Below are positions 1-64,000 of a stretch of DNA of 64,000 bases, piece by piece. Each line of letters starts with the position of its first letter. Within the stretch, counting starts at the first letter, position 1. The position numbers and the translations under genes are program-made. Location: positions 608,001-672,000 of the forward strand of contig CAVRVY010000001.1 of NCBI GenBank assembly GCA_963724765.1. Direction: 5' to 3'. The notes beneath the pieces were generated by a model. The model was not told the DNA's origin. It made no database searches and saw nothing but the letters and a program-made list of their open reading frames with translations. This DNA comes from an uncultured delta proteobacterium (GTDB lineage: Bacteria; Desulfobacterota; Binatia; Binatales; Binataceae).

Positions 1-1144
1 TAAGCGTTGCGGTCAGCTGCAGCGCGATGTTGGTGCTGGTTACGATATCTTCGTCTTCGCCGTCAAACGTATTCTCTGAGATAACGATTCCGCTCACGCT
101 GCCACCGACCGCCAGCAAGCTGATACCGTCTCCCTGCGATTGCGAAAGGCCCAGGTCCGTGTCCCCGCCGTTGTGTGCGATATAGTTCCCCACGATCACT
201 TCGTCTTGGAGCGTTTCTGTACCGGGCGCGTGGGTATGCATGGCTACGCCGGCTATACCATTCCCGACGAGGTCATTGTTCACGACACTGTTGCCGTAAT
301 TCATCGTCGGTCCTCCCGGAGAGAACAAGCCTACGCCGGCCCCGAATCCATTTGCTGGAGAGGTTCCATTCCCGGAAACCTCGTTTCCGCTAATGGTGTT
401 GTGATAGACCCCAAAAGGGCTGTGCGACGGAACCGTAATGCCGCAATCGAGCACATTATTGATGACGACGTTGCTTCTAATCGAGTTGTCATGGGTCGGA
501 CCACTGTCGTCGCTCACCAGGATTCCACCGGCGTTATTTTCCACTGTGTTGAAGGCGACGACCGAGGAATTGACGTTCGTGAGGTGAATTCCTTCCCCGC
601 AGTCGTCGGCCTCGTTCGTCTCGAAGGGGTAAACAGTCGTCAGGCCGGGACACGCGGGAGTCGTCGGCGACGGTTCGAGACTCTCGTCGTTGTCGAAGAC
701 GTGATTACCCCAAATCGTAACCGACGACGCGCCGTTGATGAGGATACCTTCGAAGTTGGCGTTCTTGAGCGTGAATCCGGTCACGACGACGTTGCTTACA
801 CCAACTGCGGGGGACGTGACTGACGGATTATTGATATAAATACCGTTTGACAGGCCCTTCGCATCGATGATGGTTTTGTCGGGATCCGCGCCGACCAACG
901 ACAGGGACTCGCTGATGGTCACCATTTCTTTGTATGTCCCGGGTTCCACGTTGATCGTGTCACCAGGCGACGCCGCCGACACGGCGCCAGAGATGGTGTT
1001 GTAACAACCAAATTTGCCTCGTGGGTTCACGCACAACGTGGCCGCCTCCGCGGGCTGAAACGCACCGGCGATCAGCAGTGTGCACAGTCCAATCAGGTAC
1101 GGAATCCGACGTGACGACGCGCTCCTCGTTCCTCTCCCTACCAT
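1..1144 (-). CDS. Secreted right-handed parallel beta-helix (pectin lyase-like/NosD-like) protein, runs off the left edge
   Basis: Absent from the ORF track because no stop lies in the window. Manual translation from ATG 1144 (GGAGGG RBS): MVGRGT..LIAGAFQPAEA|ATLCVNP..YNTISGAVSAASPGDTINVEPGTYKE.., later NSVVNNDLVGNGIAGVAMH..VIVGNYIAHNGG. Signal peptide plus PbH1-type repeats. Confidence 0.75.
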   Translation of the reverse strand, partial: MVGRGTRSASSRRIPYLIGLCTLLIAGAFQPAEAATLCVNPRGKFGCYNTISGAVSAASPGDTINVEPGTYKEMVTISESLSLVGADPDKTIIDAKGLSNGIYINNPSVTSPAVGVSNVVVTGFTLKNANFEGILINGASSVTIWGNHVFDNDESLEPSPTTPACPGLTTVYPFETNEADDCGEGIHLTNVNSSVVAFNTVENNAGGILVSDDSGPTHDNSIRSNVVINNVLDCGITVPSHSPFGVYHNTISGNEVSGNGTSPANGFGAGVGLFSPGGPTMNYGNSVVNNDLVGNGIAGVAMHTHAPGTETLQDEVIVGNYIAHNGGDTDLGLSQSQGDGISLLAVGGSVSGIVISENTFDGEDEDIVTSTNIALQLTATL

Positions 1145-1224
1145 ATGGTTCCCTCCAAACCGGATTTTGATCACAACCTTGGAATCCGTAGCTCAAATTA
1201 GCTGCGTAGTGACAGCGCAATAAA

Positions 1225-1975
1225 CTAGAATTTCCATTTTCAACTCGTCACTCCGACACGAGGCGGTTTGTCAAACACAAGTTTGAGTCCGGGGCTGAGT
1301 CCAAAAGGCTTTTTACGCTGCCGCAACGAGCCAGTTCTCCCTCGCGTTGAAATAAGATATCCGAAACTGCCGCTTCTCCGACGATTTTTTTACACTTCTC
1401 CCGATCGCTCTATCTCGTCACCGAGGTCTGTTGCGCACTGCGGGCCACCTATCCCGCCGGCGACAGCAGCGCCGCGATCTTCCGCAGCATGCCGGCAAAC
1501 AGCCTCCGCGTCAGATGGCTTTCCGCCAGCACAGCCAGTAGTAACGAGCATGCTTCACCAACCGGCCGCCGGTCTTCACCAACCGCCGTTGCAGTGCAGG
1601 CTGGTCAGCGACCAGTTGCCGATTGCCTTGGGCAGCGCCAGCCGCCGCCACAAGTTGCCCAGATTATAGGCGAGGACGCTTAGCCACCGCCGCACTTCGT
1701 TGGCGCGGAAGCGATGGCAGGAAAGCCGCGTCAACGCGACCGCCTGCTTGCTCTCTTTTATCCATTGTTCCGCCGTGCCGCGCTAATTGTAAAACCGCAC
1801 CACCGACCGGCATGAAGTCGTAAAATTAGTCACGATGAGGCCGACCCGGGGAAACAACTCGCCCATGTGGAACTCGACCTTGGCTACTACCCGCCGCGGC
1901 CGACTCCAGCTCCCCGCTCGATAGAGAAAGCTCTTGTAGCGGACCAGCGGCTTGCCGGTAGCTCGGGACAAGACA
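1225..1975 (-). mobile_element. IS1380-family remnant (3' part of transposase and right end)
   Basis: KPLVRYKSFLYRAGSWSRPRRVVAKVEFHMGELFPRVG..VVRFYN followed by an in-frame stop. Right end TTGAAAATGGAAAT is shared with the copy ending near 16720. Confidence 0.8.
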
Positions 1976-2432
1976 CCGGCGTTTAACGAAGCGTGCCCTC
2001 CCCCGAGCGCGCCTCGCGGCGCGATAGCGGGAAGGTTACACCGGCGACGGCAGTCCTGCTTCCAGTAGAATCGAGCCCGGATAGGTTCTGCCGTGTTTCC
2101 GCTATCAGCGCCCTCTCAAAGGCGTTCGCTGGCCCTCCTCGACAGGGTGAGCTTGTTTTCCGTGGGCTCTAATTCATTGCCGACTACATCGCCAAAGATT
2201 CGCCGCTGGAAGGGACGGACGCTCGTCCAGCAGATGCCAGGATGGACCTACTAAAATGACGACCGGATAGGTTCCGCGAGATTCTTGCAATTTCCGCCGC
2301 CGGAGACGTTCTCTGGGTCCATGCGCGATCGCAAATCGCGCGCACACGCGCGGATTTCGATCGATTCTCCGAGATGTCCGAAAACTGACGGACTGGATGG
2401 TGGATGACGGAGTCTGATGCGAACTGGTCTCC

Positions 2433-2487
2433 GTCAACCTGTAAACCGGTTGACACTTGAGCGGCGGTTGACAAGCGGTGGTCGACA
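2433..2487. repeat. Clustered GGTTGACA-like repeats (possible recombinase arm sites)
   Basis: CGGTTGACA at 2447 and 2465, TGGTCGACA at 2479, inverted GTCAACC at 2433. Confidence 0.5.
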
Positions 2488-2773
2488 GCTCTCAGCCTAT
2501 AAACAAACTTTGTTTTATTGTGTGCCTAAGCGGCCGAATCTGCTCTTGACGCTTACTGCGATCAGATAGAGGCTGCCGCGCTGGCCGCCGGCTTGAAAAG
2601 AGCGCCGCGCCACAGAGAAGTAGGACATTTTGACTGGCTGGTGAGTCATCAGATCAAGGGTGAATCCTTCGCGTCGATAGCGACACATTCCTGTTACAAG
2701 TTTACTGGAGGCCGGCAGACCGTTCGCAAAGCGGTGGTCGAGCTAGCGAAATACATCGAGCTCAACTTGCGCT

Positions 2774-2807
2774 CGTCAACTTCAGCGAGCGCTCGCTGAA
2801 GTTGACG
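2774..2807. repeat. Perfect 34-bp palindrome
   Basis: CGTCAACTTCAGCGAGC|GCTCGCTGAAGTTGACG, no loop, no mismatch. Confidence 0.95.
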
Positions 2808-2954
2808 TTGGTTTAGTTTCCTCCTCGCGATTCCCGCTTCATGCTGTTGATCACGGCGCAAGCAGCGCCGCGACTAACGCCGCAATCGCTCAGCGCAATC
2901 GTAAATCGGATTGTGCAGCGGTGGTTCAGTGCATGCGAATGAGGGAATGAAAGA

Positions 2955-4297
2955 ATGACAACTACAGAAGCATCGTCCGAGGTCGACGGCGAACAGCAGT
3001 CGACCGTTCAGGGTCTAGACCAGCCTAACGAGAAACCGCCGCTGCAGTTCAGGGACAGGATCAAGGACTTTCGCCGGGTGCGAGCAGGGGATCTAATTCC
3101 TAATCCCCGCAACTGGCGGATACATCCCAAGTCCCAAGCGGACGCGCTGCGCGGGCTGCTCGCCGAACTCGGCTTCGCCGATGCGTTACTGACTAGAGAA
3201 TTACCCGACGGGCGCTTGATGTTGATCGACGGACATCTCCGAAAGGAAAACGTGCCTCCTGATGCGCAGGTGCCGGTGTTGGTACTCGACGTCACTGAAG
3301 AGGAGGCCGACAAAATCCTGCTGACCCTCGATCCGCTCGCCACGATGGCCGAGGCGGACACCGAACGCATCAAAGCGCTGCTTGCGACGGTGCGAACGGA
3401 GAGTGAAGCGGTGCAGGAACTGCTCAAGCGCACAGCCGGCGATCGGCTCTGGGAGATTCTGCATCCGCACGAAATTAAAGAGGTCGAGGTTACCCTCGAG
3501 AGAGCCGACGAGCTCAGGACCAAATGGGGTATTGGAGCTGGCCAAGTGTGGCAAGCTGGCCCGCATCGTATGGGCTGTGGCGACTCTACGGACCAAACCT
3601 TTGTCACGCTCTTGTGGGGCCGGCGTGGGCCGACGTGCCGGCTGGTGTGGACTGACCCACCATACGGTGTCGATTACGCTTCGAAGAACGCTTATTTGAA
3701 CAAGACCGATCGGGGCAACCGAGTTCAGAGGCCGATCGAAAATGACAATCTGACACCAGAACAAACCAGCCAGCTGTTCAAGGCCGCGTTGGGCGTTGCG
3801 ATCCCCCGATGCGAGTCCGGGGCCTCCTGCTACGCCACAGTTCCGTCGGGTCCACTACTTGTCTATTTCATTCACGCCTTTGACGCATCGGGCTTTGAGT
3901 TCAAACACCTGCTGGTGTGGGTCAAACACCAATTTGTTATCGGAATGGCAGACTATCATTATCGGCATGAGCCTATTTTGTATGGTTGGCTCCCGAATGG
4001 TGCTCACTACTTCCGCGACAATCGTTCTCAGAATTCGGTGTTCGAGGTCGATAAGCCGCAGGTGAACGCTCTCCATCCTACCACAAACCGGTAGAGCTCA
4101 TCTCGCGCATGGTCGCAAACAGCAGCAGGCCGGGCGAGCTCATCTACGATCCGTTTGCGGGAAGCGGCTCAACTATCCTCGCCGCGCATCAACTCGGGCG
4201 AATAGGCTACGGCTGCGAGATTGACGCCGGGTACGTGGCGGTCACCCTCGAGCGACTCTCGCTGTTGGGGCTCAAGCCCGAGCGAGTCGACCGATGA
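2955..4297 (+). pseudogene. ParB-like N-terminal domain fused to N4/N6 DNA methyltransferase (prophage type), frameshifted near 4087
   Basis: PNPRNWRIH..LIDGHLR (ParB/Srx), TDPPYG (motif IV), then HPTT-K-PVEL broken by a 1-nt deletion (acc aca aa- ccg gta gag). DPFAGSGST (motif I) lies in ORF 4109-4297. Confidence 0.85.
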
Positions 4298-4950
4298 TGA
4301 AGCGGCAGCCCGACGGCACCTGGCGCAACGCGAGGCGGCCAGTGGTGGTGTCGCCGGCAACTCTGCGCGCGCGATGGGTTGAGTCGGAGGTTGTCCACCT
4401 TAAGCTGATGGGACTTTCATTCGATGCCATCGCCGAGCAGATCGCCCGCGTCGGCCGCGGCCAAGGGCAGGCCATGACGTCGATGCCGGAGGGTGTGACC
4501 TTTCCGCCGGATTACACGATTAGTCGGCAGGCGTGTCAGAAGGCATTCCAGAAAGCCATTGCCCGGGAGCCGGCTCTCGGGGTTGCGGAAATGAGGAAAC
4601 TCGATACCGCGCGGTGCGAAGAGTGTGTCATGAACTTGCAGCCCGGCATTCGCAAAGGTGAGGTGCGATCAACAGAGGCCCTCATCAAGGTGCTCGGACA
4701 CAAGGCTAAGATCAATGGCTATTGGCAATCCAATCCGGAGGTCGTATTGCAAACAGATGCCGGTGGCGAAAAACGTAAGAGCCAAGGCGAAATCGAAACG
4801 GAGGGCGCGAAGTATATCCATCTCTTCACCGATGCTTACCAGATTCTGGCCGACCTAGGTGTGCCAATGCCTCAAACTCGTGAGCGTCCGCAGGTCAATA
4901 CGGGCAGCTCAGTGCCAAGCTTGGATCGGACTGATGACAAAAAAAAGTGA
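4294..4950 (+). CDS. Phage HTH protein, terminase small subunit-like
   Basis: Overlaps the MTase stop. GLSFDAIAEQ HTH and RKLDTAR..GEVRSTEALIKVLGHKAKING resemble TerS-type proteins that follow ParB-MTases in prophages. Confidence 0.5.
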   Translation: MMKRQPDGTWRNARRPVVVSPATLRARWVESEVVHLKLMGLSFDAIAEQIARVGRGQGQAMTSMPEGVTFPPDYTISRQACQKAFQKAIAREPALGVAEMRKLDTARCEECVMNLQPGIRKGEVRSTEALIKVLGHKAKINGYWQSNPEVVLQTDAGGEKRKSQGEIETEGAKYIHLFTDAYQILADLGVPMPQTRERPQVNTGSSVPSLDRTDDKKK

Positions 4951-5736
4951 ACACATAAAAAGGGTTCGTGCCTGTCGCGTTTCGGTCCGAAAAGGCCGGG
5001 TATCTATAATAGGAGAGACAACGACGGGCGAATTTCAGCTGCTCCGGCGATGGTGCAGCCAAGGAGCGCGTTGATCAGCGGTGAGATGATCCTGCTCCAT
5101 GAAGAAACCGCAGAAGACGCCGAAATCGGATCTGTATCTGGCGATTGCTCGTAAACGCACGCCTTGCAGGCAATGAGAAAACCTAAACATGTTGGCTCGT
5201 CGAGTACTGGGATCTTCTTTCCGAGCCAAGAGCCCAAAATTTCTCCGTCCGGCGATCCCTCGGTGCACGTAACGTCCTGAAGCCTCTTTTCGGCGTCTTC
5301 CCATTCGCATGCACGCAATGCGCGGCGATCCCGAATGCACCGTGCGGATCGAAGGGGGGAGGCGAGTGCCATGCGGGAATAGAGTCAAATCCAGGTCCAC
5401 CGTGCCAGTATCAGATGAACCCTCCCAACGGGATGATAAGAATCATGCTGCAACCTTGAACCGGAGACCCGCGAAAAAAGTGGACTGCCGATTCGAGGGC
5501 ATCAGCGTGCACTGTAAAATAGGTCGTAAAGTCGTCGGTGCAGTAATTTTCGGACTTGTAATCGTCGCTTTGCCGATGGCGATCGCAAAGGCAGCCGGAA
5601 GCAATAGTGAGACGCCATCGAATGCCGCCGCCGAGCAATTCGAAGAAGATTCCGATTCGCTGCCTTCCAGATTTACGTCTGCGCCGGTCGAGCCTCAGGT
5701 CCCGCAGGTGCGGTAGCGACCCTAAAGCGCCTCTAG

Positions 5737-7008
5737 CAGGATGCGGAAAAAGGATCGCATTTCTTTTTGATGGCATGTAGAGGAATGGGTAACTGTCGTC
5801 GGAGGAGGATGTGGTGATGCGCGGGACGGACCACGAGCAGAGCGGGATGTTCAGCTACATTTCGGCAGAACGCCGTGTGCCCACGGATCATCCGCTGCGC
5901 GCGATTCGAGTGATGGTCGATGCGGCGCTTAAGGAGTTGGGGCCGCGTTTCGATGCGCTCTACGCCAAGAGCGGGCGGCCGTCGATCCCGCCGGAGAAGC
6001 TGTTGCGCGCGCTTTGCTGCAAGTGCTCTACACGGTGCGCAGCGAGCGCATGCTGATGGAGCAGCTTGATTATAACCTGCTGTTCCGCTGGTTCGTGGGA
6101 CTCAGCATGGACGATGCGGTGTGGGATGTCACGGTGTTCACCAAGAACCGGGAGCGGCTGCTCGCGGGCGAAGTGGCGCAAGGCTTTTTTCAACAAGTGG
6201 TGGCGCAGGCGCAAGCTCAGGATCTGCTCTCGGCTGAGCACTTCACGGTCGATGGAACCCTGATCGAGGCCTGGGCCGGACACAAGAGCTTCAAGCCCAA
6301 GGACCACAAGCAGACTCCGCCGGATGATCCCGGCAATCCGAGCGTCGACTTCCACGGTGAGCGGCGCTCCAACGCAACCCACCAATCGACTACCGACCCG
6401 CAGGCGCGACTGTATAGGAAGGCCAGCGGCCGCGAGGCCAGGCTCTGCTATCTGGGGCATGTGCTGATGGAGAATCGCAACGGTCTGGTGGTGAACACGC
6501 GGTTGACCCAGGCGACTGGCCGCGCCGAACGCGAGGCCGCGCTGGCGATGGTGGAAAAGCTCCCGGGCTTTGGACGGGTGACGCTCGGTGCCGACAAGGG
6601 TTACGACGCCAAAGAGCTTGTGCGCGAGCTGCGCGACCACCGAGTCACGCCGCACGTGGCGCAAAAGCCGGCGACCGCGATCGACCGGCGTACCAGCCGC
6701 CACCCCGGCTACGCGCTGAGCCAGTGGCGGCGCAAGCGGGTCGAAGAAGCCTTCGGTTGGCTCAAGACCGTTGCTTTGTTGCGCAAGACTCGTCATCGCG
6801 GAGTTGCTCGGGTCGGTTGGATGTTCACCTTCGCCGCCGCAGCCTACAACCTGGTGCGGATGCGCACCCTGACCGTGGTCACTACCTGAACAGAGTCACG
6901 AAGCTGCGAGCCCGGACGCACTCGACCCTCACGCGCCTCTCGACCCAGAAGATATCGAGTCGTGGAAACAGAGCAACTCATGACTACTCGGCGTTTTTCC
7001 GCACCCTG
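5737..7008 (+). mobile_element. IS5-family element, full length, CTAG target duplication
   Basis: IRL CAGGATGCGGAAAAA, IRR TTTTTCCGCACCCTG. CTAG at 5733-5736 and 7009-7012. Confidence 0.9.
5817..6889 (+). pseudogene. IS5-family (DUF772 + DDE) transposase, frameshift near 6013
   Basis: MRGTDHEQSGMFSY..GRPSIPPEKLLRA / LQVLYTVRSER..TVDGTLIEA..GADKGYD..RKRVEEAFGW split across two frames. Confidence 0.85.
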
Positions 7009-8091
7009 CTAGTGTTGTGTCCCATTAATAAGTTTACAGATGCGCTGGAGTTTGTTGAATATCGAGTCGGCGGTGGCAGTCCAGACGAAGGGCCGCTTGT
7101 GGGCATTGTAATGAGCCACGTAGGCGTCGATCTTCCCCACCAGTTCCCGGACGTTGCGGAACGAGCCGCGGCGAATCGCTTGCTGGGTGATAAGCGCGAA
7201 CCAGCGCTCGATCTGGTTGAGCCAGCTTGAGTAGGTGGGCGTGAAGTGAAGGTGAAAGCGCGGATGGCTGGCGAGCCACGCTCTGACTTTGGGATGCTTG
7301 TGAGTCGCGTAGTTGTCGGCGATCAGGTGCAGTTCAAGATCGGCCGGCATATTAGCATCGAGATGTTTCAAAAAGCTCAGGAATTCCTGGTGGCGATGGC
7401 GCGGCTTGCACTGGGAGATGACCCCGCCGTCGACGATGTCCAGTGCCGCGAAGAGCGTGGTAGTGCCGTGACGATAGTAATCGTGAGTCACTCCCTCGAC
7501 ATAACCGAGCCCCATTGGCAGCACTGGTTGGGTGCGCTCCAAGGCCTGCACCTGGCTCTTCTCATCCACGCACAATACCAGCGCGTTGTCCGGCGGATTA
7601 AGATAAAGCCCAACGATGTCGCGGACCTTTTCGACGAAGAACGGGTCGGTGGACAGCTTAAAGCTCTTGCTCCGATGTGGTTGCAGGCCGAACAGCGCGA
7701 AGTAGCGCGCGACCGTGCTCTTGGAGATGCCAGTATGCGCCGCCACGCTGCGCACGCTCCAGTGGGTGGCGACGGCGGGCTTGCTGTGCAGTACCTTGCG
7801 CAGCAAGCCCGCTACCTGTTCGTCGCTATGGCTGCGCGGTCGGCCCGGACGAAGTTCCGCGTGCAGCCCGGCGATGCCGCGTTGCTGATAACGCTGGCGC
7901 CACAGACTGACCACCGGAGCACTAACCCCGCAGCGCCTGGCGACCTCTCTGTTGGCGGCGCCAGCGGCCGACAGCAGCACGATCTGTGCGCGCCGCACCA
8001 ACGAATGCGGCAGGCTGCGCGAACGCACGATCGAGCGCAGTTGCGACCGCTCCGACTGAGTAATCATCAAGGCTGCATTCGGCCTGCCCAT
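7009..8091 (-). CDS. IS630-family transposase, intact
   Basis: HTH region, VLCVDEKSQ, HDYYRHGT, IADNYATHKH, PTYSSWLNQIERWF. Start could be 8115. Confidence 0.92.
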   Translation of the reverse strand: MGRPNAALMITQSERSQLRSIVRSRSLPHSLVRRAQIVLLSAAGAANREVARRCGVSAPVVSLWRQRYQQRGIAGLHAELRPGRPRSHSDEQVAGLLRKVLHSKPAVATHWSVRSVAAHTGISKSTVARYFALFGLQPHRSKSFKLSTDPFFVEKVRDIVGLYLNPPDNALVLCVDEKSQVQALERTQPVLPMGLGYVEGVTHDYYRHGTTTLFAALDIVDGGVISQCKPRHRHQEFLSFLKHLDANMPADLELHLIADNYATHKHPKVRAWLASHPRFHLHFTPTYSSWLNQIERWFALITQQAIRRGSFRNVRELVGKIDAYVAHYNAHKRPFVWTATADSIFNKLQRICKLINGTQH

Positions 8092-8163
8092 CCCATTCAA
8101 CCTCCACCGGACCATAGCAGATGGGCCTCACTCCTGTAAAGTTATTTGTGGGACACAATACTA
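7010..8163 (-). mobile_element. IS630-family element
   Basis: IRs TAGTGTTGTGTCCCATTAATAA and TTATTTGTGGGACACAATACTA, with CTAG/TA at both ends. Confidence 0.9.
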
Positions 8164-8261
8164 GAAACGCGCTGCGGAGCGATAACTCTTTGCAGTTCGT
8201 CTCGATGTCGCAAACATTAACCTGATGCTGTCGTCTGACTGTTCACAAATCGGTACCGGCA

Positions 8262-8620
8262 GTTCGAATTCACTTCCCTCCGCCAGCGAGTCTGCGATGT
8301 TGAGCATTCTCCGCAGAACTGCGCGGAAACGCCGCGTGTGCGGCGTTTAGTGGTTTGAAAGTCCACCAGAGATATCTCCACTTTTGAGATTCCGACGCCG
8401 TTCGCCTGGATTCTCCCCATTTCTGGTTTCGGCGGTGGACTTTGGCGTTCTGAGCCAGCCCGCGCGCTCTCCGCCGCCACCTACGGCGGCGAAGCAATCG
8501 GGGTTGCTCGGCGCGGTCCGCTCTTGGTGGCGCCGGGCGGGGCGACTGGGTGGCGGACCATTCCGGCTTACGTAGACGGGCCTCGATCACCCGGTAGCTG
8601 GGTGCTATCTTCACGCCGCG
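8262..8620 (-). mobile_element. Decayed end of a large-serine-recombinase element with tRNA-like 3' end
   Basis: GTTCGAATTCACTTCCCTCCGCCA at 8262-8285 (T-arm + CCA). The adjacent non-coding tract resembles 57570-57754, and there is a degenerate recombinase C-terminus at 8480-8614. Confidence 0.55.
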
Positions 8621-8929
8621 CGTGGTAATGGCAGCTAACCAGGGGCGATCTGTGAGCGATGGGCGCGAACAAGACCTTCCAGCAGAAGGGCGACAGGGGA
8701 CGTTTGCTCGGCGAGTCCGACGAGTTCAAACGCCTCCGTCGCGCGATCGACAAAGCCCATGGTGATCGCGAGCGCGCGATCACGTTCGTCTGCCGCCTCT
8801 ACCACGTCCGCACGCTCGACGCGCTGCCCAGCGCGATCAAAGGCGCCGTACTCGCTTTGCTCGACGAGTAGGACGTGGGCGGCTCCATGATCACGGGCAA
8901 TTGTGCGCCGGCCGATAACTCGCTGCCTC

Positions 8930-9369
8930 GGGATACGCGGCGCACCCCAGAGCGGGTTAGCGCTGTTCATCTGCCGGATCAGATCGCGAACTTCGCGACC
9001 TACTGACGGGCGTCCAGACCTTGACCGCCAGCGCCAATAGAGCCGGAAGCCTTGACGATGCCACTGGACCACGGTGGCCGGCTTCACCAACACCATGATG
9101 TTCAAGCACCGCGGCCAGACCCGGTAGAGCCAGATCCAGAGTATGCGATCGAGCGCGAAGAGCTGGGGGCGGCCAGGACGCTGGCGATGCAGGACTGCCA
9201 GTTGGTGGCGGAGCGCAATGACCTCGAGCTCCAATTCCGCGCGGCTGCGAAACCGGCCAGCGAGCCATGAAAGAAGCTCCGAGCTGAATGCGAGCATGGC
9301 CGTGACACTACGGTCGGACAAGATAAATCGCCAGACTTTTCCATGCTTTCCGAGTTTTCAGTAGGGACA
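8930..9369 (-). mobile_element. 5' remnant of rve/integrase-core transposase element
   Basis: RSRAELELEVIALRHQL..VKPATVVQWHRQGFRLYWRWRS..NPLWGAPRI is homologous to 46958-47992. Terminal TGTCCCTACTGAAAAC. Confidence 0.8.
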
Positions 9370-9942
9370 ACTGAAAATTGGATCGGAACCGTAAATTGAC
9401 CAGTCGGTGAGAATTGCCAACGAATCGAAGAGAAGAAAAAGGGCTTGCGAGCCGAATCACAATTGACCGACCCGGTTCGAGATCGAACACCTTTGATACC
9501 GAGACCTCAAAAATCGGATCAGCGAGCAGCAGGCCGAATTCGGCAGCCGGAAGAAGCGCGAACTCAGCGAGGGCCGCCGCGCCGAACGTGACAAGCGGTG
9601 GGCGCGGAACACCAAGAACTCCGATGAATCCATTTTGCAACCATTCAACTCGATGCCAGACCCGCTCGGCGCGGCGCTGTGTAACCCGATGAAAGACACT
9701 GAACATCAGGGTAGCAGCGCCGCCAATCCGAAATCGGCATTTTTTCGCCTCGCCCGTTGAGCCAGTGAAGGCCGAGCACGAAAAAATGCTTAATAACAAC
9801 CCCGCCCAGTCTCTCACTATGGGCGGTAGATAACATGAGGGCCAGTCCTGGGGGCAGGTGCGAAGTAATTTCGTTCAACAGCTACTCGAGCATCGCCCTG
9901 CCACGTCTCGGAAAATACTTAACAAGAGATATTCACTTTCCT

Positions 9943-10515
9943 CTACCGGCCTGGCGATGGCGCTCCAGGAACCAGATACTCCGGATAGGTGTAATAGGTT
10001 TGGGTATGCCGAGGCGATTTAGCCACAGCCGAGGCAAAGTCCCATTCGAAGGATACGGCACCATCGCTCGACGCTGTTATATTTTTCACTCGATCGGTCG
10101 AGCCAGGTGTGGTGACTGGTCCCACCGGATGTCCCGCTCTTTCACAGGACGGATCGGGCGGTGCATCGGAGGCATACAATGAAGATTCGCCGAGCAAAGA
10201 TGCTTCTTCCAGTTTATCTTTGTCGGTTCCGCTAGCGTATAACCGGTTAAATGTCAGGAGAGCATGTAAACTTGTGCACGCAACCGCGGCATGAATCGTT
10301 CTAGTATTCTGATTGGAATCCCAGAAATAATGAGATGGTTGGGAGTTGGTCGGCCGTGGAACAGAACACCCACCAAGTCCGAGCGCCATGGCAACAATTA
10401 GACACCATGCCGAGATAGTGACATCGTTAGGAAATATCTGATTGATCAGATCTATAAAGCGTACGTTTCCGGGCGCAACTACCACCAATAGGGCGTGGAT
10501 GCTGGAGCGATTCAA
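9943..10515 (-). CDS. Hypothetical, possibly lipoprotein (true start probably internal)
   Basis: Hydrophobic stretch ending LGLGGC followed by a polar domain. No family recognised. Confidence 0.4.
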   Translation of the reverse strand: MNRSSIHALLVVVAPGNVRFIDLINQIFPNDVTISAWCLIVAMALGLGGCSVPRPTNSQPSHYFWDSNQNTRTIHAAVACTSLHALLTFNRLYASGTDKDKLEEASLLGESSLYASDAPPDPSCERAGHPVGPVTTPGSTDRVKNITASSDGAVSFEWDFASAVAKSPRHTQTYYTYPEYLVPGAPSPGR

Positions 10516-10709
10516 GGGTGAGTCGTTCGTAGCGATGATGCAGACGGTTATCGTGCAGCTGGCGCTTCAGATCGTCATACAGAAGAAGTTGCCACTTAGA
10601 CTCGGGCTGGGACTCTTAGTGCCGAATGAAGTCGTGCCTACCCCCATGTTCGAGGCGCAGTTCGAATTCTTGTATCCGCCAAACAGTATTATCATTTAGT
10701 CAGCAGGCT

Positions 10710-11114
10710 CTAATCCGTGCGGACAACGCGGAAGCGGTGCCGATCGATGATCTCTATGAGGCGGTCGGGGTTTATGGGCTTCTTGATATAGGCCGCGACT
10801 CCCTCGAGAGGTAGATCAGATTTGTCATTTCCCGAAACCACGATCACAGGAATATCGCGCAAGACAGGATCTTGGGCGCGCTGCTTTAGGAACTGTTGAC
10901 CATCTAGAATCGGCATGAGGAGGTCAAGCATAACCAGGCACGGGAATCGAGGCGCTGTTTTCAACACCGCGAGCGCTTCTTGACCGTTTTCGGCCTCGAG
11001 AACAGAATAACCTTTTGCGTCAAGAAAGAGTGATATGCTTTCACGAACCCGAGAGTCGTCGTCAACTACGAGAATCGTTTCGACCGGGGTCTCGTTGTCT
11101 TTATCTCCAGACAT
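10710..11114 (-). CDS. Single-domain response regulator (CheY-like receiver)
   Basis: ILVVDDD, MLDLLMPILDG, VIVVSG, YIKKP motifs. Confidence 0.9.
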   Translation of the reverse strand: MSGDKDNETPVETILVVDDDSRVRESISLFLDAKGYSVLEAENGQEALAVLKTAPRFPCLVMLDLLMPILDGQQFLKQRAQDPVLRDIPVIVVSGNDKSDLPLEGVAAYIKKPINPDRLIEIIDRHRFRVVRTD

Positions 11115-11445
11115 GGTTGGAGGTCTCCAATCTTCTCTTCTAAAAGACATGCAAGAACCAAACCGCTATGGTAGAAGCGCGAAAATGAGCGTAAGCACGC
11201 CGGCGACAGTATGGCGCAACTCGCAAGCGAAGTCAGATGTAATGTTTTCTTCACCTTTGGAATTTCGATGGACATGGCTGCGCGACCAAAAGATTGCTGA
11301 GCGTTCAATAAGTTCGCCTAGCCAGAGGATCGCGCAGCCTCTATCTAGCCGGAGTCCTTTTCAGCAGACAAGTCGCACATTGCAATTCATTCCATTTTAC
11401 GAACCGTGCACTGAAGAGAGATGATTGGCGTTCGGAGTACTACCT

Positions 11446-12335
11446 ATGTCCGTCAAGACCGCGTACGTCGCCGTTAATCTCGAGCAGCACAAAGACGAGA
11501 TTCTCGCACGGTGGCGCAACGCCGCGAGGCAAGAATCGGCCCAATCGAAACGGCTGGCCGAACTGGACGATAAAGACCTGCTCGACCATCTGCCCGCGAT
11601 TACTGAAGCAATGATCTGTGTACTTCGCGGCGAAAACCCGTCGAGAATCGAAGATGCTAGCCGCCGTCACGCTCATCAGAGGCGCCTCGATGGCTACAGT
11701 GTTTTGGATGTCCTTTGGGAACTGACGATATTAAGACATGTGTTCCTGGCGGTATTGCGAGAGGCCTCTGAAGGCGTTGAAGAGATGGCGGTGGACGCCG
11801 GAACAAAGACGATTTTAGACGTGCTAGACCTTTGTGCCCGAGCTTCGGTTGGGCAGCATGTTAAAGAAACGGAGGAAGAGCGTGACGTAGCCGCAGCGAA
11901 GACCGCTGATCTGGAAGTTCAGCGCCAGCGATTCCTCGGCGTGCTGTCACATGAGCTTCGCAACCAGATACAGCCGATCCTGTTTGGCCTACAATGCTTG
12001 AAAGATAGTAACCCCTCTGCTCAGCAACTGCCGGCGATCGAGATGATCGAACGTCAGACACGCCAGCAGGGCCTTCTTCTTGAAGATTTGCTCGACCTGG
12101 ATCGCGTTCGACTCGGCAAGATCGAGCTTAACCTTTCTTCCGTTGATCTCAGAGAGTGCGTACGACATGGCACGGAGTCGAACCAAGCACAAGTAAATTT
12201 GAAATCACTGAAGGTATACCAGGACTTTCCCGAAGCGCCGGTATACGCCCTCGTCGACCGCGAACGTATCTGCCAAGTGGCGACTAACCTGATGTCCAAC
12301 GCCGTGAAGTTCACGCCCAACGGAGGTAGCATCGG
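11446..12335 (+). pseudogene. Sensor histidine kinase (RsbRD-N-like + HisKA), truncated in HATPase by an IS5 fragment
   Basis: LSHELRN H-box, QVATNLMSNAVKFTPNGG N-box, then the sequence switches to IS5 DNA and the G boxes are absent. Confidence 0.85.
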
Positions 12336-12720
12336 CGGGAGCTGCGCGAGCATCAGGTTACTCCGCACGTTGCGCAGAAGCCCAACAGCGCGATCGATGG
12401 CCGCACCACCCGCCGCCCGGGATATCTGCTCAGCCAGCGGCGGCGCAAATGGGTCGGGGAGATCTTCGGCTGGCTCAAGACCGTGGGCGGGTTGCGCAAG
12501 ACTTGTCATCGTGGAGTCGCTCGAGTCGGCTGGACCTTCACCTTTGCTGCTACCGCCTACAACCTGGTCAGGATGCGCAGCCTGAACCCCGTCGCCACCT
12601 GAAACACCCGCGCGGAGCAGCCCATGGCTACTCTCGACCTCCACACCCTTAACTAAGTAGCGATACCAACTCATCAGAACAGAGAAAACTCCTGACTATT
12701 CGGCGTTTTTCCGCAGCCTG
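12335..12720 (+). mobile_element. IS5-family 3' remnant (diverged from 5737-7008)
   Basis: RELREHQVTPHVAQK..FGWLKTVGGLRK..AYNLVRMR. IRR TTTTTCCGCAGCCTG followed by CTAG. Confidence 0.85.
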
Positions 12721-12723
12721 CTA

Positions 12724-12933
12724 GTGACCGGGCATCTATTTGACCTTACGGCAAGCTACTCGTGGTCATTCCTGGCCTGCGGGCTGGCATCGATCTTCGG
12801 TGCGATAGCGACTTCCCTGACGGCGCCATTGCGCCTCGAACATTCGCGAAACCCACGCCTCGGCCGCTTTCAGGTCGCCGGTGTCGAGCGCCCCGGCCCG
12901 AAAACATGCAGGGGCGACTCAACGCGCCGATAA
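12724..12933 (+). pseudogene. MFS transporter C-terminal fragment
   Basis: GHLFDLTASYSWSFLACGLASIFGAI matches the last MFS helix pattern (G.LFD.TGSY..AF). Begins at the IS end. Confidence 0.55.
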
Positions 12934-12959
12934 CTCAAGCTCATGCAAGACGGTTTGTA

Positions 12960-14174
12960 CTATTCCAATGCTCCCTCCATTACCAGCGCGCTTATGTGCT
13001 CATCATCGTAACCGAGGATGCTCTTCAGTACATAATGGTTGTGCTGTCCAATCATCGGTGCGGCGCGGTCGACTCGGGCTGGGGTACGGCAGAGCCTGAA
13101 CCGTGAATTCTCAACCCAAGTTGTGCCCAAAGTTGGATGGGGCACTTCGACAAAGTGGCCGCGGTGGCGCAGTTGCTGATCGGTGTACATGTCGGCAGCG
13201 CTCTGCACGGCGTGCGCCGGGACCCCCTGCGCCTGCAGTCTACATTCCACCTCATGCGAACTGAGCCGACGCGTCCATTGCGCAAGGTGTTGGTCAAGTT
13301 GTACCCGGTTCGCCTGGCGTCTATTGAAGCTCCTAAATCGTGGATCGTCCGCGAGCTCTAGTTGATCCATTACTTTACATAGTGAGCGCCAGTGCTCTTC
13401 GGTGCGGCACGCGACCGCAACCCAACGGTCTTCTCCCAGTGCCGGATAGACACCGTGAGGTGCATGGTATGCATCGTAGTTAGCGGCCGGACCCCATATC
13501 CGGTGATTAACGACACAATCGAGGAGAGCCGGGGCTAAAAAGTGGAGGGCCGACTCGGCCTGCGCTTGGTCGATATACTGTCCTTTGCCAGTGCGCTTGC
13601 GATGGATTAGCGCTGCGACCACAGCTACCGCCCCGAAGCGCGGTGCTATGTAGTCGGTATATGCACTGAACGGCCCTGAAGGCGCCCGATCGGGCCATCC
13701 CACCAGATTGTAGAAACCTGAGAGAGCCGCTGCGAGATTGCCGAATCCAGCAAACGACGAAAGCGGACCTGTCTGCCCCATCAAGCACGTGCTGATCATG
13801 ATAATATCAGCCTTGATCTTGCGCAGCGATTCGTAATCCAACCCCCAGTTACGCATCGCTTTGGGTGAGAACGCCTCCGCGACTACATCGGCCCATCGCA
13901 CGAGGTCAAGCACGACGCTGCGAGCTCCGGGTTTAGATAGATCCAAAGTAATCCCGTACTTGCCGGCATTGTTGTTGCCCCAAAGCCCGGAATTTTCGGG
14001 GGCTGTGTTATTGTCCTGAAAAGGTCCGATAGTACGTGCCGGATCCGGGCGACGCGTCGACTCTATCCGCACCACCGTCGCACCATAATCCGCCAGCATC
14101 CGGGTGATTCCTGGTCCTGCTAGCACCCACATAAAATCTAGAATCTTGACGTCCTCCAAAGGAAGATGGCCCAT
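12960..14174 (-). CDS. Class III CoA-transferase (CaiB/BaiF), probable catalytic subunit
   Basis: PLEDVKILDF..AGP..LADYGATVVRIE, NAGKYGITLDL, AYTDY (catalytic Asp position), APMIGQHN. Confidence 0.92.
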   Translation of the reverse strand: MGHLPLEDVKILDFMWVLAGPGITRMLADYGATVVRIESTRRPDPARTIGPFQDNNTAPENSGLWGNNNAGKYGITLDLSKPGARSVVLDLVRWADVVAEAFSPKAMRNWGLDYESLRKIKADIIMISTCLMGQTGPLSSFAGFGNLAAALSGFYNLVGWPDRAPSGPFSAYTDYIAPRFGAVAVVAALIHRKRTGKGQYIDQAQAESALHFLAPALLDCVVNHRIWGPAANYDAYHAPHGVYPALGEDRWVAVACRTEEHWRSLCKVMDQLELADDPRFRSFNRRQANRVQLDQHLAQWTRRLSSHEVECRLQAQGVPAHAVQSAADMYTDQQLRHRGHFVEVPHPTLGTTWVENSRFRLCRTPARVDRAAPMIGQHNHYVLKSILGYDDEHISALVMEGALE

Positions 14175-15415
14175 CAGACTACCCCAAATCGTTCAAGTTC
14201 GGCGAGATCACGCTCGCTCAGGCCTAACTCATCGACGTAGATCTCGCGATTATGCTCTCCTACTCTCGGCGGTCGGCGTCGGTATGCAATAGGCTGTGCC
14301 TCGAAGCGCGCGAAGGGCCCAGGATAGTGCACCGATCGTCCCAACTCAGGGTGTTCCACCGGCTGCCAGTATTCTCGTTCCTTGAACTGTGGATTATCCA
14401 ATACCTCGTCGATCGTCGCGACGGGTGCGATAAGTAAGGTATTCGCGCGCGCAATTTCGAATAGTTCGGCCTTGGTCTTGCTGGAGAAAAAGCGCGAGAC
14501 AACGCTCTTCACTCGCTCGTACTCCTCCATAGGCTCCTTGCCCGAGAGCAGCAAGTCTCCGTACGCCAGCCAATCCTTATCGCGGGTGGCCTGATCGCAC
14601 CCACCGTTCTGGTAGATGTAGTTCATCAGCTTCTGAGTAAACGGACCGAATGCCGTGCCAAATAAGAAAACACAGGAGATCTGACCGTTCTTAGCCGGCC
14701 ACACCAGCGGAACCCGAATTGGGCCCATCCGAATTCCGCCTGCCATGCGCCGCATCTCGTTGGCCCGAAGAGGGGTTGCGAGGGTCGTCGATTGCGCCGC
14801 GAGGCTGACGCTCTCCTGCGCCGCGACGTCGACATGTTGTCCCAAACCGGAATCAAGCCGCTCATAATAGGCAATGAGCGCAGCCGCGGCTGCGTCAACT
14901 GACGCGTGCAGATATGCCTGCGGCACACTCATACGGATTGGCGGCCTATCCTCGTCACCGTAAAGAATTAGCGGTCCGCCTGCCGCCATGATGACCAGGT
15001 CGGAATCAGCATAGCCGGCCTTTGGGCCGTCCTGCCCAAAGGGCGTGATCGAAACATAGACGAGAGACGGATTATGAAGGCTTAGGTTGCGGTAGCTTAT
15101 TCCGATTCTCGCTGATTCCCCTGGAGGGTCGGACTCGATGAGGAAATGTGCATCCCTGGCAAGCCGATGAAAGATCGCGCGCCCTTTTTCGGTCGCCAGG
15201 TTAAGCGTGATGCTGCGCTTATTGCGATTGTAGGCACACCAGTAAATCGAGCGATCCGGATGCGTCTCATCGTTGAAGAAGGGCGCGAGTCTTCGTGCTG
15301 GCGAACCCCCTGGCGGTTCAACCTTGATTACCTCGGCGCCCAGATCGCCGAGAATCTGACCGCACAGAAATCCCCGTTCAGTGGTAAGATCGAGCACCCT
15401 GCATCCCCTCAGCAT
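14174..15415 (-). CDS. Class III CoA-transferase (CaiB/BaiF), partner subunit
   Basis: LRGCRVLDL..LGDLGAEVIKVEPPGG, NRNKRSITLNL, PPRVGEHN. Stop overlaps the next start. Confidence 0.92.
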   Translation of the reverse strand: MLRGCRVLDLTTERGFLCGQILGDLGAEVIKVEPPGGSPARRLAPFFNDETHPDRSIYWCAYNRNKRSITLNLATEKGRAIFHRLARDAHFLIESDPPGESARIGISYRNLSLHNPSLVYVSITPFGQDGPKAGYADSDLVIMAAGGPLILYGDEDRPPIRMSVPQAYLHASVDAAAAALIAYYERLDSGLGQHVDVAAQESVSLAAQSTTLATPLRANEMRRMAGGIRMGPIRVPLVWPAKNGQISCVFLFGTAFGPFTQKLMNYIYQNGGCDQATRDKDWLAYGDLLLSGKEPMEEYERVKSVVSRFFSSKTKAELFEIARANTLLIAPVATIDEVLDNPQFKEREYWQPVEHPELGRSVHYPGPFARFEAQPIAYRRRPPRVGEHNREIYVDELGLSERDLAELERFGVV

Positions 15416-15420
15416 GGCTT

Positions 15421-15476
15421 GTTGGACCCTCTTTTAGACTGCGACTAAGTTGGACCCTCTTTTAGACTGCGACTAA
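15421..15476. repeat. Exact 28-bp tandem duplication covering the CoA-transferase RBS
   Basis: GTTGGACCCTCTTTTAGACTGCGACTAA x2 (15421-15448 and 15449-15476). Confidence 0.95.
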
Positions 15477-15849
15477 GAATGATGATAATTTCGTCACCCT
15501 GGGAGTACACCAAGTTCTTTCGATGGCGGTTCTCTCGCCGGACATCGGCCGATATCGGCCGCGGGTAAGGCGGTGCTACGCTTCGGACATCGGCCCTTAG
15601 CCGTAGCCCAAGGGCCTTCTCAGCTAAGCCATTCCGCTATGCAAGAGCATGCCAGCCATAACTCCCTCGGTTCGTGATGCGTTCGACCTCCCAGCCGCCG
15701 AGACTGGGTCAGCTCTACCGGGGTGAGTCGCCTGGCCGAAGCAATGTTGGGTCGGCTTCAGATCCTGCCAAGGTCTCGGCTGGCAGACAAAGAAAAAGCG
15801 AACCTAACGCACCTCGAGTGTATCTTGACAACCATGTGACAGACACGGA

Positions 15850-16720
15850 CACTTCGAGTCCACCTGCTATCATCCGCTGCTGCTGTTCAATCGCGAAGGT
15901 GACTGCCTCGCCGCCAATACGGCCCGGCAACGTCCACAGCGCCGATGGCTGGGAGGAACTGCTGCTGCCGGAGATTGAACTGCAACAGCGGCTGGGCAAC
16001 GAGGTAGTCTTCCGCGCCGATGCAGCTTTTGCCAGGCCGGAGATCTACGAGGCGCTGGAAGATCGGGAGGTGAAGTACGCGATCCGCCTCCCAGCGAACG
16101 ACCATCTGCAGCGGAACATTACGGAGTTGTTGACGCGGCCAGTGGGACGGCCGAGCCACAAGCCGGTGGTCCGGTACAAGAGCTTTCTGTATCAGGCAGC
16201 GAGTTGGAAGACGTTGCGACGGGTGGTGGCAAAGGTCGAGTTCCATTGCGGGGAATTGTTTCCCCGCGTGGGGTTCATCGTGACCGGCCTCGCGGCCTTA
16301 AGCCGGGCGGTGGTGCGGTTCTACAACAAGCGCGGGACAGCAGAACAATGGATTAAAGAGGGCAAGCAGGCGGTCGCGATGACGCGGCTTTCCTGTCACC
16401 GCTTTCGCGCCAGCGAGGTGCGGCTGTGGCTGAGCCTGATTGCTTATAACCTCGGGAACTTGTGGCGGCGGCTGGCGCTTCCAACGCAGGTTGCCACCTG
16501 GTCGCTGACCAGCTTGCAGCAGGACACAGGGAGAAGTGTCTGCGAATTCGGTCTGAGAAGCGGCAGTTCCGGGTATCGTATGTCAGCGCGAGGCAGAACT
16601 GGTCCGTTGCGGGGCCGTGGAAAGCCCTTTGGACTCAAAATCAGGCTCGAACTCTCCCTTTGACAAACCGTCTCATGTCGGCGCGACGATGCAAAGGATT
16701 GAAAATGGAAATCCCAGATT
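15850..16720 (+). mobile_element. IS1380-family remnant (internally deleted transposase and right end)
   Basis: RPGNVHSADGWEELL..FRADAAFA..FYNKRGTAEQWIKEGK..IAYNLGN. End TTGAAAATGGAAATCCCAG. Confidence 0.85.
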
Positions 16721-16863
16721 AGTTGCAGGAGAGCCATGGAATTGCGCATTTGGCAGGTCGTAGTCCGCTTGCGTGGACAAAAGCAAAAACACCAGTTACC
16801 TTGCCAAAACATCAGGCAAGCGACATATATTCCTAAGCGCGGCGGCATCTTTGACGCGGCGAC

Positions 16864-18867
16864 ATGCTTAAGCATGATGATTGCCGCAAACGGGCAACGA
16901 AAATGGTGAGCGCGGTAACACGTGAGTGGGAACGGTTTGTTGCCGGCGGCGTTATAGATGCGTGTGTTGTGAGATCCCCCGTAGCCGAATCCTGGCAGCG
17001 CTGTCGAAAGGCAGGCTTAAGATCTGATATACGAGTAGCTCCTGCCGTCCTGGCGGCCGCAGAGCTTGAAAATCGAAAAGTCCGAAATCCGGCCTATCGA
17101 GTATCTCGGGACGTCATGCTTCTTGCGAGGGAATGCCTTCCCAACAACGATACTTCAGTAGTGATGCTCATCGATCAAGACTGCCATCTGTTGGACATTA
17201 GGGGAAGCAGCAAAATTATCGCTGCATGTGAAGAAGCGGGTGGGGTGCTCGGCTCCAGATGGAAGGAGTCAGACACAGGGACCGACGCGTTGTCTCTGTG
17301 TCTGAGGCTTGACTTGGCGGTCTATATAAATGGCTATGAGCACTACTGTGAAATCGGACATCGCTGGTTGGGCGCTGCTGCTCCGATACACGCTCTAACA
17401 GACCGCCGGCTATTAGGAGCGATAAGCATGTACGCAAATGGGCAAGTTGAACCCGCCCGACTCCATAGTCTAGTGATTCACTTCGCGTCGCTCCTGGAGC
17501 ATGAATTGCTCCTCGAGAGCAAGACCCGACAACTCTTCAGGCTCGAGATGTTAGAGAGATATCGCACTCGTTACCGACAGGACACAATCTTCTCGGTGAC
17601 GGAGTCGGGTGAAATAGAGGGTGAATTACACGATTGGGTTTTGCCTGATGACTCTATCACGAACTTACGCGCACAGGCAGAAAGGGCGATTTTGTTCGGC
17701 CAGGGAACAGGAGAGTTGACAGGGGTTGTCCGGAACCCCAAAGGATCACTGCTGGAGGGACGCTTCTTTGCTGCCGTTCGGAACCAAGAGCTTATAGGTT
17801 TCGTTGCAATTGTACCCAAACCGCAACCGCGGGGTTTTCAATCGCGAACTCAAGCTTCATATTCAGCTTCGTACTGCTTTAAGGATCTTCTGGGTTCCTC
17901 GTCTCAGTTGGAGCATTCTATTATCGAAGCTGAAAGATACGCATTATCCGATCTGCCAGTTTTGATCTCGGGTGAATCCGGCACGGGCAAAGAGCTACTT
18001 GCACACGCGATTCACAATGCCAGTCCTAGACGAAGTCGACCATTCGTGGCGATTAACTGCGGCGGCGTCACCGACGAATTAATATCCGCTGAATTATTCG
18101 GTTACAGCGACGGCGCTTTCACCGGTGCGGCACGCGGAGGCAAGATCGGGAAACTTGATCTAGCCCAAGGCGGCAGCATTTTTCTCGATGAGGTTGAGAG
18201 CATGTCGCCGTTTATGCAGGCTGCCCTGTTGAGGATCTTAGAAGAGCGTTTCTTCCATAGAATCGGAGATTTGGAGCGCCGCCCGCTCGACGTACGGTTC
18301 ATCGCAGCAACTAATGTTGACCTCTTGAGCAAGGTACAGGCTGGATCCTTTCGACTCGATATATACCACAGACTCGCTACCTTAACCCTGTCGCTCTCGC
18401 CATTACGGGAACGTAGGGCGGACATTCCCCGTCTTATTCAACACTTCATGCAAGGCCACGCCAGGGATCTCACTGAAGAAGCGCGTTTAAAATTGCAGGC
18501 GTGTTGTTGGCCAGGCAATATCAGGCAGCTCAAGAACGTTTTACATAGAGCGATGTTGCGCTCATTTAAAGAACAGATAACAGTAGAAGATCTTGGGGAC
18601 GATTTGTCCGACAGAGATAACACAAGGAGCGACGGTTCTTGCTGTCTGGAAAGTAATCCACCGGTTCTTGGGGAGCGCGTCGATTTTCTCAGTAATAGCA
18701 ACAATAGCAGCGAGGAAAAAGATCGAATCGTCAAGGTGCTCGCATCGTGTAATTGGAACGTGAGCGCCGCCGCCATAAAACTAGGACTTCACCGCGTTAC
18801 TCTGTGCAGAAAGCTTCGGAGACTGGAGGTACGAAAGACCTATTCATCGACAGGTAGAAATCTGTAG
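16864..18867 (+). CDS. Sigma54-dependent transcriptional activator, GAF + AAA+ + Fis HTH (AcoR-like)
   Basis: ESWQRC, GSRWKESDTGTDA (GAF), GESGTGKE, GAFTGA, FLDEV, RFIAATN, WPGNIRQL, WNVSAAAIKLGLHRVTL. Start may be 16903. Confidence 0.93.
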   Translation: MLKHDDCRKRATKMVSAVTREWERFVAGGVIDACVVRSPVAESWQRCRKAGLRSDIRVAPAVLAAAELENRKVRNPAYRVSRDVMLLARECLPNNDTSVVMLIDQDCHLLDIRGSSKIIAACEEAGGVLGSRWKESDTGTDALSLCLRLDLAVYINGYEHYCEIGHRWLGAAAPIHALTDRRLLGAISMYANGQVEPARLHSLVIHFASLLEHELLLESKTRQLFRLEMLERYRTRYRQDTIFSVTESGEIEGELHDWVLPDDSITNLRAQAERAILFGQGTGELTGVVRNPKGSLLEGRFFAAVRNQELIGFVAIVPKPQPRGFQSRTQASYSASYCFKDLLGSSSQLEHSIIEAERYALSDLPVLISGESGTGKELLAHAIHNASPRRSRPFVAINCGGVTDELISAELFGYSDGAFTGAARGGKIGKLDLAQGGSIFLDEVESMSPFMQAALLRILEERFFHRIGDLERRPLDVRFIAATNVDLLSKVQAGSFRLDIYHRLATLTLSLSPLRERRADIPRLIQHFMQGHARDLTEEARLKLQACCWPGNIRQLKNVLHRAMLRSFKEQITVEDLGDDLSDRDNTRSDGSCCLESNPPVLGERVDFLSNSNNSSEEKDRIVKVLASCNWNVSAAAIKLGLHRVTLCRKLRRLEVRKTYSSTGRNL

Positions 18868-19458
18868 AAGATCTTATTTGTGCGGATCTCATACAGTAAC
18901 AGTGGATGAATGATTGTCGCTTCTATGGCGCGTGAAGAATGAATGACTAGATGATAGGTCTGCTCTTCACGGCTGGCCTGCTTTCGCAGCCTCCCCGCGA
19001 TTAATAAGCCGCCGACATTGGGCGGTCGCGTCACGGTAAACGTGGCTTAGGCTAGGGCAGTGCGTGGTCGAATGGTCGCGGGTTCAGCCGCATTTCCGAA
19101 CCCGGCCGGCGTTGCCGATTAACCCCAGGCTGCGTGACCACGTGACCGGCGGTCGCTGCCGCCACGACAGGGCCAGTCTGTTCCCGCACAGGGATCGCCA
19201 GCGGCAAAATACGCGGGCCGCTGCTTCGGCAAGACCCGACGTCGAGTTCATTGCCTTTCAGGGGCGGTTAGCGGAGCGCTACCCGAATAGCGAGTTCGCA
19301 TTTGATCTGGTCCCTTCTAGCGAGCACGCAACACGCAAACCTCGACGGTGCAACAGTGGTTCAGCGAGCATTGGACCTTTGTGCGCACTTCAACTCGACC
19401 AATGTCTCGCAACTCAACCTGGCTCACGCGACCGATGGTCCGCTTGGCGGAGCATCGC

Positions 19459-19499
19459 GCTACAATTGTAGCACTTCATGTGTAGTATTATCCGCTACA
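19459..19499. promoter_or_regulatory. Putative upstream activator sites
   Basis: GCTACAATTGTAGC palindrome (19459-19472) and TGTAG-N9-CTACA (19481-19499), 50-90 bp upstream of the -24 box. Confidence 0.6.
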
Positions 19500-19549
19500 A
19501 AAGAAGCCATTCTTGACTCACGCAAGCATACTCTATTCTGAAACGTGCG

Positions 19550-19565
19550 CGGCTCGTCTTTTGCT
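19550..19565 (+). promoter_or_regulatory. Sigma54 (-24/-12) promoter
   Basis: CGGCTCGTCTTTTGCT versus consensus TGGCACG-N4-TTGCW, with exact GG-N10-GC spacing, about 70 bp upstream of the GGAGG RBS and ATG 19632. Confidence 0.75.
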
Positions 19566-19631
19566 TGTACCCCTCCACACGAAGCTTTGCAGGCGTCATT
19601 GACTTAAACAGCCTGAGCGAGGAGGACTTCG

Positions 19632-20678
19632 ATGAAGTTTGAGTTCTTCACAGAATGCCAGACCGCCACGCGGAGTTATTACGATCGTTATTGGCAGATA
19701 CTAGAGGAAGTGCAGCTCGCTGACCAATTGGGCTGGGATTCCTTCGGTACCTCTGAGCAGCATTTTACCCCTGAATTGTTCACTACTTCTGCCCCGGAGG
19801 TTTTCTACGCGGCCGTTGCCATGCGAACAAAACGCCTCCGGCTGCGGCACGGCATTCGGTTGCTCCCCTATCGGGTGAATCATCCGTTACGCATTGCGGA
19901 GCAGGTGGCGATGCTTGACATCCTCAGCAATGGGCGTGCAGAGCTAGGCACCGGCAGAGGTAATACTCTTCGTATGCTGCGAGCGTTTGAGGTCGATCCT
20001 AAGGAGTCGCGTGAGCAGTGGGAAGAAGCTCTCAGCATGATTCCCAAAATGTGGACACAGGATCCATTCTCCTGGGAGGGAAAGTACTTTCATATACCGC
20101 CCACCCACGTGGTCCCAAAGCCCATTCAAAAGCCGCACCCCGCAATTTGGACAGCCGCAACCAATCCAGACATGTACGAAATCGCGGGTCATAAGGGAAT
20201 CGGCCTTATGAGTTTCAACTTTGGTACGCCGGAAACCGCCGAAAAAGACATCGGGATTTATAGGAAAGCGATCGAGACCGCAGAACCGGTTGGGGACTTC
20301 ATCAACAACAAGGTATCGTGGTTTCTAATGTGCTTATGTGCGGAAACTACTGAATACGCGAAACGGCTGGCCAGAGAGCCGATCATGGCCTTCTTGAACG
20401 AGGCAGTCAACATTTACGAAGAATTGGGGGCCACGGGTGCGAAAGACTACGAGTACATGGCTAAAGTCTCGAAGATGAGGAAGCTGGTTGATTTTGACTA
20501 CTTAGATGCTGCCGACATGTTAGTCGTCGGTGATCCTGTTGTCTGCCTGGAGAAGCTTAGAAAATACCAGAAGGCCGGTGCAGACGAAGTGATTCTTCGC
20601 ATTGACGGCTACCCGCACGAGAAGATTAAAGACTCAATCCGACTCCTCGCCGAGCATGTCTTTCCTCATCTTCGTTGA
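19632..20678 (+). CDS. Luciferase-like (LLM class) flavin-dependent oxidoreductase
   Basis: LADQLGWDSFGTSEQHF, HPLRIAEQVAMLDILSNGRAELGTGRG, PKPIQKPHP, VGDP, LLAEHVFPHL. Confidence 0.93.
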   Translation: MKFEFFTECQTATRSYYDRYWQILEEVQLADQLGWDSFGTSEQHFTPELFTTSAPEVFYAAVAMRTKRLRLRHGIRLLPYRVNHPLRIAEQVAMLDILSNGRAELGTGRGNTLRMLRAFEVDPKESREQWEEALSMIPKMWTQDPFSWEGKYFHIPPTHVVPKPIQKPHPAIWTAATNPDMYEIAGHKGIGLMSFNFGTPETAEKDIGIYRKAIETAEPVGDFINNKVSWFLMCLCAETTEYAKRLAREPIMAFLNEAVNIYEELGATGAKDYEYMAKVSKMRKLVDFDYLDAADMLVVGDPVVCLEKLRKYQKAGADEVILRIDGYPHEKIKDSIRLLAEHVFPHLR

Positions 20679-20755
20679 CGGCATCGGCGGAACCGGCTTA
20701 ACAGCTACAGGTCAGCACTGACAAACGTCGGCAAAACACTATTGGAGAAAACGCA

Positions 20756-21100
20756 ATGGCACGTTACACACTGTTGGAGATCTGGCGACCGCGGCCCGAA
20801 TGGTATGCTCTGCCGAAGCAGCAAAAGGAGAAATTCTGCGCAAGGGGACGAGAGGTTCTGGGCGAAATACTCGGCAAAGATGCGAAAGTCCTCGGTATAT
20901 ACAAGATTCGCGCGGCTTCGAGCGACGGCTGGGATGTAATGGGATATTGGGACATGCCAAGTTTTGATCTAGCACAAGAGTTGGCAGAGAAGATCGATAA
21001 AATGGGCTGGAATCGCTACTTCGAACAAATCAATTTTGTCGGCACGGCGACGACACCTGATGAATACTTGAAGAGTCTATTGGATGAGCCCGAGTTTTGA
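20756..21100 (+). CDS. Small dimeric alpha/beta-barrel protein, DUF6616-like
   Basis: EIWRPRPEWYALPKQQKEKF..YWDMPS..GWNRYFEQINFVG pattern. GGAG RBS. Confidence 0.65.
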   Translation: MARYTLLEIWRPRPEWYALPKQQKEKFCARGREVLGEILGKDAKVLGIYKIRAASSDGWDVMGYWDMPSFDLAQELAEKIDKMGWNRYFEQINFVGTATTPDEYLKSLLDEPEF

Positions 21101-21207
21101 GCTTCGTGTTGCGCCCCAAGGCTCGCCTGTGCAAGCGCAGCGGTCAGCGTATCACAAAGCCAAGACACTGGAACGGTAGTTAACAAAGGCAAGGGAGGTT
21201 AAGGACA

Positions 21208-22788
21208 ATGCGGTTTAGGAGGGCCTTAGGACTCGCTTCGCTGCCAACCTTGTTGCTTGTTTTGTGCAGCCCTTCGCTAGGCACGGCCTGCCAGACCTAT
21301 GACGAGTACAGCCTCACTGGTTGCGTTGACTTTTGGACCTCGGCGTATGTTCGACTGCCGCAAACTCATCGGACACTCTTTAATGCTCAGACGGAGAAAT
21401 TCTTTACAACGCATGCGGATATCATCGAGTTCAATCGAAGTGAATTTCATGTAACGCTCGATCAGCAGCCGGCTCGTCTGTCCGACGCGCTGGGCTTTCC
21501 AATTAGCTGGCACTTGGAGCTCCGACCGTGGTACGATTCCACCTACGACCTTCCAGATACTGTCGGCCAGGGAAGGTTTCATCAGTTTCTGGCGGACCAG
21601 CTTGAAACGAACGTCAATGGTCGTATGGCTGATAACTACGACCCCCTCTTTCGCGAGTACTACGTCGATCTTCGACCACCTCACTTCTTTATTCGCTTGG
21701 GCCGCCAGATCATTGCCTGGGGCAAGTCTGACGGCGTGTATATGTTGGACATCGTAAACAACTTTAACCTGGTGAATCCGGAGATCTTCAACGAGCAAAA
21801 CATCAAGATTCCGGAGTGGGCGGCGAACGTTAATTATAACGTGACGGCAAAACAAACAGTGCAGCTTCTTTTCATTCCGCAATACCTCCCGACCTATTAC
21901 GCTGGTATCCAGATCGCACATGGGCTCCCGCAGCAAGGTGGCTACGGTGACTTTACCTACAACTCCACGGCCAATTTTAACAATTTCCTGAACGGATCGT
22001 TCGGCTTCAAAGTTCCGACAAGCTTTAATTTGCCGTCAACCCGCCTGAACAATTGGGTCTATGGTGCGCGCTGGTCCGACGATTCTACTGAATTTCACTA
22101 CACGCTCAACTACCTTTATACCTGGACGACTAGCATGATTGGCTATCCGAGTAACACTGCGACATGGGCAACCGCCACGACTGGTGCGTGGCGTCCGCAT
22201 CGGATGCACGTAGCAGGAGGTTCAGTCGACTACGATGTGAATACTGGAAACGCTTGGACAGATGGCACTGTGTTTCGAGTGGAGAGTGCTGTTACCACGG
22301 GAGATGTATACTACGAAGGTTTGCTGGGTCAACCTGTGGATGTTACGCACTGGGGCCTCCTTGGAGCGGTGGATAAAACGATTCTGAGCAGCTACCTCGA
22401 GCGGCCGATATTTTTCAGCTTCCAGTACTGGCAGGACTATGTGCTCAGGCGAAATAACTATTGCGCTTGCGGCGGGAATGACAGCATGTTTCAGGATGCT
22501 GGCTTCTATGGAAGCAAGGCTGGCATGCGCGGTTTATACAAGAGTATTTCGACGTTGTTTCTCGACAAGACCTGGCTGTCCGGAGATTTTTGGGACACAA
22601 ACGTGTCTGTCGTATATGAGTGGCAATTCCACGACTGGTGGATAAAGCCCCAAGTAACGTACATGGTGAATGATAAGACGAGTGTGGATGTGGGATTCGA
22701 TATCTTCGCCGGAGGGTTTCAGACACCATATGGAGAGTTCACCAATAACAGTAATATTTATGCTGAGCTTCATCGTGTTCTTTGGTAA
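21208..22788 (+). CDS. DUF1302-family outer-membrane beta-barrel protein
   Basis: Signal peptide, FREYYVD..IRLGRQIIAWGKSDG..LDIVN motif, amphipathic strands, terminal aromatic residue. Confidence 0.85.
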   Translation: MRFRRALGLASLPTLLLVLCSPSLGTACQTYDEYSLTGCVDFWTSAYVRLPQTHRTLFNAQTEKFFTTHADIIEFNRSEFHVTLDQQPARLSDALGFPISWHLELRPWYDSTYDLPDTVGQGRFHQFLADQLETNVNGRMADNYDPLFREYYVDLRPPHFFIRLGRQIIAWGKSDGVYMLDIVNNFNLVNPEIFNEQNIKIPEWAANVNYNVTAKQTVQLLFIPQYLPTYYAGIQIAHGLPQQGGYGDFTYNSTANFNNFLNGSFGFKVPTSFNLPSTRLNNWVYGARWSDDSTEFHYTLNYLYTWTTSMIGYPSNTATWATATTGAWRPHRMHVAGGSVDYDVNTGNAWTDGTVFRVESAVTTGDVYYEGLLGQPVDVTHWGLLGAVDKTILSSYLERPIFFSFQYWQDYVLRRNNYCACGGNDSMFQDAGFYGSKAGMRGLYKSISTLFLDKTWLSGDFWDTNVSVVYEWQFHDWWIKPQVTYMVNDKTSVDVGFDIFAGGFQTPYGEFTNNSNIYAELHRVLW

Positions 22789-22895
22789 CGATTTGCGCAG
22801 TACGGCGTTCACGTGCATCAATAGCCTGTGCGCTGAACGGAGATGTAGGCGGGGACAAGACGTTTAAGTGATTAATTTACTAGGAGGATAGGAGA

Positions 22896-23396
22896 ATGGC
22901 GAAGATAGGAGGCACGCAAGGCCAGCCCGCGGACTTGGCGGCAATAGATGAGCTGTACGAGAGGTGGCGCTCGGCGTGGTTGAAACTGGATCCGAAACTG
23001 ATGTTGTCGTGTTTCGATGGCGAGTTCGATGGTTTAATTTACCAGTCTGAAGAGAACCCTGAAGCGCTGTTCGCCTATGCGGATCTAGTGAAATACTGGA
23101 ATAACGCGCCGAGCATTCTAACCGGGGTTTCCGAATGGACGGATTTGAATAAAAAGGTCGTTTTCCTCGGAGAGGACTCGGTCGTCATCTGGACGCTGCT
23201 GCAGACTAACCTAAATCTGAAAACCTCTCCGCCCCAGGACCTTGGCGGTAAGCTGCGTTGCGTGCTAGGGCTACGCAAAGCCAAGGGGAAGTGGCTAATA
23301 GTGCATTATAACGAGTCCCGTCAGTTTTTGATTAGTCCGGTCCCGGATAAGCTGTGGAGCTTTGGGGTCGACTACACTACAAATGTGCGGCACTAA
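22896..23396 (+). CDS. SnoaL/NTF2-like protein
   Basis: IDELYERWRSAW..D...GLRKAKGKWLIVHYNES typical NTF2-like ends. AGGAG RBS. Confidence 0.8.
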   Translation: MAKIGGTQGQPADLAAIDELYERWRSAWLKLDPKLMLSCFDGEFDGLIYQSEENPEALFAYADLVKYWNNAPSILTGVSEWTDLNKKVVFLGEDSVVIWTLLQTNLNLKTSPPQDLGGKLRCVLGLRKAKGKWLIVHYNESRQFLISPVPDKLWSFGVDYTTNVRH

Positions 23397-23443
23397 GACC
23401 TCGCTGAGTAGCATAAGCTCGGGATCGCAAAGGAGTTCACCCC

Positions 23444-24745
23444 ATGGAGCTCTGTCTTAAGAGACTGCTTGTTGCTTTGCCGGTTGCAGCATGTGTCGCC
23501 CTATTAGCATCTGCTCTCTTCGCTGTGACCCCTGTCGACCACAACCCCGCTGCGCTTTGGCCGGACAATGTCGCTTCCCTTTCGAACGAAGATTTAGCGG
23601 CACTCGTTCGTAAGCTGCAACCTCTGGTGCCTACAGTCATCGCGGGTAAGCCGTACAGTATTACGGCTGGAGAAACACCAGGGACCTATACGGTAAAATG
23701 GGGTAACGAATCGATGTTATGGAAGCCGGAGCCCTGGATGGAGCCAGCCTATGCCAAGCTAGGTCCCTATTACTACCTACAATGGCTAAGGAAGGGACTA
23801 CCTTATCGCTGGGAGCTACCGTTGGACCAGAGAACCAAGCTCACAGGGCCGGATTACATGTCTCGCTGCCTCGCATTTACCTACTACATGGCTGATGCTG
23901 ATAACGGCTGGGATCAGTGGGAACAAAAGATATATTTACCAGACGGGAAGCTTCGCACGGAATCCAAGTTTTTCGAGGCCTATGGGACACCTTTGTTCGG
24001 CCGTGGACTTCAGTACTATAGCGGGTCGGAGGCTAAAAAGGTTAATCGCCTTTACGCGTGGGAAGCGTTTGCTCCCGAGGAGTTACGTGGAGAAGGTGGT
24101 ATCACTACAGAATACAGGGATCCAAATGTAATTCCCGAGGACCTACTGTATTTGCCCACGGTCCGTAAGACAAGACGTTTGGCTGGGGCGGTGGCGCAGC
24201 AATACTTTCCGGGCACTATATTTCGCTACGAGGATGTCACGTTTAACACCGCATTGCCACAGCTGAATTATAAGGTTGTAGGGTATAAACTATTTGACGC
24301 ATCGCAGGCGAAGCTTCATGGCTATAGAGCTGACGCCTACCCGGAAGCTAAAAGAATTGGCGATGATGGAGATGTTGCGGTCTTAGTAGAGATAACGCCT
24401 AAACCAGGAGTGAGCTGGTGGTATGCGAGACGAGTAGTCAGCTGCGGGTTGATGGAATTAGCCCTATCTCAAGATCAAGTATTTGATGCCGGCGGTCGAT
24501 TGATTCGACAAAGCGCGCAGCAAGTCATGACGGGTAGTGTGCTCCATATGGGGAGTCCGGATGGCCCACCCGCGCCGGATTGGTGGACGACATGGGGTGC
24601 GGAGAGCGTAGAGGAGTTCAGCACGGGTTTCGAGCAGGATGCGTGGGTACAAACGGGTGGGTATAACGCTCCAGCTCCTGCGTCGTGGTTCACTGTGGAC
24701 ACTTTAGCACGGCAGCCGATGACGCTTAGCCAATGGATACGATGA
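23444..24745 (+). CDS. DUF1329-like periplasmic (LolA-like) protein, divergent
   Basis: Signal peptide. APEELRG..EDLLYLPTVRKTRRLAG..GTIFRYED matches the DUF1329 core motif. Confidence 0.75.
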   Translation: MELCLKRLLVALPVAACVALLASALFAVTPVDHNPAALWPDNVASLSNEDLAALVRKLQPLVPTVIAGKPYSITAGETPGTYTVKWGNESMLWKPEPWMEPAYAKLGPYYYLQWLRKGLPYRWELPLDQRTKLTGPDYMSRCLAFTYYMADADNGWDQWEQKIYLPDGKLRTESKFFEAYGTPLFGRGLQYYSGSEAKKVNRLYAWEAFAPEELRGEGGITTEYRDPNVIPEDLLYLPTVRKTRRLAGAVAQQYFPGTIFRYEDVTFNTALPQLNYKVVGYKLFDASQAKLHGYRADAYPEAKRIGDDGDVAVLVEITPKPGVSWWYARRVVSCGLMELALSQDQVFDAGGRLIRQSAQQVMTGSVLHMGSPDGPPAPDWWTTWGAESVEEFSTGFEQDAWVQTGGYNAPAPASWFTVDTLARQPMTLSQWIR

Positions 24746-24830
24746 TTTCCAGGGGCGGCGACCTCTCAGGATTACCCGGAGGGATTCGGGAGATGGCGCT
24801 GTTTGATGGCGCAGCGCCAGCGAGAAAAAC

Positions 24831-27329
24831 GTGGCTGAGGTGAAGGCATGGACGGACGAATATCGAGGCGTTGACTTCAGCCTCGCTCGGCTGGCGCGTT
24901 TTTTCATTCGACAGCGCAAGCTGGGGATCGCGCTGCAAATAGTTATTGCGGCGCTTTGCATCTGGTCGTTGACCACCATGCGTCTACGTGACGACCCTAA
25001 TGAGTGGGCGCCGCCGAGCGACCCGCTGGTTAAACTTAATCATAAAATAATGGGAATGTTTGGCGGGGGCAACTCCGTCAGCATCGAAATAGCGGTGAGC
25101 CAGGGCACCATCTACACCGTCGATAATCTGAACACCATCAAGGAGATTACAGACGCACTCTACCTGGTACCCGGTTGCATACCTTTCGCCGTTAGGTCGC
25201 TGTCGACATTAAGCAGTGAACATTATGAAATTACCAACCTTGGCGCGCCTGATGAGACCTTCCTGATCACTCCTGTAATGCCACAGTTTGTGCGCTCGAG
25301 CGCAGAAGTCGAACAGATAGAAGCAGCGACTCTGACGAGCCCTTTGTTGAATGGAGTTTTCGTTTCGAAAGATGGGAAAGCGGCTTTAATCCGGGCGGAC
25401 TTTCGTTCCGAGGTTCCACCTGGCGCCCGTGTGCAAATGGAAACCACCGAGCCAGTGGCCATTTACCGTGCGGTAACCTCAATCCTTCGCCGTTATCAGC
25501 GCCCCGGTGTTAGTCTGCGTGCAGCGGGAACCCCCATCATCATAGGTTGGGTTAACAGCGTAGGTCTATGGTACATTGCTGGTGCGTTCACGTTCTTCTT
25601 AGCAGTTATCGCGTGCATACTATGGTACGCGTTTCGTAGTTACAGCGCCGTCCTGCTGCCATTGCGAGTCGCCCTGCTCGGCGTACTTATGGGGTTCGGG
25701 CTTTATCGCCTCTTCTTCGGGAAAGTTATCTATTCGGCGGCCGCACTGCTCGCACCTTTCATAATAGTTGCTGCGGGCGCCTGCCATTCGGTGCAATTTC
25801 TGACGCGCTTTTTCTACGAGGAATATCCTGCTCGTCGAAACGTGGAGGAGGCAATTGTCAGTACCTTCGTTTCTCGACTGCGACCCATGTTAGTGTCTTT
25901 ACTATGTGATGTCATTCCGTTCGCTGTTATGGCGACTATTCCATTCGAAAATGTCCGAGCCCTCGGAATCGTAGCCGCTTTGGGTTTATCTTCTTTGACG
26001 ATCGATGAATTCGCCATGATGATCCCCGCGCTTAGTTCTGTAACCTTGCATGAACTCGAACGGGTGGGAAGGCGGACCGTCGCGCGGCACACTCGGCGAT
26101 TCGACAAAGTATTAGCGGCTACCTTGCGACAAGTCCTCAGTAGCAGAAACCTAATGCTTTCAATCATCGGTATCGGTGCGCTTGTGACGGTAGGGGGCGC
26201 TTGGATTGTTGGAAGAGCGACGATTGGCCAGGACAATACGTATGCTATTCATAACTATCTGACAAGATCATGGAAGTACAGTGACATCTATTTGATGGAA
26301 CGCGAAATCAGCAATCGCTTCCATGGTGTATACCCGATGATGATATTGGTTGAGCCGGACACAGCGGGAGTCAAGGCCCTGGAACAACCTCAGGTAGTTC
26401 GTGGAATAGATAGGCTGGCGACGTTTATAGCGCAGCAACCTCATGTCGGCAATGTGGTGAATCTTGCTTACCTGGTAAAACTCAATAATGCCTTTATTCA
26501 CGATGACGAGGAAACATATCTCCGCGTGCCAGGCTCGGCGTATTCCTTGGGACAGATATTGCTTGGGATCGCCGACCGCTCCCCAGGAGTATACTCATGG
26601 TTATTCACGAATGATCTAAGCTCGTGCGTGATCATCGCCTATTTGGACAGCACGAGCCCGCAGGTGGTCGAGCATGTTATGCGAATCAGTCAAAGCCGGG
26701 CAGGGAGCCTTTTTAAGGGTTTTCCAGTGAAGGTACAAGTCGCGGGAGGCTCGATTGGCATCGCCTCCGCGTTTAATCACAACGTAAGGTATTGGTTACT
26801 AGCGGGAAGCCTCTTGGGGCTCGGTGGGACATTTTTGCTTTCGGTTGTGTGCATTCGATCCGTTTCTCTTTGTTTCATTTTGTTAATTCCGCTCGTTATG
26901 AGCATGGTACTGGCACTGGCAATCATGTCACTTGCCGGGGTTGAGCTCAATTCGAACGCCATCTCGGCTTTGGCGATCGCAAGTGGGGTCGGGATAGATT
27001 CCGAGGTGTATCTTCTGTACCGCGTTCGAGAGGAGTTCAGGCGGCTGCGAGACTTTAGAGAGGCGCTGGTGCAGGGATACGTCAAAATTCGGCGCGCCCT
27101 CCTTGTATCGAATGGCGCACTCATTTTCGGTTGTTGGGCTTTGATTCCGGTTCCTCTATATATAGGCTATGTCGGTTTTGGAATGGGGCTGGTGTTATTG
27201 TCGTGCTTCATTATGAGTGCGATCCTTTCGCCGATTTTGTGGAACTGGTTCGGAGAGCGAGCAGTTATCGGGAGCGATATAGGCACGGAGTCGACGACGA
27301 GGGTAGGATGGAGAGGCGTAGCCGGATGA
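24831..27329 (+). CDS. MMPL/RND-family transporter
   Basis: Duplicated TM1-periplasmic-TM2-6 layout, AAGACHSVQFLTRF and ASGVGIDSEVYLLYRVREE motifs. GTG start. Confidence 0.9.
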   Translation: MAEVKAWTDEYRGVDFSLARLARFFIRQRKLGIALQIVIAALCIWSLTTMRLRDDPNEWAPPSDPLVKLNHKIMGMFGGGNSVSIEIAVSQGTIYTVDNLNTIKEITDALYLVPGCIPFAVRSLSTLSSEHYEITNLGAPDETFLITPVMPQFVRSSAEVEQIEAATLTSPLLNGVFVSKDGKAALIRADFRSEVPPGARVQMETTEPVAIYRAVTSILRRYQRPGVSLRAAGTPIIIGWVNSVGLWYIAGAFTFFLAVIACILWYAFRSYSAVLLPLRVALLGVLMGFGLYRLFFGKVIYSAAALLAPFIIVAAGACHSVQFLTRFFYEEYPARRNVEEAIVSTFVSRLRPMLVSLLCDVIPFAVMATIPFENVRALGIVAALGLSSLTIDEFAMMIPALSSVTLHELERVGRRTVARHTRRFDKVLAATLRQVLSSRNLMLSIIGIGALVTVGGAWIVGRATIGQDNTYAIHNYLTRSWKYSDIYLMEREISNRFHGVYPMMILVEPDTAGVKALEQPQVVRGIDRLATFIAQQPHVGNVVNLAYLVKLNNAFIHDDEETYLRVPGSAYSLGQILLGIADRSPGVYSWLFTNDLSSCVIIAYLDSTSPQVVEHVMRISQSRAGSLFKGFPVKVQVAGGSIGIASAFNHNVRYWLLAGSLLGLGGTFLLSVVCIRSVSLCFILLIPLVMSMVLALAIMSLAGVELNSNAISALAIASGVGIDSEVYLLYRVREEFRRLRDFREALVQGYVKIRRALLVSNGALIFGCWALIPVPLYIGYVGFGMGLVLLSCFIMSAILSPILWNWFGERAVIGSDIGTESTTRVGWRGVAG

Positions 27330-27536
27330 GAATCAGACTTGGGAAGTGCGGATTGTCATTCGAGAGAGTTTGTCAAAGATTCGATGCGACGTTGCCCGTG
27401 CGGTTGCAAGGTCGAGCAGCGTGGTGGGTAAGGTCAGTTAAGCGCGGTCGAAATGTGCGGTCGCGTTAAAGGCTGAATGCGTAAGTGTAATGGCTCGGTA
27501 TGGAGAATATGCGGAGGACGAACAGTATAGATAGTC

Positions 27537-27854
27537 ATGCCAGTGCCGCCCTTCGATACGTCTGTGGCTGACGAGTTTCGTGCTAACCCATTCGGTAAGC
27601 ACAGCCCTGCGCTGCAACGCGTTCTCAACATTATGCGTGGCGCGTCGGTTTCCGACAAGTACGTATTGATCTGTGTAAAACCCTATCAAGAATGGGTTCT
27701 TGGTCAGCTTGCCGGACAGCCGGGAGTGCCAGTTCGAGTGTTTTGGGAGCATCGATTCAATTCTATCGAAGGGGCTGAATGGTTTGTATTCAAGCTACGT
27801 TGGAAGGCGTTGACTGGCGAAGCTCTCGAGGATTCAGGCAAGCGGGCAGTTTAG
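27537..27854 (+). CDS. N,N-dimethylformamidase small-subunit-like protein
   Basis: EFRANPFGKHSPALQRVLNIMR..KYVLICVKPYQEW..AEWFVFKLRW, immediately upstream of the large subunit. Confidence 0.75.
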   Translation: MPVPPFDTSVADEFRANPFGKHSPALQRVLNIMRGASVSDKYVLICVKPYQEWVLGQLAGQPGVPVRVFWEHRFNSIEGAEWFVFKLRWKALTGEALEDSGKRAV

Positions 27855-27875
27855 CCGTTGGTGGGTTGACTACGT

Positions 27876-30155
27876 ATGGAGAATGTAACCAAGACGGTCT
27901 TCGGTTATGCTGATCGCTGGAGCGTGCGACCCGGCGATCAACTTTCCGTGAAGGTCAGTTGCGCGACTGGGAAGACGTATCAGGCACGGCTCGTCCGCGT
28001 TGTCCATGGAGATGCAAATCCCGCGGGACCGGGCGTCAGGTTAGAAGCCATACCCTCGGGAATCGACGGGCATTATCCTGCGCGCCAGCAGTATCTACGT
28101 GCTGGCTCCTATGCTGTGATCCCACCGACGATGCAGCTGAATCTGCGGACTGGCTTCACTGTTCAGGCATACGTCTGGCCGACGATGCCGGCACGTAATG
28201 ATCAGACGCTGCTTTCACTTTGGGATGATCGAAACCAGGCTGGACTTGTTTTCCAAATGGATCATACCGGCGCAGCTTCGCTCGTTCTGGGGAATGGCCT
28301 CGGTGGGAAGGAGGTCTTTTCGACCGGCAAGCCGCTCCGCGGGAGAGAGTGGTACCTGATTTCAGCGAGTTACGACATCAAGGCGCACGTGATCTCAGTT
28401 TGCCAACGACCACTTAGCGTCTGTAATTTCTCTGAGGACGGAGCGTACGTAACGCGAGCGTGTACCGCCGGGAGCTTCGCCTGCCCAGGCGGCACCCCGC
28501 TGTTATTAGCCGCTCGTCTGTCGGTCGACGGCGCGTCCAACAAAGCTGACAGCTGCTTCAATGGCAAAATCGACCGACCTCGTTTGGCGAGGCGGGCGCT
28601 CAGTGAAAGTGAAATAGTGCGATTGGCAGCATATCGGATACCGGCAGATCTTCAGACCGATGTCGTTGCAGCATGGGATTTCAGTCAGGATATCTCCACG
28701 ACCACGATCCGTGACCTCTCCTCTAACCGGTTGAATGGAGAACTGATCAACCTGCCGGCGCGCGCAATGAAGGGCGCTAATTGGGATGGGCGCGAAATGT
28801 GCTGGCGCCACGCGCCGGACGAGTACGGGGCGATCCATTTTCACGAAGATGACCTTTACGACGCGGGCTGGCAGACCGATTTCATTCTTTCTGTTCCAGA
28901 TGACCTGAGGGGCGGAATCTACGCAATCAATCTTATCGGAGACGATGATGAGGACTTTGTACCGTTCGTAGTGCGGCCTAAGCAAAGCAAAGAGCGCAGC
29001 AAACTAGCTTTCCTAGTCCCCACCGCGAGTTACATGGCCTATTCGAACAATCACCTTGCGCTCGACCTACCTCTTTTCGAGGCGGCCTGCGATCATGTTT
29101 CTATTCTTTATCCTGGTGACGTTTTCCTTCAGAAACATCGCGAGTTCGGTCTTTCCGCATATGACACACACGTCGACGGTAGCGGGGTCTGTTATTCTTC
29201 ATACCTGCGTCCGGTACTGAACATGCGCCCGAAGTATGCGAGCCCGTTGGGTGGTCACGGCTCTTCGCTCTGGCAGTTTAATGCGGATACACACATCATC
29301 GATTGGCTAGAAGCAAACGACTATGCGTATGAATGCTTGACCGATGAGGATCTCCATTTCGAAGGCTCGCGAGCTCTAGACCCCTACTTGGTCGTTATGA
29401 CAGGAACCCATCCAGAGTATTGGTCACAGGAGATGTGGGACGCACTCGAACATTTCAAGCGTAGGGGCGGGCGCCTTATTTATATGGGCGGTAACGGTTG
29501 GTACTGGCGTATAGCTTTTCATCCGACGTTGCCAGGCGTGATCGAGGTGCGACGCGGCGAAGGGGGCACGCGAACGTGGGCCGCAGAGCCGGGAGAGTAC
29601 TATCACAGTTTTACCGGAGAGTATGGTGGCCTGTGGCGGCGAGTGGACAAACCGCCGAATATAATGTGTGGCGTCGGCTTCACAGCGCAAGGTTTCGACG
29701 TGTCGTCATATTACGTCCGTAAAAACGGTAGTTTCGATGCGCGTGCTGGCTTTATCTTCCAGAATGTCCGAGACGATGAAACGATAGGAAACTTTGGTCT
29801 TATCGGCGGTGGTGCCGCCGGGCTGGAATTGGACCGTGCGGATGCCCTACTCGGCACCCCGCCTCACGCGCTGGTTCTTGCCTCCTCTGTGGGGCACTCG
29901 AATGCGTACCAATTTGTGGTCGAGGAGCTGCTGGCGACCGGGCCTGGGACTGGTGGCACAGAGAACGCAATGGTGCGAGCCGACCTGGTGTTCTTCGAGA
30001 CGTCGGCTGGCGGAGCCGTGTTTTCAACCGGCTCCATCGCATGGGCGGGAAGCCTTTCGCACAACAATTACGACAACAACGTATCCAAGATCACCACCAA
30101 CGTACTGGATCGCTTTCTGGATCCTACTCCGTTCGAGGTAAACAGAAACACATAG
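27876..30155 (+). CDS. N,N-dimethylformamidase large-subunit family protein (LamG-like insert)
   Basis: GYADRWSVRPG, YGAIHFHEDDL, PTASYMAYSN, GLSAYDTH.DGSG, NADTHIIDWLE, GTHPEYWS, YMGGNGWYW, GLELDR, VFSTGSIAW. Confidence 0.9.
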   Translation: MENVTKTVFGYADRWSVRPGDQLSVKVSCATGKTYQARLVRVVHGDANPAGPGVRLEAIPSGIDGHYPARQQYLRAGSYAVIPPTMQLNLRTGFTVQAYVWPTMPARNDQTLLSLWDDRNQAGLVFQMDHTGAASLVLGNGLGGKEVFSTGKPLRGREWYLISASYDIKAHVISVCQRPLSVCNFSEDGAYVTRACTAGSFACPGGTPLLLAARLSVDGASNKADSCFNGKIDRPRLARRALSESEIVRLAAYRIPADLQTDVVAAWDFSQDISTTTIRDLSSNRLNGELINLPARAMKGANWDGREMCWRHAPDEYGAIHFHEDDLYDAGWQTDFILSVPDDLRGGIYAINLIGDDDEDFVPFVVRPKQSKERSKLAFLVPTASYMAYSNNHLALDLPLFEAACDHVSILYPGDVFLQKHREFGLSAYDTHVDGSGVCYSSYLRPVLNMRPKYASPLGGHGSSLWQFNADTHIIDWLEANDYAYECLTDEDLHFEGSRALDPYLVVMTGTHPEYWSQEMWDALEHFKRRGGRLIYMGGNGWYWRIAFHPTLPGVIEVRRGEGGTRTWAAEPGEYYHSFTGEYGGLWRRVDKPPNIMCGVGFTAQGFDVSSYYVRKNGSFDARAGFIFQNVRDDETIGNFGLIGGGAAGLELDRADALLGTPPHALVLASSVGHSNAYQFVVEELLATGPGTGGTENAMVRADLVFFETSAGGAVFSTGSIAWAGSLSHNNYDNNVSKITTNVLDRFLDPTPFEVNRNT

Positions 30156-30339
30156 GTGTTCAAGCTCTATGGCGATAGATTGTAAACGCAACTTGGCATA
30201 CGAATAAGCCTGGTTTAGTATTAACTCTCAGCTGGTATGAGTGACGCGGGAAAAGTACTAAAATCCGAGCACGTGCAGCATCGACTCCCTATAAGGTCCA
30301 GGGATGGAGTGCTTTTTCCAATCAGGGAGCGGAACTTAG

Positions 30340-30458
30340 AAGGTTGCGGAAAAGGTGTTTTTGACGCCTGACAACATTGATAGAAGACGCACTCTGATGA
30401 TCGTAGTAATGCTCACTCTTCGCCGAAATCGTCTTTCGCTGGGTTTTTCCGCAACCTG
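30340..30458. mobile_element. 119-bp MITE with IS5-like ends, TTAG duplication
   Basis: AGGTTGCGGAAAA ... TTTTCCGCAACCT inverted ends, TTAG at 30336-30339 and 30459-30462, no coding capacity. Confidence 0.8.
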
Positions 30459-30482
30459 TTAGAGAGGAGGGTCCTCAATTGT

Positions 30483-30887
30483 ATGACAAATAAAAGACGA
30501 ACCACAGAAGCTTGCACTGCAATCTTGGTAATTCTACTGGCAAATTGTGCAGTTCCTTCGGCGCAAGGTGAAGCAAAGCCAGAGCCAGTGGCGATCCTAA
30601 ATATGGGCGACATAAACATGTCTACTATGGCTCCGGCAAAGGTCACTATTCGAGTAGGCGATACCGTTGAATGGATAAACTCAGGCGCTAGGATTCATAT
30701 GGTTCGTAGCCTTCTTGGCAGTCCACAGTTTCGTAGCAAGTATCTGCGGCCAGGCGAGAAGTTCGAGTACAAGTTCACCCAGCCAGGTACGTACCGATAC
30801 AGTTGGATGGCGCACATGCAAGGGAAAAGCGCGGAAGGGTATATAGTTGTCCTGCCAGAACCCCCTCTGGCTGGCTCGCGGAACTGA
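30483..30887 (+). CDS. Secreted cupredoxin-fold (plastocyanin/amicyanin-like) protein lacking the type-1 Cys
   Basis: PAKVTIRVGDTVEWIN..HMV..LRPGEKFEYKFTQPGTYRYSWMAH..GYIVV. Confidence 0.75.
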   Translation: MTNKRRTTEACTAILVILLANCAVPSAQGEAKPEPVAILNMGDINMSTMAPAKVTIRVGDTVEWINSGARIHMVRSLLGSPQFRSKYLRPGEKFEYKFTQPGTYRYSWMAHMQGKSAEGYIVVLPEPPLAGSRN

Positions 30888-31009
30888 GTGATTGACTACC
30901 CGCTCGCTTTGTCGTTACTGGCTCATGCAATTATCAAGGCGAATATATGAGCGCGCTGATCGGGACGAATGTACACGCTGGAGTGAAAGTGACGATTGAG
31001 GAATTATCG

Positions 31010-31520
31010 ATGACCACATCACCTACATTCCGACGTGGGCTGGCTTCCTGCATCTCGCGGTATGTTGGACGCCTTCGGCGGCCGAATCGTGGGCTGGGCG
31101 ATGGAAACTCATCTGCGCACCGAGTTGGTGCTCGAAGCACTGAACATGGCGCTGGCGCAGCGATGGCCCGCCGAGGTGATCCATCACTCCGACCAAGGCA
31201 CACAGTATACGCCGATTGCCTTCGGGATGCGCTGCCGGGAGGCCGCGTGCGGCCCTCAATGGGTTCAGTCGGTGACTGCTTCGACAATGGCATGTGCGAG
31301 AGCTTTTTCGCCACGCTCGAATGCGAGCTACTCGACCATTGCCTTTTCCACACCCAGGCCGAGGCCCGCATGGCGGTCTTCGAGTTCATCGAGGGCTGGT
31401 ACAACCCCCATCGCCATCACTCCGCCCTCGACTATCTGTCGCCAATTAACTACGAAAGGAGCCACTACTCAGGGGAGTCAACCGCAGGCCCTCCGCCGTT
31501 TACTCAATCGGGGTAAGTTT
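31010..31520 (+). mobile_element. IS3-family orfB 3' remnant, frameshifted
   Basis: GRIVGWAM..IHHSDQGTQY..GDCFDNGMCESFFATLECE..YNPHRHHSALDYLSP. Diverged copy of 40603-41173. Confidence 0.85.
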
Positions 31521-31539
31521 AGCAGGACGGAAGCGGCGT

Positions 31540-31882
31540 TGATTTAGGGTACCAGCGAGAACTGCTGCGACGTGGCATTAACGTGGAGTATGACCTCTTT
31601 GGATTCGAGCTGGCCTTCATCGCAAGTGGGATTGCAGCTCAGTGGCCCACCGATAACTCAACGTATCCAGGAGTTGAAGCGCTCGTCGATGATGGCTGGA
31701 TCTCACAGATACTCATCTCGCAGGATATTTGCGTGAAGTCGATGACCCGAAAGTACGGAGGCTGGGGATACGCTCATATTCTTGAGGCTTTGAGACCGCC
31801 GTTTGCACCTGCGGGTATCAGGCCAGACTATCTGAGGAAGATCATGGTGGAAAACCCGCGACGGTTGCTGCCTCTCGTGTAA
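31540..31882 (+). pseudogene. Phosphotriesterase-family C-terminal fragment
   Basis: VEYDLFG..QILISQDIC..YGGWGYAHI..IMVENPRRLL. The N-terminal part has been replaced by the IS3 remnant. Confidence 0.75.
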
Positions 31883-31909
31883 GTACTCTGTCTCCGGGGC
31901 TATCCCGGA

Positions 31910-33415
31910 TTGCAGGATGACCAATGGCAACCCGGAGCCGGTGCCGATCCGAGGAGAAAACACGTGGGGCCGAGTTTTAGAAACCGTCACTGGGAGCGAC
32001 CGATACTGCTCCCGCCGATGTTTGCCGCAATTGTCGCATTTATCGCGCTGAGCACTTCGCGCGCCACGGCGCAGAACGTCAAGACCTACACCCGGGCAAC
32101 GCTCGATCAGTGGTCGAGCAAGTACGCCGATTCCAAACCCAACTTCAAGCCGGGCGACGTCCTCGGAAGCAAGGACCTCGAGCGGATTCGCCCGTTCGTA
32201 CCACCCGGATGGTTCGAACAGCTCGACTTCCCGGAATTCAAGATGGAGATCATGGCGGCGCGCAGCCATATGCCGCGCAAGGACTACGAGGAATGCACCG
32301 AGAAATATCAGGCTCAGGTCAGGCTCAACCCTGACGGCTCGCCGGCCAACTACGTTTGCGGGCAGCCGTTTCCCAACGCGTCTCTGAGCACCTCGGATCC
32401 GCTTTCGGGGATCAAAGCGGCTTGGAATTTCGACTATCGATGGCAGAACTACGGCCAATTCTCGCTCAATTACCTCATCGTCATCGCCCGCTTCGGCGGC
32501 AATCACAACGGCGAGGCGCCCAAGGCGATCGCGTCGCCGCCGTCGAATTGGGTCGGCGGAGTCGAATACCACAGCAAGCTGCCCGGCGACGCGAGCAGTT
32601 TCTTCGGCGGCGGCGGCACCTTTGCCCGCATCCTGAGCGAATTCTATCGGCGGGTTTATTTCAGTCATCTCGCCCAGCGCGCGGACAACCACGGACTGCT
32701 GGGCACGCCCGACTCAGCTCAATTCCTGTGGAAAGACTTCATCGGCTTCTTCTCACCCTATGACGTGCGCGGGCAGGTATTGATCACTTACCGCTACGCC
32801 GATCCTCATCGCGCCGACGACGCCTGGGCTTACGACCCACAGTCGCGCCGCGTCCGGCGCATCTCGGTCGAGGTCAAATCCGACTCGGTGGCCGGCACCG
32901 ACACCACCCAGGAGGACTTTTTCACTTTCTCGGGCCGTGCGCTTCACTGGCACTGGAAGTTCCTCGGCTGGAAGGATCTGCTGGCGGTGATGGACGCGCG
33001 CGACGACTATGCTCACCTGTTTGGCCCCAACGGCGAGATTCCCAACGACCGCTGGTCGGTGCGGCGCTTCGCGGTGGTCGAACGTACTCCGACCGAGGCG
33101 CATCATCCTTACAGTAGCGTCGTGATGTGCTGGGACGCCGAGAACTGGTTCCCGTGGATGTCGCTGACGTTCAACCGCGAGGGCAAGCTGTGGAAGCTGT
33201 GGGAACGCCAGACGCGCTGGAGCGAGGACTTTAAGACCTTCGCCGAGATTAATCAGGGGGTGGAGACGGGAATGGCGGTCGGAGAGAGTATCGTCGACGT
33301 GCAAAACGATCGTACCACGATACTCGCTATTTTTGGCAGCGGCTACCCCAACGCAGTGCCCGCCAGCGTCACGCAGCTCTACGACATCAGCAAATTGGAG
33401 GAGATGCATCGCTGA
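31910..33415 (+). CDS. DUF1329-family periplasmic protein (second copy; likely start near 32018)
   Basis: Signal peptide, GQPFP..DPLSGIKAAWN, SPYDVRG..DDAWAYDPQSRRVRRIS..GTDTTQEDF, NREGKLWK. Confidence 0.88.
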   Translation: MQDDQWQPGAGADPRRKHVGPSFRNRHWERPILLPPMFAAIVAFIALSTSRATAQNVKTYTRATLDQWSSKYADSKPNFKPGDVLGSKDLERIRPFVPPGWFEQLDFPEFKMEIMAARSHMPRKDYEECTEKYQAQVRLNPDGSPANYVCGQPFPNASLSTSDPLSGIKAAWNFDYRWQNYGQFSLNYLIVIARFGGNHNGEAPKAIASPPSNWVGGVEYHSKLPGDASSFFGGGGTFARILSEFYRRVYFSHLAQRADNHGLLGTPDSAQFLWKDFIGFFSPYDVRGQVLITYRYADPHRADDAWAYDPQSRRVRRISVEVKSDSVAGTDTTQEDFFTFSGRALHWHWKFLGWKDLLAVMDARDDYAHLFGPNGEIPNDRWSVRRFAVVERTPTEAHHPYSSVVMCWDAENWFPWMSLTFNREGKLWKLWERQTRWSEDFKTFAEINQGVETGMAVGESIVDVQNDRTTILAIFGSGYPNAVPASVTQLYDISKLEEMHR

Positions 33416-33697
33416 TGCCGCACGCTCTGGCACGCTCCGGATATGAAGCGCTCGAGCGTTAACTCTCCGCCCCCAGCATATCCGGTCTCAGGTCGATGTG
33501 TGGACGGAATTGTGGAATTTCATTGGGTGAGGTCGTGCAACTCTAATCCCTCGGCCATTTCGCCGTTAAAGTATCGGTCAGCCGATCAGTTAGGAAAGGA
33601 TTGATTTACCCCTCCCAAGGCTTAATTGCTCCACCCCTTCCACCTCAACCGTGGCAACTCCATCAGATGACAAGCGGTGCTCTAAAGGAGACGCAAC

Positions 33698-34753
33698 ATG
33701 AGCATGCGGTTTTCTATCCTCACCTTGGGAGATAATTATGAACATCTGCGTTCGCACGACCAGTTCTACCACGAAGTGGTCGAAGAGGCTCAATATGCTG
33801 AAGACTTAGGCTACGACGGATTCTGGGTCGGCGAACATCATTTTCAGGCCAGCCAAAGAGTTTTCCCTTCGCCGCAGATGATTCTCGCGGCTATCTCTCA
33901 GCGTACGAAGCGGCTTCGTCTGGGCACCGGGGTAAGCGTGCTGCCGGTCAACGATCCCATCCGGCTAGCTGAAGATATAGCCGAGCTTGACCTGCTCAGT
34001 GATGGACGGGTGTGTTTCGGCGCAGGCCGAGGATACCAGCCCCACGAGTTTGCAGGTTTTAATATCGCTATGGAATCGTCCAAAGAACGCTTTTGGGAAT
34101 GCCTGGAGATCATCCGCTTGGCTTGGGCTCAGGAACAGTTCTCATACGCGGGCAAGTTCTACCACTACGAGGACATCGCTTTGCTACCGCGACCGCTGCA
34201 AAAGCCCACTCCGCCTATTTGGGTGGCGGCCGCGTCTCCTGGTTCTGCACAAGAGATCGCGAAAAGAGGATACTCCTTTAGCTGCGCACCGTTTGCCTCT
34301 AGCCCATCCCCCGAAAAGGTAGCTGAGCAACTCTCTCGTTATCGGCAAACCTTTATCGAGAATGGCCACGGCGAGCCGATCGACGATCTGCCCCATGTAT
34401 TTTGGACTTACGTGGCTGATACCACCGAGCAAGCGCTTAAAGAGGCTGAAGTGGGCATGAAACGCAAACTTGGCAGCGTGACGAAAGTCTGGGTCAAGCC
34501 GGGAGTGACCGGATACGAAACGTTTGCTAAGATCGGTCAGTTCTTGGCCTCGGCAACCATCGATCAGCTCGACGCATTGTCAATCTTTGGAGATCCTGCA
34601 CGATGCGTCGAGAAGATAAAGAAGTATCACGCCGCGGGGCTGACTCATCTGCTTTTGATGTTTGACTGGGGTGCGATGCCACAGAAGACGATCTTCCATT
34701 CGATGCAGTTGTTCGCGAAGTATGTGATGCCGCGCTTTCAAGAGGTCGGCTAG
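33698..34753 (+). CDS. Luciferase-like (LLM class) flavin-dependent oxidoreductase
   Basis: AEDLGYDGFWVGEHHF, DPIRLAEDIAELDLLSDGRVCFGAGRGY, PRPLQKPTPP, FAKYVMPRF. Confidence 0.93.
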   Translation: MSMRFSILTLGDNYEHLRSHDQFYHEVVEEAQYAEDLGYDGFWVGEHHFQASQRVFPSPQMILAAISQRTKRLRLGTGVSVLPVNDPIRLAEDIAELDLLSDGRVCFGAGRGYQPHEFAGFNIAMESSKERFWECLEIIRLAWAQEQFSYAGKFYHYEDIALLPRPLQKPTPPIWVAAASPGSAQEIAKRGYSFSCAPFASSPSPEKVAEQLSRYRQTFIENGHGEPIDDLPHVFWTYVADTTEQALKEAEVGMKRKLGSVTKVWVKPGVTGYETFAKIGQFLASATIDQLDALSIFGDPARCVEKIKKYHAAGLTHLLLMFDWGAMPQKTIFHSMQLFAKYVMPRFQEVG

Positions 34754-34829
34754 CGCGAGCCTCGCCTAGCATCAACCCTTGATGAGCCGCTTTTTACAAA
34801 ATCGTTGGCGGTTTCAACCGGAAACCGCC

Positions 34830-35052
34830 GTGAGCGTCCACCGAGGCAATGTCCGGTGCGCTGTTGGAATTGGGTAGCGGCGACATAGACAGTTAAACCG
34901 GAAGAACATTATTTTCGGGGTGTTTGAGTGCCGACGCGAGGCAGAACTGGTCCGTTGTGGCGTAATGGAAAGGCCTCCGGGCTCAAACCCGCGCTCGAAG
35001 TTCGCGTTTGCAAACCCCTGTGGATCAGAATTTAAAATGGAAATGGGTAATT
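34830..35052 (+). mobile_element. IS1380-family right-end remnant
   Basis: CGCGAGGCAGAACTGGTCCGTTG..AAAATGGAAAT matches the 16580-16720 end. Confidence 0.65.
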
Positions 35053-35201
35053 GAACGAATCTGGGCCGAACGTCCAAAATTCGGAAACCACCTAATCCCC
35101 CAATCTCGCCTTTTCGCAAAACACAACAGAGGGGATGGAAGGAAAATTCGGAATTTGACGCACCTTGACCCGGCTGGTAGTTACGCGCAGGAGGTGACGG
35201 T

Positions 35202-35733
35202 ATGCCTTCGTTCGTTCCGATAAACAGACTGATCACTTCGCCTATCGATGCCGCGACGCGGAGGAGACCCGGCACTTCTACGAGGACATCCTGGGCCTGC
35301 CGCCGGTCCACGTCATCCGCCAGGATCGGGTGCCGAGCACTCAGCAATATTGCCCGCACGCGCATATCTTTTTTCGCATGACCGACGGCTCCTGCGTCGC
35401 GTTCTTCGATCTGGGCGACAACCAGATTCCGCGGCCTCGCCCAATACGCCCGAGTGGGTAAATCGTCTCGCGCTGCGTGTAGGTTGGCTCGCCGAACTGG
35501 AAGCCGCTCGCACGCGGCTTTGCGCCGCTGGTATCGACGTGCTGGGGCCGACCGACCATCACTTCATCAAGTCGATCTATTTTTTCGATCCCAACGGTAT
35601 CCGGCTGGAGTTGACCACGCCGGTTATCCCGGCCACCGACCCGACGTTCGACAAATATGAGCGCAGCGCCCACGAGACACTCGCCGCATGGGAATGCGAA
35701 AAACTACAGCGCCAAGTCGCCGAGGCCCGCTAG
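35202..35733 (+). pseudogene. VOC/glyoxalase-family protein, frameshifted
   Basis: HFAYRCRDAEETRHFYEDILGLP..HIFFRMTDGSCVAFFD / GPTDHHFIKSIYFFDPNGIRLELT spread over different frames. Confidence 0.8.
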
Positions 35734-36166
35734 CGCGCCTCGACCGTCTCGCGCGTGCGCTTCCATCGCAGGCCGAAGCTCGCCCGGATCGCTTCGGTCT
35801 CCTCGCGAAGCCATCCGGCGCCGACGCCCATCAGCAGCCGCCCGCCGGGAAAAAGGTCAAGGCTCGCCGCTACCTTCGCCGTGATCAGCGTTTCGCGCTC
35901 CGGTACAGGCAAACTCTCGTGCCGAGCTTAATCTTTCTGGTCACGGCCGCGGCGATGGTGAGGGCGATAAACGGATCGGCCCATCGTGCATAATGGTCGG
36001 GGAGTTTGTGGTCGGGCGTGAAGGGAAAAGGAGTCTTCATGCCGATCGGGATCACCGGATGCTCGGCAATCAATAACGACTCGTAGCCCACGGTCTCGAC
36101 GTTGCGCGCGATCTCGGCGAGATCGCCGCATTCCGGCGTCGCCGCCATCAGGAAGCCCATATCCAT
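35730..36166 (-). pseudogene. F420-type LLM oxidoreductase, 5' fragment, frameshifted
   Basis: GYESLLIAEHPVIP..DPFIALTIAAAVTRKIKLGT / AKVAASLDLFPGGRLLMGVGAGWLREE, then truncated. Confidence 0.8.
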
Positions 36167-36309
36167 TAAGAGATTTTCCTACAGATCGGAACAGGGAATC
36201 CTCTGGGCTATAATAGGCAATTGCCATTCCACGATCCGGCTTCGAACAGGGACCGATGACAGGGGCAGATCCGGCGACCTAGAATCAGATCGTCCGCACG
36301 ACGTGAGGC

Positions 36310-37005
36310 TTGCTAAGCTCGACTGCCACTCTTCACCTTAGCTATATCCAATTTAGTCATTCATCGTCAGTGGCTAATAATAACTGGCGCGAGCATTCTG
36401 TTTCAGCTATCGTGGTGTGTCGAGCAGAATCACCTATCACTCCTGAGACGAATCCTCAAAAGCAAATGCTGAATATCAAAGCTAGAATGCAATTCCGCAG
36501 AGAGCAGTTCTTTTATCACGAACTTCTCGTTGTTTTTCTTGCGATGGGATGGTTGGCTGCCGGAGGTTGCTCTACAGGCCAGTCACCACAAGCAAAGATC
36601 ACCTGGATCGATTCAGTTGATCTCGCTCCAAAGCCCGCTGATTGTTCGATGCCGATCCTAAGTTCCGAAGCTTTTTCAAAGACGTATCGAAGGGTTGCAA
36701 TTGTGGAAGCGTGGGGGAAAACCGATCAGAAACCCGAAGTGCTTGACGCCGTTCGTCAAGGAGCTTGTAAAATCGGCGCCGATGCGCTTCTAAAAACTTC
36801 CTCTCAGTCTCAGCTTGATGTCCGGTTCGAGAAAATGGGGTTGCCGTCGAATTCAGAGCAGGAAAACGGGGTGGCTTCGAGCCAGGTTAGCAGCTACAAA
36901 ACGAGGCTCATGCCACGAATCGGAGAACTTGGGCACCCCGGTTACTATGTCGACACCTTCGCTATCGTGTACCAGAAGGACGCGCATATTCCTCCGTCTC
37001 CTTGA
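36310..37005 (+). CDS. Putative lipoprotein (true start probably 36466-36487)
   Basis: LAAGGC lipobox. YRRVAIVE..LDAVRQGACKIGADAL resembles YbjQ/heavy-metal-binding-like domains. Confidence 0.55.
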   Translation: MLSSTATLHLSYIQFSHSSSVANNNWREHSVSAIVVCRAESPITPETNPQKQMLNIKARMQFRREQFFYHELLVVFLAMGWLAAGGCSTGQSPQAKITWIDSVDLAPKPADCSMPILSSEAFSKTYRRVAIVEAWGKTDQKPEVLDAVRQGACKIGADALLKTSSQSQLDVRFEKMGLPSNSEQENGVASSQVSSYKTRLMPRIGELGHPGYYVDTFAIVYQKDAHIPPSP

Positions 37006-37009
37006 GCTC

Positions 37010-37224
37010 ACCTGATCGGGTCGATCCCGAATCGCCGCGCTGCCTCGCGCCGGCTCAGCCCCTCCACATATACCGCCCGTCGCACCTGCCCATACAGTTC
37101 CACGCCTTTCATCCCTCCGCCTTCAACCCTCCACGGTTGAAGGCTATCTCGTGCCGGACTTTTACTCCGGCGCGACCGGACTACCCGGCTGCTTCACTGA
37201 GGGATTTTCTCTCCGGCGCTTACA
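37010..37224 (-). mobile_element. IS21-family left end with istA 5' fragment
   Basis: Terminal TGTAAGCGCCGGAG with repeated GCGCCGGAG. ATG 37112 gives MKGVELYGQVRRAVYVEGLSRREAARRFGIDP. Confidence 0.75.
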
Positions 37225-37409
37225 CCTCCACGTAGATGGGTTGGCGAGCATCTCATACAGAGCGCCTCGCCCGAAGCGGTACCCGAGGGGCAGAGGGGGA
37301 ACGGGTGCCATCGACGGCGCGGGCGGTGCCGGGCTTTTTAAACGCGGCCGCAGCGGCGCTATACTCGACCAGCGGCGGGATCACGCAAAGATCACGGGAG
37401 GGTCGAGTC

Positions 37410-38540
37410 ATGCGCAACTGGATACGCTTTCCTCGGGTCGAGGGCACTTCGTCGCGCCAAGCTCATTGCGATCTGCCCGAGGGCACTTTCGAACGCGAAC
37501 TGGGGCGCGAGGGTTTCTTCGGACCGTCCACCCAGATGTACCATCGTCATCAGCCTACCGGATGGACCGGGTGGGAGGGGCCATTGCGCCCGCGCGCGTT
37601 TAACCTCAACCGCCTCGAGGCCTCCAGCGCCTCGCCCTGGGAAGCTCATCGCGTGATGGGCAACGCGAGGATGCAGTTGCGTTGGTGGCGATGCGACGCG
37701 ACCATGACGGATCTCGTGCGCAACGCCGATGGGGACGAGCTCATCTTCATCCACGAAGGCGCGGGCGACCTTTTTTGCGATTACGGGCACCTGGCGCTGC
37801 GCGACGGTGACTACCTGGTGCTACCGCGCGGCACCGCATGGCGAATCGAAACCGCTGCGCCGCTGACCGCGCTGCTGCTCGAGGCGACCGGCGACTCCTA
37901 TCAGCTTCCCGATAAAGGCATCCTCGGCAACCAGGCGATCTTCGATCCCGCCGTGCTCGACACCCCGCGCATCGACCAGGCCTTCCTGACCCAGCAGGAC
38001 GAGGGGCCGTGGAAGATCGTGGTCAAGCGGGGCGACCGGCTGAGCACAGTGAGCTACCCGTTCAACCCGCTCGACGCCGTCGGATGGCATGGCGACCTGG
38101 CGCCGGTGCGGCTTAACTGGCGCGACCTGCGCCCGATCGTCAGCGCTCGATATCACGTGCCGCCCTCGGCCCATGTGAACTTCGTCGCCGAGCGCTTCGC
38201 GGTGGGCACCTTCGCGCCGCGTCCGATCGAGTCCGACCCCGGCGCGCTCAAGGTGCCGTTCTTTCACAACGACGACGACGTCGACGAAATCATCTTTCTG
38301 CACCGCGGACAGTTCTTCAGCCGTGACAACTTCGGCCCCGGGATGCTGAGTCTTCATCCGTGCGGCTTCCCGCATGGCCCGCAGCCCAAGGCGTTTGCGA
38401 TCGGCGCGCGGCGCGCGCGCACCGAGACCGACGAGGTCGCGGTCTATATCGACACCTTCGACGCGGTCGAGATGGCTGAGCTTCCCGCCGGGGTCGAGGA
38501 TCCAAGCTACGTCGATGCCTGGAAGGCGCCCGCACCGTAG
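37410..38540 (+). CDS. hmgA: Homogentisate 1,2-dioxygenase
   Basis: GREGFFG, RNADGDELIFIHEG, PLDAVGWHG, HVPPSAH, VPFFHNDDDVDE, HPCGFPHGP (His/Glu/His iron ligands). GGAGG RBS before ATG 37410. Confidence 0.9.
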   Translation: MRNWIRFPRVEGTSSRQAHCDLPEGTFERELGREGFFGPSTQMYHRHQPTGWTGWEGPLRPRAFNLNRLEASSASPWEAHRVMGNARMQLRWWRCDATMTDLVRNADGDELIFIHEGAGDLFCDYGHLALRDGDYLVLPRGTAWRIETAAPLTALLLEATGDSYQLPDKGILGNQAIFDPAVLDTPRIDQAFLTQQDEGPWKIVVKRGDRLSTVSYPFNPLDAVGWHGDLAPVRLNWRDLRPIVSARYHVPPSAHVNFVAERFAVGTFAPRPIESDPGALKVPFFHNDDDVDEIIFLHRGQFFSRDNFGPGMLSLHPCGFPHGPQPKAFAIGARRARTETDEVAVYIDTFDAVEMAELPAGVEDPSYVDAWKAPAP

Positions 38541-38789
38541 GCGCGGTGCAGAGAAGCTCGCGATCTCGGGGCTCGAGCCCGTCACATACAGGAAAACCAT
38601 GAAGCGGATATCATCGATCCTCGGCATCGCACCGAGCGCAGATCGCGCTCAATTTGAAGGGCCTCAAGTACGACCATTAGGTTTCGTTCAGAGGTATGCG
38701 TGTGGTGATCGCGACCACGACGAAGTCGCATAGTATTACGCTTTCGCTTATTTCAGCTATACCGCATGGTTACCCGTAGAAAGACCTAA

Positions 38790-39118
38790 CAGGGTGCGGA
38801 AAAACGCCGAGTAGTCATGAGTTGCTCTGTTTCCACGACTCGATATCTTCTGGGTCGAGAGGCGCGTGAGGGCCGAGTGCGTCCGCGGCTCGCAGCTTCG
38901 CGACTCTGTTCAGGTAGTGACCACCGTCAGGGTGCGCATCCGCACCAGGTTGTAGGCTGCGGCGGCGAAGGTGAACATCCAACCGACCCGAGCAACTCCG
39001 CGATGACGAGTCTTGCGCAACAAAGCAACGGTCTTGAGCCAACCGAAGGCTTCTTCGACCCGCTTGCGCCGCCACTGGCTCAGCGCGTAGCCGGGGTGGC
39101 GGCTGGTACGCCGGTCGA
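38790..39118 (-). mobile_element. IS5-family 3' fragment, nearly identical to 6680-7008
   Basis: Same DRRTSRHPGY..TLTVVTT sequence and IRR. Cut at the IS256 left end. Confidence 0.9.
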
Positions 39119-40602
39119 GAGTGTGTCGGAAATTTTGTGTTCGTGAGCCATACAATGATGCCCGGATAGGGCGGGAGGAAAAGGTATGGCGGCGAACAGG
39201 GAGAGTAGAATCACGGATGAAGTGGTGGATCAGCTGCTGGTGGGACGCGACCCGGCGACGGTATTCGAGAGCGGCGGTTTGGTCGATGAGCTGAAGAAGC
39301 GTCTGGCGGAGCGGATACTTAATGGGGAGATGGATCACCATCTGGGCGCGGAGGCGGAGGAAGAAGCCGGCAATCACCGCAATGGCTACAGCAGCAAGAC
39401 CGTTCTAACCGATACCGGCAAGCTTGAGCTTTCGATTCCGCGTGATCCGTCACGGGCGCTTCGACCCAGTGCTGATCGGCAAGTACCGGCGGCGGTTCGC
39501 CGGCTTCGATGACAAGATCATCGCGCTGTACGCGCGCGGGATGACCACCCGCGAGATCGCCGAGCATGTCGGCGAGCCTCTACGGGGCCGAGATCTCGCC
39601 GGACTTGGTGAGCGCGGTGACCGACGCGGTGCTCGAGGAAGTGGCGGCGTGGCAGAGCCGCGGCCTGGACTCGACCTACGTGATCATATTCTTCGACGCG
39701 ATCCGGGTGAAAATCCGCAACGAAGGTCTGGTTAGCAACCGGGCGGTATACCTTGCGATCGGCGTTCGTTGTTCGGGGCACAAGGAAATCCTCGGACTTT
39801 GGATCGAACAGACCGAGGGTGCGAAGTTCTGGTTACGGGTAATGACCGAGCTGCGCAACCGCGGCGTCCAGGACATCCTGATCGCGGTGGTCGACGGGCT
39901 CAATGGCCTTCCTGAGGCGATCACGTCGGTGTTTTCCAAGACCTTAGTCCAGACCTGCATCGTGCATCTGATCAGGTATTCGATGCACTTCGCTTCGTGG
40001 AAGGAACACCGGCTGATTGGTGCGGCGCTAAAGCCGATCTACCAGGCCGAATCGGCCGCGCGGGCGCGCGAGCGGCTGGAAGATTTCGACCACGGCCCCT
40101 GGGGACAGAAATATCCGGCGATCGCACAGAGCTGGCGACGCAACTGGGAGCAGGTGATCCCATTCTTCGCCTTCGCCCCCGAACTTAGAAAAATCCTTTA
40201 CACCACCAATGCGATCGAGAGCCTCAATGCGCAAGTGCGCAAGGCAGTACGGGTCCGCGGACATTTTCCCAGCGAGGAGGCCGCCGCCAAACTCATCTGG
40301 CTGGTGCTGCGCAACGTTCAGGCGCGCTGGAAAAATCCGCCTATTACATGGCAGGCTGCCAAGACCCAGATGGCGATCCAGTTCGAGGATAGATTCATTC
40401 TGGCGGAGTGAATTGAGTATCGTGATGCAATCGCTGATAGCCTCCGCGCCGGTCCGCCCTCAAGGGTTCGCGCGCTGCGCGCGCCGGCTGACGCCGCCCT
40501 TGACCGCGACTACCGCTCCGGCTCAGCAGGTAATTAGCAGTCGCCGTGGGCGACTGCTCCGCTTATCAACCACTGGCTCAAACACGAAATTCCTGACAGC
40601 TC
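39119..40602 (+). mobile_element. IS256-family element; transposase 39186-40411 frameshifted
   Basis: IRs GAGTGTGTCGGAAATTTTGTGTT and AACACGAAATTCCTGACAGCTC. RNGYSSKT, FFDAI, VVDGL, QTCIVH, YTTNAIES. Confidence 0.9.
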
Positions 40603-41173
40603 CGGCGCCGGACCTGGTCGAGCGCAACTTCATGGCGCCAGGACCGAATCGGTTGTGGGTGGCTGACATCACCTATATCCCGACCTGGGCTGGTTTCCTG
40701 TATCTCGCGGTAGTGTTGGACGCCTTCAGCCGCCGGATCGTGGGCTGGGCGATGGCGACTCATCTGCGCACCGAGCTGGTGCTCGAAGCACTGAACATGG
40801 CGCTGGCGCAGCGGCGGCCCGCCGGGGTGATCCATCATTCCGACCAAGGCACACAGTACACGTCGATCGCCTTCGGGATACGTTGCCGGGAGGCCGGCGC
40901 GCGACCCTCGATGGGCTCGGTCGGTGATTGCTTCGACAATGCCATGTGCGAGAGCTTTTTCGCTACGCTCGAATGCGAGCTGCTCGACCGCCGCCGTTTC
41001 CACACCCAAGCCGAGGCGCGCATGGCGGTCTTCGAGTTCATCGAGGGCTGGTACAATCCCCATCGCCGCCACTCCGCCCTCGACTATCTGTCGCCAATCA
41101 ACTACGAAAGGAGCCACGACCCAGAGGAGTCAACCGCAAGCCCTCCGCCGTCCACTGAACCGGGGTAACTCCA
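40603..41173 (+). mobile_element. IS3-family orfB 3' part with right end
   Basis: APDLVERNF..WVADITY..HHSDQG..DNAMCESFF. End CCGTCCACTGAACCGGGGTAACTCCA. Confidence 0.88.
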
Positions 41174-41179
41174 GCCCTT

Positions 41180-41401
41180 CAACTGGCCGCTTCAGGTAAT
41201 TTGGACAGATTAGTTTTGCTAACGAACGACTCGGATTTCATCCCGCTCTGCGAAAAACTGAAAGCGTTTGGCTCGAACATCAGTTTGGTTCGATTGTCGT
41301 CTTTGAGACCAGTCAACGAAGACCTGGTTAAAGCTTGCGACACCTATCACGTCGTGCCTGAACACCACCTTAGCGATTTGTTTAAGGTTTCTAAATCGTA
41401 A
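41180..41401 (+). pseudogene. NYN/LabA-domain C-terminal fragment
   Basis: LVLLTNDSDFIPL..LKAFG..DLVKACD motif. Confidence 0.65.
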
Positions 41402-42015
41402 TTGGGGCCCTCAGCGAACGCAAAGCACATGGCCGGGTTCGCCGCCACTTTGACGCGCCAGGCATTGGGCGGAGCCTCGCGGCGCAGACATCTGCCGAAT
41501 GCGCGCGCTCGCGGTCTATTGAAGCCCGCTCGACGATTCTCAGCGCGTGCAATAGCCCGCAGAAATGACGGCCAGCTCTCGTCCAAATTCGCCAGCCAGC
41601 ACCTCTTCCATGGCGCCTTGTTGACGGCGTCGGCCTGAAAGGCATCGCATTCTTCGGGCTTGCGCGGGCATGATAGGAATGTCTCTTCGTCAGCTACGCC
41701 CCGACCAGAGACCGGTTTGCAAGCGCTGAAGTTCGCTCGCCAGAGCATGGATTTACCTTCACGCTGAGGTGCTAGGGCGCGTTCCCAGTGGCAGGTGCCC
41801 TGGGGGTATCGGCCCTGGCGGGAAGCCATTTTCTAAGTAGGACCCGTGGCGAGCAGCCCAAAAATGTGACCCTCCACCGGTGCTAATAGCGGTGCTGGTA
41901 CAGCAATCCAAAAGAGTGGAAAATACTGGAAAGCTGAGAACAGGGAGAACCAATAATTGCGGGCTCTGCGCTAGGAATCACTCACCTGTCGAAGGTTTTG
42001 ATTCCCTGGTGGACG

Positions 42016-42062
42016 GATTCGTAATCAGCAGGTCGTCGGTTCGAATCCGACGGGTGGCTCCA
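42016..42062 (+). tRNA. tRNA-Thr(CGT) 3' half only (att-site remnant, not a functional gene)
   Basis: GATTCGTAATCAGCAGGTCGTCGGTTCGAATCCGACGGGTGGCTCCA: anticodon loop, T-arm, acceptor 3' strand and CCA. No D-arm or 5' strand upstream. Confidence 0.85.
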
Positions 42063-42309
42063 ATAAAATCAAGCACTTATGGGGTTTCGCCTAGACCGTC
42101 TCTTTTTCGTGTAGGCGATATACGACCAGAACCCCTCCCATTTCATCCCTTCCCGCTCCCAGGGCAGCAAGCGCCGGGGTCGTCTTCGAAGACATCCAAA
42201 CTGAGGTTGGTGCTGGATTACGAATCCTGAGGTGCGGCGTCCGCCAGCATCCACCGCGCCGTAAACCTTCGACAATTCGCTCTCTCGCTTTCCACCTTCG
42301 TCCGCCGCG

Positions 42310-42352
42310 TTGGCTGTCGTCCACCGGCTTGGCTGTCAAAATGGCTGTCAAC
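42310..42352 (+). repeat. Three TGGCTGTC direct repeats (integrase arm-type sites?)
   Basis: TGGCTGTC at 42311, 42330 and 42342. Confidence 0.6.
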
Positions 42353-42813
42353 TCTCCGGCCTAGCCGTCGGGGTCCCTGTGACGAAGGAGCACCGTTGGA
42401 AGACCGACGGGCGGTCTTCGGACGAGGCGCGCGACCCCCATGGACAGGCGGATGGTTGCTTGGCCCCACTTGCTTCTCTGGGCCAAGCGAAGTCGACCGG
42501 TACCGGGCCGAACTCTGTCGCGATACGCGGGGTGCGCCCGCGTGCTGAGAGTCAGGCGAATAGTGCCATCCGGAATCGAGGATCGGTCACGGGCAAGGGC
42601 CCCCGTGAGAAGTTGCTTGAACTTTTCACACGGGCGAGCGGCCATGGATAGGGGGACAGCGACGACTCCGCATACGAAACGGAGCGTGGCGAAGGGCTTC
42701 ACGGGATGGCCCTTGCCAGCGATGGTGGGCCCCGTATTTTTGGAGCTGTACCCTTGTTATGACAAAGCTCGCACAACTCTGGAGCGCAAGCGGACGAAGC
42801 GCTCGAGCAGGAG

Positions 42814-44010
42814 ATGCTAACGCACATGCGAATTATCGTAATCGGAGCCGGGATCGGCGGCCTCGCGGCCGCGCTGACCCTTGGGCGCTCTGGCTTTGAG
42901 GTTCAGGTGTACGAACAGGCCTCCGAATTGCGCGAGGTCGGTGCCGGCGTCCAGATGAGTCCCAACGCGACGCGAATTCTCCATCGGCTCGGACTTGAGG
43001 AGCCGCTACGCCGCTTCGGAGTGCGGCCACGCGCGCGCGTCATCCGCCGCTGGGACGACGGGCGTGAGATCGCTCGCCAGCCCCTGGCCGACGCGTGCGA
43101 GCGTGACTTCGGCGCCCCCTATTATCACTTCCATCGTGCCGAACTACTCGACGTCCTTTCCGCCTCGGTGCCGGACGGCGTGCTTCATCTTGACCATCGA
43201 TGCGTCGGATTGACCCAGCGCGGGGACCATGTCGAAGTGCAATTCCATAACGGCGGGACCGCTGACGCCGACGTTGTAGTTGGCGCAGACGGCATCCACT
43301 CCACCGTGCGTGAAGCCATCCTGGGGCCGGAATCGTCCCGCTTTTCGGGACATGTGGCCTATCGCGGGTTGGTTCCGGCGGCGCGCGTTGCGCATCTCGG
43401 GATCGAGGTTGTGGCTTCCTCATGGTGGGGGCCGGACCATCACTTCGTTCATTATTTTGTTGGCGCTGGCGCGCGCTACCTCAATTGGGTCGCGGTCACT
43501 CCCGGCGAATGGCGCATCGAGTCGTGGACCGCCAGGGGCGAAGTGGCCGATGCGCTCAGGGAATTCGAGGGATGGCATCCCACGGTCCGGGCGATTATCG
43601 GCTCGGTTGTTGCGACCAATCGTTGGGCGCTCTATGACCGCGACCCGCTCCCGCAATGGACCGTTGGACGCGTGACGCTGATGGGCGATGCGGCGCACGC
43701 AATGCTCCCCTATATGGCGCAGGGCGCGGTGCAATCGATCGAGGATGCCGCGGTGCTGGCGAAATGCCTCGAACGGGCGGACGCGCGCGATGCGGGTGTC
43801 GCCCTGCGACGCTACGAACAGGCACGCAAGCCCCGCGCATCCCGATGCCAGGAGGGCTCGCGCCGCAACGGCATCATGTACCATCTTGCCGACGGCGAGG
43901 ACCAACGAAAACGCGACGCTAACCTGGCGTCCGCTACGACCGCCCCGCTACCCCAGAACGCCGCCTGGCTCTATGGCCACGACGTCGAGGCCGAATTCGA
44001 GCAAGGGTGA
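42814..44010 (+). CDS. Group A FAD-dependent aromatic monooxygenase (salicylate hydroxylase/NicC-like)
   Basis: GAGIGG, EVGAGVQMSPN, HRAEL, GADGIHS, GDAAHAMLPYMAQGA, WLYGHD. Confidence 0.92.
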   Translation: MLTHMRIIVIGAGIGGLAAALTLGRSGFEVQVYEQASELREVGAGVQMSPNATRILHRLGLEEPLRRFGVRPRARVIRRWDDGREIARQPLADACERDFGAPYYHFHRAELLDVLSASVPDGVLHLDHRCVGLTQRGDHVEVQFHNGGTADADVVVGADGIHSTVREAILGPESSRFSGHVAYRGLVPAARVAHLGIEVVASSWWGPDHHFVHYFVGAGARYLNWVAVTPGEWRIESWTARGEVADALREFEGWHPTVRAIIGSVVATNRWALYDRDPLPQWTVGRVTLMGDAAHAMLPYMAQGAVQSIEDAAVLAKCLERADARDAGVALRRYEQARKPRASRCQEGSRRNGIMYHLADGEDQRKRDANLASATTAPLPQNAAWLYGHDVEAEFEQG

Positions 44011-44282
44011 AATCCGCAAGCACCCGTGTCGGCGGGCCGCGCGACGGATGGTCCGGGGTCGCCGCGACCCGCCACCCCACCCCAGCGGGCTCGAACTTGC
44101 CGACCCCGGCTTAGGGCAAGCCCGAGGCCCCAGATGGCCGCAGGCTACACTCGAATCCCGCCAGCGCGGTTTTCTCCTTTCACGGCGCTGTCCGTTCTGG
44201 AGGGAAGCCAGACAGGTGGAACTTCGAACTTCGGTACGGCACTCGTGAATCGTGGGACAAGCTCAACGAGACCGGGCGGGCG

Positions 44283-44465
44283 TTGCTCACGAAGTTCGTC
44301 GCTGAGGAACTCTCGCGCATCGGCAAAGTAACGGCGGCCGAAAAACCTTTTGAACTTGGAATCACCGGGATTGCGACGCCCTTTATCGGGGTTGTCGACC
44401 TCGTTGCTGAGGTCGACGCAAAACGAACAGTGCTCGACTTCAAGACATCGGGCTCAAGCTATGCG
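44283..44465 (+). pseudogene. PD-(D/E)XK nuclease (RecB-like) fragment
   Basis: AAEKPF..FIGVVDLV..VLDFKTS. Confidence 0.6.
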
Positions 44466-44559
44466 GAGCACGTGGCGTGCTCCGCAACTTCCCGCCATTC
44501 ATAAGTAGAGACCGTGGTCGATTTCGCCCTCCTGGGGCGGTTGTGTTTCCTGTCCTTTA

Positions 44560-45872
44560 TGGTCTTACCCCTTTTGGTATCCCATTCGTAAGTTAGTGTT
44601 GTCCGAGGTTTTAGGGTCATTTTCTTCATTCCAAGTTTTTCCGGCTGCCCTTCATGATCTGAGGGCGGGCGAAAAACTGGGTAGTTTTGGATCCGAGGCC
44701 GGAGCGCATCGCGCCGCGGTGGTCAGCAGTTCTTGAGCTGGCCGAGCGGTGCGCGCCAGGGCCGAGTTCCCCTGATTGACTGCCCGTGCCGCGAATTCCT
44801 CAGGGGTGAGGTCGCCGAGGCTCGAATGTGGACGTTCCCGATTGTACTCGACGCGCCATTTTTCGATCTTGCAGCGCGCATCATCGAGCGAAACGAAAAC
44901 GTGCTCGTTGAGGCATTCCTCGCGCAACCGCGCATTGAAGCTCTCGATGTGCGCGTTCTGGATCGGCTTGCCCGGTTCGATGAACTGCGCAGTTCGGGAC
45001 CATTATCCGCCTGAATCACGCTCGGCAGACCCCGCACGGTGTGCAAACGCTCCAACACCCTGGTTACACGCTCGCTGGTAAGCGAGACGTCGACTTCGAT
45101 GGCCAGGCTCTCTCGGCTCCATTGGTCGAGCACAGCGAAGGCGCGAAACCGCCGGCCGCTGATCAGACTGTCGTGAATGAAATCGACCGCCCAGGTTTGA
45201 TTGGCCGCGACAGACCGCTCGCGCACCACGCGCAGATGGCTCAAGCGTTTGCGGCGCCGCCGTCGGCGCAGTGAAAGGCCTTCTTCACGATACAGCCGCT
45301 CGACGCGTTTGTGATTGGCGCGCCAGCCTTCGCGGCGCAGCACCAGGTAGAGCATCGGACAACCCCAACGCCGTCGTTGCTCGGCTAACTCCCGCAGCCG
45401 TTGCCGCAATTGATGATTGCGATCTTCTGCCGGGGCCCGCTGGAAACCGCGCCGCGTGATGCCGATCAGCCCACACGCGCGACGCTGCGACAGAGCATGC
45501 GTGGTCATAACTTCCGCCACCATCGCGCGCTTCACAGCGGGCCGTAACCGTTTTTTGCCAGCACGTCCTTCAGCGCTCGAATATCCAGCGCCTGGTCCGC
45601 CACGATCGACTTCAGCCGTCGATTCTCTTCTTCCAGCTGCCGCAGGCGGCGCATCTCTGAGATCTCCAGCCCGCCGTACTTGCTGCGCCAGGTGTAGAAG
45701 GTCGCGTCCGAGATCCCGTGACGCCGACACAGCTCTGTCACCTTCCCGCCGGCCTCGGCCTCCTTCAGAATCGAGATGATCTGTTCTTCGCTAAACCGTG
45801 CTCGTTTCATGTCTGCCTTCCTTCCCGGCAGACACTAACTCATCGGTGGCATACCTGTAGGGGGAAAGACCA
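44560..45872 (-). mobile_element. IS3-family (IS407 group) element, TTTA duplication; orfB internally deleted
   Basis: Ends TGGTCTTACCCC and GGGGAAAGACCA, TTTA at 44556-44559 and 45873-45876. A6 slippery run near 45551. orfB jumps from DNGPELR to FIEPGKP. Confidence 0.88.
45532..45810 (-). CDS. IS3-family transposase OrfA
   Basis: MKRARFSEEQIISILKEAEAG..CRRHGISDATFYTWRSKYGG..LEEENRRLK. Confidence 0.9.
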   Translation of the reverse strand: MKRARFSEEQIISILKEAEAGGKVTELCRRHGISDATFYTWRSKYGGLEISEMRRLRQLEEENRRLKSIVADQALDIRALKDVLAKNGYGPL

Positions 45873-46007
45873 TTTAAGCACCGCGAACTCGTTTGGCGTC
45901 AAGGCTCCGAGGCTGCCGTGCGGACGGAGGTGATTGTAGTCGTAGCGCCACGCTTCGATGGTCTGGCGCGCCTCGGTGAGACTGAGGAACACGTGCTCAT
46001 TGAGGCA

Positions 46008-46950
46008 TATATGGACCCAGCCTCGGCGCAAGGCTATTTCTCGATGCTGAGAATCGGTTGCTCACATATATCCGGCCTTCTGCTGGGGTTACACTTTGGT
46101 ACCCCTGGCCCTGATGGAATCCGCGCACTTTCACCTCGTCACTCCTGCGGCCTCATGGGCCTGCCTCAACTCAGGTTTGGAAAGTGCCGGTCTGACCGGT
46201 TCGCCATCATCGCTGAAACCGCCTGCGCAATCTGGGGTTGGTAATAGCCGTTTTCCGCCCGCGGTCCCCTCAACCAACTTGGGGGATGCGGGCGGAAAAC
46301 GGCGCTGGTCGATAACTCTCACCCTTGGTGAGTAGCGCCCACAGCACGCGCGCGTTGCGGTTGGCGAGCGCGACCGCCGCCACGTTTGGTCCCTGACGGC
46401 CCTTGAGCCGGCTGATCGAGACGCTACGTGGATCCTTTCGGCCTTCCACGGTGCGCACTGCCGAGCGTGCCCCATGGATGAGGAGGGTTCGCAAATAACG
46501 GTCGCCGCGTTTGCTGATTCCGAGCAAAACCGTCCTGCCCCCGCTGGAGTGCTGACGCGGCACCAGGCCCAGCCACGCGCTCAATTCCCGACCGCTCTTG
46601 AACTCATGCGCGTTGCCCACCGCCGCCACCAGTGCGGTCGCGATCAGCGGTCCGACGCCTTCGACCTGGGCCAGACGCTGGCAGCGCGTTCATCTTGGCC
46701 AAAGACGCGCGCCACACGCAGATCGTACTGCCGAATGCGTTCGTCCAAACCCCGTAACCGCTCCGCCATCTCCACCAGCATCCCGCGGAACAGTCCGCTT
46801 AGTCCATTCTCGACATCATCGAGTATCACTGGCAGCATCCGGCGCAAGGGCGCGATGCCTCTGGTAACTACGATCCCATATTCGGCCAGCAGGCCGCGGA
46901 TCTCGTTGGCCAGCGCCGTGCGCCACTTGATGAGCTGAGCGCGAATCCGA
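46008..46950 (-). mobile_element. IS110-family (IS1111 type) element: transposase 3' part (frameshifted) and complete right non-coding end
   Basis: FKSGRELSAWLGLVPRQHSSGG..GISKRGDRYLRTLLIHGAR..AAVALANRNAR. About 260 nt non-coding end finishing GGGTCCATATA. The 5' part is lost at the rve element. Confidence 0.88.
46050..46212 (-). ncRNA. Predicted IS1111-type seek/bridge RNA
   Basis: GATGGCGAACCGGTCAGACCGGCAC..GCGCGGATTCCATCAGGGCCAG..AGGCCGGATATATG..GCAAC scaffold. One segment is complementary to the flanking target and another matches the element end. Boundaries approximate. Confidence 0.75.
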
Positions 46951-46957
46951 TGGGCGT

Positions 46958-47992
46958 ATGGTAATGAAGCGGCCGATGGTGGCCTTTCTGAGCCAGCTGC
47001 TGCTTGCTATCCGGTCGCGGTTCACGGGGCGCGCGCGGCTTGAGGCCGAGAATCTCCTCCTGCGCCAACAACTGGTAGTTCTACGGCGCAAGTCCCCGAC
47101 GCGCGTAAGACTGTGGAACATCGATCGCCTGCTGTTGGTATGGCTGTATCGACTTTACCCGTCGCTCCTGGACGCCATCATCATCGTCCAGCCGGAGACC
47201 GTGCTCCGCTGGCACCGACGTGGTTTCCGCGCCTACTGGCGCTGGAAGTCCCGCCACGTCGGCGGCCGTCCACGGATCGATACCGAGTTTCGAGCGCTGA
47301 TCCGGCGGATGAGCCGCGAGAACCCGCTGTGGGGCGCACCGCGGATCCACGGCGAATTGTTGATGCTTGGCATCGAAGTCGCTGAATCAACCGTCGGCAG
47401 GTATATGGTCCGGCGCCGCCGACCACCGTCCCAAGGTTGGAGGCCTTTCCTGCGCAATCACGCTGCGGGCATCGCTTCGCTGGATCTGTTCATCGTACGC
47501 ACGATCTCGTTCAAGCTGCTCTACGGTTTGGTGATCCTGCGTCACGCCCGCCGGCGGCTCGTAACAATCAGCGTCACTTCCAATCCGACCGCCGAGTGGA
47601 TCGCAGGTCAGGTAACGGACGCGTTTCCCTGGGACGAAGCGCCGCGTCACCTGATTCGCGACCGCGACGGGGCCTTCGGCCCAGCCTACACCCATCGCAT
47701 TCGGGCAATGGGGATCCGTGATCACCCGACCGCTCCGCGCTCACCGTGGCAGAACGGCCACGTCGAGCGCCTCATAGGCTCGATCCGGCGCGAATCTGTC
47801 GATCACCTGGTAGTGTTCGACGAAGCGCAGTTGCGTCGCGTTCTGAAGAATTACGCTTCCTATTACAACCAGGTCCGGACGCACCTCTCATTGGACAAGA
47901 ATGCGCCGGACTTTCGGCGCCCCCAGAAGCTCGGCTCCATCGCATCCATTTCAATTCTGGGTGGGCTGCATCACCAATATGTCAGGGTTTAG
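46958..47992 (+). CDS. Integrase-core (rve) transposase, intact
   Basis: LEAENLLLRQQL, NPLWGAPRIHGEL, ASLDLF, LIRDRDG, PWQNGHVERLIGSIRRE, LGGLHHQY. Confidence 0.9.
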   Translation: MVMKRPMVAFLSQLLLAIRSRFTGRARLEAENLLLRQQLVVLRRKSPTRVRLWNIDRLLLVWLYRLYPSLLDAIIIVQPETVLRWHRRGFRAYWRWKSRHVGGRPRIDTEFRALIRRMSRENPLWGAPRIHGELLMLGIEVAESTVGRYMVRRRRPPSQGWRPFLRNHAAGIASLDLFIVRTISFKLLYGLVILRHARRRLVTISVTSNPTAEWIAGQVTDAFPWDEAPRHLIRDRDGAFGPAYTHRIRAMGIRDHPTAPRSPWQNGHVERLIGSIRRESVDHLVVFDEAQLRRVLKNYASYYNQVRTHLSLDKNAPDFRRPQKLGSIASISILGGLHHQYVRV

Positions 47993-48145
47993 GTTTTGAC
48001 TAAGCATAGGTGGTTATCTAACCGGCACCGCTCCGGTAACAAGAATTGGAGTCAATGCGCGCCGAGATCGACGAGTTGCGTCTATCGCGCCGCGGGACTA
48101 AGAAGTCGTGTTTGGAGAGATAAAAACGGAAATCCAGGATAAATT

Positions 48146-48595
48146 ATGAAAAAGACCGATGAACTGGTGCGTGAGCTTGCTGACCGCGAGGCCATCCGCG
48201 ATCTTCCCATCCGCTACTGCGACTGCCTATGCCGAAATGATCTGGAAGGCCTAGTGAGTCTCTTCACCGAGGATGGCAGTTTCATCGTAAAAAACCCCGA
48301 GAATGAAGTCGTTACGCGTGGCCGCACAGAACTTAAGAAAATGTACGAAAATCTGGTCAGCGACGTGCACCCCCGGCCCTACACCCACACTCACGTCGTC
48401 GAATTGCGCAGCGGGGACAGCGCGACTGGCCGATGCTACATCGAGATGCGCAGCGCGAAGCTCGAGATGGAGTGGCTCGGCTCAGGCTACTACGAAGACG
48501 ACTACACAAAAGTACGCGGGGAATGGAGATTCGCCTCTCGCCGCCTCATCGAAATCGGCATGGGCCCATCGTTAAGAACCTTCATGGTGAGTTAG
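48146..48595 (+). CDS. SnoaL-like/NTF2-family protein
   Basis: LADREAIRDL..RYC..LFTEDG..GYYEDDY..GEWRFASR. Confidence 0.88.
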   Translation: MKKTDELVRELADREAIRDLPIRYCDCLCRNDLEGLVSLFTEDGSFIVKNPENEVVTRGRTELKKMYENLVSDVHPRPYTHTHVVELRSGDSATGRCYIEMRSAKLEMEWLGSGYYEDDYTKVRGEWRFASRRLIEIGMGPSLRTFMVS

Positions 48596-48650
48596 ACTGA
48601 ACTCCGCCACACCGCCGGTCCCTCGCGCAGCAGAGGGAGCGGGACCACCC

Positions 48651-49025
48651 TCAATGCTTATTGCGCGGGTCGTCCGACGGGTTCACGTAGGTGAACGCGA
48701 AAGGAGCCAAGCCGTGCACCTGGATGGTGGTCGGGCCTTGCGCCCATGCGTAGTGATGCACGTCTTTCGGCATGCACACGAATCCGCCGGCTTTCAGAAG
48801 ACTTCCACTCGACCTGTCAAACTTGTCTCCCATCCCGGCGCCCAGCGTCCCGCTGAGCACGGTCACGTTCTCGTCCGTTGGATGCCAATGGGGCGGGATC
48901 TTGTAGCCAGCGGGCATTTTCAGCCGCAGCGTGTATGAACCGCTGCTCGCCAACGGATTGCCGTCCAACACGGCGGCCTCGGCGCCTTTCGGGACCACGG
49001 GCGGGGCCGGCGCCCATAGGATCGC
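48651..49025 (-). pseudogene. Cupin (DUF4437-like) protein, N-terminus lost
   Basis: GAEAAVLDGNP..YTLRLKMPAGYKIPPHWHPTDENVTVLSG..HHYAW..YVNPSDDPR. The upstream part of the ORF looks unrelated. Confidence 0.7.
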
Positions 49026-49355
49026 TTTGGGAGACGGGATCGGATCGCATCTGCGGACGGAATAATCCGCGTATGTCTCTTGCCAATAGCCCGCATGCTC
49101 CGCGCCGTGCAGGGCCGATAGACAGTCTTCAGTGCCCGGCCGAGGTTCCTCGATGCGCGCCATCTGGCGCACTCCAAGCGTGTCCGACGACGTAAGTCAG
49201 GCGCAACTGCGGCGAAAGAACCGCCTGGATGCTCGCAATGCACTTCGGTCCACAGACGATCAAGATTCATCTAGCAAGCCATAGTACGTGGTGCTGGAGT
49301 AACACGCTCTCCAGCCAACAACTGGTCCTGTTATAAACTCCTACGGGTGTCGACA

Positions 49356-51101
<1,746 letters not shown>

Positions 51102-51239
51102 GCTTCCTAAGCTTTCGTCCCGGCCGGCCTCACTACCGGCTGGTCTTCTGAGTGGCACGACGCGCATCGATCCGGGTCTCCGCTCTGCCGAGTCACTCTC
51201 CGGACCTTGCGTTGCTGTATCGGTCGGTGTTCCGAAATC

Positions 51240-51400
51240 CTTGATTATAGGTTCGATTCGCCGCGAGTTTCTGGACCACATGGTCATCTTCAACGAGCGC
51301 CATTTACGTCGCGTCCTGTCGCTTTACGTTGACCAATGCGGATCAAGCGGCGAGCCGTTCGTAGCGATGATGCAGTCCGCCGACCTGCGTTATGGCGGTG
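51240..51400 (+). mobile_element. rve-type transposase fragments
   Basis: [25 protein letters not shown] matches the C-terminus of 46958-47992. Confidence 0.65.
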
Positions 51401-51787
51401 ATACTTCGCTTCTTTTGCGAGAGTACGAAAGCGACGCTGGTACCCCTCGCAAGTCGCCTTTACTGCGGGCAAATCTTGACGAAGGAAGGCGCTGCCCACA
51501 TCCCGCTCGAATTCGTCGAGAAGCGCCTCCGCTCGCGCGGGTGACAGCTCGTCGCTCAGTGCGTCAATTTCAGACAGAGCGGCGCGCAGCAGACCGTTGG
51601 CTGCTTCGTCATCCCATCGGTCGTTCAACTCAAACCTCTCAAGCGGATCACGTCGGTCATGTCGAGGCGGCCGTGCGAGATGTGGGTGGCCGCAGCGACG
51701 AAACCATTATAACAGGTGGGCAGCGCGATTCGGGCGCGTCCATCTGCAAGATAGCTAGCAAAGAAAACGTGGGACTCCCCTTGTCAC

Positions 51788-51825
51788 CTGCGTACCTGCG
51801 GCGCAAAAGCGCCGCAGGTACGCAG
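51788..51825 (-). terminator. Perfect 17-bp stem-loop downstream of the epimerase fragment
   Basis: CTGCGTACCTGCGGCGC-AAAA-GCGCCGCAGGTACGCAG. No clear U-tract. Confidence 0.55.
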
Positions 51826-51830
51826 TCTGT

Positions 51831-51988
51831 TCAGGCTTCGAAATAGCTCGGCTGGTCGATATCGGCGATAATCCCGGGCTGTTCGGCTCCCAGCCCAGCA
51901 GCGCCCGGGTACGCACGTTCGAGGCCGGGACATCCATTCCTGCGAACAGCGCGAACCAGGTAAGATAGTCGGTTAAATCATGCGCCAC
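51831..51988 (-). pseudogene. NAD-dependent epimerase/SDR C-terminal fragment
   Basis: WFALFAGMDVPASNVRTRALLGWEP / PGIIADIDQPSYFEA across a frameshift. Confidence 0.6.
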
Positions 51989-52154
51989 TTTGCCAAGGTT
52001 GCGAATGCGTTGTCTGGCCTAAGGTCAGCCTTAAGGGCCAACTCCAAGACGGAGACGCTATCCAAATCGACCCGATAATCTTCGACCTCGCTTGTCGAGC
52101 CATGCGGGCTGAAGCTCCATCGCTGCGAGCAACGAAGCCAGTCGCCAGACACTT

Positions 52155-52945
52155 ACGGGTAAGCTGTTTGACGAAAGCGGCCTAAGCCTGACGCCGAGTC
52201 ATGCCGTGAAGGGTGAGCGGAGATACCGCTACTACGTGTCGCGCAGCCTGATCAGAGGGACAGGTGATTCGACAAGACGCGGTTGGCGCTTGCCAGCACC
52301 AGAGATCGAGCGAAGTGTTACCGCCGCGGCCTGCAAGATGTTGAGTGACCAGACCGCAATCGCAACCGCCGCTCAGGCGATTGGTCTCGCTGAGAATCGA
52401 CTTCCATCCGTTTTCACTCTGGCGCAAACCTGGAGACAGCGCCTGCAATCGGAAGTCGAAGCCGGAGCCGCCCTGACTACCTTGGTCCTGCGCATCGACC
52501 TGAGCGATTCGGGCATCCGATTAGCGCTCAAAGTGCCGATAGTCGACGGCGGCGTGCAGCCCGTTGTGAACGCCACCGAACTGATAATCCAGTGCGATGT
52601 TCCGATGCAGATCAGCGGCGTGGTGTCGAAATGCGTCTGGTCATCGAAGGCAATCGCACGGCGCCACGAGTCGAATTGGCACTGTTGAAGGCCGTTGCCC
52701 GGGCGCATCATTGGTCGGACGATCTGCTGAGCGGGCGATTGCCGTCAATTGCGAGACTTGCTGAGCGTGAAGGGGTCAGCGCGCGGTACGTCAGACGATT
52801 GATGCGATTGGCATTCCTGGCGCCGAAGATCGTCGAAATGATAGCGGCCGGTAGGCAGGCGCCAGAGCTAACTGCCGAGGCCTTGGGCGAACGGATCGAT
52901 CTCCCGCTCCTTTGGACTGCGCAAGAAGAAGCTTTGGGCGTCTGA
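52155..52945 (+). pseudogene. Large serine recombinase C-terminal remnant
   Basis: GKLFDESG..LTPSHAVKGERRYRYYVSRSL..RRGVEMRLVI..RLAFLAP, homologous to 55804-57498. Frameshift near 52613. Confidence 0.85.
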
Positions 52946-53183
52946 GAGTCCGCACAGGTTCGATTACCGCCGCACTTTACGGCTGGCGAGTTGTTCAAAT
53001 CGGACCCATTGGGCGCCGCGAATGGATGGAACCGTCTCACTCGCCAACAGAGAAATCAGCCGCGTGTTGCGCGCAAACTATCGGAAACCGACTTTCTCCG
53101 GCGCCGCCAGACGCCTGAATGAAGCCGCAACTGCGCGCTATTTCGGCCAGCTGGGCGGAGAATCCGTGGGGACTAGGACTCGT

Positions 53184-53207
53184 TGGCGGAGCGGATGAAT
53201 TCAAACC
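53184..53207 (-). other. Degenerate tRNA-like 3' end closing the recombinase remnant
   Basis: Reverse complement reads GGTTTGAATTCATCCGCTCCGCCA. Confidence 0.55.
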
Positions 53208-54076
53208 CTCAGTACCGATTGTCCGGTCGCTAAAATAGGCGGTCCGATCCGCCTGATTATCGTGGGTATGTCCGGGGTTTTGGAGTTATGTAGGGTTACT
53301 TCTTTCCGCCACCTGTGCTCGGCTGTGATCGTCAGCAGCTTCTGGTGCGAAATCAACGGCGCCACATATTGCACGATTTGTAGAGCTGAGCCCACCAAGA
53401 GGAGGAATGCTCCGTAACCACCTAGCGCCCGATCTGGTAGGTTGTCGACCCACCATTCGACTGGTGGGCTGAGAATGGTAATCGCAGTGTTCAAAACGCC
53501 GGCTACCATGCCAATCTGAACACCGTAGAGAAGTGCCTCGGAACGCCCAGTCAATGCTCCGCTGACCACGCCAGCAATACCAATCAGTCCTCCTCTGACG
53601 ATTCCACCCCCTACCAAGCGCCGCTCGAGCTGGGGCTTCTGATAAATGCGATAGGTGTTCGTACCCAAGCCGAACTTGTATGCAATGTGCATCGCGAATG
53701 CGCTCAAAATGCCGAAGGCGATCCCGAAATTACGGCCAACAGTGAGCCATTCCGCCATTCCAAATGACAATCCCCTGATAGACGCGAAAACAGCCCACTC
53801 GGTGCTGGAGGCCTTAACGCCGGCCGCGCGTCGCGCTGGCTGAAACTCGACCGTTGGACCCAAGACCAATGCCCCGGCCAAACCGAACCATGTGCCGAGC
53901 AAGGCCGCGTAGCCGAGGCCGAAAATAGCGGAATAGGTCAACAGGCGCGAAAGTACCCGCAAAGGGCCGTGTTTAGCCCCAAGCAGATCGTTAGCCAAAT
54001 AGAGTCCGCCCAAAGCGTCGAACACTACTCCCGTCATGCTCAGAAGCGGAACGATTTTCGAAACGCCGACCATCAC
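53201..54076 (-). CDS. Hypothetical polytopic membrane protein
   Basis: 291-aa ORF with several Gly-rich hydrophobic helices. No family recognised. Confidence 0.6.
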   Translation of the reverse strand: MMVGVSKIVPLLSMTGVVFDALGGLYLANDLLGAKHGPLRVLSRLLTYSAIFGLGYAALLGTWFGLAGALVLGPTVEFQPARRAAGVKASSTEWAVFASIRGLSFGMAEWLTVGRNFGIAFGILSAFAMHIAYKFGLGTNTYRIYQKPQLERRLVGGGIVRGGLIGIAGVVSGALTGRSEALLYGVQIGMVAGVLNTAITILSPPVEWWVDNLPDRALGGYGAFLLLVGSALQIVQYVAPLISHQKLLTITAEHRWRKEVTLHNSKTPDIPTIIRRIGPPILATGQSVLRV

Positions 54077-54199
54077 GCGACCCGCAGAACCAGCGCAAGA
54101 TGATTACGATCGTGAGCCCGACCTGTCTAGTTCGAAAAGAGAGCCGGCGTCGCGGCACCAGCGTCTAGCCGGTGCCGTAGGGTTCACTAAAGAAATTCT

Positions 54200-54446
54200 G
54201 TGGCCAAGATCGCGAAATTCACGCCATATGCGCGTCATTAGGCCTAGTCTGGCGATTCCGCCGTTTCGCCGGCTGCTGACTCCGCGCGCAATTTCGCCCT
54301 TCACGGATGAGATGAACGACCTCGAAGCGAAGTTCTGTGAACCGGCTTTCCGTGCCTCGCTCGAGTTCCTGGACTTCACCGATGACGGCTATCTACGCCA
54401 TCCAGCTTTCCAACGGTTCGCTGACGAGCTTTTCAGCAAGGTTTGA
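54200..54446 (+). pseudogene. Possible ATP-dependent ligase (LigD) OB-fold C-terminal fragment
   Basis: SPF..FCEPAFRASLEFLDFTDDGYLRHPAF resembles the EWT.DG.LRHP.F motif. Confidence 0.45.
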
Positions 54447-54694
54447 CTTAACCGCGCGCCGGGGGTCCCCAACTCGCGAGCGCGAGGCTCCGCGCATAAG
54501 CGCTAGCTGAATCATTGCTTCGTCCGAGCGGGCTGGCGTCAAAAGCCTTTACTGACGTTAGACTTTCGCTCCGGCGGAGAGTAATTCCTCGCGTCAGAAA
54601 AAACTCCCGCGAGGTCATCTCAATGCAAGGTGTCCTTCAGGCGCTCCACTCGTTCGCGTGGCCCGTGGCGATCGTCAATGTGAAGCGCTTTAGG

Positions 54695-54719
54695 TGGTGG
54701 AGGCGGGGGGAATTGAACC
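54695..54719 (-). other. tmRNA (ssrA)-like 3' end fragment, probable att remnant
   Basis: Reverse complement reads GGTTCAATTCCCCCCGCCTCCACCA. Confidence 0.6.
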
Positions 54720-54753
54720 GCCCACGAGACCCGCACACTCCTACCCGGAAAGA

Positions 54754-54990
54754 CTATCGTCCGCGCGATTGCGTTGCGGCTTTCTTGATCAAGGTCGCAG
54801 CCTTCGCTGCATAATCGTCATTCTTGAAGCCGAATACCGCTGCATATCTGCGACCGACAACTTGGGCCATTAGAAAGCTTGCGCTAATGCCGGCATTGCC
54901 TATCGCTTTGGCGAGCGCATAGCCCAGTCCCTGCCGATTGTCGCCCTCGACAAGCAGCACCGGAACGGGTGACGGGGCGAACCCGGAGCT
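54754..54990 (-). pseudogene. ACT-domain protein C-terminal fragment
   Basis: VEGDNRQGLGYALAKAIGNAGIS..AVFGF ACT signature. Confidence 0.55.
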
Positions 54991-55340
54991 GTTAGCAGTG
55001 AGTGCTCTAAACCGACATTCCCGACGGTCAGCAAATCTCGGGAAATCCCGCACAACCGAATGAGGCCCCACACGCGAGCTATTTCGGCGCGTTGAGAGGC
55101 ACCGGAGATAGGGACTCGTTGGCCGAGCGGTGCGATTATAACCGTCGAGACGCCTCATTTCGCACATGCTTCCGCGCTCTCACGCGCATTTCTCCGGAGA
55201 GAAGTCTCGCAGGCAGAACGAGGTTGGCCGAAGGTCGTCGACTGTCAAGGTCAGCCCCGCTCCGGGGCCGTTTCCAAGGACTGGCTATAGCCCGCGAAAC
55301 GAGCAATGTGTGTGTCCACCCGGAGAAGGAGCGGGTACGG

Positions 55341-55817
55341 ATGAAATGCTCGTTATCGAACATCGAGGGCCTCTCGGCGCAAATCGAAAATCTCGGGAAC
55401 CTCGGCCCTGAAGACTTGGACCTAACCTGGCGTGATCTGTTCGGATCCGATCGACCGCGCAGGGTTTGCGGCGATCTGCTGATCAAAGCACTCGGGTATC
55501 GGTTGCAGGAAAATGCAATCGGCGGCCTCAAACCTTCCACTCGCCGCCTGCTCGAGCGCTGGGGCAGAAACGGGTCGGAGCGAGGCCCATTGGCTGAGCC
55601 AGCCAGAACTCGACTGAAGGCGGGAACCGTCCTGGTTCGGGAATGGCACGGAGTCACTCATCGTGTGACCGTGCTGGACGACGGCTTTGACTTCCACGGT
55701 GAACGGTTCCGCTCGCTTTCGGAGATAGCGCGAAAGATCACGGGTGTCCGCTGGTCCGGTCCGCTCTTCTTCGGTCTGAAATCGTCGGCCAAGGAGCAGC
55801 GCCATGGAGCAGAGTAA
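55341..55817 (+). CDS. DUF2924-family protein
   Basis: WRDLFG..LGYRLQE..GGL..GTVLVREWHGVTHRVTV..SLSEIARKITGVRWSGPLFFGL. AAGGAG upstream of ATG 55341. Confidence 0.9.
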   Translation: MKCSLSNIEGLSAQIENLGNLGPEDLDLTWRDLFGSDRPRRVCGDLLIKALGYRLQENAIGGLKPSTRRLLERWGRNGSERGPLAEPARTRLKAGTVLVREWHGVTHRVTVLDDGFDFHGERFRSLSEIARKITGVRWSGPLFFGLKSSAKEQRHGAE

Positions 55818-57498
55818 GCCCAGGATTCGGCGCTGCGCCGTCTACACCCGCAAATCATCAGAGGAAGGCCTCGAGCAAGAGTTCAACTCGCTGCATGCCC
55901 AGCGCGAGGCCTGCGAAGCCTTCATCAAAAGCCAAGCCGGCGAGGGCTGGCGTTTAGTCAGGAACCATTACGATGATGGCGGCCTCTCCGGCGCCACCAT
56001 GGAACGGCCAGCGCTGCGACGACTTATGGCCGATATCGATAAGGGGCTGGTTGATGCGGTCGTCGTTTACAAGGTTGACCGGCTCACGCGCTCGCTGGCG
56101 GATTTCGCCAAGATGGTCGAGGTCTTCGATGCCCGCGGCGTCTCGTTCGTCGCCGTGACCCAACAGTTCAATACCACCACTTCGATGGGCCGCCTTACAT
56201 TGAACGTCTTGCTCTCGTTCGCGCAGTTCGAACGGGAGGTGACCGGGGAGCGCATCCGCGACAAGATCGCCGCCTCTAAGCGCAAGGGCATCTGGATGGG
56301 CGGCCTAGTGCCGCTCGGGTACGAGGTACGCGACCGCCAGCTGGTCATAAACGAAGCCGAAGCCACGACCGTGAGACACATCTTCACGCTCTATTGTGAG
56401 CTCGGTAGCGTGCGGCTGCTCAAGAACGAACTCGACCGACTTGGCGTCCGCTCGAAGATCCGCGTCTCCAAAGATGGAGTCGAGTCGGGTGGTCAGGCGT
56501 TCTCACGCGGGGCGCTTTATACGTTGCTGAGAAACCCAATCTATGTGGGTGAGATCCGTCACAAGGGCGTCTGCCATCCGGGCCAGCATGTGCCCATAGT
56601 CAACCGTGCTATGTGGGAGAAGGTTGCGCAACTGCTGCGCGGGCACAGCACCGGTTGCGGCCCACGAAGCTCAAGTACGAAGTCATGTGTGCTCATTGGC
56701 AAACTCTTCGACGAGAGCGGTGAGGGCCTGACGCCGAGCCATGCGGTGAAAGGCGACCGCCGCTATCGCTACTACGTTTCGCGCAGCTTGATGAAGGGAC
56801 CCGCCGCTCGCGTGGATGGCGGCTGGCGCCTGCCCGCCGCAGAGATCGAGCGCAGCATCGCGGCCGGTGCCCAAAGCATTCTCGATGATCAGCAGACGGT
56901 GATTTCCGCAGTTGAAGAGGCCGGGCTCGACTCGAGCCGGATCGCTCCGCTTCTCAAATCGGTTGCAGTATGGAGTGCGCGTCTGCGGTTTGAGCAAGAT
57001 AATGCGCTGTCATCGCTAATCGACCGGGTCGACCTTGACCAGGAGGGCCTGCGGCTTTCGATCAGACTCCCGCTCTCCAACGCCGAGAGCGGAGCACCAG
57101 ATGGTTCGAGTCATCTTTTAATCAAGCGTCACGTACCCATGCAGATCAGGCGGCGAGGGGTTGAGCTTCGACTCGTAATCAACGGCGGGGCGAGAGCGTC
57201 TTGCAAAACCGATCAGTCGCTGCTCAGAGCGGTGGCGCGAGCACACTGCTGGTTCGACGATCTCGTGAGTGGCCAATGCGGATCGATGGTCGAGATCGCC
57301 AAGTGCAACGGAGTCGGCAAGCAATACGTCAGCCGGCTTATACGTCTGGCGTTTCTCGCACCCGAGATGGTGGAGCGGATTGCGGCAGGCCGCCAACCGC
57401 CTGAGCTTACCGCGCAAAGTTTGCAGGCCGGCCGTTTCGATATTCCAGTGGACTGGGCGGCGCAAAAGCGAGCCCTCGGATTTTCGCAGCCGGCCTGA
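55804..57498 (+). CDS. Large serine recombinase (resolvase + recombinase domains)
   Basis: CAVYTRKSSEEGL..QREAC..YDDGGLSG..RPAL..VYKVDRLTRS..FAQFERE..NPIYVGEI. Overlaps the DUF2924 stop. Confidence 0.94.
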   Translation: MEQSKPRIRRCAVYTRKSSEEGLEQEFNSLHAQREACEAFIKSQAGEGWRLVRNHYDDGGLSGATMERPALRRLMADIDKGLVDAVVVYKVDRLTRSLADFAKMVEVFDARGVSFVAVTQQFNTTTSMGRLTLNVLLSFAQFEREVTGERIRDKIAASKRKGIWMGGLVPLGYEVRDRQLVINEAEATTVRHIFTLYCELGSVRLLKNELDRLGVRSKIRVSKDGVESGGQAFSRGALYTLLRNPIYVGEIRHKGVCHPGQHVPIVNRAMWEKVAQLLRGHSTGCGPRSSSTKSCVLIGKLFDESGEGLTPSHAVKGDRRYRYYVSRSLMKGPAARVDGGWRLPAAEIERSIAAGAQSILDDQQTVISAVEEAGLDSSRIAPLLKSVAVWSARLRFEQDNALSSLIDRVDLDQEGLRLSIRLPLSNAESGAPDGSSHLLIKRHVPMQIRRRGVELRLVINGGARASCKTDQSLLRAVARAHCWFDDLVSGQCGSMVEIAKCNGVGKQYVSRLIRLAFLAPEMVERIAAGRQPPELTAQSLQAGRFDIPVDWAAQKRALGFSQPA

Positions 57499-57730
57499 AC
57501 CCGCGCCTATCAACAGCGGACCGGCAACAACCCTTCTTTTGTTCAAAGTAAAAGCGCCGAATCCATCACGCTAAGTCCACCGCCAAAAGTGCAAACAGAG
57601 AGAAATCTTCAAAACTCGCGTTTGAACCCCGGCGAGACCGGTTCTCCGGTGGACTTTAGGTGCCGGATTCCGGCCAAATGCGCCTTTTTTCACGCAGGTG
57701 ATGAGAGAATCCCGAAAACTGAAGACTCGC

Positions 57731-57754
57731 TGGCGGAGCGGGTGGGATTCGAAC
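57731..57754 (-). other. tRNA-Ser-like 3' end fragment at the recombinase element terminus
   Basis: Reverse complement reads GTTCGAATCCCACCCGCTCCGCCA. Confidence 0.7.
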
Positions 57755-58065
57755 TGACAGGCGACTTTGTAGTCGATCAGTAAGCCAGTTGAACACGTCA
57801 AACAGACGTCGCTAGCAGACGTTGCCAGAAAGCCTACAAATCCTTCGGGTTGCGACTCATGCTGGTAGCCGCGCGGTAGCGGCGCCGACTGGCTGCGCGC
57901 GGCGGAGATCCGGCGCTTCCTTATCCAGTGAGAGGGACCACAGCGGAAGTGTGCCTGGCCGAACACGATTACGTGATCGAGGCATTCGCGACGAATCGAT
58001 CCAATGACCCGCTCAGCATGGCCGTTCTGCCATCCTCGCCTGAATCGGTGAACGACGAGGCGTTC

Positions 58066-59125
58066 TCAGCTTTCCATGTCGGGCCGATACTCCTTTGGCC
58101 CAAGTCCGAATGTCCACGCGACGGCTTGGTGCGCGGTCCGCACCGTGGGCGGCACACACAAAAAATATCGGCGGCGGCTGCCATCCGGCTCAGGTGTGCC
58201 GTTGAGCACTTCGACCAGAGCTATGGGCTCGGTCCAGTGCGGATCCAGGCGGTAAAGACGCCCGAAGCGATCGGCTTGGACGGGCTTGAGCCTCGCCTTC
58301 CGGACAAAGCGCTCATAGCCCAACCGCTCCAGCATCGCGCGCCGGATGGCGAGGTCCGGCTCGCGGACGATCTCCTCGACGCTCAGGCTCCGTGGATTTG
58401 TCACCAGCCTCTCGGGTACGCGCACGCCGTGAATCGCCCAGATCGCCCACCCGTCAGGATAAGCAAGCGCGGGTCCGCGCTCACAATGAAGGCGATTCTC
58501 AGGATCGCGCTCTAAGATAGATGGTGCTGAAGTAACGATGGCGACGCTGCCGAAGGACCACCACCAGCCGGCGCCAGCGCGCGCCAGTTCCATCCACTGA
58601 AGCACTGGCGATAATTCCCTCAATGCCGATGCGTGAGAAAAAGTCGCAACTGGCAAGCCACGGCGCATCGTGCAAACCGAATGCGGCATCGCCGAGGTTA
58701 AAAAATAAGTGCGGGAGCTCGCTTAGCAGGCGCGCCTGAATCTGATCGCGCAGCTGACGTCGAACCTGTTGCCGGACTTCCTGGTGGATGCGGGCCCGCA
58801 CCTCATCGCGCACCCTAGCTCGTACAGCACGGGAGACCTGCTGCCGCACGCGCCTTCTGACTGCATCCCGGAGGTGATGAGGCTTGAACATAACCCCCGC
58901 AGTCGTGCTGGCGGCTGCAAGCAGCCCTTCGTGGGGAGAATCAAAGGTGATAACTGAGTCCGGAGGTTGAAAACCGAGCGCAGAGTATAGTTCGGGCACG
59001 ATCCGCCTCACCGCCGGCCACTCCGTGCGTGTTGCGAGGCCGACCCGAAGCCACTCCTCGCGCACGACCGCCAGGAGCGCCAGCTGCTCCCCCGTCAGCG
59101 ATTTGAGTTTCTTTCTAATCCACAA
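58066..59125 (-). pseudogene. DUF6745-domain protein, frameshifted near 58600
   Basis: LTGEQLALLAVVREEWLRVGL..GLHDAPWLA / GWWWSF..RLHCERGPALAYPDGW..HGVRVP..NGTPEPDGSRRRYFLCVPP..AVAWTFGL. Confidence 0.8.
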
Positions 59126-59438
59126 CGTAGCGATCCTGTCGCGGTTCGTATTCGCGTTGCCTGATGACCTCATAGACGCCTTTGGGCAGGCTTATGGGTG
59201 AGTGTTCCTGATGCTCCAGCAGGCCCTGCTCGTCGAGGAGCAGGTAGCAGACTCCGGGTCTAGAACCCTCGAACAATCGTCCCACCCGCGCATCGATTGA
59301 ATGGTTGTGGCCGGTCGCCTCGCCCCGCGCGAGGATGATGCGTTCGTTCTCAGCAGCGAGCTCGCCGCCGCGGCGGGCGAAATCCCTCGGACCAACCTCA
59401 CGGATCAGCACGTCTCCCTGCCTGTAGATCCTGCGCAT
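59115..59438 (-). CDS. Conserved small His-motif protein partnering DUF6745
   Basis: YRQGDVLI..LARGEATGHNH..LEHQEHSPISLPKGVYEVIRQREY. AAGGAG RBS before ATG 59438. Confidence 0.8.
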   Translation of the reverse strand: MRRIYRQGDVLIREVGPRDFARRGGELAAENERIILARGEATGHNHSIDARVGRLFEGSRPGVCYLLLDEQGLLEHQEHSPISLPKGVYEVIRQREYEPRQDRYVVD

Positions 59439-59993
59439 ACGATCTCTCCTTCCGTATTCTTGTGGCGCTCCCAAAATTTTCTGACATTTTCGCTTGTCAT
59501 CGGATCGACGGTGAGCCAGGCAACTACGTATCCTGATCTGCTTAAGCCCACAAATTTCAGCCTGTCCGCGCCGCCCTTCGCCGCGGTGGAAACCGAACAG
59601 ATACGTTGACCGACCAGTGACAGAACTCATCAGCTCTGCCCCGTCCAGCTCGAGCGGGGTCTCACTGAAGGAGCGGTAGTTGAGGGTGCGGATCGATATC
59701 GCTTCCACGCTGGAGCAAGCCCGCCCAAGACCCCGCCACTCCGCGGCCTCTCGTTCACGGAGCACGCGCTGGCGCGCGGACCGTAGCCGAAGGCGCCGCT
59801 TGGCCATATCGCAATCTGAATGAACGCGTGGGACGGCGGCGCGGCCCTTGGACAAAGGGACGACACCTCGCCTGTGGTTTATCTGCCCACACGCCGCTGC
59901 CAGTCGTTGAGCGGCTCCATTGATGGTGGGAAGCGTCGGCACTTCTTGCCCCCCGTGAGCCCGCCGGTTTATTAGTGAGGAATGATGACCTTC

Positions 59994-61079
59994 TATTAAG
60001 TTCTGTATAATATAGTGACAAATGCTCTGGTCGGTGCTAATATGTGGCGCATGGGTAATCCAGCGGGTGTGCGGCGGGATTTCGCTGCGTTGGAAGAGCG
60101 GCGGATGGAGGCGGCGCGATTACTGCGACAAGGGCTTAGCCAGTCCGAGGTCGCGCGAGAGTTGGGCGTACACCGCCAGTCGGTTAGCCGCTGGGCGCGG
60201 GAACTTGGAGCATCGGGAGTGCGCGGCCTGCGCAAGGCCGGACGCACCGGGCGTCCAGCGAAGCTCATCCCGGCCCAGTTGCGCGACCTCGAGCGCGCAC
60301 TCAAGCGCGGACCCGAGGCGTTCGGATTTGCCAGCGGACTGTGGACCGCGAGTCGGGTGCGCGATCTCATCGAGTACCGGACCGGGGTGCGATACCACGA
60401 GGACCACGTCTGGCGCATCCTGCGCAAGCTTAACTGGACCTGCCAGCGTCCCACTGGAAAAGCGCTCGAGCGCGACGAGCAGGCAATCCGGCAGTGGAAG
60501 AAGTACCGCTGGCCGCAGATTAAAAAAAAGCGCTCTGCGAGCGGCGCACCATCGTGTTCATCGACGAAAGCGGACTGAGCGAACGGCCGCATCGGGTGCG
60601 GACCTGGGCGCCGCGCGGGCAGACTCCGGTGCTGCAGTATCACTTCAACTGGAAGGTGCTGTCGGCCACAGCCGGCATCACCTGGTGGAACTTTTACTTC
60701 CGGCTCTATCCCACAACCATCCGCGCCCCTCAGGTGGTGGACTTCCTCGGCCACCTGTTGCGTCATCTGCCGGGGAAGCTGTTGGTGGTGTGGGACGGAC
60801 TGCCGGCGCATCGGGCGCGCTTGGTAACCGAATTTATCCGCGCGCAGCGTGGCCGGCTGGCGCTCGAGTGGCTGCCGGGTTACGCGCCGGAACTCAACCC
60901 GGTGGAGTACATCTGGGGTTACTGGAAACACCACGAACTGCCCAACTTCTGTCCCCGCGATTTCACCCAGCTCAGCCATCAGGCCCGCCGCGCGCTGCGC
61001 CGCATGCGTCGGCGCCCACGCTTGGTGAGATCCTTCTGGCATCAAGCAAAACTGTCACTATAAAATGCAGGACTTAATA
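59994..61079 (+). mobile_element. IS630-family element, two ORFs joined by -1 frameshift
   Basis: IRs TATTAAGTTCTGTATAATATAGTGACA and TGTCACTATAAAATGCAGGACTTAATA. orfA 60051-60578 (HTH), A8 run at 60522-60529, orfB FIDESG..VWDG..APELNPVE ending 61063. Confidence 0.92.
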
Positions 61080-61266
61080 ATACTCCTTTAAACTGCACTG
61101 TCAAACATGCTGACGCCAACCAGAACTCGCCGCATGAATCATTCCTTCCTTGGTCTTCAGCTAAGCATGAAGGGCGCTGATTTGAAGCGTAGGATTGGCA
61201 ACAAAGCGATGGCGTTTTGCGTAGCAGGGCGCATTTCCGGTAAGTGCGGATGTCGAGGTGTCAACG

Positions 61267-62496
61267 ATGGGGTCATTGCTCATTCACGATTGCACACTAA
61301 TCGATTGCACCGGACGCGACCCGCGGACGCACGCCTGGGTGCGTGTCGAGGGCGAGCGCATCGCTGGCATCGGCAGCGGCGCTCCACCGCAGGTTGATGG
61401 CGTCATCGAAATCGAAGCGGCCGGACGCGTGTTGATGCCCGGACTGATCGATGCGCACGCGCATCTGAGCATCATCGGCAACATCACCGAGCAGAGCCGC
61501 GGATCGCTGCCGGTTCGCTTCCTCAAGATCGCCCGCGAGATTGAGGAAACGCTGGCTGACGGCTTTACCACCGTGCGCGACGCCGGCGGCCTGGATTGGG
61601 GCTACAAGGAGGCGATTCGACAAGGCCTGCTGCATGGTCCGCGGCTCTTCGTCAGCAACGGTGTGCTCTCACAGACGGGCGGCCATGGCGACCTGCGTCC
61701 ACGCACGATGGCGGATCCGGAATCGCAGACGCCGGGCCTCTGGTCGATCGGGATTGTTGTTGACGGTCCCGACCATGTGCGCTGGGGCGCCCGAGAGATG
61801 CTCCGGCGCGGCGCCGATCAGATCAAGGTGATGGCGAACGGCGGATGCGTTTCGCCGACTGACGAGCTTACCTCGGTTCAGTTCACGGTTGCGGAATTGC
61901 GCGCCGCGGTCGAGGAAGCGGCGGCGCAAGGTAAATACGTGATGGCCCACACCTACACCGCCGCGAGCATGACGAACTGCCTCGACGCCGGGGTGCGCAC
62001 ACTGGAACACGGAAATTTCATCTCGAGTGAGGTCGCCGAACGAATGGCGCGGGGTGGAACGTTCCTGGTGCCGACGATCGCGACTTACGAATTGCTCGCC
62101 GCCGATGGGCGCTCGCTCGGCTATCCCGAATACGTGATTCAAAAGATCGAACACGCGTTGAAGGGCGCCTATGAGGCCCTCTCAATCGCGCGCCAGGCCG
62201 GCGTCAGGATTGGCTCGGGTTCCGACGTCCTGGGCGCGCAGCAGCGCAAGAAGGCCTTTGAACTGGGATACAAGGGCAAAGTCATGTCGCCGATGGAAGT
62301 GCTGATCGCGACGACGATGACCAACGCCGAGATCGTTGGTGCGCAGAACGACCTCGGCAGCATCGAGACCGGAAAGTTGGCCGATCTGCTGTTGGTCGAT
62401 GGCAACCCACTGGACGACCTGTCGGTCCTCGCGGACCGCGCGCGCATCCACATGGTGATCCAGGGCGGAACAATCGTCGCCGACCGCCGCCCGTGA
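61267..62496 (+). CDS. Metal-dependent amidohydrolase (Xaa-Pro dipeptidase-like subgroup)
   Basis: MPGLIDAHAH, GFTTVRDAGG, QTGGHGD, IKVMANGG, MAH, EHG, GSD, GSIETGKLADL. Confidence 0.92.
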   Translation: MGSLLIHDCTLIDCTGRDPRTHAWVRVEGERIAGIGSGAPPQVDGVIEIEAAGRVLMPGLIDAHAHLSIIGNITEQSRGSLPVRFLKIAREIEETLADGFTTVRDAGGLDWGYKEAIRQGLLHGPRLFVSNGVLSQTGGHGDLRPRTMADPESQTPGLWSIGIVVDGPDHVRWGAREMLRRGADQIKVMANGGCVSPTDELTSVQFTVAELRAAVEEAAAQGKYVMAHTYTAASMTNCLDAGVRTLEHGNFISSEVAERMARGGTFLVPTIATYELLAADGRSLGYPEYVIQKIEHALKGAYEALSIARQAGVRIGSGSDVLGAQQRKKAFELGYKGKVMSPMEVLIATTMTNAEIVGAQNDLGSIETGKLADLLLVDGNPLDDLSVLADRARIHMVIQGGTIVADRRP

Positions 62497-62755
62497 AGCC
62501 TGCGGATAGCAGAGTGGTCGTCCACATACTGGACGCTCTGGCGCGCTGAACAGGACTTCGGACCGCGAAGCGCGTTCGCGGCAGCGCGTGCCACTCACTG
62601 GAATACTTGGGGCGGGGCCCGGCGCTAAGCGGCGTGCTTTTTGAGGAGAGCGCAACGATCGCATGTATCGAGTACGGTGTTAGGCCCGCGATGGGAAGGC
62701 ACGCTCGGAGAAGCCTTCGCGGCGTTGGTCTCCGAGATTCAGGCGATCGATGGCT

Positions 62756-63508
62756 TCATCTCCATGGACGACTTTCAGAGCCAGACGCGGCCCCAGCCGG
62801 GAGAATTTTAGATTCGTGCATGCCGACATAGAGGCCTCGGCCCATCAAGCCCTCAGAGTCGTACCGCACTTCCATACCGTTAAACTCGAACGCCCACGTC
62901 ATCTCGTCGCGCGTGAACAAACCCAATTCGATACGCTCGCTGCAGTGCTCGACGCTATCCGGCTTGCTTCGCAGGTAGTCATACAGGAGAAGCGACAGCT
63001 GTCCTTCCCTGAGGCTGATGCTCCTGCGGAATACCTTGTCGGCTCCGACCTCGCCAGCGAGGATGAACGGCCTGGCGGGACGCCACTGCTCGGGGGTGAA
63101 CCATGGCTCGATGATCAACGCACCGCCGGGTCTTACATGACGCACCATGCAGGCGATCGCACGCTCGAGGCGCTCGAAGGTCTTGACGATACCGATCGCG
63201 CTGAACAGACAGGTGACCACGTCGTAAATGCGCCCGAGATCGAAGTCCATCATGTCGGCACGGGTATAGTTGCCCGAGGGGTTCTTCAGCCGCGCAGCGA
63301 GTAGATAGTTCTCGTTGATGTCGATGCCGTCGACCGCGTAGTGGTGCTTGAGGAATTTCGCGTGCGTGCCGGTGCCGCACGCAACATCGAGGATCGTGCG
63401 CGCGCCAGGTACAACCTCATTGATCAGGCTGCGCAGGCGGTCACATTCACGCGCGTAATCCTTGAAATGATAGATCGCGTCGTAAAGCTCCGGGCTGTCT
63501 ATGAACAT
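62756..63508 (-). CDS. Class I SAM-dependent methyltransferase (TylM1/DesVI-like)
   Basis: ELYDAIYHFKDY, LDVACGTGTH, YDVVTCLFSAIG, PGGALIIEPWF, GRGLYVG. Confidence 0.9.
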   Translation of the reverse strand: MFIDSPELYDAIYHFKDYARECDRLRSLINEVVPGARTILDVACGTGTHAKFLKHHYAVDGIDINENYLLAARLKNPSGNYTRADMMDFDLGRIYDVVTCLFSAIGIVKTFERLERAIACMVRHVRPGGALIIEPWFTPEQWRPARPFILAGEVGADKVFRRSISLREGQLSLLLYDYLRSKPDSVEHCSERIELGLFTRDEMTWAFEFNGMEVRYDSEGLMGRGLYVGMHESKILPAGAASGSESRPWR

Positions 63509-63589
63509 GTGGGTACGCGGCACGTGTTTGCACCCTCATCCTGACGTCGTTTGATCAGTGAAGAGAGTAAATCAGGTGACAGGTGACGC

Positions 63590-63900
63590 GTACAACTCGC
63601 CCCAGGAACCTGCGCAAGAGACCCAGCCTTTCGCCGCCAGGGCTTGGACGCGGAAATGACTTTGCGGATCTCTTGCTCAACCGCAGCAAGCTGTTCCTTG
63701 AGCGCTCGCAGGTGCGCGTTGATCAATGTGCGTCTTGGGTGCGCGATCTCTCCGGTTCGATTCGGCGGTCATTATCTCGATCAACTGACGATGGCGGGTG
63801 AACAGCGCGGAGAGTTCGCGGGAAGCGGCGTCGGGCAATGGTCGCGGCTCCGGCCGCATCACCTCGGCAAAGTGCGCCAGCACTTCCGCGTCGATCCCGT
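63590..63900 (-). mobile_element. IS110-family transposase internal fragment
   Basis: IDAEVLAHFAEVMRPEPRPLPD..RHRQLIEIMTAESNR / HLRALKEQLAAVEQEI..QVPG. Confidence 0.7.
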
Positions 63901-64000
63901 CAACCTGCGGCTTGCCAGAGCAAATCGCCTTCCGGTCCTCGACCCGGTTTCTCGGGGGACGCTGCCCGGGTCGCGGAGATCGACCCGATTAGCCTTCGCA

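Follow-up and report, generated by a model that had tools for sequence, protein, structure and literature searches.

Within the window (the whole 64,000-nt stretch of DNA that was analysed), the minus strand from 46951 to 46008 represents the 944-bp 3' portion of an IS110-family insertion sequence of the IS1111 type. We judge it probable (roughly 0.88) that, while this copy is inactive, intact copies of the element are guided by an RNA with target and donor modules into one codon boundary, EE|CLNE, of the orfB genes of IS3-family insertion sequences. This reading is built on four kinds of observation: i) the anatomy of the element and its borders; ii) the covariation of its guides with flanks and element ends in relatives; iii) RNA helices conserved around the guides; and iv) the repeated occupation of the same IS3 site.

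The window copy is a 3' remnant (46008..46951, minus strand) whose left ~0.5 kb is gone. Transposase homology ends at ~46951, where a multicopy 1.06-kb rve-type insertion sequence starts (46952..48009, both ends approximate, plus strand; below the cut-offs of the IS481 and IS3 models) and replaces the left part of the element; at least nine near-full copies of this neighbour are present in the window's genome. A soil-metagenome contig that spans 46010-46949 continues into transposase codons past the break, and so the deletion of the left end, asserted in the preliminary description, is borne out. The transposase remnant consists of the C-terminal ~225 codons (46270..46951, minus strand), with a Pfam Transposase_20 domain (E 6.9e-18) and a match to positions 237-342 of 343 of NCBIfam NF033542. 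It lacks the N-terminus and carries a 2-nt insertion frameshift near 46683-46685, while metagenome contigs of runs X2 and X4, which carry the G140-type variant, are without the two nucleotides at 46683/46684. The window copy cannot move: at the border with the other insertion sequence it has lost its left end along with the catalytic domain of the N-terminus, and its frame is shifted by 2 nt.

Several features place the element in the IS1111 group, as had been proposed. The window ORF at 46270-46629 keeps, as GLVPRQHSSG, the GL-P----S(T)G motif that characterizes the C-terminal domain of this group (PMC11187229). In an intact paralog, C3a (69% nucleotide identity), both the DEDD_Tnp_IS110 and the Transposase_20 domains are present, and the paralog reaches 351.6 bits against the model NF033542 ("IS110 family RNA-guided transposase", cut-off 140). 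The C-terminal domain of C3a is similar to the IS621 transposase in PDB 8wt6 (E 2.7e-6). In relatives, 12-bp subterminal inverted repeats with 0-2 mismatches, found in the intact paralogs too, accompany a 7-nt left extension, ATGGGAT. The right repeat of the window copy, GAGGCTGGGTCC (46024-46013), pairs with the left repeat GGACCCAGCCTC, which follows ATGGAAT in the copy from genome G007. It is succeeded by the extension ATATA (46012-46008), the two together occupying 46008..46024 on the minus strand. For the IS1111 group, repeats of 11-13 bp and extensions of 7 nt on the left and 3 nt on the right are given (PMC11187229); the right extension here is 5 nt long before a TG core, a difference which may reflect how the core is assigned. 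The group members ISEc11, ISPa11, ISKpn4 and ISPst6 share with the window lineage the DEDD transposase with GL-P----SG (the DEDD domain being read in the paralog C3a), the long downstream non-coding region, the subterminal repeats of ~12 bp with a 7-nt left extension (the left side being read in relatives), the two overlapping target matches of which the top-strand complement comes first, and natural retargeting among close relatives, while the target of the window lineage is different (PMC11187229). As far as searched, the lineage appears confined to one family of uncultured bacteria: its transposase is matched in 50 of 165 genomes of that family (a tally that includes the genome G077, on which no other claim rests), while identity to plasmid-borne IS110-family genes was at most 57% among the 12 top-ranked matches and below 60% in all 5000 counted.

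Downstream of the transposase gene, a non-coding region of 262 nt runs from the stop codon (46270) to the right end (46008), and a non-coding region in this position is present in all aligned relatives as well. The element terminates with GGGTCCATATA, its last base being 46008 on the minus strand; the closing GGGTCC-ATATA is directly followed by TG-CCTCAA of the IS3 orfB remnant. A near-perfect palindrome with 15-bp arms lies across the transposase stop codon (46241..46305). An Rfam scan of 45500-47200 (E up to 10) yielded no match at the gathering score, and the matches on this palindrome, the best of which reached 31 bits where the gathering score is 70, were dismissed as weak hairpin look-alikes. 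A conserved TTGCGC (46026..46031, minus strand; its CTTGC is near-invariant in alignment A1) is a possible -35 box of a promoter that would be completed, as TTGCGC-N16-TATGAT, only at the circle junction; a junction promoter has been described for ISEc11 (PMC11187229).

On the far side of the right end, the flank TGCCTCAATGAGCAC (46007->45993) opens a 55-codon frame, CLNEHVF..., and belongs to a C-terminal remnant of an IS3-family orfB (45840..46007, minus strand) that begins at TG-CCTCAA. The ORF through this flank (window 45840-46031, 63 aa) covers positions 30-67 of 67 of Pfam rve_3 and 328-368 of 369 of the NCBIfam IS3 model.

All four guides can be read from the non-coding region of this single locus, and each string that the preliminary description had named was recovered letter for letter at its minus-strand position. 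The right target guide (guide 1, 46162..46169), TTGAGGCA, is the reverse complement of TG-CCTCAA. The left target guide (guide 2, 46139..46148), G-CAGGAG-TG-A, includes GCAGGAGTG at 46148-46140 and has the same sense as the left flank, the core and the first base of the left end. The 13 nt between the two are the hairpin GGCC-CATGA-GGCC. Further on, the left donor guide TCCATCA (46112..46118) is the complement of the core plus left end, TG-ATGGA(A), and the right donor guide ATATATG (46065..46071) has the same sense as the extension ATATA followed by the core TG. The non-coding region (262 nt) contains the 8-mer complementary to the flank a single time; when the region was shuffled by mononucleotides, 407 of 100000 versions contained it. 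Such a frequency (0.4%) is non-negligible over a whole-genome scan, and it leaves room for the reading that the complementarity arose by chance beside an unrelated decayed transposase fragment; against this, the four segments sit at homologous columns of a conserved scaffold in the relatives.

Moreover the same alignment columns vary together with the flanks across relatives, which were drawn from 165 genomes of the same bacterial family. The right flank was readable over at least 20 nt in 26 of 29 elements and the left flank in 15 of 29, the others being uncounted; L094 (from the unpublished genome G077), L078 (a mis-parsed hairpin) and L080 and L088 (degenerate ends) were left out of the statistics. 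For guide 1, the reverse complement agreed with the element's own right flank at a mean of 7.73 of 9 positions, against 4.48 of 9 for mismatched pairs, the observed mean being reached by 0 of 10000 permutations (26 relatives); agreement of at least 7/9 was found in 24/26 elements but in only 14/616 mismatched pairs. For guide 2 and the left flank, the means were 6.07 of 8 and 3.72 of 8 (15 relatives; again 0/10000 permutations), with at least 6/8 agreement in 12/15 elements and 10/196 mismatched pairs. Poor fits were seen in L025 (right, 4/9), L016 (left, 3/8) and L083 (left, 4/8). Copies of a subclade are kin, and therefore the independent guide-flank pairs amount to ~17 guide classes rather than 26. 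The donor guides track the element ends likewise: the right donor guide changes with the right extension and core (ATACATG with ATACA-TG, ATATACG with ATATA-CG and ATACGCG with ATACG-TG), and the left ends of relatives read ATGG[G/T/C/A]AT. Thus the pairing proposed between guide 1 and the right flank, and between guide 2 and the left flank, is statistically confirmed in relatives.

The predictions that concern the missing left side of the window copy were made blind, and both were borne out in the G007 copy, which is 95% identical to the window element. It had been predicted that the left end starts with ATGGA, behind a GCAGGAG-like flank. The G007 element starts with ATGGAATGGACCC (complement of the left donor guide is provided by its left end, which reads ATGGAATGG), and its left junction is GAGGAG-TA|ATGGAATGGACCC as compared with the predicted GCAGGAG-TG|ATGGA. 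Guide 2 of G007 is unassembled, and therefore that of the window was used in its place: the G007 left flank, ...CGCGAGGAG-TA, agrees with the predicted CAGGAG-TG at 6/8 positions, the core at this junction being TA rather than TG. Furthermore this flank lies within an IS3 orfB, whose profile match stops at position 327 of 369, while that of the window flank begins at 328 of 369. Together with the covariation permutations, the G007 junction effectively refutes chance complementarity, to which we assign a probability close to nil.

Four loci in four genomes (the window, G007, G021 and G140) have the element at one and the same codon boundary, EE|CLNE, in IS3 members that differ from one another, and a fifth occupied IS3 site holds an element remnant of ~45 nt in G149. 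Identity is 58-69% among the IS3 flanks of these loci but 76-95% among the element ends. In the window's second IS3, the EE|CLNE site follows the ESF motif at a distance of eight codons. A complete copy carrying these guides did not turn up: contig ends truncate those of G007 and G140, and the middle of the G007 element, which was sought, is not assembled. A search of metagenome contigs for both target guides returned just two matches, rejected as chance occurrences inside an unrelated gene. Nor did G140, G149 or G021 yield another left junction of the subclade, the matches there being due to chance. Scanning the genome contigs with the spacer pattern of the right junction, which could not match the G140-type end with its two extra bases, produced a single match, L032, whose junction is the same as the G007 contig start. 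Among the junction-pattern matches in the 165 family genomes, L050, L053 and L102 were set aside as chance, L048 as a remnant and L049 as a member of a different subclade.

Relatives with other guides are found in other places. The sister element L020 is inserted antisense in an IS3 orfB at AFVES|F, and C3b in an IS1380-family gene at GFIVT|NLG; L086, with guides like those of L020, was rejected as an IS3 insertion, as it is not within an open IS3 frame. For other relatives, the insertion site is a gene for an AMP-binding enzyme or for a glycosyltransferase, or lies in unannotated DNA. The claim that this family parasitises another family of insertion sequences is therefore overstated, as it holds for some subclades only.

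Such diversity raises the question whether "programmed against IS3" over-reads an otherwise RNA-guided system: the guides would specify a string of 13-15 nt, and IS3 would simply supply many copies of it. In the 165 family genomes there are 13 exact occurrences of the 14-mer SAGGAGTGCCTCAA and seven of its reversed control; 3/13 of these sites are in IS3 orfB and four in one aminotransferase-like gene family, and the sister elements in the AMP-binding enzyme gene and in a PMT_2 gene also speak against IS3-specific programming. On the other hand, each of the four sites that the subclade occupies, and likewise that of the G149 remnant, is an IS3-type orfB, with sequences that differ from site to site, and none is in the other genes that bear the string. 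Moreover metagenome-assembled genomes under-represent copies of insertion sequences, and therefore the share of IS3 among the available sites is underestimated. We regard the string-supply explanation as unlikely, yet deserving the most weight among the alternatives, and retain a guide directed at IS3 orfB as the preferred reading. Unoccupied targets in the window's own genome were no more frequent than in a reversed-genome control (2, 25 and 165 sites at one, two and three mismatches, against 1, 19 and 162), and the only IS3 site among them is that of the neighbouring IS3 at window 44927, with three mismatches. For C3b, no uninterrupted IS1380-type target was found in its own genome at up to four mismatches.

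The guides are framed by helices that are conserved in the relatives. On the minus strand, a near-invariant 5' leader (46187..46208; alignment A1) comprises GATGG (46208-46204) and the hairpin CCGGT/ACCGG (46199-46195 / 46191-46187), which is 98.8% paired; GATGG copies left-end sequence and is paired by RNAalifold with CCATC of the left donor guide. The target-binding module (46126..46186) has an outer stem CACTTT/AAAGTG, with compensatory changes in 4/4 pairs, followed by CCT/AGG and an internal loop around the hairpin that separates guides 1 and 2. The donor-binding module (46055..46125) is closed by CGG...CCG and contains a GGCC/GGCC stem and an inner hairpin GGGGT/ACCCC, the last being found in 15/17 relatives with nine stem variants. 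Over these helices 95.1% of cells are paired, and compensatory changes occur at six pairs (19 cells), a level reached by 0/500 shuffles; control structures slid by 1-3 columns are 16-50% paired. The single-sequence fold of the window over 46050-46212 is no better than that of its shuffles (z -0.22) and is uninformative.

These helices also bear on whether the internal segments act as DNA or are read by protein, like the subterminal DNA guide sequences of IS200/IS605, instead of serving as an RNA guide. Covariation between segment and flank would suit any reader that pairs bases, and no transcript of the non-coding region appeared among the public-run contigs: part of the stretch is present in 20 of the 24 runs listed (17 studies), none with half of the sampled words, and in the metatranscriptome X18 contigs touch bits of the transposase and IS3 parts with none on the non-coding region, although contigs cannot show RNA ends. 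However, the helices covary as an RNA or single-strand fold would, and the transposases of homologous IS1111 and IS110 elements co-purify with the RNA from their non-coding region, which has to be supplied in cis or in trans (PMC11187229, PMC11208160). We consider a DNA-level or protein-level reader very improbable, and an RNA guide remains our preferred interpretation.

Based on these homologous systems, we infer that an intact copy would produce its DEDD/serine recombinase alongside an RNA of ~130-150 nt from the 3' non-coding region, which the recombinase would bind. The RNA would consist of two similar modules, each with a small GGCC hairpin between two short single-stranded guides. Within the module for the target, UUGAGGCA, the 5' guide, would pair with the top strand over the core and right half-site (TG-CCTCAA), and the 3' guide CAGGAG-UG with the bottom strand over the left half-site and core; the corresponding guides for the donor, UCCAUCA and AUAUAUG, would pair likewise with ...CCATATA-TG-ATGGAAT..., the junction of the excised circle. 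The recombinase would then exchange strands, in an order taken from the same systems, at the common TG core. The element would in this way enter an IS3-family orfB between its EE and CLNE codons, in a single orientation and with no duplicated target, and split the transposase gene. The order of the guides in the window, where the top-strand complement is 5' of the bottom-strand match and the two overlap in the target, is the same as that reported for IS1111 seekRNAs (PMC11187229).

Fixed targets in other mobile elements are known for IS4321/IS5075 and for attC-targeting IS1111 members; those targets are non-coding (terminal repeats of the Tn21 family and attC sites), while that of the window element is a coding motif. 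The core of IS621 is CT, as compared with TG here. The bridge RNA of IS621 has also been treated by Hiraizumi et al. 2024 (PMC11208158; PDB 8wt6). IS621 (Durrant et al. 2024, PMC11208160) has a homologous recombinase and, as is predicted for the window element, a two-module RNA with target- and donor-binding loops, each loop holding two guides for opposite strands that share a 2-nt core. IS621, by contrast, encodes its RNA in the left end, and the donor module predicted for the window element forms a multi-loop through an additional hairpin, a feature noted for many IS1111 orthologues (PMC11208160). The nearest precedent for the target is ISEc21, of the IS110 type, whose target is a block of conserved DDE codons in the transposase genes of the IS3 family, and in which the non-coding region is 5' and the guides come in the opposite order (Siddiquee et al. 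2024, PMC11187229). Targeting of conserved IS3 transposase codons by an IS110-type element is thus already published, the preliminary description overstated its novelty, and the novelty of the window locus is modest. In the literature searched we found no IS1111-type element at the ECLNE site, although one may be listed among the target logos of PMC11187229 (Supplementary Fig. 11) or in Supplementary Table 5 of PMC11208160; a 2026 bioRxiv preprint on expanded IS110 elements has nothing on IS3 targets.

In the window's genome, the element is merely a decayed remnant within a graveyard of insertion sequences. The locus nevertheless opens up a series of IS1111 guide RNAs that were retargeted in nature within one uncultured lineage, a series in which all four guides, the core and both ends can be read off and compared with the flanks. 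It helps to define guide length (here ~5-6 nt plus the 2-nt core per half-site), the tolerance of the core and the way in which the donor module of the IS1111 type is built, on which less has been described than for IS621. To the one published case of an IS110-family element in a transposase gene, the present set adds two further IS3 sites and one IS1380 site, which makes it testable whether targeting of one insertion sequence by another is selected. Since both ISEc21 and the window element target conserved IS3 transposase codons, one insertion sequence lands in the catalytic core of another. Considering the cases at EE|CLNE (IS3, sense), AFVES|F (IS3, antisense) and GFIVT|NLG (IS1380 family), we tentatively suggest, as a possibility that is more doubtful than the guided insertion itself, that one IS1111-type lineage of this uncultured soil family repeatedly reset its guides onto conserved codons of DDE catalytic cores. 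Taken with ISEc21, an unrelated case, this would mean that selection favours guide-RNA insertion sequences which use rival transposases as landing pads. If so, rival transposase genes would be multicopy, horizontally travelling and harmless landing pads for guide-RNA insertion sequences, and a natural drive that inactivates rival transposases would arise as a by-product.

The element survived as a 3' remnant on the minus strand, in which the transposase ran from ~46951 to a stop codon at 46270 and matched Pfam Transposase_20 as well as positions 237-342 of the 343 in the NCBIfam profile NF033542 ("IS110 family RNA-guided transposase"): the GLVPRQHSSG motif was retained, the N-terminal catalytic domain was missing, and a frameshift lay near 46683-46685, where related metagenome contigs were 2 nt shorter. 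The 262-nt non-coding region 3' of the stop codon (46269-46008, minus strand) terminated in GAGGCTGGGTCC-ATATA, after which TG-CCTCAATGAGCAC... started a 55-codon frame (CLNEHVF...) covering rve_3 positions 30-67 of 67 (Pfam) and IS3-family positions 328-368 of 369 (NCBIfam). The five strings that the preliminary description had read here as guides and flank were all found precisely where it placed them (minus strand), and the deletion of the left end was borne out: no element sequence was present beyond the neighbouring IS at 46951, with ~0.5 kb gone on the left. Moreover, a contig of 976 nt from a soil metagenome, which shared 97% identity with the window across 46010-46949, continued beyond 46949 into the transposase codons PAQQDVQALH; thus the window copy was truncated at ~46949-46951. 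This copy is dead. The transposase stop codon lay within a near-perfect palindrome (46241-46305; 15-bp arms, CCGTTTTCCGCCCGC...GCGGGCGGAAAACGG); one relative (in genome G031) carried a similar one, and against Rfam it returned only weak hairpin look-alikes.

The surroundings (44.6-48.0 kb) are an IS graveyard. To the left lay a 1.06-kb rve-type IS (~46952-48009, plus strand), with 43 matches in the genome, at least nine of them near-full copies, and with scores too low to pass either NCBIfam model, IS481 or IS3. This IS adjoined truncated IS1111-type remnants at three places in the genome (the window, contig C1 at 276.5 kb and contig C4 at 1700.4-1701.2 kb), which could reflect site preference or inter-copy recombination. 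Directly downstream of the IS3 remnant was a second IS3 (44650-45810, minus strand; orfA intact, orfB frameshifted), whose own REECLNEH site at ~44927 was unoccupied and agreed with the predicted 15-nt target at 12 positions.

The window's genome held four diverged paralogs of the element, two of which kept the left end (one with an open transposase frame, the other frameshifted). Relatives were matched in 14 of 61 genomes by DNA search and in 50 of 165 family genomes by protein search at E <= 1e-40 (a tally that takes in the unpublished genome G077, left out otherwise). The 32 distinct elements parsed by script using conserved anchors shared one plan: a near-invariant leader (GATGGCGAACCGGTC.GACCGG); a stem opened by CACTTT...CCT; guide 1 (the right target guide), terminating CA; a GGCC hairpin, then G; guide 2 (the left target guide), of 6 nt + TG + A; AGG...AAAGTG, which shuts that stem; CGG-A, then (T)TCCATCA; a GGCC stem containing an inner hairpin; G-(G)ATATATG, then GCAACCG; ~40 nt including CTTGC; and the 12-bp subterminal repeat, followed by ATATA.

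Across these relatives the flanks followed the guides. After removal of three elements, the reverse complement of guide 1 matched its own right flank at a mean of 7.73 of 9 positions (at least 7 in 24/26), against 4.48 for mismatched pairs (at least 7 in 14/616), and guide 2 matched its own left flank at a mean of 6.07 of 8 (at least 6 in 12/15), against 3.72 (at least 6 in 10/196); neither observed mean was equalled in 10000 permutations, and these row counts exceed the independent pairs, same-subclade copies being kin and guide 1 forming ~17 distinct classes. Bad fits occurred at three loci: L025 (right, 4/9), L016 (left, 3/8) and L083 (left, 4/8). The right donor guide tracked the right extension (ATACATG with ATACA-TG, ATATACG with ATATA-CG, ATACGCG with ATACG-TG), while the left donor guide TCCATCA was the complement of TG-ATGG[R], the left ends seen being ATGGGAT, ATGGTAT, ATGGCAT, ATGGAAT or ATGGAT. 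Comparison of the relatives thereby shows the internal segments of the non-coding region behaving as guides would.

In some relatives (L002, i.e. paralog C3a, L068, L020 and L021), a CG core was specified by the right donor guide as well as by guide 2, while guide 1 still terminated CA (TG), and the two junctions of a single element may differ in core (TG or GG left, CG right). This hints either that a mismatch is tolerated at the first core position or that a heteroduplex is resolved.

Structural evidence came from a 17-sequence alignment, on which RNAalifold and a hand-written structure had six helices in common. In this structure 95.1% of cells were paired; six pairs (19 cells) showed compensatory changes, a level reached by none of 500 shuffles, and shifting the structure by 1-3 columns lowered pairing to 16-50%. 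All four pairs of the target module outer stem covaried, and the donor module inner hairpin, which MAFFT misaligns, was found at an unchanged position in 15 of the 17 sequences and came in nine different stem sequences. The support for conserved helices is comparative only, because the window RNA region alone folded no better than its own shuffles (z -0.22) and its non-coding region matched none of the Rfam models. A near-invariant GATGG in the leader (46204-46208, minus strand) copied the element's left-end sequence; RNAalifold paired it with CCATC of the left donor guide (46113-46117, minus strand), each of these five base pairs forming in 15-16 of 17 sequences. The leader GATGG may act as a self-decoy or belong to a long-form RNA, and its invariance places it beyond the reach of covariation.

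Elements that share with the window copy the repeat GAGGCTGGGTCC and the donor guides GGATTCCATCAGGG (left) and GGATATATGTGA (right) made up a subclade, which was found in four genomes and whose insertions in IS3 were all in sense orientation. Besides the 5'-truncated window element with its right junction, these were i) G007, whose right junction opened one contig (flank CLNEQVF) and whose left junction lay at the end of another; ii) G021, a 3' remnant (flank CLNEQV); and iii) G140, with guide 1 ATTGAGGCGA, guide 2 CACGAGTGA and flank CLNEHLF (rve_3 30-67). A ~45-nt end remnant beside CLNGEIF in genome G149 is a possible fifth locus. G140-type guide variants also occurred on contigs of peat run X4 and soil run X2, the X4 contig running on into an IS3 frame (...HLIEAWRQDY). 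Since the IS3 flanks of the subclade loci (58-69% identical) were less alike than the element ends (76-95%), these were separate insertions into different IS3 members. The G007 left junction (...AAACTGCGCGAGGAG-TA|ATGGAATGGACCCAGCCTC), within an IS3 orfB whose model match ended at 327 of 369, carried the predicted left end ATGGA and a GCAGGAG-like flank: the window's guide 2, used here with that of G007 unassembled, agreed at 6 of 8 positions (CAGGAG-TG vs GAGGAG-TA), the first-position mismatch being the usual pattern among relatives and the core being TA, not TG.

The proposal that the family parasitises IS3 held for this one subclade. The exact target 14-mer occurred 13 times in 165 genomes, against seven for the reversed control, with only three of the 13 sites inside IS3 orfB; a search of the window's genome for a good unoccupied site found none. 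Sister elements lay in a PMT_2 glycosyltransferase gene, in unannotated DNA (6 of 10 flanks tested without a Pfam hit) and, as a remnant in the window's own genome (L004/L005, C4:1700060-1700420), in an AMP-binding enzyme gene, where guide 1 matched the flank AGGGACAGG at 9/9 and the right-junction core was AG, not the TG encoded in guide 2 and in the donor guides; relative L069 likewise had TG left and AG right. Paralog C3b (L003, C3:212747-214170; frameshifted transposase) split an IS1380-family transposase at GFIVT|NLG (DDE_Tnp_1_4 profile 312|317); its flanks agreed with guides CGTGACCA and CAAAATTG at 8/8 and 7/8 of the positions. L020 (genome G011, contig C5; guides CGGCGAATCA, CTTGAACGA), read from the right flank with the left junction beyond the contig, was antisense in IS3 orfB right after AFVES (IS3 model position 319/369), which we interpret as the catalytic-glutamate motif.

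The preliminary observation was confirmed and its interpretation supported, and from strong homology and covariation we infer an RNA-guided mechanism. In the portions cited of PMC11187229, IS1111-type seekRNA elements likewise have a 3' non-coding region, subterminal repeats and two segments whose matches overlap in the target, the complement of the top strand coming first; those cited of PMC11208160 describe the similar two-loop bridge RNA logic of IS621 and note for IS1111 orthologues a multi-loop donor module as here. The idea that a guide-RNA IS targets a conserved coding motif of IS3 has already been published, for ISEc21 (PMC11187229). No prior description of the present sites or cases was found in the main texts of the papers searched. 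New here are an IS1111-type example of such targeting, the site EE|CLNE and probably VES|F, an IS1380 case, and a well-resolved natural retargeting series from an uncultured lineage, in which the data suggest, but do not establish, a looser preference for the catalytic cores of transposases.
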